NCBI GenBank assembly: GCA_003990765.1
Contig: RBNJ01000036.1
Coordinates: forward strand, 1-48,664
DNA from: Jimgerdemannia flammicorona
Taxonomy: Eukaryota
Length of the DNA stretch: 48,664 nt
Direction: 5' to 3'
A program made the position numbers and the translations under genes. Within the stretch, counting starts at the first letter, position 1. Each line of letters begins with the position of its first letter. The notes under the pieces are model-generated. The model searched no databases. It was not told the DNA's origin and saw nothing but the letters and a program-made list of their open reading frames with translations. Below, in pieces: positions 1-48,664 of this stretch.

Positions 1-69
<69 letters not shown>
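1..69. repeat. Poly(A) run at window start, replacing the first ~35 bp of the Gypsy 5' LTR
   Basis: 69 consecutive A; sequence from 70 aligns to the 3' LTR only from ~8985 onward (3' LTR begins 8948). Confidence 0.9.
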
Positions 70-71
<2 letters not shown>

Positions 72-1438
72 ACCAGATAATGTGAACAATTAGTAACTTA
101 GCCAGATAATGTACAGCATAGTAACCAGACACAGCAATAATTGCTGTGGAAAACTGTATAAATAGCCAGACTACCAGATAAGATATATCTATACAGAACC
201 TATATACCTGTGCTGGACCTTCACACTTGTGCAGGACCTGCACAACTTGCCATAAGTAGCAAATCTATAGTTAGCCACATAGTAACCCATAGCAATCACA
301 ACTGTATAAATTACCCCAGAGACTAGAGTGAATAAACCTTAGTCCAAAATTGAAGCAAAAGACAAGTCTGCCTACCACACTTCAAAAGGAACTCTACAGC
401 CACTGCTAGGAGATTGTGAGCTTATTTCCCCACTCTGGTCCACTTTCTGATACAAAGCTTGAAGATTTTACTATCAAGTTCAAGTGAAGAACTTTGCTGC
501 TTTTGGAATTATTAGTATGCTTGCCAGACTAAGCCTAAAGAACCCACTGCTTAAGAAATAAGCTGTACTATTAGTATGCTTGCCAGACTAAGCCTGAAGA
601 ATCTGCTGCTTAAGGAATAAGCCATACTATTGGTATACTTGCCAGACTAAGCCTGAAGAATCCAAGTTTGCTGCCAAGTTCAAGGAGAACTTTGCTGCCC
701 TTTGAGTTATTCATCACATTCCCAGAGAGCCCACCTATTCTTGCCACAAGCCAGTCTCTTGACACAACTTCGCAGTGATCTGTTCATGCAAATGAAGCCA
801 GTCTTTGATGTAACTTGCCAAGAATCCGAGTTAATTCCCAGTTAAAGCTGCTGTTTCGAGTTATCTGCATTTCCAGTTGAAGCTGCTGGTTCAGGAAGAA
901 TCCATGACACCTGAGTTATTATTCCCAGAAGAGCCTGATTCAGAAGAATCTGCACCATCCAAGTTCTGAGTTATCTGCTGCCAAAATTGTTTGTCTGTTC
1001 CCAGTGAGCCCGATTCGGAGAACACACTGCCAGTATAATTCCCAGTAAGCTGCTGTTTCAGGGAAGCCATGCCAAATCAAGCTAGCTACTAGAAATTGTA
1101 TACTTTTGGAGATCATTGCACTATACAAGATCATCATGCCAGAAATTGCATACTTTTGGAGATCATCACACTATATACGAAATCCTATCAATTCCCACTT
1201 AACCCAAGAAGAAAAAGACATACAAATCACCACTACACCCAGAGAACTGTCCCAATTAGGAAATTGACACACAAATCACTCACAGATATCCAGTTTTGAC
1301 TATTATACCACTAAACACCAAGGACCTCAGGAATCTTAGAACATTTTGTTGCTTTTTGACAAAGTAACTGAGGGCTCAAGCCAAACTACCTCAACCCCCA
1401 ACCTTGTAATTTGCCTCCATTGAGCCAGGCACATTATA
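70..1438 (+). repeat. Gypsy 5' LTR (5' end missing)
   Basis: Colinear with 8985-10295; ends GGCACATTATA (vs GGTATATTACA in the 3' LTR) just before the PBS; contains an internal 59-bp tandem repeat at 510-663. Confidence 0.95.
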
Positions 1439-1440
1439 TT

Positions 1441-1458
1441 TGGGGGCTCAACTGGGAA
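1441..1458 (+). promoter_or_regulatory. Primer-binding site, tRNA-Pro type
   Basis: TGGGGGCTCAACTGGGAA, 2 nt after the LTR; starts TGG (pairs with CCA) and closely resembles the classical tRNA-Pro PBS TGGGGGCTCGTCCGGGAT. Confidence 0.75.
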
Positions 1459-1473
1459 GATTTCAAAATTGAC

Positions 1474-3900
1474 ATGACTTTTCAGCTCACAAGAACCTAC
1501 AGTCAAACTGATATATTTGATACAACACCAATCTCTGTCACTATAGGAGAACCAGTTATTACCAACATCTGGACAAGAAGAGAAGTAATTACATCAAGAC
1601 TTGCCAACTATCCAGCATCAGAAGGATCCCAATCAGAACCAGAAGGCAGTACAGCCCAAAATCCCCAACCAGATCAACCAGACAACATAGGTGGCCCTGT
1701 TGGAGATTTTGAAGAACTTGCACAAGAACTAGAAGATCTTATTACACAAGCCCAAGACCTTACAGCCAGACACCCCATACCAGTCCCATCAATCTCACCA
1801 ATAGAACCTTTACCACAAGCCCTTGTAGAATTGGAAGTAGCTCCTATAAGAATATCTAGGCTCATTTCACTTTGTCCAAGGTCCAGAACACTATTGTCAG
1901 GATACCCAAGCACCTCTATCTCCAGTGATAGCTCAGAAAGCAAATCAGAATCAGAATCCAGACCAGAACCAGAATCAGAAGAAAGTGATAATAAAATGAC
2001 CACCTCATTGCCAACCTTTGCAGAATACCCAGAGGAAGACCCCAGAGAATTTCTTGATGGAATTAAAGGAATTGCTGCCCTGAGGAATCTTTTAGATGAA
2101 AGAAAAATCACCATCTACAAGGCCCAGCTTAGAGAACCAGTTAGAGGAATTTTCCACCAAACAGCAAATGATCCAAATTTAGAACTGGCAAGACAGATAC
2201 AAGCAGCAATGTCTTATGAGCTAGAATATGTAGCCATGATCCACTGGCTCATTGGAAAGTATGCAGGAAATGAACCCCACTATAAGGCCTAAGAATCCAT
2301 TATGGAAATGAAGATAAATCTTGGAGAATTGCCCAGAGCCTTCTTCACAAGAATCCAGAAGAGAATACATGCTGCTGAGTTCAATGCCACCAACCAGGAC
2401 ATCATAGGCCCAATGATCTTCATGAATGGAATTCCCCCAAACATTGCCCAGCATGTCCACACCCTAGGCATCAGAAGATCTGAAGAGCAAGTTGATGCAG
2501 CCTAAAGATTCTTTGATGTCAGACAAGAAACTACCTGGAGTGATCATGATAAGAAAGAAGATAAAGAAGACATCCTGGTCAAAGCCCTACAAGGACTCCT
2601 TCAAGAACAAGAAAGATCTGAAGAAAGAAGGCCAGCCAAAGAGGGAAAGAAGGACAGAAGTAAAATCCAAGACCTCAGTTCCAAGTTGGACTGATTGGTT
2701 GGACAGATTGAAAAACTCACCACACACAAAAATAGGAGCTACCAAGATAACAGAGGATATCTGCCACAGAGGAGCCAAGATTATCTACCAAGAAATAATA
2801 GGAGCTACCAGCAAGAGGAAAGAAGGTACCCTGTCCAAGACAGAGGACAAGTCCAATGTTTCTACTGTGGAAAATTTGGACACTATATCACTGAATGTGA
2901 CAACAAAAGAAGTGACTAAAGGGACTCAGAACCACCACACTGAAGGAATGACACTCAATACAAGAAGACTAAAGTCCACCCTGTTGAAGATTTCAAAGAA
3001 GCAAGCAACAGTGAAGACAATAGTGACCTAGACTTGTACTCTGCTAAGATTACCACTCAGAAAACAGTTTATCCAGCAGAGAAATGAAAGAGACCTGTAG
3101 GAAGGCCATCCAGGAATATCAACAGGAGAATCATCCAAGAAGAAGATGAAGAGCATGAGGAGGAGCAGGTAGAAACACCTCCCTGAACTCCCTCACCATT
3201 TGCCTCTGAAACAAATGAGCTACTACCAGAAGATGAAGAAATGGAACAAGAAGAATGGGAACCTGCTGCTTCAAAGCCCAAGAAGAAGTACACCCCAAAG
3301 ACTATGCCTAGAGATATCTACAATGAAGCCTGGCAGAAGATTCAAGAGGCCAAGATGGAAGTCCCCCTCTTGCAGTTCCTGCAACTGACACCAGCTGGAG
3401 TCCAAAACAAACTACTGAGAACCACTAGGTCCAGTACTGGCCGAGTTCCAATCCCACAGCAAGAACCAGTTTCCATCCCTGTCCAAGTAGCCAAAAGACA
3501 TGTCAGCACCTATCTACATAGAGATATTGGAGGACAAAAGGCGAAAATCCTCATAGATACAGGAGCAGCTGTCTGTATCATTGCAAAATGATTTCTGGAC
3601 ACCCTCCAATGGCCCATTGATGGACCATCCAACCTTAGCATTATAGTAGCAGATGGTGCCCAAACTCAACCCCTTGGAGAAGTATGAAATATCACTATTT
3701 CCCTGAGACATATTCAGTTTTCTATTCCCAAAGCTGTTGTCACTGAAGCTGTCACCTATTATATGATCCTTGGCACCAACTGGATGAAGGAAATGAATAC
3801 AGTTGTTGACATCAGTCAACAAGTACTCAAGTTTGACTACTAAGGCAAGAAGTACAGAGTTAAGGTGACCAGCTATGAGCAATCAAAGAAGAAGGAGAAG
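1474..3900 (+). pseudogene. gag: Gypsy gag and aspartic protease in one reading frame, interrupted by stops
   Basis: ORFs 1411, 2302, 2695 and 3241 share one frame; capsid-like LPTFAEYPEEDPREFL; zinc knuckle CFYCGKFGHYITEC (2857-2898); protease LIDTGAA (~3550) and ILGTNW. Confidence 0.9.
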
Positions 3901-5149
3901 GTCACTATTCAAGAAGAATATACTAGTAGTGAAGAATCTACCATAGAAGAAGAGGAATAATCTGAAGATGGAAATGATCCCAGAATCAATCCCTGAATTA
4001 ACCTAGTGGATGACAGACCAGAAGACAATGTGTGGGCTAAGAACACCATCCCTATCACTATTGGAGCTATTGCAGGAGAAATCAAAGAATGCCCCACCTA
4101 TCTCAAGAGACACAAGTGTCCTGAGCACTCTTCCAAAATCATTGGGACAAGGAATTCGCCTGGCACAGCCTGCCCTGAGTGCAGAAGGAAGAAGAAGAAA
4201 TACAGACATGTTCCAGAAATACCTGCAACCAAAGCTGCAGAAGTGCAAGCAATTTGGAGACAAGAATCATCTGAGAAAGAAGAAGTTCCTGACCAAGAAG
4301 TTCCTGAAGGAGAAGTACCTGAAGAAGAAGAGGTTCCTGAACTCATTCCCTGGAATGACCCTCACTGGACACCACCTGAAGATGATGACCCTTGGAATAT
4401 GGAAGAAGGACCAGCACAATCACCATTATTCCCAAGAAAGAAACTCACCAAGAGAGAGCTTTTTGGCTAGAAAGATATCCACACCAAATGGTCTTCCACT
4501 CTCCCCAAGACTACTGCTATCAGTGTCATCTACTAGACGAACAAGAGAGATAGAAACCCCAGAGACCAGAACCCCCAAACACAGTTACACAGTCAACTAC
4601 TTTCCAAGAAGTTACCACCAAGTTGCAAAGCCAATTCAGAGGACAAGACCTCTCCACCTGGACAGAAGTCTACCCCCTGTCTACTCTTCCACCAAATTAT
4701 GACCAAGATGGATACCAATTTCCAAGACAACAAGAGATCAACAACCAGGAACATCATTTTCAAGCAATGTGATATTGCAACCATGGAAAACACCCAGACT
4801 GCAAAGACTGTAGACATCAGAAGATTCACTCAGTCATGATGTTGCAATCCATATCTTGAAGAGAGGAGACAACAGAAGGCAGATTCGAAAAAGCCAGACC
4901 AAGAAGGATTCTCAAGATCTATAATTTAGGAGAAGACATCCTAGCTCTCGTTAGACATACAACCTGCCAAGGATGGGTAGAAGATGCCACCAACTTCATG
5001 GAAGCCCTAGACCCTACAGGAAGAAGAGGAATCAACTATCTCCAGGACCCCTCTACTGGAGCCAGATGGCCACACCTCAACCTCAGAGCCTGGAGGCTCT
5101 CTGCTAGTAGAGCTTCAGCCCTAGGATAGCCTGAACTTAGTAAGGATAT

Positions 5150-5560
5150 TGCCCAGTATGCCCTGCTACATCCCAAGGCCAAACCCCCAACCAAAGTCCT
5201 CCCAGAAGACATAGAGTATGATCTTCACAGTCTAGAGGATGAATCCATCAAGCCTGGAAAAACATTCATGATCAGAACTGGACTAGCCATGCAGCCACCT
5301 CAAAGAACTTACATACAATTGACCTCAAGGTCTGGACTTGCCAGACAAGGAATAACTGTAGAAGGAGGAACCATTGACCCAGGATATACAGGCGAAATTA
5401 AGGTTATCCTACACAACAGCAGTGCAGAATGGCACCAAATCATTAAAGGACAGAAGATTGCCCAAGCAGTCTTCATGAAAGTCAGGACTCTGAAATTACA
5501 AGAAGTGTCCAAACTGACCAAAGGAACAAGACAAGCCAAAGGATTTGTAGCTCAGACAAG
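5150..5560 (+). pseudogene. Retroelement-encoded dUTPase domain (trimeric type)
   Basis: Motifs EYDL (I, decayed), TSRSGLA (II), GGTIDPGYTGEI (III), GQKIAQAV (IV); motif V RQAKGF[G]SS broken by a 1-bp deletion at ~5547. Confidence 0.92.
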
Positions 5561-5989
5561 AAGAAAGTACATCTCCTTCAAGTCAACCACCTCAAAAAGA
5601 ATGTTCCCCAGCAAGTGTACTGGCAACCAGTCAGATTGTACAAGGATCTTATCCTGGAGCCTGGAGAACAAACCACCTTCGAAATATTTGCACCACCCGA
5701 CCCCAGAAACCTTTTCTTTGAACCTAAGGAAGATATCCCACACCTGGATATAGAAGGATACACCTTCCCTGACAAGATGAACCCAGTGCACTCCTGAGCA
5801 ACCAACCAAAGTTGGGAGACCATCATCTTGCCAAAAGAAACCATCATAGGACATCTGGTGCCTTTTCTCAACTGAACTCATAGGGAAATTTATGAACTAA
5901 ACTTATCAGGAAACAACAAAAGGTCTAAGAAGAAAGAAAAGGCCCATCTGCGACCCAGGAGACAGTGAAGCCTTCTACCAACATTGGAG

Positions 5990-7336
5990 AAGAATTGACA
6001 CCCCAACAACAGTAACAATTAGTAGAACTCCTCAAAAAATATCAAGATATCTTCACCACTGATTATGGCAACCTGTTATATAATCCATCATATCACTATA
6101 GCATAAATATAGGAAATGCAACACCCATCTGACAGAAACCCTACAGAATACCCCATCACTTAAAAACATTCAAAAAAGAGTATATTTAAGAACTCTTAGA
6201 CAATGGAGTCATCTGACCCTCTATCAGCCCCTGGGCCAGCCTTATACTTATTGTACCAAAGAAAGGAGGATGGAGACTCTGTGTGATTACAGGAAACTCA
6301 ATTCAGTCACCAAAAAGGATGCCTATCCTTTGCCCAGAATTGATGATCTTTTGGATCAGTTACAAGATACCAGATACTTTAGCAGTATGGACCTTTTTGC
6401 AGGATTCCATGAAATCCCTATGGACCCCAAAGATATTCAAAAGACAGCCTTCCTTGCTCTAGAAAAACTGTTTGAATACCTCTGAATGCCCTTTGGACAT
6501 TGCAATACACCTGCCACCTTTCAGAGAATGATGAATTCAGTCTATGCCCCCTTGATCCACCACTGCCTGATTGTATACAACCTGTACCACCTAGAGGAAT
6601 TCTTCAAGCTCACCTGCAAGAACCACCTGAGACTAAATGCAAAGAAATGCTACTTCAGGAAACAGAAACTCAAATTCCTTAGATTCATAATTTCAAAAGA
6701 AGGAATCCATATAGATCCAAAGAAAACCGAGAAGATCAACAATTGGCCAGTACCCAAGACCCTGAAGGAAACATTATCATTCCTGATGCTGGTATCCTAC
6801 TACAGAAGGTTTATCAAGGATTTTGCCCAAATAGCTGCCCTGATCCGAATCCTTCTCAAGAAAGGAGTATCATTCAAATGGATAGAATTACAAGAAAAAG
6901 CCTTCAAGGAACTCAAAAACTGCATAACTACAGCACCAATCCTTGTGCACTCCAATCTACAGAACCATTCATCTTATATACAGATGTTTTTAAAGATGGC
7001 CTCAGAGCAGTTCTAGCTCAAGAAGGACCCAATCAATAATACCATGTGATAGCTTATGTGAGCAGAGCTACCAATCAGCAGCAGATGAACTATGGTAGCA
7101 CCAAACTAGAATGTATTGCAGTCATATGGGCAGTCACTCTGTTCAAGTATTACCTCATTGGAAAAAGGTTCACCCTGATCACAGACCATGCAGCCCTCAA
7201 ATAGCTATTCAACTGCAAGGAACCTACCAGAATTCTTGTCTGTTGGATCCTTATTCTTCAGGATTACAAAATCACTATTGCCCACAAAGCAGGGAAAGCT
7301 CACAACAATGTTGATATACTTTCCTGTCAATTCTAA
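5990..7336 (+). pseudogene. pol: Gypsy reverse transcriptase and RNase H
   Basis: SPWAS..VPKK, DYRKLN..TKKDAYPLPRIDDLLD, MPFG..NTPATFQRMMN; the YxDD segment is deleted at ~6578; RH FILYTD, ITDHAALK, KAHNNVDILS then TAA at 7334-7336. Confidence 0.93.
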
Positions 7337-8406
7337 TGAACCAGAAGAAGGGTGTCCCAAGGAACTACACCCTAAAGGAAGCTCCTCAGACCATCAAGGC
7401 ACAAGAAGATCTCATCTGAAAAGAACATCAGAAAGCCTACTAGGGACAGATGAATATAGAAGAGAAGCTGTGAACAATATAACAACATTAGCCCAACCTC
7501 AGAACATAAGTCCAGGACATACTCAAGAAATGTGATACTTGCCAGAAGTACTAAGGAAGGAAGAATTATCAAGCACCATTGCAGCCAATCAGACCATCAG
7601 ATAACATCTTTCAGAGATGGGGAATAGATGTAATTAAACCTCTACCAGTTACACCAAGAAGAAATAAATATATTCTTGTATTTGTGGAATATCTGACCAA
7701 GTGGCCCAAGGCTTTCCCAATGGAAATCACAGATGCCTTAACCATCATAGGTCTTCTCCATGGACTCACACTCAGATATGGATTTCCAGAAGAACTCATC
7801 TCTGACCGAGACACAGAATTCATCAATAATATAATCATAAGTTATGCCCAAATTCACAAGATCCACCTCAAACAAACCACATCATATCACCTTCAGACCA
7901 ATGGCATGATAGAAAGAATGAATCAGATCATCAAGAAAGGACTTGTCCAAGTCAATCCTATCAACTGGGACCTCTGCTTACCTGAGATCCTATGGGAAAT
8001 TTGGAACACCCCTACTGCTTCTACAAAACAAAAGCCATTCAAAATGATGTTTGCCAAGAAGATCAGAACTGCTGACCATAAGAATCTCAGAGACCTCCTC
8101 AAGAAGGCAGAACAGTTACATAATAAAGCCCAAGGTCAGATTATTAAAGCTCAAGAAAGACAAAAGAAGTATTATAATCAAAAACAGAAGGATCAGGAGA
8201 TCAAGATTGGAGATCAAGTACTAGTTTGGAGAAGCATAATTGAAACAAATTTTGCCACCAAATTGGAACCCAAATGGGAAGGACCTTATCTTGTGCACAA
8301 TATCAGAGGAACTAGCATCTATTTAAGAGATATTAATGGATGAACCCTGAGGATACCAGTACACATCAATCATCTCAAGATATATGTACCTTTTCCCACA
8401 TCATGA
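7336..8406 (+). pseudogene. Gypsy integrase (HHCC, DDE core, GPY/F), own ATG, no chromodomain
   Basis: ATG 7336 is in frame with ORF 7579-8343; EHQKA..CDTCQK, WGIDVI, LISDRDTEF, QTNGMIERMN, KLEPKWEGPY; reads through TGA 8341 (probably CGA) to VHINHLKIY..TS* at 8404-8406. Confidence 0.9.
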
Positions 8407-8907
8407 ATCAGAGAGTTGACAACTGCCTCCAGACCCTTGTCCTCAGCTCATTTCAATCACTGTCAGTTTCTTTACCCCAATTTTGAGGAATCAATGGCAC
8501 TACCCTCCAGAGGATTCAGGTTTACCAAGAGAATCTTGTCCTGGCCAGATGATTGCTACAGGTCCATCAACTTCAGGCCCATTATGCAATTGGAGAACAA
8601 TTGCAGAACCTCTCAGTCCCTGAACAGATATATATCAGAAACACCACAGGACTATCAAGGCAAGATATTACTGCTGCAGATAGACATTACACCCTTTATA
8701 CATAAATGAAACCCTGCAGCCCTGATACAAGCACAATTCTCCTGATATGATGTATGAGGAATGAACTTAGCCACCTACCTGAGCATCATCAATGCTGTCG
8801 AAATTCTATTCCCAGAAGAATAAGAAGAACCCTTGGAAACAGATGATGAAGATGACAGAATAGGTATTGATGCAGAAGATACTTACCCATACTGGAATGA
8901 TGACTAA
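8403..8907 (+). pseudogene. Extra ORF of unknown function between integrase and PPT (~167 codons)
   Basis: ATG overlaps the INT stop (ATGA); continuous apart from four TGA (CGA-derived), one TAA and one frameshift at ~8700; acidic C-terminus (EEPLETDDEDDRIGIDAEDTYPYWNDD*). Confidence 0.6.
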
Positions 8908-8947
8908 AGGACAGTCTGAAGACAGACCATCCTTTAGTGGGGGCTAA

Positions 8948-10295
8948 TGTGACATATCAAAAACATACCACCTGAATTATACCTTAGCCAGATGATGTGA
9001 ACAATTAGTAACTTAGCCAGATGACATACAGCATAGTAACTAGACACAGCAACCATTGCTGCAGAAAACTGTATAAATAGCCAGACTACCAGAAAAGGTA
9101 TATCTGTGCAGGACCTGCACACCTGTGCCAGACCTACACACTTGTACTGGACCTGCACAACTTGCTATAATTAGCAAATCTATAGTTAGCCACATAGTAA
9201 CCCATAGCAACCACAACTGTATAAATTACCCCAGAGACAAGAGTAAATAAACCTCAGTCCAAAATTGAAGCAAAAGACAAGTCTGCCTACTACACTTCAA
9301 GAGAAACTCTTCAGCCACTGCTAGGAGATTATAAGCTTATTTCCCCACTCCGGTCCACTTTCTGATACAAAGCTTGAAGATTTTGCCACCAAGTTTGAGT
9401 GAAGAACTTTACCACCTTTGGAATTATTGGTATGCTTGCCAGACTAAGCCTGAAGAACCCACTGCTAAAGGAATAAGCTGCACTATTGGTACACTTGCCA
9501 GACTAAGCCTGAAGAATCCGAGTTTGCCACCAAGTTCAAGGAGAACTTCGCCACCCTTTGAGTTATTCATTGCATTCCCAGAGAGCCCACCTATTCTTGC
9601 CACAAGTCAGTCTCTTGATGCAACTTTGCAGTGATCCATTTGTACAAATGAAGCCAGTCTTTGACGTAACTTGCCAAGAATCTGATTTAATTCCCAGTTG
9701 AAGCTGCCGTTTTCAAGTTATCTACATTCCCAGTTGAAGCCGCTGATTCAGGAAGAATCTGCGACACCTGAGTTATTATTCCCAGAAGAGCCCAATTTAG
9801 AAGAATCTACACCATCCAAGTTCTGAGTTATCCACTGCCAAAATTTTTCATCTGTTCCCAGTGAGCCCGATTCAGAGAACCCGCTGCCAGCATAATTCCC
9901 AGTAAGCCACCATTTCAGGGAAGTCATGCCAAATCAAGCTATCTGCCAGAAATTGCATACTTTTGGAGATCATTGCACTATATAAGATCGTTATACCAGA
10001 AATCACATACTTTTGGAGATCATCATACTATACATGAAATCCTACCAATTCCCAGTTAACTCAAGAAGGAAAAGATATACAAATCACCACTACACCCAGA
10101 GAACCATCCCAATTAGGAAATTGACACACAAATCACTCACAGATATCCAGTTTTGACTATTATACCACTAAACACCAAGGACCTCAGGAATCTTAGAACA
10201 TTTTGTTGCTTTTTGACAAAGTAACTGAGGGCTCAAGCCAAACTACCTCAACCACCAACCTTGTAATTTGCCTCCATTGAGCCAGGTATATTACA
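8948..10295 (+). repeat. Gypsy 3' LTR (1348 bp), preceded by PPT
   Basis: Begins TGTGAC after AGTGGGGGCTAA (8936-8947); ends TTACA; direct repeat of the 5' LTR. Confidence 0.95.
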
Positions 10296-11909
10296 ATATA
10301 TAAGTAATCTTTAGTGATAACATCATCTATACAAGCAGAGTATCAAGGATTATCTATAGTAATAAAGGAAGCTATATGACTTCAGGAACCGCTAAAGGAG
10401 TTAGGATATGATCAATGGTACTCTATGCTACTCCAACAAGACAATCAGTCTATAATTTCTATAGTAAAGAACTCTATACATTTTGCTAGAATGAAGCACA
10501 TTGATATATAGTATAATTTTATATAAAAATGTATAGAAAATAGTACTATATATCTGGAATATATCTCAATAGAGTATATGATAGTAGATGTATTGACTAA
10601 AGCCCTTTTAAAGACAAAGTTTGACTTATATATATAAGAAATAGGACTTATAATAGACAACTCTATATCAATGGAAACTATATGCTAATAATTAATATTC
10701 AAGTATTTCAACAGAGATTACAGGACTTTTCAGGCTTCTCAAAGTCTTCTACCATATCTTGCATATATCTCTCTATATTCCTATATATCTTATATATATT
10801 TCTCTATATTATTAGTCTTTCACTACATTTTTGATCTATTTTCATACTTATAAGTAGGAAATTTTGACCTTTCTGGTCATCTAGATAGCATCTAGTTAGT
10901 TATGTTTAGTTAGTCTTTTATTTACATATTTCTGCATATTCTAGAACATATCTTATTAAGCAGGAGTATTGAAATATCTTAGTTATAGCAACTTGATATA
11001 TGGTGGTATAGCCTGACTACATCATTATATAAACATCATCAATCAATCTTTTGTGAAAATGCCAAGAGGTATGATGAGTTCAAAGGGGAAAGAAAGAACC
11101 CCAGAAAAGATTTTTAATTCAAGGAATATGTATTTGGGTGAAAAGAAAAGAAACATATGGTAGAAAAACTGGCCCCTTATATATATGTGTATAGAGGGAG
11201 GGTGGTAGAAAAAGTGAGCAAAAATATATATGAAAGTAAATATAAATGTACATTATGGCACATAGAGTAGTATATAGAACATAGAGTACTGAATTAGATA
11301 GCATTAAGCAAAGAAGACCAAAAAAGAAAATGTATACCCAACATGTAGCCCAAAACAGAGACAAGATATACAGTACCAAATATATAAGTACTCAAGACAT
11401 TCCTGTATCCATTGATCTGTGGACTTGAATGAGCCCCCTCATTCAATCTTTTGTAATAATGTCAAGAGCTATGATGAGTTTGAAGGGAGAAGAAAGAACC
11501 CCAGAAAAGATTTTTGATTCAAGGAATATATATTTGAGTGAAAAGAAAAGAAATATATAGTAGAAAAACTAGTCCAAATAAGTATTATATGATCTGATGT
11601 GGGGGAAGTGAGAACAAGGAAGGAAGTGTTATATGACCTGATGTGGGGGAAGTGAGAATGAGGAAGGACTAACACCCAAAGGAAAGTAGGGAAGTGTAGG
11701 CAGAGAAGATAGGATGGTACTATGAGCAACATTATATCAGAATGATGTGAAGAGCATGCAGCACTCTGCATTAATAGCTGGTGTCACAGGCCCACACACA
11801 GTAAGATATACTTCACTGATTAACTGATATCATGGACATGTGGTTAGAAATATCAGTGGCTAAGAGAAATAGCTGAGTGAGAGAGGCCTGAAGATTACAG
11901 ATATATATA

Positions 11910-12790
11910 GGCATGTGAATATACCCTTGGAATGCCACACTTGACCAGTGCCCAAGTATTTAAATTTCATAGTCTGACAGACCCACTGTAGCAGCATCTG
12001 ATGTAGTACTAATCTGAAAACTGTGGCTGATATAGAGAGCCAGATTGAGCTCAATATGCAAAAGCAGAGATCAGAGATAGTGAATGAGATAGGAGCAGAA
12101 GAAGGGGTGGCTCACAGAGTATACAAATAGAGGAATATCTGCTGGATTAGGGGTGGTAAGGAATAGAAGACAAAGTAGAGATATAATACTTGGTATGTTT
12201 GGTACCATTTTGATGATGAACAGAGTATAGCCCTGTCAGAAGGGGTCTGTTTTCGAGGCAGATAGAGTTAGAGTGACATGCATAGGGTCTATAATATGAG
12301 AGTGGAAGGCTATACAGCCCCAAGAAACCTGGAAGGAGGAATCAAATGGACAATCCCATATAAACTTATCCGACCTCAGAAACCTGACATAGGCTAGAGA
12401 CATCACTGCTATCAGATTGAGGTCATCATGGTCTTGTAGGTACAGAAGGGCCAGGAGCTACCATAAGATACTGATGGTGATTAGAAGCTAAGAATGGGCT
12501 GGCCATATGCCCAGCCATTGTTTAACACTACACATGACTTGGGGCAGCTGTTGAAGACCTATGAAAGGGTCAGCAAGACTGGAGTCAATGTGAAAAGACT
12601 GAATGGCTGAGAGATACCACTTGATAGTAGTAGGTTGCAGGTGCCATAAGGCAAGATGACAGACTTAATACATTAGCTTTAGCTCAGACATAGGTAGGGC
12701 ACTGCTAGAACTGCATTACTGTGGAGGGCACAGAATTGGAGAAAGCTGTATTGTTCTGAAGAATATGAGTAGTGCATAGATTTTATCAGT
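11910..12790 (-). pseudogene. Tyrosine recombinase of Ngaro 1
   Basis: Minus strand ~12040-11915 reads YISHSFQISTTSDAATVGLSDYEI*ILGHWSSVAFQGYI, matching the YR consensus HSFRIGAA..GRW.S.A...Y. Confidence 0.8.
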
Positions 12791-12859
12791 CTGAACTACA
12801 GAAAGAAGGCAATGATAGGTGGAAGTGTAGTGTGCAGATGATACCAATCATTGTCAGAT

Positions 12860-14430
12860 GCATCTGTGTATAGGGGGTAAGATGGTAGAAGTGAGAGAGA
12901 TCAGAGTGAGACAAAGTATCAGTGATACTATTATCAGAGGTAGAGATATATATAGCGTGAAGTTGGAAGATGTGCAATACTATGAGAAAATAAAGTTGGC
13001 AAAGACGCTTGAGTAGAAGAGGGTTATATATAGTACCCAAGTCGATAATAATAATGACTACTTGGTTATCTATATGAAGAAGAATCTGATGGAAAGCTCA
13101 CTGAGTATCTCAAGTAGCAGTGGCTGCCACAATGGTGTAGAGCTCTTTGAATTGAATATTATATGATATTAGAACAGGAGGCCATGGGGCAGAGAACCAT
13201 GATCCTTCATAATATACCCTAAAGCCTAAGTTGCTGCTGGCATTGATCCATAGATGAGTATTGGGTGAACTAGATCACTCAACTGGGTGAATGACTGAAA
13301 TGCAATTCCAAAGCAGTAAGAAAGCAAGCCACCACTAAATGTTGGTATGGAATATATCAGGTAAAGAGATATGGAAGTTAGAGTTGCCAGAGAGCAGATC
13401 AATGAAATACTGGAGAAAGAGTCATTCTAACAGGATGATTTTACTAGCAAAGACCAAGGAGCTGATGAGGGATTGAAGTTGAGACCTTGTACAAGATGTT
13501 CACATAGACTAATGATGAAGAAGTATTATGATAGCATCAAGTTTGCCAATGGAGTAATAAGCTTCCATTATGACTGAATTGAGCTTAATGCTTAGGAAAA
13601 CTAGAGATATCAATGGCCCCTCAACCTTCTGCTCTTGAATGGACTAGCTGAGGTCTTAGTTAAGAGACAGGAATGATTGGAGGTCAGCAGATGCTGCTCT
13701 AATAATCAGAGTAAAGACTAGCAGAAAGTCATCTATATAATATATAAGAGCCTGGAGACCATGCCAAAGTACTATCTATGTGAGGAACTCAATGAAGAAG
13801 TTAAAGAGAAATGGCAAGGAAGATGTGCCAAAAGGGGCAAAGTGGTCAAAATAGAATAGACTGATCATTCAAAACCAAACAGCTTTCTCAGTGGGGTGGA
13901 TGAGTATGTGACAATAGGCATTGGTGAGATCAATCTTCAATAGTAGACAACCTTGGCCAAACTGGCAAATTAGAGTCAATGCATTATCAAAACAAATATA
14001 AGACAGTATAAAGGCATTATGATCAATGCCCACATTTACTGATCTACTGCTGCAGGGCCAGAACAGATTATGGATATATTGCCAAGTAGTGGTGGAATTT
14101 TTCTTAACCACAGTACCAAGAGAGAATGAGCAGAAGTTGGCAAATAGAGAGACTGAAAATGGACTACAGACTCAACCCACCATGAGCTCCTATGCAATAT
14201 CCAAGACAATGGTATCTGGATGGTCTAGAGCAGAATAGTAGTTATGAGCCAAGAGGTGGTGCTGAGAGCCATCAAAACAGAGAAGTATGTCTTGAGTAAT
14301 AGTAGTGATAGTAAACTGGGAGATGGACTGATTGGGATAATGTTGGAGTTCACATATCTATATAGCAGACAGGAGAGTAGTAGATAATAATGGAAATCTC
14401 TATAGAATAGCCTGAGTGGCATCATTAGGT
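12860..14430 (-). pseudogene. RT and RNase H of Ngaro 1
   Basis: ORF 13869-14111: KKNS..WQYIHNLFWP..SVN.GID..LKIDLTNAYCHILIHP; APFGTSS; RH WINASS..GF...W....NIQFKELY..HIDNQ; DNSITDTLS. Confidence 0.85.
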
Positions 14431-16365
14431 AGAAGCATAATTGGTTATTAGAGAAATGTGTTAGGAGTAGGTAGAGAATTGCAGGTAGGTAGAGTGAGTG
14501 GAGGAATACAAGTAAGTGGGGTGGGTGGAGGATGTAGGTGAGTAAGGTGGGGGCAAATTCCTAGAGCTAAAAAAGCTGATTATATGAACAGTGAGATCAC
14601 AAATGGTCTTTACCACACCATATATAGATATGAGCATAGAAATGGTTCTTCTGCCAACAGCCTGGATCCTTTACAGGAAATCTGTTGCTGGTAATACCAT
14701 TGTAGGCATGATATGTGAGATGGCTCACTGCACTATCCCCTATATAGGAGGTTGAGCCTTTGGCAGGATAAGAGGGCCATGGAGAACTATGAAGCCTAAA
14801 TGGCTTGGAAGCAGTGACTGGCATTTGGGGATATTGGTATAGACTAAGAACTATGAATAAATCAGAGTCATGGTGAGCCTATAAGTAATACTAGGTTGGA
14901 GAGATACTATCATTCACAATCTCTGCTAAGTGCTTAATATGAAAGGAGATGTGATAGTTGAGAAGTGCTGACCAGAAGGATGATGTGGAGAGTAAAATGA
15001 AGTTGGCAGTATAGGTGAAGAATGGAGTAGGTTCAGGGAGCCCTGGATAAGCATCCTAGAGAATGCTAAAATAACTGAGGAGTGTGGTAAGAAATACTGA
15101 GACATCTGGGAGATTCTTAATGATAGATGGAGGCCTCTGCAGAATGATCCTTATGCCAGAGTTATCAATTGTTTCAATGAATTGAGCCTCAGAAGGGGAG
15201 CTAGAAGATGTGACATTATACTCCAGAAACTGACTAAGGAGAAGTGGCAGAGAAGGAGTTGTTAATGATCACCACTAAGAGATATTAGTTGATATAAGCA
15301 TACTTGAGTGAGAGGTTGATGCTGCAAATGATGGTGTGGGTGGCAGTAATGGGGACAGCAGGTAGAGGAAAGAACTCATCCTGTGGATTACCAAGTGGGC
15401 CATAAGAGCCAGGGGGGGTGGAGGTGGAAATTGCTGTTGAAAGAGAAGATACAGAGACAATAGCTGCTGATAGAGATGCAGTAGTGTGATCTATAAATGA
15501 TTGATTCATGACAGAGATAGTAGGATTACTGGAAGGGTAGATTTGATTGTCATGGTTGAGACTGGGACATCAATAATAGTCATAGCCAGGCATGTATAGA
15601 GTAGGTAGAGCAGCTCATTGATGTGGTGGTTCTGGGCAGAAGTGTGTTCTTACAGCACAATGATACTGGCCTTGATGGAGCTGACAGAAGAGAGCAGTGG
15701 AGCTATTGAAGTAGACTGTTCCAGAGTAGGAGACTGTGGTCAAACAGGGGCCTTGGACATTATATGGGTGGAGAGCTGCAAAGATGTTGGGGGGAAGTGG
15801 AAGTTACTTCTTCTAGCAGATTTTCGAGATATAAAATCAGAGTGCCAATATTGGGAGTATTATCATTGTTGGAGTCATCTTGCAAAAAGCAGAGCATACA
15901 TTTGATAAAAGGAATATTGTAGCAGAATGGACAGGATGCAGAACTGAGGTTGTGTTGCCCTTTGGACATATTGGAGTGGTTGTATCAGCATAGAGAGCAG
16001 GAGTTGACAGTAAGCACCATCAAGGTGGAGTATATAGTGAATATGATATAATTAGAAAAAGTGAGTGCAAATATATATAAAAGCAAATACAAATATACAT
16101 TATGGCATGAAGAGTAGTATATAGTACATAGAGTGCTGAATTAGATAGTGTTAAGTGAAGAAGACCAAAAAAGGAAATATATGCCCAATATGTAGCCCAA
16201 AACAGAGACAAGGCATATGGTGCCAAAGACACAAGTGCCCAAGACATTCCTGCATCTATTGACCTGTGGGCTCAAATGAGCCCCCTCATTATGCATAAAA
16301 GTGTATAAGTTAGCATCAATAAACAATGCCCTCCTTCCTCTCTCCACTCTTCCTATTCCACAACA

Positions 16366-19300
16366 GACAAGTTATAGTAAGGAACACTTTTGTGTTCGAG
16401 TCATTCACCCACTAATTATAAAGGGAAATGAATCAGATTTTGATGAGCTATCTAGCTCTAACTCGAAAAAAAATAAAATAAAATAAAATAATGGAGAAGA
16501 TAGAAACTGAAGGACTCATTCTATGATAATTTAAATAATTTTTATCTCAGGAAATTAAAAGGCGATCTGGGAAATCCGGCCTTATTTTGACTCAACCGAC
16601 CAGGATTACCAGCATGATATGCGTTAAATGTCTAATGGGTTTTATTTTCGCGAGAAGGCCACAAAGCTGGTGATCTCGGTGATGCAAACCATGTACGAAA
16701 CAGGCTTATAAGTCTTAATTGATCACCTGTGTCAAATTCTTGACTCCGAACTACGCAAAATAGCCTTATATTTCGTTACCAAAAATTGACGGGAATGCAC
16801 GATTCTCCTCTCCCTTTCAATCATGCTAAGACTTGATCAAATACCTCGGTTTAATGTTTCAATGCATCTGAATAATGCTTGCTGGCATGTGACATTTAGA
16901 GTGAAGGAACGGAAGGAAAATATCCTCAGAGGAGACCAGCCTACTATGATACATTTCGGTGACAAACGCGAGAGTGAGTGTAACAGGGGGCTGTGTCGTC
17001 GAGAGGAGTCGCGACTTGGCGACGTTTGTATAACAACGGACGCTTAGTCACGTATAAACCGAGTGGCCTCCGACAATCACTATGGCGACCCCATTTGGTT
17101 ATGTCCTGGCCATTTCAAAAAGATATCATGCGCAGCCCATTGACTACTTTCGGCACTACTAATTTTACATGTCTCTGAAAAGAAAAGCATTTACCTGGTC
17201 CGTAAGTCCGCTGGAAAGTCCAAAAATAGGTATCATCAGCCACCCGTATATGATATAAAGGCAACTTCGAATCATTCAATCCACCCCCACAATCATCCAT
17301 CGATATAAAATGAAGATTTCCTTAACCTTAACCCTCACCGCCGCCACTCTCTTCGGCACCTCCTCTTCCGCACCGGCGGCCACCATGGACGCCTGCGGTT
17401 GTGTGGGCAACGTTCCCGGGACGTGGGTGATGTGGAAGAAGGCTATGGCGTGTATCCGTAGCATCCCATTCAATACCAAGTCTCGCGATGAGGTGCTGAG
17501 CTACATTGATAAGACGCTTCCTTTCTACGTTTTCCTTGACCAAGCGCGCAACTACACGGGGCGGTACCCATTGCAAGTTGATCTCCTTGCTGGCCTCCAG
17601 CGGATCCGGACCACCACCTTTCCGGACGACTACTCATTCAATGTGGACATCGAAAACCTTTTCACATCGTTCAACGATGGCCACACGCTTTTCTGGAACG
17701 AATTTTATTCAAGCTCTAAGCTTGGTCAGTGGGATTTTCGCCCGCCGTTTCTTATTGCCCCCGTAAGTGTTGGGGACAAATTGAAGTGGAATGTTGTAAA
17801 CGCAGATATCGGCGACCTGGCAACCTCGAGTTCGGAGACTTATCTAGAGAGCTTCAAGGCGCAGACGGGCATCAACGTAACTAGCTACGCGGGGGCCGAG
17901 GTCACGGCCATCAACGGCCGCCTAATCTTGGAAGTGGTGAAGAAGTTCGGCGACACCCAGGTCGGTGTGTCGCGCGACCCGTCCACACGATTCAACATCG
18001 CCGTCGCCACGGGGAGGACCCAGTACCCGCTAGGCGCATTTTCGTACCGGCAGTCGATCCGCAAGCCAGATTCCGCCACGCTATCCTATACCCTGATCCC
18101 CGCAGGAGAGACCAAGGCGATGACGCTGACTTTGCCTTGGATGGCGCTGACTCCGAGCGGGAGCTTTGCCTCGACGGCCGAGTTCTATAAAAGCAACTGC
18201 GGGTTCAACACAGACTCATCGACATCAGTAGCCGCGGTTGCCGAGGGACAGCCGGCGCCTGCGCTGCGAGCGAGGAAGTTAGAGCAAGAGGCCAAGTTGG
18301 AAAAGACGGCGCTGGTCAAAGGGACCACAACGCCTGCGGGCGTCCTTATGCTCCAGGAGCCGAGTTGCACAGATGACTTCGAAATCCCAGCTTTAGCCGG
18401 GGTGCCGTGGGGGTGCTTTTACAAGCTGGATAAAACGACGGCCGTGTTTACGCTGAGCAAGTTTCAGCAAGCGCCCCACAGCAAAGATGGTGCATGGCAG
18501 AGGCAATTCCAGAGCGCGTTCGAGATACTTAAACGGCAGAACCTGACCAAGCTCGTCATCGACTTCAGTGACAATCACGGAGGTTCGATCGCCTTCGGTG
18601 AGCTATTCTACATTTCATTATTTTGATATGGCGAGGGCTACTGACATCTTCCTTCCGCTCGCAAAACCCAGCCTACGCACTCCTGAACTGCCTGTTTCCC
18701 GCCCAGCCTCGGCACCTCTACTTCGCAACGGATATCCGCCTTCATCCGCTGGCACTCAAGCTCACCGCTGCAGCGGTGCAGCAGAACAATACCGATTCGT
18801 TCTGGCACTATTCCAGCTGGGCCGATCCAACCACAGGCGCACCTTTTACAAGTCCCAATCAATTCCCTGGCCACATTACCTACACAAGGGGTGGCGTCGC
18901 AACACAATACACAGCTCGGTTCATTGATAACGTTAGTGCAGGTTATATGACATTAAGCAAATGACCTTCTTAATTCTAGATTTCCTTGCCACATCCATAA
19001 CCATCGACTCAACACACTTTACTAAAATCTCCACTAGGTCGCAAATGATTTGGCCTTGCTTCCTCCTAGCACGAACTTCCACTACGTGCCCTCTGATGTC
19101 CTATTCCTATCTAACGGTAACTCCTTCAGCGCGGGCGCCCTGGTCGCACGTCATCTCCAAGACGTGGTCGGCGTGAAGACCGCCGTCCTTGGCGGCTACC
19201 CCGACCAGCCGCAGGTCATGTGGACGACAATAGGCGGTGAGGTGTACACGATTGACTCCGACATCACGGACCTGGGCCTGGATACCGATCCGGACGCACC

Positions 19301-19890
19301 GTCGGCGACCAACTTGCGGATCTCGGTCACTTTTGTTATCCGCGAGGCCTATGGGAATTACCAGCCTGCCAAAGAAGGAGTGGTGCCGCTGGAATTTTCG
19401 TGGAAGGCCGCCGACTACAAGATACCGTTTACCGCTGAGAATGTTCTTGGGCCGGCTGTGTGTTGGAATCAAGTAGCGGCGTTGTTGGCGTAGGAGTAAG
19501 GTAGTTGTCGCAATAACGCCATTTAGCGTCAAATATGTATCTAGTATGACTCAGAATAAAAAAAAGAAGAAAATTTTGCAAACAAAATAAAAATCTCAAT
19601 GATGTAGTGAATAGAACGAATGTAAAAGGCTGTGATGAAATCGTGGCGATTTTGAACAAAATTCTCTCTTACTGTCGGTCCTCACTTCCCAACCTACATA
19701 CCGCACTCTGACCTTCGCTGGCCCTCGGCCTTGCCGTAACCTTAAGAAACAAAACCGATGCCCTTCTCATAAAGAGCTCTCCCACACCCATATTACCTTT
19801 TCAACGTGTCCACACTCTTCCACAGGCCGTAATACCTTCGAGTTCTAATCCATGACCAAATTGATCAACACTATTTTGCAAAAACGGCTT
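16366..19890 (+). repeat. Tandem duplication unit, copy 1 (upstream region, S41 gene, 3' flank)
   Basis: 16366-17331 aligns to 20319-21362; the 3' flank 19705-19890 aligns to 39738-39920; ATG-to-ATG spacing is 4031 bp. Confidence 0.92.
17310..19493 (+). CDS. Secreted peptidase family S41 (CPAF/tail-specific protease-like), 667 aa; exons 17310-18597, 18672-18931, 19038-19493
   Basis: Signal peptide MKISLTLTLTAATLFGTSSSA; NDGHT (His), PDZ-like GAEVTAING, LVIDFSDNHGG, LSNGNSFSAG (Ser); introns GTGAGC..CTGAC..CAG (74 nt) and GTTAGT..TAG (106 nt) join three track ORFs in frame (2004 nt); CpG-rich coding. Confidence 0.88.
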
Positions 19891-22800
19891 CAAACCTGAA
19901 AAGAAAGTTAATATTTTCAGGTGACGTTAGAATCGAGGGACATACAAGAAACGAAAGCAGTTTGAAGGATTGCCAGCCACGAAATTATTTATTGTGTATC
20001 AATTTGAACATACCTAGAATGTAACGAACGGTGTCTGAACGCGAGTTTGCCAAACTCATATGTTGAGCATGATATGACCCCTTTGTGAGGGAATTATTGC
20101 ATGTAAAAGAATCTCGGCCACAACTCCAAGCTCCCGTAAAGCCCCACTGCCCCACAAGGCGCAGCTGGTCTTACCCTCCGGTATGACCGATCAAGCCCCT
20201 TTTAATTTCCCCCCCTTTTTTTTTAACAAATATTCAGAGAACAGATTTTTCATTTTCATTTTTTCATTTCCAATCACGAATCTCATATAAATGGATTTTT
20301 TTTTCTCCAGATTGTTTGGACATGTTATGGTAAAGAACACTTTTGTGTTCGAGTCATTCACCCGCTAATTACAAAGGGAAATAAATCGGATTTCGATGAT
20401 CTATCTTGTTCTCATTCAAGAAAAAACAAAAAAAAAAAAAGGGGCCAAAATAATAACTGAAGGACTCATTCTATGATAATTTAAACAATTTTTATCTCAA
20501 GAAATTAGAGGGCGATCCAGGAAATCCGGCCATATTATGACTCAACCGACCATGATCACCAGCATGAGATGTGTAAAATGTCATAACGGGTGAACACTAC
20601 GCGATCGCTTTGAAATTTTTACAAAAGTCAGGCGGATTTTATTTTATTTTCGCGCGAAGGCCACAAAGCTGGTGATCTCGGTGATGCAAGCCATGTACGA
20701 AAACAGGCTTATAAGTCTTAATTATGAAAAAAAAAAAAAGGATCACCTGTGTCAAATTCTTGACTCAGAACTACGCAAAATAGCTATATTTCGTTACCAA
20801 AAATTGGCGGGAATGCACGATTCTCCTCCCCCCTTCAAGCATGCTAAGACTTGATCAAATACCTCGGTTTAATATTTCAATGCATCCTGAATATTGCCAA
20901 CACCCGTGCTGGCATGTGACATGTAGAATGAAGGAGCGGAAGGTAAATATCCTCAGAGGAGACCAGCCTACATACGATACATTTCGGTGACAAACGCGTT
21001 AGTGAGTGTAACAGGGGGCTGTGTCGTCGAGAGGAGTCGCAACTTGGCGACGTTTGTGTAACAACAGACGCTTAGTCACTTATAAACCGAGTGGCCTCCG
21101 ACAATCACAATTGGCGACCCCATTTGGTTATGTCCTGGCCATTTCAAAAAGATATCATGCGCAGCCCATTGACCACTTTCGGCACTACTAATTTTACATA
21201 TCTCTGAAATAAGAAAAGCATTTACCTGGTCCATAAGTCCGCTGGAAAGTCCAAAAATAGGTATCAATAGCCACCCATATGCGATATAAAGGCAACTTCG
21301 AATCATTCAATCCACCCCCACCATCATCCATCGAGATAAAATGAAGATTTCCTTAACCTTAATGTTGTGAATTTGTTGGGAATATGGAGTGGAGAACAGC
21401 AGCAGTGCTGTTTATTGATTGATCGCGTTTTTACGCGTCGAGTGACGTAGCTCAAGGATGTCATACATAGTTTAAAGAATCACATGTCTAAGCCACATTA
21501 TCAAGTTGCATAATAATAAGAATTGCTCAACAAGATAATATGCAAGAATGCAATATAAGCAAGAATATAAGAATGTAATGAAATCAAGCAATAACTGCAA
21601 AATGACTGTAAATATACTAAAAGAATACTATCTACTCATGCTTAAAGCATAAGAAACTGTAGTGAAAATGAAGAATATAGATAGATCCTGATAGTAAAAA
21701 ATCTCAAATATAGAAGAAGAAGAAGAACTGGTGAATAATAATAGAATATAATGCTAGAAGAGAGAGAGATATAGAAAGATATATTGTTTTCTGCTTCCTT
21801 TTTATTATAAAATGTCCTATGATTATCTATTTTTAGCATATAGTTCTATTGCTAATATATAGTTTACTATAAGACTTATTTCTTTAGTATATTACTTGAA
21901 CTTAAGTCCTGGGAGAGCTTTAGCAAGTAAATCTGCAATTATATACTTTGTGGGTATGTATTTTAAGTATATGGTTTCATTCTTTATATATTCTCTTATA
22001 TAATAATATTATATATCAATATGCTTTATTCTGCTATAATAAATAGAATTCTTAGTCATAACAATCATAGACTGATTATTCTGATATATAAGTATAGAGT
22101 GCCATTTCTGATCAAAATTAAGTTCTTTTAATAGCTGATATAGTCAAATGACTTCTTTAGTTACTGTAGACAATACTTGATACTCTGCTTATATATTTGT
22201 CAAAATATAACCTTTTTATCATTTAATTGAAATAAGTACCTAGTTATAAATTGATAATTATCTAAGTTTTCAGTCCAATTGGTATAACATATGCTAGATA
22301 GCTATATATTATTATCTTTGTTCTTACTACTCTTACTCAATCTACCAAGGGTGAGTATATAGTATATCATATCTTTAATTTATTTGAAAAAATCCACTTA
22401 ATAGTATTTCAATATGAATTATCATAGTAGGAGAAATACTGTACCATCTTATTGATGATATATGAGATTTCAGACCTTATTTCTAATATGAGATATATGA
22501 GAAAACTGACTGCTTACCAATAGAGAATGTTGTTATTTATCTCTAATATAGTATTGGGCTTTCTTAATTTTACAGAAGTTTCTATAGTAGTATTAACAGG
22601 CTTATATTTACTCATTAAAGTATTCTAGGATAGTTTTGATGTAAGCTACATATAAGAGATATATAGTATGTATACTCTCATTATATATAATAAATATTTT
22701 TAAAAGGAAGAATATATTATCAATATCTATTATCTTGAATTCTTAATACAAAGCTTTTTTGACTCTATTAAGCCTGTTTTTTATTAAAATGATAATTATA

Positions 22801-23210
22801 TTATCTACTCAAATATCTATAAATGTTATTGCATTAGTATAATATTAAAAATATATAGTTATCTACTATGTATATAAAGTTATTATTAAGGAGATTTTTC
22901 TATTTTACAGATAGACTGTTTGCTTGATATTAAATAACTCTTTATATAGTTTATATATAAAGTTGTTCTAGCTATAATATAATTTATATCCTTATGGCTG
23001 TCAAATGTATAACTCTATATCTACATTACTATTAAGAAAAGCCATCTTTATATCTAACTGATAGATTTTCAGATCATATATAGTACTGATAATAAGAAGT
23101 ATTCTTAGTAAAGTAAGCTTAAATATAGGTGAAAATATCTTATTATAATGTATACTATAATTCTATATATAATCCTTAGTAATAAAATATACTTTATATT
23201 GCTATATACC

Positions 23211-23339
23211 CTTTTTTTTTTTTTTTTTTTTTTAAATTACTTGAACTGCTGTATTTATTGCCAAATTAATTTAAACCTATAGAATATACAATATTCCAAC
23301 CCCTACTCCATCCCTCTGAGAGGTGTCCCCCCCTCTCCC
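23211..23339 (-). mobile_element. 5'-truncated non-LTR (LINE/SINE-like) 3' end inserted in the Copia B RT
   Basis: T22 tract (23212-23233) is a minus-strand poly(A); AATAAA lies ~20 nt upstream on that strand; imperfect ~12-bp TSD TTGCTATATACC (23199-23210) / TTGCTCTATACT (23340-23351). Confidence 0.7.
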
Positions 23340-24032
23340 TTGCTCTATACTTTTATTATTCTTATATATATATTTAATGTTATAAACTCAATGAGATTCC
23401 ATAGTTTGTCAATTAGCTAAAAGAGGTATCAGATCTCATATATTGTTCTTAATAAGTAAATTATATTCTTTATCTATAGCTTACTTCTATCTCTTATTAT
23501 TATCACTTTATCATATTTGCTTGACTCATTAGAAGTTATAATAAATACTAAATATATATTCATATATCTTACCATAGATTATGTTTTCCTTATATTTCCA
23601 TCTGGAGTTTACTAGTAAATCTTAATAATTTTCAAAATTCAGAATAAGTTTCATAATAAACATTTTAGTACTTTTGTATTTAATTATCCTTTATAGAGAC
23701 TTTACTATCATCTTTATCTTTAATCTCAATTATTCTTAGCTCAGACAACTCTGACTAAAATATGTATAGTAGTTGAAAATAATTTTGACTTGTTGGAGAA
23801 ATTGGTACTTGATGTTATACTGACTGAGATATATAGATCACAATAGGTCCAACTATATAGAATTTCTAATTTTCTTTTTCACTGAACTATATATTCTGCA
23901 AGATTTGATATTTATATTGATTCTACAATCTATATAACTTTCTGTTATTATATTCAGCAGTCTTAGGCTCAAATTTATACTAATTTTCTCTCTTTTACAG
24001 AGTGTAGGCCTTATATATAGATGTAAATTATT

Positions 24033-27000
24033 ATAAGTAATATCAACTAAGATTATAATTAATGGATATATAGTGATTAGTTTACTTGTAGTTATAGGTT
24101 GGGAGTAGAGCATAGAGGTCTTACATTGCATTTATATGCTAATTCTAAACATTCAGTACCAGAGATATTTAGTGCTGAAGCAAAGGACAATTTGATACAA
24201 ATGATATACTCTAGCTAGTATTTGCTAAGATAGACATATACTACTTAGATACATATATTGGTCACTCAGTGAAATAGCACTTGTTTACTCTATGACTCAT
24301 TCTATTTCTTCTCATATGCCTCAAGTTATTAATATCTGCATCCTACACTAATTTGACCTCTCTTCTCATAGTTAATATGAAATCAGCTCACTGTTATATC
24401 TATACCATACTGACCTCTCTTTTACTGAGTGAGTTCTGTACTTTCTCTGTGAAGACCCTACTGAAGATACTGATGATACCACCATTGTAACATCCTACCT
24501 CATGAACATTCAATCTCAAACTATTGAGAAAGACACTACAAACAGTTCTGCCACATGCTACTCTATATATATTTCTGCCCATACAGTATCTAAATGGCCT
24601 GGCCCTATACCCTCTCCCATTCTAGATAACATTATAGATACAAGACCACTACCTTGATGACCTATTTAATCTAATCCATCCTGATCACACTTCTGCCTCT
24701 CAACCAATTTACTCATTACAACCCCTCTCACCAATAGTGATATTACCTTTGATTGCACTGCCATCTCATTCTCTGCTACCCTGTCCACTGTCTCTTCCTC
24801 ATATATGTCACCAGATTTTGATATCTTGGCTAGTAAGTTACTATCTCTTTCTTTACTGACTACTGTTATTTGGAGCATCAATATCTTTTAGCTATAGTGC
24901 TCAATAACTCATTTCCAGCAGTAGCTCTTTGTCAGTTGCTGAAATACTATTTGACATCAGGTGTCCCTATATGTAAGAACCAATTCATTGAATCTCTGGA
25001 TAAATCAGATATATATATTATTACTAAGAAAGATATCTCTCTATCCAAGAATCTCTCAGACATCTCTACCTTTATCTCTGCATACTTCAGTATCATTCAT
25101 AATGCCCATCTGAGACTGACTGAACCCATGCTTTCCTCTCTTATACCATTAACTTTGTCTCTCTAGTGACAATGTCACTTTGGCATATACTACTTAACTA
25201 CCATATTGCCTTTTACAACAAATACATTGCTGAAGTCAGCTATGATGGCATTTCAGCCATATGGTGTTGCTGTTGGACTAAATACAACCCCAACCTATTT
25301 ATGTCCCTGAGCCTTCATCAAAAGCCACTGGTACCTATCTCTACTATAGTCTTGTTTTCCAAATCATCATCTTATCTATACTAGATGTCTCACTTGATAT
25401 ATACTATTTGCAGCCCCAGCCCCTCCAAATTCCTGTTGGTGTACCATAACTACAATAGCTCTCTTCCTAACAACACCCTAATGTGGAACCCCAGCCACTG
25501 CCAGTATAAATATATTTATACTCATATATGTTCAAATTGCAGCCTCAACCACCCTTGGCTAGAGTGCCCTGATAACTCCTTGAAATAACCTTAGGAACTT
25601 GCCCCTTATTATACAATCTCCACCAGCAATATCCTTCTCCAGATAGCTCCAAATACCTACCTTTATTACCCCCTCTCCATTCCCCTTGTCACTGCTATCT
25701 GTGAAATCCAAGCTCACTTCTCTTCTCTCTTCTCTGCCCTCTAACCAGCCACCTAGATGATAGCTCTCATCACATATCCAGACCAGAACCTTGCTCATGC
25801 TCTCATTGATGCTATTTCTCAAGGTATTCTCATAGACTTCAATGGTACCTGGTGCTGTTTGATCAGAGTTAACTACTAGTCAGTAACCACTCATATCAAA
25901 GTAATCTCTAAGGACATCACTTGGAATATAGCAGCTAGTTGCATCTGTGACCCATTCTCAATCCCACTATTTCTCCAATTTCACTTCTCACCTCTGGGCA
26001 CAGTTACTAAGAAGAATTTATTGTCCAAATGACAATATATTCATGATCTCTTCTGGCTCTGATATGGCCCCTCTGTCAATACTGATATCAATATAGATGC
26101 CTATCATATATTCTACATACATTTTGATGATAGTCTGGACCTTATTCAGTGCTTTGGTCAGAGCTGCCTACTTTCTAAGGTTGATCTCACTAACACTTTG
26201 TATCATATATATATCCATCCATCAAATTGAGAATTACTTAGTTTAGAATGACTAAAATAGTACTACTTTGACTGCTGCCTCCCATTTGGCACCAGCTCTT
26301 CTCTATTCCTATTCAATATCTTCACTGAGCTGCTTATATAGATTGCTCATCACCAAGGCCTCTAATATCTCCTTCATTATGTGGATGATTTTATCCTTAC
26401 ATTGCTACCCAATGATCTCTCCCTTGTATTCTACAACCTCTCTCAGTTCCTTTATCTCTGTCACTACCTTAGATGAATGATGCAACTATAAAAAATCATC
26501 AGACCATTGATATGTATTATCTTCCTGGGCATCAAACTGGATACAGTTATCATGAAGGCCTGTCTTCTAGCTGGAAAACTCACTACTATCATGGATGAGC
26601 TTTACTGATGGCTCCCCTGGTATATCTGCTCTTGAATATAGCTTCAATCTCTTATTGGGTCACAGAGTTTTGCCTGCAAAATCATTCCACTGGGCCATCC
26701 ATTCCTGTAGTACTTTATCAATTATCCATCAATCAACTGATTTACTATTATGCTTGATGATGAATTCCAGGCTGATATTCAGTAGTAGATTACATTTCTA
26801 TTATATTGGAATAGTGTCTTGATATTTCACTCTACTAACTGGACAGCTGTATTGGAAGCTTATGTCTAGATAGATGCTAGCAGTGAGATAGGCCTGAGTG
26901 CTTATTTTGAGAGCAAATGGTTTACATCTCCTTGGTCCACCACAATACAATATCTCAATATTCAATTTAAAGAACTATATACCATCATTTTAGCTGCTGC

Positions 27001-29064
27001 TATATGGGTCCCACTTTGGTGATTCTGCTGCATTCTACTCTACACTGACAATTAGGCTATTCTATACTGGAACCTCTACTAACCCCACTCTCCTTGAACT
27101 GCTACACCATATCTTACTACTAATGATACAATATGTCTTTTACTTATGTATTATATATATCTCATCTCAAGACAATAGCATTGCTGATACCCTCTTATAT
27201 ATCAATTTGGCCTGTTTTTGCTCTCTTGTCCCTTCTGTACAGTTACTCTCAATACTAATAGGATCTACTGACATTCCCACCTTCCACTCCTTGTGGTCTT
27301 CTTCCTTCAGTTGGTCTGATAAGATTGACACATCAATCATACTTATCCAGCCAATGGAGCTTCCTTCAGTTCTGCACCCTCTATACTCTAACCAACTAAC
27401 CCACTCTCTCAATATCTGAGTTGGTGCTGATACATTAGGTTTCCTCATTGGCCCTTCACTGTCTTATACTGATCATCATTAAGAAGTACCTGTCAGTAGT
27501 CTGTTCTTTACCCATTAACTCTGGTTTGCCTGACTCATTGGTGGGACTTCAACAACTGTCCAGAGTCCATCATAGTGTCAAGCAGTGGCTGGGCATGTAT
27601 AATATATAACCCCAATTCCCCTTTACATCTAGCTGCCCCTGCTGTCTACTTCCATATCTTCAGCTGAATAGTGATATCCCTGACCTCACATTTGTGGCTG
27701 CTATTGTACTCACTTACTTTTGTTTCCTTTGTTAAGGGGAAATTACTTAGGACCACCTCTTTGACCCCACAATGCATGTATCCTGAGGTTGTATATCCTT
27801 CTGTCTCTCTCTCACTCTCCTCTTCTATATTATCCTCACACTTCTTTCTTCTAAAACTGATCCTTTTCAATTAGATATCTCTATTTACATCACATGGACA
27901 CTCCCTGGCATTCTCTGTACCATCACTCTGCTTTGCTATTGATTTCTCTCCTTTTCAGCACCTGATGCTGCTCTGCTTTTCTCTCTGCCTGACTAGTAGA
28001 TGTTCTCTTAGCAATGGCTAGTAGATTACCTATAGTCTCTATTATCTCATATTGATCTCAACTTCTGCCTTTATACTGGGCATAGCTTCTAGATAGATGC
28101 TGTATCTGATGCTATGGCAGTAGGTCTGGCTGTTTACAAAATCCAAATCTTGGACCATTGGTTGAGTGATGTATTCTGCTTTTATATTCATATGCCCATC
28201 TTATACATTCTCTCTCTCCATTCTTCTATTATATCCAATATCTGTCTTCTCTACTAGATTGGTCTAATTGCTCATCAGTCTGACTGCTCATCATTTTCTC
28301 TGCCCTATCTGACCATATGTTACTCTATGATATTGTATTACCTACACCTGTCTTCAATGACCACTCATCACTATACCATTTTTCCTTTGCCTCTACTATT
28401 ATGTATATATATAATTTCTTTCTTCTGTTCTTCCTTCTCTCTCTTACTACATATAGTATTCTCTTTATTTGGGATATTTTATTTAGGCTAGACTTTATAG
28501 TCCTTTCTCTTTTTGTATTCTTTCCTTTTTTGGACTTCCCAAATAAGACATATACATATATATAGATATATATTGGGTTTGGGTTTAGATATCAGTTGTA
28601 AAGAAATATTGAATAAGTAATATCAACTGAGATTATGAGTCAATGGATATGCAATAATTAGTTTACTTGTAGTCATAGGTTAGGAGTAGAGCATTGAGGT
28701 CTTACAATACATTTATATACTAGTTTTAAACATTTAATATCAGAGATATTTAGTATCAAAGCAAAGAAAAATTTGATACAAATGATATACTTTAGCTAGT
28801 ATTTACTAAGATAAATATATACTACTAAGATATATGTATTGCTCACTTAGTGAAATAGCACTCATTCACTCCACTGCTCATTCTATTTTCCCACTCTCTC
28901 TTTCCTCTATATTTCTCTTACTATTTCCATACTTATCTCTACACCAGGCTGGACTTTATAGCTCTATTCCTTTTCATACTCTTTCCTTTTTTGGACTTTC
29001 CAAATAAGACATATATATATATATTGGGTTTGGGTTCAGGTATCAGTTATATAAAAATATTAAT
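24033..29064 (+). mobile_element. Ngaro-type tyrosine-recombinase retrotransposon 2, decayed
   Basis: A1 ~24033-24308, B1 ~28486-28614, A2 ~28613-28890, B2 ~28946-29064; gag zinc motif HICSNCSLNHPWLEC (~25520-25570); RT SPLGTVTKK..IHDL, HYVDDF (~26380); RH NIQFKELY; YR YTGHSF..LDHWLS..Y (~28070-28190). Confidence 0.92.
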
Positions 29065-32000
29065 GGCTTAGATATACTCTACAATTCTTCAGAAGTAAGA
29101 TTATAATCATTTCTAGATTACTTATTATTGCTGGATTTCATGCTTAGTACTTGAGATCTATATTAGTTATATATATACTACTGTTTAATAGCCTCAGTCT
29201 AAAAAGAATATAATAGTCTAACTATATATATTAATTATTATATATACTATTTCTATAGCTATATAGTTAAATTACTCAGCTATGCCATTTTGCTAAGATA
29301 TATACATATAGAGCTATCATTTGATAGTATATACTATATTCCTTAGATATTGCTTAAATATTCTATTGATATATTTCTATCTATTATCTAAGTATATAGT
29401 ATATATTCTACATTCTATCTAATTCACTGTAATTACTTTAAACTCTTTAAATTTCTCCAATATCTCACTTTTTGCCATTAAGAAGTATATATATACTTAT
29501 ATATATAATTATTAATAAATGTGATGAAATATCTCTTTATATCTTAGGAAGTAGTATATATATTAGGCTGTATATATTTATATATACATGAGGTCTAAAA
29601 TTCCAGATATATATTTTAGTCATCCTTTAAATTGATACTAGATTGCTTTATTTTCTACACATATTATATAGAAATACTCAGAATGTATTATCAGTAATCT
29701 TTATATAGATCTATTTCTAATCATTCTTTCTAGGTTCATATATATTATCTATATATATGAAGTATTGATAATATATATTGAATATATCAAATATAGTTAT
29801 CATATATATAGAGACTTTCACACCATTCAGTATATCATTAATTATATAAAGATTGCCTCATTTTTATATATTATAATCTCTTTATTATTCTTAAGAATAT
29901 ATACAGTTGCTCTCTTAGATATATATATTTCTTTATTACTATGGACCATTATTTTGCCAATTAAGAAGAGGTTCTTACTTATCTTTAAAATATATAATAT
30001 ATCCTAAAATATACTAGCAAGTTCTGTGATATTTCTATAGTAATATATACTAATATCTCCTTAGTCCTGAGTATAAATAACATTGTTATCTCTCAACTTG
30101 ATAGATATAGGATATTCAAATAGCTTATATATATATGGAAAACTATTCCTAGTAAGCTGTTATATATTATATATCACTTGAATCTATAAGCTATATATTA
30201 TTATTATCAACTATATTGATATATACTTTACTTATATTACTTATATCATTGATATCATTACTTATTACTGACCCAAAAGTATATAGCTTAGATGTAAATA
30301 TATTCTCCAGATGCTTGATATATATTGCTTATATTTAGAATATATCTCTATCTTAGTTATTTTTAGTTTCAATAGTATTTCCATTATATTGCTCTTTGCT
30401 ATAATTCTTTCTACTACTCCTATATTGTTATTTACTTTTATCTTCTCTTTCCTTATAATAGCAATTATTCTACATATATCTATACTTACTATAGTAATGA
30501 TAGTTACTATCAAACTTAGTGGATTTATGTTTCTGATCTTATTGATACTTCTTATCTTATCTATGTAATCTGTAGAACACTTTCTTATCATTGTTACCAC
30601 TATTTTCTTGATGTATCTCCTTATTTATAAGACTTGTTATTACATAGACATAGTCTACAAGCTTGCTGTATTTATATATAGCTGCTACTATAATATTATA
30701 TACCTTAGAGAGAATTCTTCTAAGGACTGGAACCTTGTCTTTGTCATCTATACACTCTGCTGATATACTTAGAGAATTCACTTAATTTACCAAATTATTG
30801 ATAGCATTGAGGTATTTATAGATACTTTCCTTAGACTTCATTCATATGTAGATTGAATAGCTGAGATTTTAAGTAAATCTAATATAATATAGATATTTAT
30901 TTAATAATTATATAGAGTCTCTCATACTTTATAAGTAGTTATTGTATGTATTATATACTTTGTTTGCAAAATTGATAATGTGAATGCAATCTTGCATAAT
31001 GCTTGATAATCATTTATAGTATTGTAATCTTAAATCTGTGCTTGCAGGTTTATATAATCTGCCAAGCTACATTTTTCTAAGAGATTGCTCATATGGAATA
31101 TTCCAATGATATAATCCTTACCATCAAAAATTGGGATTGAAATCTTGACTGTGTTTATGCTTGCTGCAGGGACTGTGACCATTGTCAAACCTATTTCAGG
31201 GGATCCACACCTACTGTGGCTGTGTTTGGTATACACACACTAGCTCCTTAATTCATCTCTTACAACATCTTAGCATAGAGTAGCATACAGTCTTAGAGAG
31301 GTGTTTCTTTTTAGCTGTAAACCAGGGCTCATAACTTTTGTTGTGTTTTTTTGGGAATATGAAGTGGAGAAGAGCAGCAGCATTGTTTGCGTTTTTTGAC
31401 GTAGCTCAAGGATGACGTAGCTCAAGGATGACGTAGTTCTAAGAATCACATGTCTAAGCCACATTATCGTAATAAGAATTTCAACACTTAACCCTCACCG
31501 CCGCCACTCTCTTCGGCACCTCCTCTTCCGCAACGGCGGCCACCATTGACGCCTGTGGGAGTGGGGGCAATGTTTCCGGGACGTGGGTGATGTGGGAGAG
31601 GGCTATGGCGTGTATCCGTAGCATCCCATTCATTACCAAGTCTCGCGACGGGTGCTGAGCTACATTGAGAAGACGCTTCCCTTCTACGTTTTCCTTGACC
31701 AAGCGCGCAACTACACGGGCCGGTACCCATCGCAAGTTGATCTCCTTGCTAGCCTCCGCGGATCCGGACCACCACCTATCCGGACGACTACTCATTCAAT
31801 GTGGACATCGAAAACCTTTTCACATCGCTCAACGATGGCCACACGCTTTTCTGGAACGAATGTTATTCAAGCTCTAAGCTTGGTCAGTGGGATTTTCGCG
31901 CGCCGTTTCCTATTGCCCCCGTAAGTGTTGGGGACAAATTGAAGTGGTATGTTGAAAACGCAGATATCGGCGACCTGGCAACCTCGAGTTCGGAGACTTA

Positions 32001-32797
32001 CCTAGAGAGCTTCAAGGCGCAGACGGGCATCAACGCAACTAGCTACGCGGGGGCCGAGGTCACGGCCATCAACGGCCGCCCCATCCTGGAAGTGTTGAAG
32101 AAGTTCGCCGACACCCAGGTCGGTGTGTTGCGCGACCCGTCTACGCGATTCAACATCGCCGTCGCCGCGAGGAGGACCCAGTACCGGCTAGGCGCATTTT
32201 CGTACAGGCAGTCGATCCGCAAGCCGGATTCCGCCACGCTGTCCTATAACCTGATCCCCGCCGGAGAGACCAAGGCTAAGACGCTGACTTTGCCTTGGAT
32301 GGTGCTGACTCCGAGCGGGAGCTTTAAAAAATAACTGCGTGTTCAACACCGACTCATCGACATCAGTAGCCGATGTTGCTGAGGGACAGCCGGCGCCTGC
32401 TGCGAGCGAGGAAGTTAGAGCAAGAGGCCAAGTTGGAAAAGAAGGCGCTGGTCAAAGGGACCACAGCGCCTGCGGGCGTCCTTATGCCCCAGGAGCCGAG
32501 TTGCACAGATGACTTCGAAATCCCAGCTTTAGCCGGAGTGCCATGGGGGTGCTTCTTCAAGCTGGATGAAAAGGCGGCCGTGTTTATGATGAGCAAGTTT
32601 CAGCAAGCGCCCCACAGCAAGGATGGTGTATGGCAGAAGCTGTTGAAATATCTTAGTTATAACAACTCGATATGTGGTGGCGCAGCCTGACTACATCATC
32701 ACTATAATTGTCATCAATACATGTAAAAGCGCATAAGCTAGTACTAATAAACAATTACTTTTTTCTCTCCATTCTTCCCAAGTATTCCACAACAAAT

Positions 32798-32812
32798 GGT
32801 TATGAGCCCTGC
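32798..32812 (+). promoter_or_regulatory. Copia PBS complementary to the anticodon arm of initiator tRNA-Met (half-tRNA priming)
   Basis: GGTTATGAGCCCTGC is the reverse complement of GCAGGGCTCATAACC in fungal tRNAiMet; same motif in Copia B. Confidence 0.85.
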
Positions 32813-34738
32813 TAGCAAAAGTGGATAATAACAAAGACACCCATCTACATATATGTGCTATCTTATATGAAGATGTCACACTTACCAGAGGCATCAAATA
32901 CAAGTCCACCAAGTAGTACAAGTGGAATGGGACCTAGAATAAGTACTCGCAGCATAAGTGTACCTATTATAATGGCTACAACTATGACCATTCCTACAGT
33001 AGCACCAGTAACAATAATGATAAAGAGGATGATTTTTGTCTTTAATGGTAAGGACTACATCATATAGATGTATCATATTAATAATCTCTTAAAAGAATGA
33101 GATCTGGAGGACTACTGGAAGCCACAGGTACAAATAATATTATATGATATTGTGAAGGATTACAGAGCACTAAGGGAGATTATATTCATTCTTTCAAATA
33201 TACAAATAAAACTTTTCATCAATACTACAATAGTGAATGAAGTTTGGGAGATCTTTATAATTACCATTAGTAGGCATTTATATCAAACAGATTCCACCTA
33301 AAAGTACAACTGTTCAATCTCTGAATAAAGTCCAAGAAGAGTATCTGAAACTATATCAATTGTATTGACAATCTAATAAATTAAGTGAATTCGCTTTCTA
33401 TACCAGCAGACCTTATTAAGAATAAAGACAAGGTTCTGGTCCTTATATATAGTCTTCCTGAGATATACAATATAGTTATCACTGCTATGAGAGAATTTAG
33501 CAAATTATTAGACTATAAATATATTATCAATAAATGAGAAATTAAGGTTGGCTAACAATAATAACAATGAAGACAATGAAAAAGTATTCTATAGAGTATA
33601 TGGATAAGGCAAAGGCAAGCCAAACAAAAAATGAGGGCAAAATCAGCAGTATAATAGTCAACAAGCCAAATTTAATAATAAATACTTCTACTATAATAAG
33701 TATAGATACCATAAACAAGACTGCAACTATAAGAAGAAAGAAAAAGATAGCCAATAGTATATAATACAGTTAGATGAATGTTATGAATACTAATAATAAC
33801 AATAAAAGCAGCAAAGACAGCAGAAGTCTGTCCTTTATAGTAAAAGTAGCAACCTATCTATATGTAGAGAGAGATATAGGAGCAAATTCAGAAACATTTT
33901 TATACTAACAAAATATGATTTTCAGTACTAGTACTAATGTAAGCTATATACCAAATACTTATATATTGCAAAGAAGTCTGGTTTATAGATTTCTATATAA
34001 TATAGAATATAATTGTATACTAAAAGTGATTCTCTATATACAAGAAGTTTAAGTACCCTGTGCCTATTAAATTAGATAACAATAATGTTATTTATACTTA
34101 AGATAAGGATAATATTAGTATATATCTATACAGAAATATCAATAAATCCTCAGGCATCTTTATGGATATACTATATATATTAGATATAAGTTAGAATCTC
34201 TTTTCAATAGATCAGATAATGGCTTGTAGAGATAAAGAAGTAAATATATATCTGAACAGTATAATAGTAATCAATCTAAAGAATAATAAGAAGCTAATAT
34301 ATGCATTGAAAAGAGGGGACCTATATGTAATCAATAGCATAATGAGTGGTATATTATCTACATATTTTATAATAGTTACTGATATCTGATATATATGGTA
34401 TAAACAATTTGAATACATTAGTAAGATGAGCTTAGAATAGATGATAAGGAGTAAATCTGTAAATAGATTACCAAACTATATACTATCAGATTTCAGCTTT
34501 TGTAATAAATATATAATAAATAAGACTTCTTAGTAACCTTTTCAAAAATAAACAAAGCAAGTGGCTAGCATTCTCAATATAATACATATAGTCCTATATA
34601 TACTTCAATATACTCAGAAATGAGATACTTCATTTCTTCATTGATAATTATACTTATAAAGTCTATATATACTTTTTTATACTAAAGAATGAGATATTTA
34701 AAAAATTCTAAGAATTTAAGATAATTATAGAAAACAAA

Positions 34739-35242
34739 GTGTTCCACATATGAGGAGGCTAACATGAGATGAATAGTGTTCTATATAAAATGAATCTAAT
34801 GTGGAACATGAGTTTGGCTCAAAGGAAGCATATGCTTCTGAAGGCCTGCCAATCACATTCATATGTAAAGAGGCCGGGCGCACATTTATTGTTCCAAAGG
34901 GGGATGGGTGGGAGGGGTGCATGAAATCGATTGATATGAATTACTAATGACGATTGCTAGAGTATGTTGAGGGAAATGTGTGGCTGCTGCCTAACTCTTG
35001 GGCATGCAGTTGGAGCTCAGGCTAGCTAAGGTAGGGTGCAGAAAGCGATTGAAACTGACTAAGCTAAGATGGTGGATTGCATGATTATGTTGCATGAATG
35101 TTTAAGCACATGGTAGGGTGCAGGAAGCGATTGAAACTGATTAATCTAAAATGGTAGTTACATTGCGCAATGAATATTAGATGCACAAGTGTTAAGCACA
35201 ATGGCCACTTTGCTGCATTTTGAACTATGTTCACAACTATAT
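34739..35242. mobile_element. Unclassified 504-bp insertion in the Copia C integrase
   Basis: Flanked by CAAA (34735-34738 and 35243-35246); removing it restores in-frame ENK..YKI..TL.SDN..EY; higher GC than host; internal ~82-bp direct repeat and 10-bp inverted repeat. Confidence 0.65.
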
Positions 35243-37687
35243 CAAAATAAGATATAAGATATAGACTCTATACTCAGATAATAGTAAAGAATATATTAAC
35301 AAAGCCTTTAGATACTTTTTGAAGAAATAGAGTATACAATACTCTATGATAGCTCTATATATACCTAAACAGAATGGTATAGCAGAATGCTTTAATTAAA
35401 TAGTAGTAGAGATAACTCAAATAATGATAAATATAGCTAGCTTACTATATTCCTTCTGAGCTAAAGTAGTGAATATAGTAATATATATCCAAAATTGTTA
35501 TATTTCTCAAGCTTTAGTAAGGATTCTGGCAGATTTTGCAATAATTAGCAATTTAGGAATAATAGTGATCTTATCTCTAAAGAATTATGGAGTGAATCTA
35601 AGTCTGATATCTTATACTTATGAATATTTAGAAGCAAGGCTTATATCTTCAATAAAGGTAATAATAGAGGCAAATTTGAGCCTAAAGAAGATAAGCATAT
35701 ACTCCTTAGATATAATAGAATAGTATATAGATTATAGAATCTATAAAAATATCATATAGTTATCTCTTATGATATTTAGTTTAAGGAGACCAAAGAGTAG
35801 AAAATTTACATAGAAATTCCTATTTCTATAAACCCAATAGTACTGCTAATAACATCTAAACTAACTTTAAAAGTGAGTGAAATAGTATATATACTAGTAC
35901 TAATATAACTTATATATATATTAATAAGGCTATTAGAGCTAAGAATTATAGAATTTATAGATAGGAATGATGATGAGAATATCTCTTCAAAAGGTAATAA
36001 AAAGTACAAATTATAATTATAAAATAAAGTCAAAGTGGATTTAAGAGATTATTGAGACCAGTTTAAGATACTCTGTTATAACAACAAACAATATTATATA
36101 AACTATACTGTGAATATATCTATATAGCAATAACTGATGAGTTAGCAAACTATAATGAAGCCATATACTTGGATGATAAAAAGGAGTAGAAAAAGACTAT
36201 AGATGAGAAATATAATTTACTTATCAAGAATGATATATGAGATCTAGTCTATCTTCTAATGAATTGACAAATAATATGATTTTACTAAGTATATAAAGTT
36301 AAACATAATAGCAATAGTGATATAGAGTTGTACAAGACTTGATTTGTAATATTTATAAGAATTCAGTATAGATAACAATGAGATATTTTTCCTAGAATTT
36401 AAGCTTAGAATTCTTCTTATAATTAGAGCCAAATATAACTATGAAATCCACCAAATAGATATTAAGACAGCCTTCTTAAATAGTGATATAGATACAGAGC
36501 TATATATCTGGTAACTGTAAGAATATAAACTATATAACAATAGGTAAAAGAAGCTTATATGCAAGTTATTTAAAGGTCTCTATAGTATCAAATAAGTGTA
36601 AGACTATAGAACTAAAGAATCAATAAATTTCTCATAAGTAATGATTTAAGTATTACAAGGCTGATATATATTCTCAAAAATAGTATATCTAAGAATTTGG
36701 ATAAATAATATCATTCTAGTTAGACAGTAAGAGAGATTAATGATATAAAGGCAATATTGTATCAGGAATTCAAGATGACAGATATGAATAATATATCTTA
36801 TCTTCTTGAAATATCTATTATATATGACAGATATAAGTGTGCTATATACCTATTGTAAGCTATATATATTTAGACTATATTTGAACAATTTGGTATAAGT
36901 AAATATAAACCTATTAAAAACCTATAGAGATATCTATGAAACTAAGAAAGTCTGATACTATATCTGAAATAATAATATTCCTTATCAGCAAGCTATTGGA
37001 TTGCTCATATATCTTATACTTGAGATAAGACCCAATATATTATAGTTAACAAAGTAGCACAGTACTCATCCTGCTATGACAATTTATATTAAATGCTAAT
37101 TAAGTATATTTTTAGGTATATTAAAGATATAGTATATTATATACTTAACTTAGGAGATGGTAATGATAAGAGACAAAGTAAGAGTAGTATGATATAGCTA
37201 TCTAGTATATATAATGCTAATTGGGTCAGTGATCTGAATGACAGAGGGTCTATAATCATATATCTCTTTAAAATTAGTAAAAATAGAGTCATTTTATAGC
37301 AAAAACATAAGTAACCTTCAGTGGCAATATCATCTATTTAAGCAGAGTATCAAACATATTGTTATATAATATTATTTTAATAAAAAATGAGACAATATAT
37401 CTAGAATATACTCCTATAGATATATGATAGCAGATTTATTGACTAAAGCCATTTCAAAGACAAAGTTTGCATATGTATACAAGGAATAAGACTTATGAAT
37501 AACTTTATATCAATGGAAACTATATATTAGCAAGTGGTAATTTTATACCAGCAAATAGAATCTATATACCAGTAAGTGATAAGTAATAGCAATAATGATA
37601 ATATGGATATAATAGGAAGTTTTTCAGAGTGCTAAAGCCTCTCACTGTATCTTATATATCTATCAATATTGCTTATATTCCTTCATT

Positions 37688-38310
37688 TGTAAATAGATCT
37701 GGATTTATATTATAAGTATAATCAAACTATATACTGATAGAGTTACTACATTGCAGATAATTAATGGTGACTATTGGCCCTAAGTTCTGAGTTCATGAGG
37801 AAGTGCTGAGTTCTGAATTGTCTGTTACAGCAAAGTCTAAGTATCACTTTCAGGTTTGACCAAATGTAGGAGGCTATACTTATATTCCAAGTTGATCAGG
37901 CTCAGAATCATTAACAAGTCAAATCTGAGGTTTCTGTGGTAAGAATACTACTTTATTCTTATATTCAGAGAAAGCAGAGCTTTAAGCTTTTCTTCAGCTT
38001 TCAGACTGAGGTTACAACACACTCAGTATAGAGGATATTTATACATGTTTGAGGCCATAACTAAATATGGTGTGCTGGGTGTATCCATACACAGTTAAAC
38101 TATATAGGTGCTAGTTGTAATTTCCGTTGGTATTTCCGTCGGAAATTCCGTTGGAATTTCCAGTGGCTAAAATGTTCATTCAAAATAGAAGTTCTCATGT
38201 AACGCGGACGATTTTGGCGATTTCCTAATTAGGCGCGGTTCAGCGTAACGAGGCGGATTTGGCAGATTTGCATGTAACGAACCGTTACAATGGGTGATCC
38301 TTTATTAACA
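37688..38310. mobile_element. Unclassified ~620-bp (possibly composite) insertion in the Copia C 3' UTR
   Basis: Absent from the homologous 3' UTR of Copia A (10720-10900); begins TGTAAATAGATC, ends GATCCTTTATTAACA; contains a 4x12-bp array at 38119-38166. Confidence 0.5.
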
Positions 38311-39984
38311 TTGCTCTCTGGATCTCCATTTTTCACTATCCTGTTGACCTATTTTCATGCTTATAAGCAGGGAATTTCACCCTTTTCCAGTCATCTAGAT
38401 AGCATCCTGTTGGTCATATTTAATTTGCTCAGTTCTTTTTTTTATTTGCATATTCTGGGATATATCTCGTTGAGCGGGAGTGTTGCAATATCTTGTTATA
38501 GCAACTCGAAATGTGGTGGCGCAGCCTGACTACGTCATCACTGTAAACGTCATCAATACGCGTAAAAGCGCGTAAGCTAGTATCAATAAACAATCGCTTT
38601 CTTCTCTCCATTCTTCCCAAGTATTCCACAACAGAGGCAATTCCAGAGCGCGTTCCAGATACTTGAACGGCACAACCTGACCAAGCTCGTCATCGACTTC
38701 AGTGACAATCACGGAGGTTCGATCGCCACATTCAATCCATTCAACACTATACTGCGAAATCCTTACTGACACCTTTCTTCCTCTCACCAAATCCCGCCTA
38801 TGCTCTCCTGAACTACCTGTTCCCCGCCCAGCCTCCGTACCTCTACTTCGCGACAGACATCTGCCTCCATCCCCTGGCACTCAAACTTACCGCCGCGGCG
38901 GTGCAGCAAAACAGCACTAATTCGTTCTGGCACTATTCCAGCTGGGCCGATCCAACCACAGGCGCACCTTTTACTAGCCCCGATCAGTTCCCGGGCCATA
39001 TTACCTACACGAGGGGTGGCGTCAAAACACAGTACACAGCTCGGTTTATTAGCAATGTAATTGCATGATGTTACATTAAATGACTGGCCTGCTTAATATT
39101 TTTGCCACGTCCATAACCATCGCCTCAACGCATCTCTGAAAATTCCTCTAGATGGCAAAGGACTTGGCCTTGCTCCCACCGAGCACGAATTTCCAATACG
39201 CGCCTTCTGACGTCCTCTTCCTGACTAATGGTAATTCTTTTAGCGCAGGCGCCCTGGTCGCACGTTATCTCCAAGACGTGGTCGGCGTAAAGACGGCCGT
39301 CCTTGGCGGCTACCCCGGTCAGCCACCGGCTACTTGGACGACGGCAGGCGGTCAGGCGTACACGATTGACTCCGACATCAACAACTTGGGACTGGATAAC
39401 GATGCGGACACACCGCCTGTGACCAACTTGCGAATCTCCGTCACTTTTACTATCCGCGAGGCCTATGGGAATGTCCAGCCTGCCAAAGATGGAGCCGTGC
39501 CGCTTGAATATGCGTGGAAGCCGGCCGATTACAAGATACCAATTACCGCTGAGAATGTTCTCAGGCCGGTTGTATATTGGAAGCAGGCTGTGGCGTTGTT
39601 AGCGTGGGGGAGGCCTTTATGTGTGAAAACGATATTATTATAGAAATAAATATTATTAGAATAGATAACAAAACAAAAAGAAATCTGTAAGGTACAGTGA
39701 ACGAAACTAATCGTAACCCACTTCACAACCTATTTATCCCTGACCTTTGTCGGCTCTCGGCCTCTTATGACGCTAAGTAATATAATCGATACCACACCGA
39801 GCACGCTACTATTCCTTCTCGTGAGCGAGCTCTCCCATATATGTATTACTATTTCAACGTGCCCACGCTCTCCCACAGACCACCATACCAACAAACTCTA
39901 AACCCCGTTTTGGCAAACGCATTACTCGAATTCCCTATCGCCATGCTACGCAACGATTACACGCTTGCTGTCTCGGATGACGCC

Positions 39985-41960
39985 AGGCCATTGGAAACAA
40001 GGAGGCATTCTAGAATAACTGAGTACGATGTTCCAGTGCGAGCGGATAGCATCTGTTCTCGTGTTTGAGAATGGGTCGGATTTCGTGATGTGTGAATTGC
40101 TTTCGAAGTTCTGTTTTGCGAAAATTTCAGACGACGACACTCCATTTGATACGTGTGATGTTGTCTACACAGATGTTGTAATTGTCTGCTGTATTTTTGG
40201 AGACGCTCTGGTATTGAAAGATTAGCAATTTTATTTAGTCTTTTTGACCAAAAATCAAAAATAAAATAAAATAAAATAAAGTAAATGGACGCGTTGCGTT
40301 AGCGAGGCGGGTCTCCTAGGGTGTATACCGAAAGAAATCGTAAGAGGTGTATTGGTGGGATTATCAAAATTTCTTACTGCGCGTTATGGACATGTTTATA
40401 CACGTCCAGATTAGTTATAACCTGCAGTGCGGTGTGTAGTGAGTCATGCTAAAATTGCCTCATTTGCAGGGCAGAATTCCTTTAACGAAAATTAAGATTA
40501 TGAGTAACATAACGTGACTTCATCGCTCGAATGAGTATTGAACACACCTTACGACCAGCACAGCACGGCAAGCGCCAAGTTCGACACCATCGGCGCAGAC
40601 AATGGTGACGTCGTGATAGGTGGTGTCTGTCCATATGGAGGCGATGTCGTGCTTGAGGCTAATATCACTGTTGGATTGCACATCCACGTTTAGTGTTTGT
40701 ATACAGCTTTGTTTGAGTTGATTATTTTAATATAGGAGAGATTTTGCCCTCATGGAAAATATGTCACAGGAACTACATCGGGTGAAATCGATTCTAAAGC
40801 CGCATACGTATGAAATTCTTGGTGTGCTATATTACATTTATACTATTAATTAAAACTCATTACAAATTTCAAATTTTCCCAAATGGCCGGAGTGGGGGAA
40901 GGTAATGTCGAAAAGCAGTGCGCCCGCCAGATGTAGACAAAGCCCATGTGTCGTACAGATAAGCGTACGTTTTGAAACTAATTTACATGTTGTAAAAGAT
41001 GCAACAAGCTTTGATTTCTAATCTACGAATTTCTCTGAGATCTGAATCAATTACACTATTTGTAAAAAAAACATTGTAGTGATATAATAATATACTAGAA
41101 AGGTAAGGGTGTAAATGAAGAAAACCCAATTATTATATATAATCCTGCACCGAAAATTGTGGCGGGGACAATCGAAAATTTGAGGTTTTAATCTCGAGGA
41201 ATGGGGCAAAGAGCGGCACTTTATTGAAAATCTGAACAACGCGCTTTTACGCGATGTGATTGTTAGTGGCGTAGGCATTTATGACGTCGTACATAAGCCA
41301 CAAATGGATGACGTTTACACATATGGATGCAATGAATGCACAGATGCCTTTTGCTGCGCCAACCCAGTGTTTTGAGATGGTCCGAGCTTTATTTTTCGGA
41401 ACGCGTTTTAAGGTTAATGTTCATGATAAAATCCAAATGTCCAACGACCCGGGACGATAAAACCAATATTTACCAACCTGGTAGCCCTCATCAATGTCAA
41501 AAACATAATAAAGATGCTGCCGCTATTTAAATTATGTATAAAGAGGTTCAGAGCCTGAATAATTTCCAGGGAGCCGTCGTAATCGAGGATCGTATAAACG
41601 ACTTGTCGGCAGATAGTTCCAAAATTGGCCAACGGTGACGTTGCGGCCTGTTTATTGATCTACTGTCAAATCGCGTGACCTATTGAACTGAAAATATTGA
41701 AAAACTAGGTTCGTTTGCCTGAACACGACGTTGTCAAGCACGTTTTTGAGCAACATATGTCTCCCTGTTAAGCGCACCGATGTGATCCGGGTGGTAACCT
41801 CGGAAAATGGGCTTCACGTTGACTATTTATTCGGCGCTTTTCTTCGGTGGAGTAACGAACGGGAGCTAGACAGATGAGGAGTCCATTCTTTTACCGGCGA
41901 TGATTTCGGAGTATGCTTATGGAATGCGTTCCTGAAACCTAACTACCGACGTACTATTCT
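39985..41960. repeat. Old diverged duplication, patchily homologous to ~43825-45450
   Basis: Shared blocks ATTGGAAACAAGGA.GCAT (39990 / 43826), TGTGTGAATTG, AGACGC..GACGCG..GGCGGGTCT (40200-40320 / 44020-44115), TTATCAAAA, AGACAAAGCCC (40935 / 44551), AATTTCCAGGG..CGACTTGTCGG (41561 / 44996). Confidence 0.7.
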
Positions 41961-42599
41961 CATATTCGTTTGAAATTGCCTTTAATTGGCTGCCGAAATA
42001 GATTTTCTTACTGGCCACATATTTTTTACACATGCAGGGAGTAGTTACTTATTATCCTTGAAGCACTCTTGAAGCATTGTCTTGATCAATTACACCCATA
42101 GGTTCCCTTGTTGCACATATTTCTCGTTGTAAGAATAGATTTCACATCACATGGCCCTCGTGCTACCCAGATCCGAAACCCCGATCCCAGTCCTGGCCTA
42201 GGCCCTGACCCCGAGCCCTGGTCCGGAACCGGAATCGGAACATGGCCACATCTTAGCCAACGTTGACGTTAATGCGCGCGCTGTACTAGAAAGAATGAAA
42301 GAAAAACAAACACTCTGCACTTGTCAGTTAGCAACTTGGAGGTATTCTTGTCACCTAGACAGGGATGTCATCATCGCAAATGGCCACGCGATTATTTGTT
42401 GCATAATAAAAACGACGATTACATAACTGTGAGGGAAAGAGAGTGGCGTAAACAAGTTTACTTCCGGATCCCGACCTGTGCGCCTCCTAACATGCTATGT
42501 CCTCGACACACGACCTATATGTGTTAAAGTTGACGAGGGGATTCGGAAAGTGCAGCTGGAGATTCGGCAAATTTGGTTCATTATACCCCTTGGTAGCGT

Positions 42600-43865
42600 G
42601 GAGAGAATAATGGATAATACCTCCCGCAGATTTTTCATACCGAGCAGAAAAAGAATAAAGCACTTACATCACGATCGATCTGGGCCCACTGTGCCGAAGG
42701 AACACACCCAACCATTTCGTGAAGAGCGGCCCATCGAATGATATTTGCGCATATGAACCTGTGAATATGACGTCGATGGAAGTCATCACCATGTAGCTTT
42801 GTAAGCACATTGCACTTGACAAATCCAGCGATACGAGTGGCGTCTGGATTATTCCAAAAGGGCTGCGCTGCTGGTGTTGGAATTGTTGTGTGGACTTTTT
42901 TTTTTTTTGAGGAAGCTGTACCTATTGTTGTTTTGATCACGCTGAAACCGCATGAAATGACTACACAGGGCACCACAAAGCCCCAGCAATCCCTACGTTG
43001 TTTACGTTATGACATCCTTGTCCTGTGTTGACACACCAACAATCAATTACGTCACATGCGAGCGGTATAAATTGTCCAGGCAAGGTTGCGTTGGTTCGTT
43101 ATTGAGTCACGTTCATGTGGAAAGTTGGGTGCCTTCTCTCACTATCTGAAGATAAGAATAAGTGTATGCATAAAGCTTGCTCATATAATATTCCATTTAT
43201 TCACTCTTAAGGTATGAAAAATACATATCTATAGATCTGGCTTATATTGTGACATATGCATAAGTTAGAGAATTCGCCTTATAATCATTCCATGTCATAC
43301 AAGTAACATAATGACATTGATTTTTGAAGACGTTGAGTTTATCCACGATAATAGGGGCCTATGGAAAATTGGCGGCGAAGTTGCCTTTCATATTGTCCAC
43401 ATGGCAAATCTTATTTAAGGTTTTACCACGGGTGCAGGCCACTCCTAGGACGGTTCCGTTTTGTGGTCCTGTTGGTATTGTGAATGCGACATCGCTTCTT
43501 CCCCCTCGAACAATCAGGACATTTCTTGTACGGAACAGGCTTTGCTATGGTTGCCGTGGGCGTCTGCGGGGTGACATTCGAGCAGGAAGGAGATTTAAAA
43601 AGTGCTGTACTAGCAGGAAGTTGCTGCCCTGGCTCCGGTGTTGTTCGATCATTGCGTCGTCATTTTTCAAGTTGCCGACACAGGCTTCCGAGGTGAAATG
43701 AACTTCACCCGTTGGGAAAATATCCGCATAGTTCATTGAGCCGTCATAGAGCTCCAACGGAGGGTTGTCTTGAAGGACATCTATGTTGCTTTCTGGGCCA
43801 ACCGGATCTAGGCAGAAGAGACAGAATTGGAAACAAGGAAGCATGCCAGACGAGCTGTGTTTCAT
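42600..43865 (-). pseudogene. Probable decayed gene for a Cys-containing secreted protein, family unknown
   Basis: ATG at 43865 gives MKH, then after a frameshift LACFLVSNSVSSA (signal-like); protein-like stretches (PTGEVHFTSEACVG; PSCSNVTPQTPTAT..KKCPDCS; VACTRG..ICHVD; PAAQPFWNNPDA..VKC) are scattered over several frames. Confidence 0.3.
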
Positions 43866-45155
43866 TTCGTGGAATCTTTGAGATGTTAGCAACTGTTCTC
43901 GAGGCTTTGGTAGAAATGTCGGAATTTTGTGTGTGAATTGTTGCCCATGTTTTTTTAAGATGGCAAGGTTATAGTTTGTACGTATAATTTTTTTCTGTCC
44001 AGGTATATTGTATATGTTTAAAGACGCCCCTAGATGGTAGGATTGACGATATTATATAGGTTTTTTTAACCAAAAAATAAATTAGACGCGCTGCTCTAAC
44101 ATGGCGGGTCTTCCGGTATGTATATGTAATAGGTGAATATAGCTGAGCCTTATCAAAAGTTCTAATTGCACGGTAACGTCCATATTTATAATAATTTCGA
44201 GGTTTGTGAGATTCGGGGCGTCTTCCGAGTGTCAGAAATAATATATTTGTAAAACCCGTGACGCGTTATGTTTTTCAAGGAAAAGTAGAGGGGCCGAGGC
44301 AACATTACCCCAGAGGGAATTTTTGCGTATAGTAGCATTTTTTCGGAAGCCGAAGAGAGTATTGTCCGGAGCCGAAGGTTGGAGAGACATTCTCATATTT
44401 TATTATTACATAAACTTAGTGGCGTACCATGGTCATTGGACTCGTGTTGGCGTGCATTTAATTATAATTCCGCCATTAATACACCATATGAACTTTCAAA
44501 ATCAGGCGGAATGCGAAATGTTAGTTCAACAAATAAGCTGATTAAATTATAGACAAAGCCCGCATAGCCCCAATGCAGGTAATAATTTCCAGATGCAACC
44601 CCTCAAATTGTCTGTGACCAATGACCAATTGCACCTCCGCCAAATTCTCGTGGCGAAACGCGTCCGCCACTCACTGCTTACTTGATCGGTGTGATCGGGA
44701 CGCGGTAGTTTGGAGAATGGGTTCTACGTCGATGATACATTTGGCGGCCAATTTTTCAATTCGTGGGTAATCAACGGGAACTGGACAGCAAAGAAATCTA
44801 ATAGGGGTCATGACCTACCGTGATAATTTCTTTACCAAGAGGAGTAAGTGTTAATGAAAGACGTTGGCGCTAGTTTGACTGACTGCTATTCCAGAAGGAA
44901 ATGAAGATCGGCAGCGGTCAATGCGCATTTCAAACTAGCCAGGAGATGTTCGTGCCAAGACGAAATAGTCATTTATGCCATCCTTAATGATTCAAAATTT
45001 CCAGGGGGCCCAACCGAATTAGGGGACGTAAACCGACTTGTCGGGTAATCGCGAAATTGACGTTCTGTCAAACGGTCTTCAATTCCGCGTGGCCAATTCC
45101 ACCCCTCCAAAAATGAAACGTGAAATTCTCGTGCCTGAAGGCGACGTCGTCAACC

Positions 45156-45197
<42 letters not shown>

Positions 45198-46750
45198 AAG
45201 ATAAGGCCTCCTGTTTAGTTTGTCGGTGTGGTCCGGACGCGATAGCTTTGGAGGTCCACGTTCACGATTTATTCAGTATATTATTTTTCACTTCATGAGT
45301 AATTAACACGAGCTGGATAGCAAAGAAAATTGTTTAAGATGATAATTTCTTTCCCAAAGTGGAATACCAAACGGCCAAGTGCTACTATTCCCGTAGTCGG
45401 GGAAAATGAAGACCGGCAACAGCTAAATGCACATTTCTAACTCAACTCGGATCATCGGAAAACCAACCCCGGTATGCTTCGCGGGATGCGGCATTGCGTA
45501 TTTGCGGATTGACACAGGATATGGCAGTGGCGAATGCTGGTCAGACATCGAGAAGCTCACATTTCTCTTACCCGAAAGTACAGCCAAATACCAGAATTCA
45601 TGCCCACTCCGAGGGAATAAACCCGACGCTCCGTTCTAAAGACGAAAGCGCAAATCGAACTCACCAATACTCGGTTTTGATGGTGCTCACAATGCAGCGT
45701 TACTAAATGCACGTGCTTCGCTTTGCTCGTCATCGGACACGTTGATCGCACACATAAAATTGTATTACGAATGAAAGCAAGCGGGAGATGTTTAATACCA
45801 AAAGCAAACAAAAATGGAAGAGTAATGCATTTTTATATTTACTACGCTATGTATGGCACGTCCACATTTTTCGGAAGTCAAATTATTTCAAACACCGCCC
45901 AGAGTCGCTTCCGCACAGGTTACAACAGCTTCCAACAGCTAAAATGATCCCCAGTCACACAACCGCGTCCGTTCTCAAGTCGTCCATTTTCTGTTTGCAA
46001 ATCCGGGTACCAGGCCCGACAAACAACACCCAACCAGCACCGGGGCTCGGACAGGGCGCTATAACAAATACCGCGGGCCATGAAATGTTACTCCCTTTCC
46101 TTTTTTTTCATATCATTCTTGTGGATAATAAAATTTTCCGAAGTCCATCAACTGTGGCTAGTGGTTAAATAACATTCAATTATGAGTGGGTTTGTTAGAA
46201 ATCACAAGTCAATGGTTGCAGGAACGCCTTGGGCGCCGTGCAGGGGGCGTAAGATGTCTCGCCGAGGCGTAGGGCGGATCAAATTATGCCTTGGGCGTCG
46301 GGCGCGATCGTTTTGTATTAGCTAGATGACAACCCCTTAGCAATGGCATTAGTTTTTACACATACGCTTTACACATACGCTTTATACATACATTCGTTTT
46401 CACTACCTCCCTCCCTACCTTCTTCGGTGCATCCATTCGCTTGGGGGCCGGATCCATCGCCTTTTTCTCGATCCTTTTCCTTCCCAAATACATACATTTG
46501 AATCTCAATTGGTCCATCTATACGGTTCTGAGGGTCTACGCGGTCGGTTATCGTCGTCGTAGTTGGTAGTAGTTTCTCGATCAGTACGGCAATACAACGA
46601 ATTGAGATTTGCAATAGTTCCAAAATAAACAAGGTTCAGAAAAGGCGGGACTGTTGTCGAAGGAGATGGTGCGTGCCATGGAAAAGATGGGAAAGGGGGC
46701 AGCCAGCAGTCGATCATCCAGAATGCCTGCCTCTTTGATGGTGAGCCACG

Positions 46751-46799
<49 letters not shown>

Positions 46800-46949
46800 T
46801 GACAACGGTTTCAATTCAAACTGTGAATCAGGAATTTTTTTAACAGGTTCGCCTAAGGAAGTTCTGTTTGCTGAGATAGTTTTTTTTTTTTTATTGATAA
46901 TACATATTATGGTGTATACATTTGAAACCACATGATTCAGAAGCAATGA

Positions 46950-47690
46950 TATCATTTCTGATAAATGCTAATATTAAGTGATATTATTAATGAATTAATG
47001 TAGCTATTAAATAGTATTATTTGATAACTTTTTAATTTATTTATTAACCTTTGCAGTATGTAAAAGTAGAAGGAATTACAAGAACTTTATTCTATTTTTA
47101 GAAACTTAAAATATTATTTAAATACTTTCAGATCACTTAAGTATTGATCTTATAATAACTTTTATAATAAGTTCTTTTACTAATATAAATTATCAAGCTA
47201 TCTGTTACTCTTTTCAAAAGATTTATATATTTAAAGCTATTCAAAAGGCCTGCTTCTGTTCTGATACTACCAAGTATCTGAAATTCTATACTGATAATCT
47301 GAGATATTTTAATATTTATTACTATATTATGAAATAATAACTCAAAGATATCTCTAACTTCTAGCTCTTTGATATAAATATAAAATTAACTATAGGCTTT
47401 AAAGTAAAACTATAAAATAAGACAATTGATATCTTATTTAGAAATAACAATATTAAAATAGAATCCAAAGCTACTGATCTCACTTTACTAGAATTTCACA
47501 CTATATATATCTCACTAAAATAACTCCTTATATCTCTTATAAAGATATATAAAAAAAACTCTAAATTACTATTAAAATATTAAAAGAAGTAATCAAAGCT
47601 ACTTATTATTAGTTAAATATTTATTATACTATATTATATATGAACTATTTTGAAATTTTCGAAATATCTCTTTATAGTTGAAAAAAATTA
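46950..47690 (+). mobile_element. Very decayed AT-rich LTR-element relic, possibly Gypsy RNase H
   Basis: Extreme AT/TpA content; weak remnants KFYTD-NLRYF (~47280-47310) and NKTIDILFR (~47416-47443). Confidence 0.35.
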
Positions 47691-47699
47691 AATACGTAA

Positions 47700-48330
47700 T
47701 ATTATACAGATTAATGAAAATTAAAGTTTATAATATTTTATTAATAATGATATAACTCTCTAGTATATATGAGACTGATTTAAGACTTAGATGATCACTA
47801 ATCTATAACTGAATACCTCTTCTAATTAAATAACAAAGGAGTTATATCTTGGCAAACATGTAAGTAGAGCTTAGTGGTAATATTATCTATATAAGTAAAG
47901 TATCAAGCATTATCTACAGTAATAAATAAAGTTATTTCACTATACCAGCTATTAAAAGAACTTAGCTTTGATCAGAAATAGTACTCTATATTTATTTATT
48001 AAGATAATCAATCTATGATTGAAATGGTCAAGAACTCTATTAATATACAATATTATTATATAAGAGAATATATTGAAAATGAATCTATATACTTAGAATA
48101 CATCTTCATGGAGTATATAATTTCAGATTCACTTACTAAAGCTCTCTCAGGACCTAAATTTAAGCAATATACTAAATAAATAAGTCTTATGGTAAACTAT
48201 ATATCAGTAATAGAACTATATACCAGTAATAAATAATTATGAGATATTTTATAATAAAAAGGAAGCAGAAAAATAATATATTATATCCATTTACATAACT
48301 CTCTCTTCAAGTATTACAGTGTCTTCCAAA
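47700..48330 (+). mobile_element. Ty1/Copia RNase H and 3' UTR fragment, Copia B family
   Basis: DLDDH*SIT.YLF, GVISWQT.K.S.V...S...YQALS, DNQSMI..KNS, DSLTKAL; ATTTTATAATAAAAAGGAAGCAGAAAA matches the reverse complement of ~21788-21815. Confidence 0.8.
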
Positions 48331-48664
48331 ACTGTAACATTGATTCTATTAATTATATATTTAATTTATTTAAATTATATTCTTATAAATATATAAATAT
48401 CAATTAATTATATATTGCACCTGTATCCTATGTAATCTTAATTGTCACAGTTTTACTCTGATTAGGTAAATTTTCTGATCACAATGCAATTTCTAAAAAA
48501 GGTTGAGCATTGTTACAGTTTTATTGTAGTTATTGTCTAAATGACAGATTCTCCCCTAGAGCATCTAGTAGTTGACATACACCTATGAAAATTCGCATGG
48601 TTGTCCTTTAAGTATCCTGCCACATGCCCATACCTTTTTTCCCCTTAATTCATATCAAAAAAAA

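Follow-up and report, generated by a model that had tools for sequence, protein, structure and literature searches.

A third gene, decayed in the window's copy, directly downstream of integrase in a clade of Ty3/gypsy-type LTR retrotransposons

LTR retrotransposons are commonly drawn as gag-pol, sometimes with env. The window analyzed here (48,664 nucleotides of Jimgerdemannia flammicorona DNA, contig RBNJ01000036.1, forward strand) carries a Ty3/gypsy-type LTR retrotransposon, and comparison with its relatives identifies positions 8403-8907 as a decayed copy of a genuine third gene, ORF3, which lies 3′ of the integrase (INT) throughout the element clade. LTR elements with accessory ORFs are already known; the ORF3 family itself corresponds to no recognised family in the databases searched. 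Taken as a whole, the explanation that fits best, and that we consider probable, combines this genuine ORF3 with putative coupled translation and a putative adaptor role. The features of the element are as follows.

1-69, no strand assigned: run of 69 A, at which the 5′ LTR loses its first bases; LTR similarity begins at 70 versus 8985
70-1436, plus strand: 5′ LTR with a truncated 5′ end; matches 8985-10293 and contains 59-nt and 50-nt tandem repeats
1474-7339, plus strand: ORF1, heavily decayed, with gag, protease, dUTPase, reverse transcriptase and RNase H; first ATG at 1474
3526-3876, plus strand: protease in ORF1 (tblastn)
5130-5753, plus strand: dUTPase in ORF1 (Pfam dUTPase, 3.6e-23)
6102-7016, plus strand: reverse transcriptase in ORF1 (Pfam RVT_1, 8.8e-9)
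TAA 7334-7336 and TGA 7337-7339, plus strand: end of ORF1
7336-8406, plus strand: INT cistron; ATG 7336-7338 overlaps TGA 7337-7339; stop taken as the true one, TGA 8404-8406
8403-8699, plus strand: ORF3 pseudogene, first part, in the frame of 8403; TGA at 8484 and 8550
8700-8706, plus strand: frameshift site, 7 nt versus 3 in L001 and L002 (DNA and protein alignments)
8707-8907, plus strand: ORF3 pseudogene, second part, in the frame of 8707; TGA at 8707, 8743 and 8755, TAA at 8821, terminal TAA 8905-8907
8908-8984, plus strand: spacer, purine-rich tract (containing agtggggg) and beginning of the 3′ LTR
8985-10293, plus strand: 3′ LTR, the portion matchable to the 5′ LTR

A MAFFT alignment of the two LTRs gave 90.5% identity over 1312 aligned columns, with 109 transitions and 15 transversions. 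As the 5′ LTR is truncated, it does not allow the start of the 3′ LTR to be placed exactly. All of the ORF1 domains fall within a single ORF in relatives, and the INT cistron of the window contains in-frame stops, TGA 8341 among them. The CpG observed/expected ratio was 0.07 in the element versus 0.66 in the remaining window, within which a second copy of the element was not found. The neighbouring S41 peptidase gene is fungal in appearance. Tuber Tmt1 was considered as the identity of the element and rejected, its published description assigning it a chromodomain (PMC12581995); at the INT C-terminus here no chromodomain was detected, either by Pfam or in the ends of the INT relatives.

Within the window, ORF3 is read in two frames, the first from 8403 to 8699 and the second from 8707 on to TAA 8905-8907. 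Owing to six internal stops and a frameshift caused by 4 extra nucleotides at 8700-8706, this copy is a pseudogene. The two pieces are 80% (first) and 75% (second, 8710-8904) identical to the intact protein P0167, and both align end to end with intact proteins of 169-172 amino acids, which bears out the mosaic reading proposed in an earlier note on this DNA (two frames, one frameshift and several stops). The same note had explained the internal stops as CGA-to-TGA changes; this stood at 8484, 8550 and 8707, where intact homologues carry arginine, and failed for the other three, opposite which the homologues have W or L, Q and E. The C-terminus of the window copy is an acidic tail ending in YPYWNDD, and the same C-terminal end was present in 10 metagenome proteins. 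A tblastn search of the L002 ORF3 against the window returned an E value of 2.7e-22.

The relatives are short metagenome contigs whose hosts are not identified and some of which may be chimeric. In the close ones INT is 78-79% identical to that of the window and is followed by the same region, which a DNA alignment showed to be shared by L001, L002 and L003; L002 retains a single open ORF3 frame of 144 codons that starts at the same ATGA. Eighteen metagenome proteins matched ORF3, including intact ones of 169-172 amino acids ending in YWNDD. Iterated profile searching settled on 44 of the 178 ORFs, every one of them at an offset of -170 to +240 nt relative to the INT stop. The family profile recovered members at E values from 1e-83 to 6e-5. 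None of 356 decoys was hit, and a profile built from the distant members alone recovered all seven close members (E 3.5e-14 to 4.5e-9). A member lay directly after INT in 40 of the 53 related loci with at least 450 nt beyond INT, at INT identities down to about 27%.

No significant family was found when the 44 members were searched against Pfam or when the family was searched against PDB sequences and NCBIfam, in agreement with the proposal that ORF3 falls outside any described family; the best PDB sequence hit was a coiled-coil protein at E 0.027, followed by one at 0.4. A search of the ESM Atlas with P0163 gave no usable match, and viral contigs searched with a single ORF3 protein gave no relative.

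Purifying selection had been named beforehand as a check on the reality of the gene, and the codon comparisons show that ORF3 is under such selection in the relatives. The ORF3 frame had a pN/pS of 0.26-0.41; the two alternative frames gave 0.77-1.74, and INT 0.15-0.35. Differences between copies were richest at third codon positions (L002 versus L003, for example, 23/15/48 by position), and indels between copies were multiples of three (12, 15 and 18 nt). Together with the homology among copies, the indel lengths and third-position differences place the ORF3 frame beyond chance. On the basis of intact homologues, frame-specific constraint and a place directly 3′ of INT, the claim that the env position holds a genuine additional ORF was upheld.

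The ORF3 protein of about 170 amino acids is predicted to form a compact seven-helix domain from residue 1 to about 138 (AlphaFold pLDDT 88, pTM 0.73), consistent with the helical protein proposed earlier; pLDDT rose from 72 to 88 once distant members joined the alignment. Foldseek searches of the PDB with both ORF3 models gave no match at E ≤0.001, a wide VIA-align search with two models reached best Z scores of 4.4 and 4.1, and a BFVD fold search returned nothing. We examined the members for membrane-like segments, defined as a 19-residue Kyte-Doolittle window of at least 1.6, and found one in 0 of 44. Retroviral or errantiviral env was rejected as an identity on this result, together with the absence of a Pfam env family and of a BFVD or PDB fold match. 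We therefore read ORF3, as the earlier note had, as a protein other than envelope; a distant relationship to env or fusion glycoprotein families may lie beyond the reach of Pfam, BFVD and PDB searches.

The tail of most members is disordered, acidic and tryptophan-bearing. Among the 30 tails of at least 10 amino acids, 25 contain tryptophan, often two or three, and 22 are net acidic; some, in several subfamilies, carry K/R clusters that resemble nuclear-localisation signals by eye (unscored). Fourteen of the 44 members are almost without a tail, and the tail therefore cannot be the core function. The domain is mildly basic (median pI 8.7; 8 or lower in 17 of 44), which lends weak support to nucleic-acid binding.

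At the INT/ORF3 junction, ATG 8403-8405 and TGA 8404-8406 have three bases in common (ATGA), giving ORF3 an offset of -1 from the INT stop. A lone ATGA is weak evidence because an A preceding a stop is common, and its weight comes from conservation in relatives. The overlap is present in the window, L001, L002, L010 and L011, with TAATG in L027 and L028, and the ATGA link to INT proposed earlier is thus kept. In 14 of 43 cases the in-frame ATG closest to the INT stop is no more than 5 nt away, and in 38 it is no more than 60 nt away. L001 and L003 have each lost one of the ATGs by a G-to-A change, and both copies have other defects.

The RNase H/INT junction is likewise an ATGA overlap, in L003 (2791/2792), L002 and the window (7336-7339), which makes the layout tri-cistronic; 8 of 12 ORF1/INT junctions in the clade fell within 5 nt. 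The TAATG junction at 7334, from which a three-cistron element had been proposed, is this RNase H/INT boundary, and the proposed layout holds across the wider clade. In the clade, gag-PR-(dUTPase)-RT-RNase H, integrase and ORF3 form three separate cistrons.

The stop/start overlap typical of stop-restart cistrons is found at both 8403-8406 and 7336-7339. Such cistrons have been described for victoriviruses (AUGA) and the hypovirus CHV1 (UAAUG) (PMC2699510), as well as for calicivirus, influenza B and the non-LTR retrotransposon SART1 (UAAUG; PMC10275272), and in all of them the upstream stop and downstream start share or abut nucleotides after a long ORF. Those cases have a demonstrated dependence on termination, and on an RNA structure upstream or downstream or an 18S-complementary motif; here no convincing RNA structure was found upstream of the AUGA in the four sequences compared. 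Our literature search found no LTR retrotransposon described with two junctions of the stop-restart type. In this family, INT and then ORF3 would be translated off the full-length RNA by termination-coupled reinitiation at the AUGA overlaps, with ORF3 output small and tied to INT synthesis. We put the chances that ORF3 and INT are made in this manner at about even.

A possible, if less than probable, alternative is that ORF3 is real but expressed from a spliced or subgenomic mRNA, as are retroviral env and CERV of the Caenorhabditis elegans element Cer1, with the ATGA reflecting mere compact packing. The published description of CERV gives a 517-amino acid protein with H, M and G domains, produced from a spliced mRNA of five exons, some of them in common with gag, and portrays it as an essential regulator that exports genomic RNA (PMC10309623). 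CERV offers a likeness in that it is a partly helical, nuclear accessory product of a Ty3/gypsy-type element, distinct from envelope and without homologues beyond its host group; by that same description ORF3 is set apart, having about 170 amino acids and one domain and starting on the INT stop. Measured by first ATG, the junction geometry differs across the clade, with overlaps reaching 170 nt and gaps reaching 240 nt, a variability that fits a splice acceptor or an internal start as well as reinitiation. In many members the ORF3 start overlaps the INT 3′ end by 14-170 nt, as env does pol, and ORF3 does not keep to one frame relative to INT. Nor was a conserved RNA element found upstream of the AUGA, where RNAalifold gave -9.6 kcal/mol with no covariation for only four sequences of a protein-coding region. 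However, stop/start overlaps of 1 to 8 nt recur at two different junctions, including RNase H/INT, and we know of no case in which integrase is produced from its own spliced RNA. Inspection of the window and L001 by eye also showed no AG separating the pyrimidine run from the ATG.

With regard to function, our preferred guess among several, held only tentatively, is an adaptor. The helical domain would bind an element component, which could be integrase or nucleic acid within the pre-integration complex or else the LTR, and the acidic tryptophan-bearing tail would recruit a host nuclear factor. ORF3 would thereby provide a targeting or activation adaptor to elements with an INT that lacks a chromodomain.

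Two other roles appear unlikely, to a similar degree. Foamy-virus Tas is a transcriptional transactivator of the LTR, and ORF3 could act on its LTR in the same manner through a DNA-binding helical domain and an acidic activation tail. The architecture of a folded domain followed by an acidic aromatic tail would suit this role, as would the K/R clusters noted by eye in several subfamilies and the 59-nt and 50-nt tandem repeats in the LTR. VIA-align of the predicted ORF3 model also gave echoes to the DNA-binding domains of SopB (Z 3.4, rmsd 3.8, 79 aligned), VirB (Z 3.3) and StbA, but these values (Z 3.1-3.4) are at noise level by the guidance of the tool. For the loosely helix-turn-helix-like pattern suggested in the earlier note, these echoes were the only structural likeness obtained. 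In addition, Pfam identified no HTH family in the members, the domain is not basic in 17 of 44 and the tail is missing in 14.

The second role is that of a factor that counters host silencing, as an Argonaute-hook mimic with tryptophan in an acidic, Gly-rich tail, or that aids reinitiation on the polycistronic RNA. In cauliflower mosaic virus, ORF VI (TAV) follows pol in the gene order. The virus, with its polycistronic 35S RNA, resembles the present case in being reverse-transcribing, with closely packed cistrons and a non-structural gene right after pol, and TAV itself provides a precedent for the role (PMC10275272); unlike the ORF3 element, caulimoviruses are without integrase and LTRs. This possibility draws on the enrichment of tryptophan in disordered acidic tails (25/30), on heavy host silencing of the element as reflected in its CpG depletion and on the fact that, across the clade, ORF3 goes together with the unusual splitting of the cistrons. 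Against it, general searches gave no similarity to a known suppressor or to TAV, a third of the members are missing the tail, and a factor encoded in the last cistron, if needed to translate itself, faces a bootstrap problem. A bolder reading, which we regard as doubtful, is that the clade is truly polycistronic by AUGA/UAAUG stop-restart and that ORF3 is a new-fold factor needed for that lifestyle, being either a TAV-like reinitiation promoter or an INT-linked adaptor that catches a nuclear or silencing protein of the host by its acidic tryptophan tail.

Non-envelope extra ORFs have been described in the bdelloid rotifer elements Vesta, Juno and TelKA (PMC5408684), as plant aORFs (PMC7264820) and as the 'add. 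ORF' of fungal Gypsy elements (PMC2864245). These extra ORFs are similar to ORF3 in lying between pol and the 3′ LTR, in being family-specific and in often having no assigned function, and the rotifer and some fungal elements place the dUTPase between protease and reverse transcriptase, as here. However, the rotifer ORF3s with an assignment are env-like, GDSL esterase or DEDDy exonuclease (PMC5408684), whereas ORF3 here is small, helical and matchless, and the elements that carry it differ from the rotifer, plant and fungal ones in their separate integrase cistron and stop/start overlap junctions. ORF3 may be the same as one of the fungal 'add. ORF' genes (PMC2864245).

The clade, which is represented both in the genome analyzed here and on many metagenome contigs of soil type, harbors a conserved third gene named in no database, the product of which is predicted with confidence to adopt a fold without a match among solved structures. 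It also splits integrase off into a separate cistron, and its cistrons meet at stop/start overlaps. If coupled translation is true, the clade would supply an LTR-element case of a mechanism so far demonstrated in a few RNA viruses and one non-LTR element (PMC10275272). It would also offer a handle on eukaryotic ribosome reinitiation after very long ORFs. Should ORF3 prove to be an INT-linked adaptor or an anti-silencing factor, it would represent a new way for chromodomain-less elements to handle the host. The gene is missed by annotation pipelines, and the profile built here could detect it.

Returning to the boundary between INT and ORF3, several observations identify TGA 8404-8406 as the true INT end. 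The stop corresponds to query residue 284, and in an HMMER scan none of the 150 best INT relatives aligned past residue 298. Fifteen of 23 inspected relatives terminate within 36 residues of the window's INT stop, and all 11 aligned relatives stop 3-21 residues beyond the LKxY motif. A recognisable same-frame C-terminal extension or chromodomain was rejected for the ORF3 region, which is in another frame, begins where INT relatives end and gave no chromo match in Pfam. The INT frame stays open for 100 codons beyond TGA 8404 (8407-8706; matched by 27 of 2000 shuffles), and this was also rejected as a continuation: INT relatives end there, and the same frame is closed in L001 and L002 and without selection by pN/pS. 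The INT-frame tail of the window gave no match to longer proteins in a word-index search, and tblastn of 150 INT relatives against 8344-8944 gave at best an unconvincing E of 0.002 (25% identity over 56 amino acids). These open codons look like a by-product of ORF3 codon use.

It is also very unlikely that the ORF3 region is a C-terminal extension of INT reached by frameshifting or read-through rather than a separate protein. ORF3 lies in the -1 frame relative to INT, which is open for 22-154 nt upstream of the stop depending on the copy, ORF3 is in the same frame as INT, 30 nt past the stop, in L040, L043, L070 and L074, and the database proteins P0171 and P0164 begin at an upstream ATG inside INT. 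However, most members have a Met at the start of the conserved domain, the upstream open stretch varies in length between copies, and no slippery heptamer was seen by eye in the overlap. Finally, an ordinary 3′ untranslated region, with the ORF an artefact of reading through stops, is hardly tenable: the window frame alone is unremarkable (3 stops in 8403-8709 versus 5.2 expected, equalled by 21% of shuffles) and its own broken translations in three frames gave no Pfam match, but this reading is refuted by the intact homologues and the frame-specific constraint.

At the end of the integrase (INT) gene in the window, ATG 8403-8405 overlaps TGA 8404-8406. An HMMER search was performed with INT plus 167 further codons, a query in which the stop lies at residue 284, and none of the best 150 of 38,710 INT relatives aligned beyond query residue 298. 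Most of the relatives inspected (15 of 23) end at most 36 residues from the stop-equivalent point, and in each of the 11 that were aligned the protein stops 3-21 residues past LKxY. On this sequence evidence, TGA 8404-8406 is the true INT stop. Judged from the window alone, the frame of the third gene downstream (ORF3, 8403-8907) is unremarkable, with three stops in 8403-8709 vs 5.2 expected, a result equaled by 21% of shuffles. In this copy only, the INT frame stays open for 100 codons past its stop (8407-8706; matched by 27 of 2000 shuffles). The C-terminal extension of INT suggested by these codons was ruled out by the closed INT frame in two close metagenomic relatives, L001 and L002, and the openness is therefore probably a side effect of ORF3 codon composition.

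The features of the host element are as follows.

First 10.3 kb of the window, + strand: old LTR retrotransposon, one element
70-1436, + strand: 5' LTR, shortened at its 5' side by a run of 69 A
3526-3876, + strand: protease, element interior
5130-5753, + strand: dUTPase (Pfam 3.6e-23)
6102-7016, + strand: reverse transcriptase and RNase H pieces, element interior
Ending at TGA 8404-8406, + strand: INT, element interior
TGA 8484, 8550, 8707, 8743 and 8755 and TAA 8821, + strand: in-frame internal stops of ORF3
8985-10293, + strand: 3' LTR, matching the 5' LTR

The protease, dUTPase, reverse transcriptase, RNase H and INT of this element are all interrupted by stops and frameshifts. The LTR pair is 90.5% identical over 1312 aligned columns (109 transitions, 15 transversions), and the majority of differences are TG/CA pairs, remnants of decayed CpG. 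The observed/expected CpG ratio is 0.07 in the element (70-10293) vs 0.66 in the remainder of the window (10294-48664). At about 39 LTR sites one LTR has TG and the other CA, which indicates that an ancestral CpG was lost independently in each; aside from CpG decay, the LTRs diverge at only about 2.4% of sites (32/1312). The A run at 1-69 stands in place of the first 5' LTR bases and may be the tail of another inserted retroelement or an assembly edge. The LTRs also carry 59-nt tandem repeats (510-686, 9425-9540), with three copies in the 5' LTR and two in the 3' LTR, and 50-nt tandem repeats (1087-1180, 9944-10037), with two copies in each; both kinds may serve as enhancers or binding sites.

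Scanning metagenome contigs with the INT alignment gave 80 loci, in three of which (L001-L003) INT is 78-79% identical to the window. The DNA 3' of their INT stop aligns with window 8403-8907. In L002, the frame that begins at the corresponding ATGA has 144 codons without a stop and continues unbroken across the frame-change site of the window, where the window has 7 nt (8700-8706) vs 3 in L001 and L002. The L003 junction reads CCATAATTGA and hence lacks the ATG; a sister protein, P0164, has a methionine at that place. A protein-collection search with the L002 ORF3 and then the family alignment identified 18 homologs, all metagenomic, unnamed and without Pfam domains, including four of full length (P0167, 171 aa; P0168, 172 aa; P0163, 169 aa; P0164, 183 aa). 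Ten share the C terminus ...DAE.AY.YW(N/D)(D/E)D with the window, and against P0167 the two window ORF3 pieces show 80% and 75% identity. An earlier note on this DNA had read the internal stops as CGA>TGA changes. This holds for TGA 8484, 8550 and 8707, which align to arginine in intact homologs, as CpG decay would predict, and fails for 8743, 8755 and 8821, which align to W or L, Q, and E.

Selection was assessed by Nei-Gojobori counts on four DNA copies (the window and L001-L003). The ORF3 frame has a pN/pS ratio of 0.26-0.41, against 0.77-1.23 for the +1 frame and 1.08-1.74 for the +2 frame, indicating constraint specific to the ORF3 frame. For INT, read in frame, the ratio is 0.15-0.35, and ORF3 evolves faster than INT (pN 0.19-0.29 vs 0.015-0.11). 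With four copies only and synonymous sites close to saturation, the values are rough. Differences between L002 and L003 by codon position number 23/15/48, and indels among the copies are 12, 15 and 18 nt long. Between L001 and L002, INT (371-1216 and 945-1790) is nearly identical (pS 0.044) and ORF3 (1216-1569 and 1790-2224) is strongly diverged (pS 0.58, pN 0.19); either the ORF3 module was swapped by recombination among family members or one contig is chimeric.

A tblastn search with the L002 protein returned the close family only. An iterated family profile reached further: run against all 178 + strand ATG-initiated ORFs of at least 90 aa from the 80 loci, it grew from 8 to 27, 37 and 44 members before converging. 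Relative to the INT stop, the 44 members all fall between -170 and +240 nt, in loci whose INT identity to the window is as low as about 27%, and the remaining 134 ORFs (gag, pol, INT) stayed outside the profile. Of 356 reversed or shuffled decoys, none matched at E ≤0.001 (best 0.075). A profile of the 37 distant members alone recovered all seven close-family proteins (E 3.5e-14 to 4.5e-9), with the mild circularity that it was built on columns of the joint alignment; its best background match (3.4e-4) was another post-INT ORF. Where a locus extends 450 nt or more beyond INT, a member is present in 40 of 53 cases, and the other 13 may be decayed copies. ORF3 is shown to be a gene 3' of INT that is conserved, under selection and in a frame of its own. 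The hidden third ORF proposed by the earlier note, starting at an ATGA overlapping INT, is confirmed by open frames in relatives, intact homologs and selection, and the main points of that interpretation are supported, the window copy itself being dead.

AlphaFold2 was run on a 20-row close-family and a 44-row clade alignment. Mean pLDDT rose from 72 to 88 (pTM 0.73) with the latter, and this gain from distant members independently supports the family. The model shows a folded, helical domain, as had been anticipated, with seven predicted helices (2-18, 34-69, 72-82, 86-99, 103-108, 113-117, 121-134) and a low-confidence tail. No membrane-like segment was found in any of the 44 members, in line with the absence of a TM segment noted before. 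The best conserved positions (P0167 numbering) are core hydrophobics and Y61, G64, A92, R94, Y96, F/Y99 and A105. Searches of the 44 members against Pfam gave a best E of 0.0038, to an unrelated family and in two members only; NCBIfam gave no match, PDB sequences best E values of 0.027 and 0.4, and the ESM Atlas no usable match. Foldseek against PDB and BFVD gave no match at E ≤0.001, and VIA-align against 48,161 chains reached Z 4.4 and 4.1 at best, its low rows including DNA-binding helical domains (SopB, 3.4; VirB, 3.3; StbA, 3.1) at noise level per the tool guidance. On the predicted model, ORF3 is a candidate for a new protein fold. The domain has a median pI of 8.7. Tails of at least 10 residues follow it in 30 of 44 members, 22 of them net acidic and 25 with at least one Trp, and some tails have K/R clusters that by eye resemble nuclear-localization signals.

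The ORF1 of relatives is one continuous frame that encodes a Ty3-type capsid, zinc knuckle, protease, RT and RNase H. The protease-RT interval holds a dUTPase in L018, L013 and L064, a NUDIX domain in L057, and nothing in L027 and L034. The L057 domain (Pfam 9.6e-11; within L057 713-5026), in place of dUTPase, looks like an exchange of one nucleotide-sanitizing enzyme for another. INT is its own ORF of about 415-430 aa with a Met start. The RNase H/INT junction of L003 is ...CCCAATGAACC... (ATG 2791, TGA 2792), L002 has the same, and L001 has CAATAA; in the window it is TCTAATGAACC at 7334, the TAATG junction of the earlier note. Stop/start overlaps thus occur at two junctions, and the proposed three-cistron layout stands on the ATGA in L003 and L002 and the separate, Met-started INT. 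Among the scorable ORF1/INT junctions of the clade, stop and start lie within 5 nt in 8 of 12, with gaps of 83-233 nt in the other four. For the INT/ORF3 junction, the distance from the INT stop to the closest in-frame ATG is at most 5 nt in 14 of 43 loci, at most 20 nt in 21 and at most 60 nt in 38. In L018 and L027 the next long gag-pol ORF follows ORF3 after only about 470-570 nt, giving an INT-ORF3-LTR-gag-pol order that tandem elements, one-LTR circles or collapsed repeat assembly would produce.

INT and ORF3 would be translated from full-length RNA by termination-coupled reinitiation, which we infer from the junctions and which is described at AUGA/UAAUG junctions of some RNA viruses and the non-LTR element SART1 (PMC10275272; PMC2699510). 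Two results count against coupling: no convincing conserved RNA element was found upstream of the AUGA in four sequences compared, and INT/ORF3 junction geometry varies across the clade. Expression of ORF3 from a spliced or subgenomic RNA is a strong rival, with a precedent reported for Cer1 CERV (PMC10309623). In L001-L003, the 9-mer GGGAAGGAC precedes each of the two ATGA junctions, by about 125 nt at INT/ORF3 and by about 47 nt at RNase H/INT (L003 about 2745-2753), and is a possible candidate for a ribosome-tethering motif; both sites are inside conserved coding motifs, and the chance of a match is estimated at about 0.09. The window has it only at INT/ORF3 (8275-8283), the RNase H/INT site reading GGGAAAGC. 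As to function, our first guess is a nuclear adaptor working with integrase or the LTR, followed by a transactivator and then a silencing or translation factor.

Extra ORFs 3' of pol are of a known kind (PMC5408684, PMC2864245, PMC7264820), the plant aORFs having been reviewed in the last of these. The rotifer Vesta/Juno/TelKA elements, like the window element, are described with a dUTPase between PR and RT, and their ORF3s as env-like, esterase or exonuclease (PMC5408684). Drawings of Gypsy elements from fungi show dUTPase and "additional ORFs of unknown function" (PMC2864245), one of which may be identical with ORF3. In full-text searches of the literature outside subscription journals and Repbase, we found no description of the ORF3 family and no LTR element with an AUGA-joined integrase and third gene. 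The interest lies in the family rather than in the dead window copy, as it combines a fold candidate with a tri-cistronic, overlap-joined layout in a Ty3/gypsy-type clade. The window also contains a gene for a CPAF-like S41 peptidase, which has at least one intron and a product with a signal-like N terminus, and two partial, decayed duplicates farther along (three sites: 17259-19493, 31753-32334, 38706-39643); its nearest Atlas clusters are eukaryotic, most often Ascomycota.
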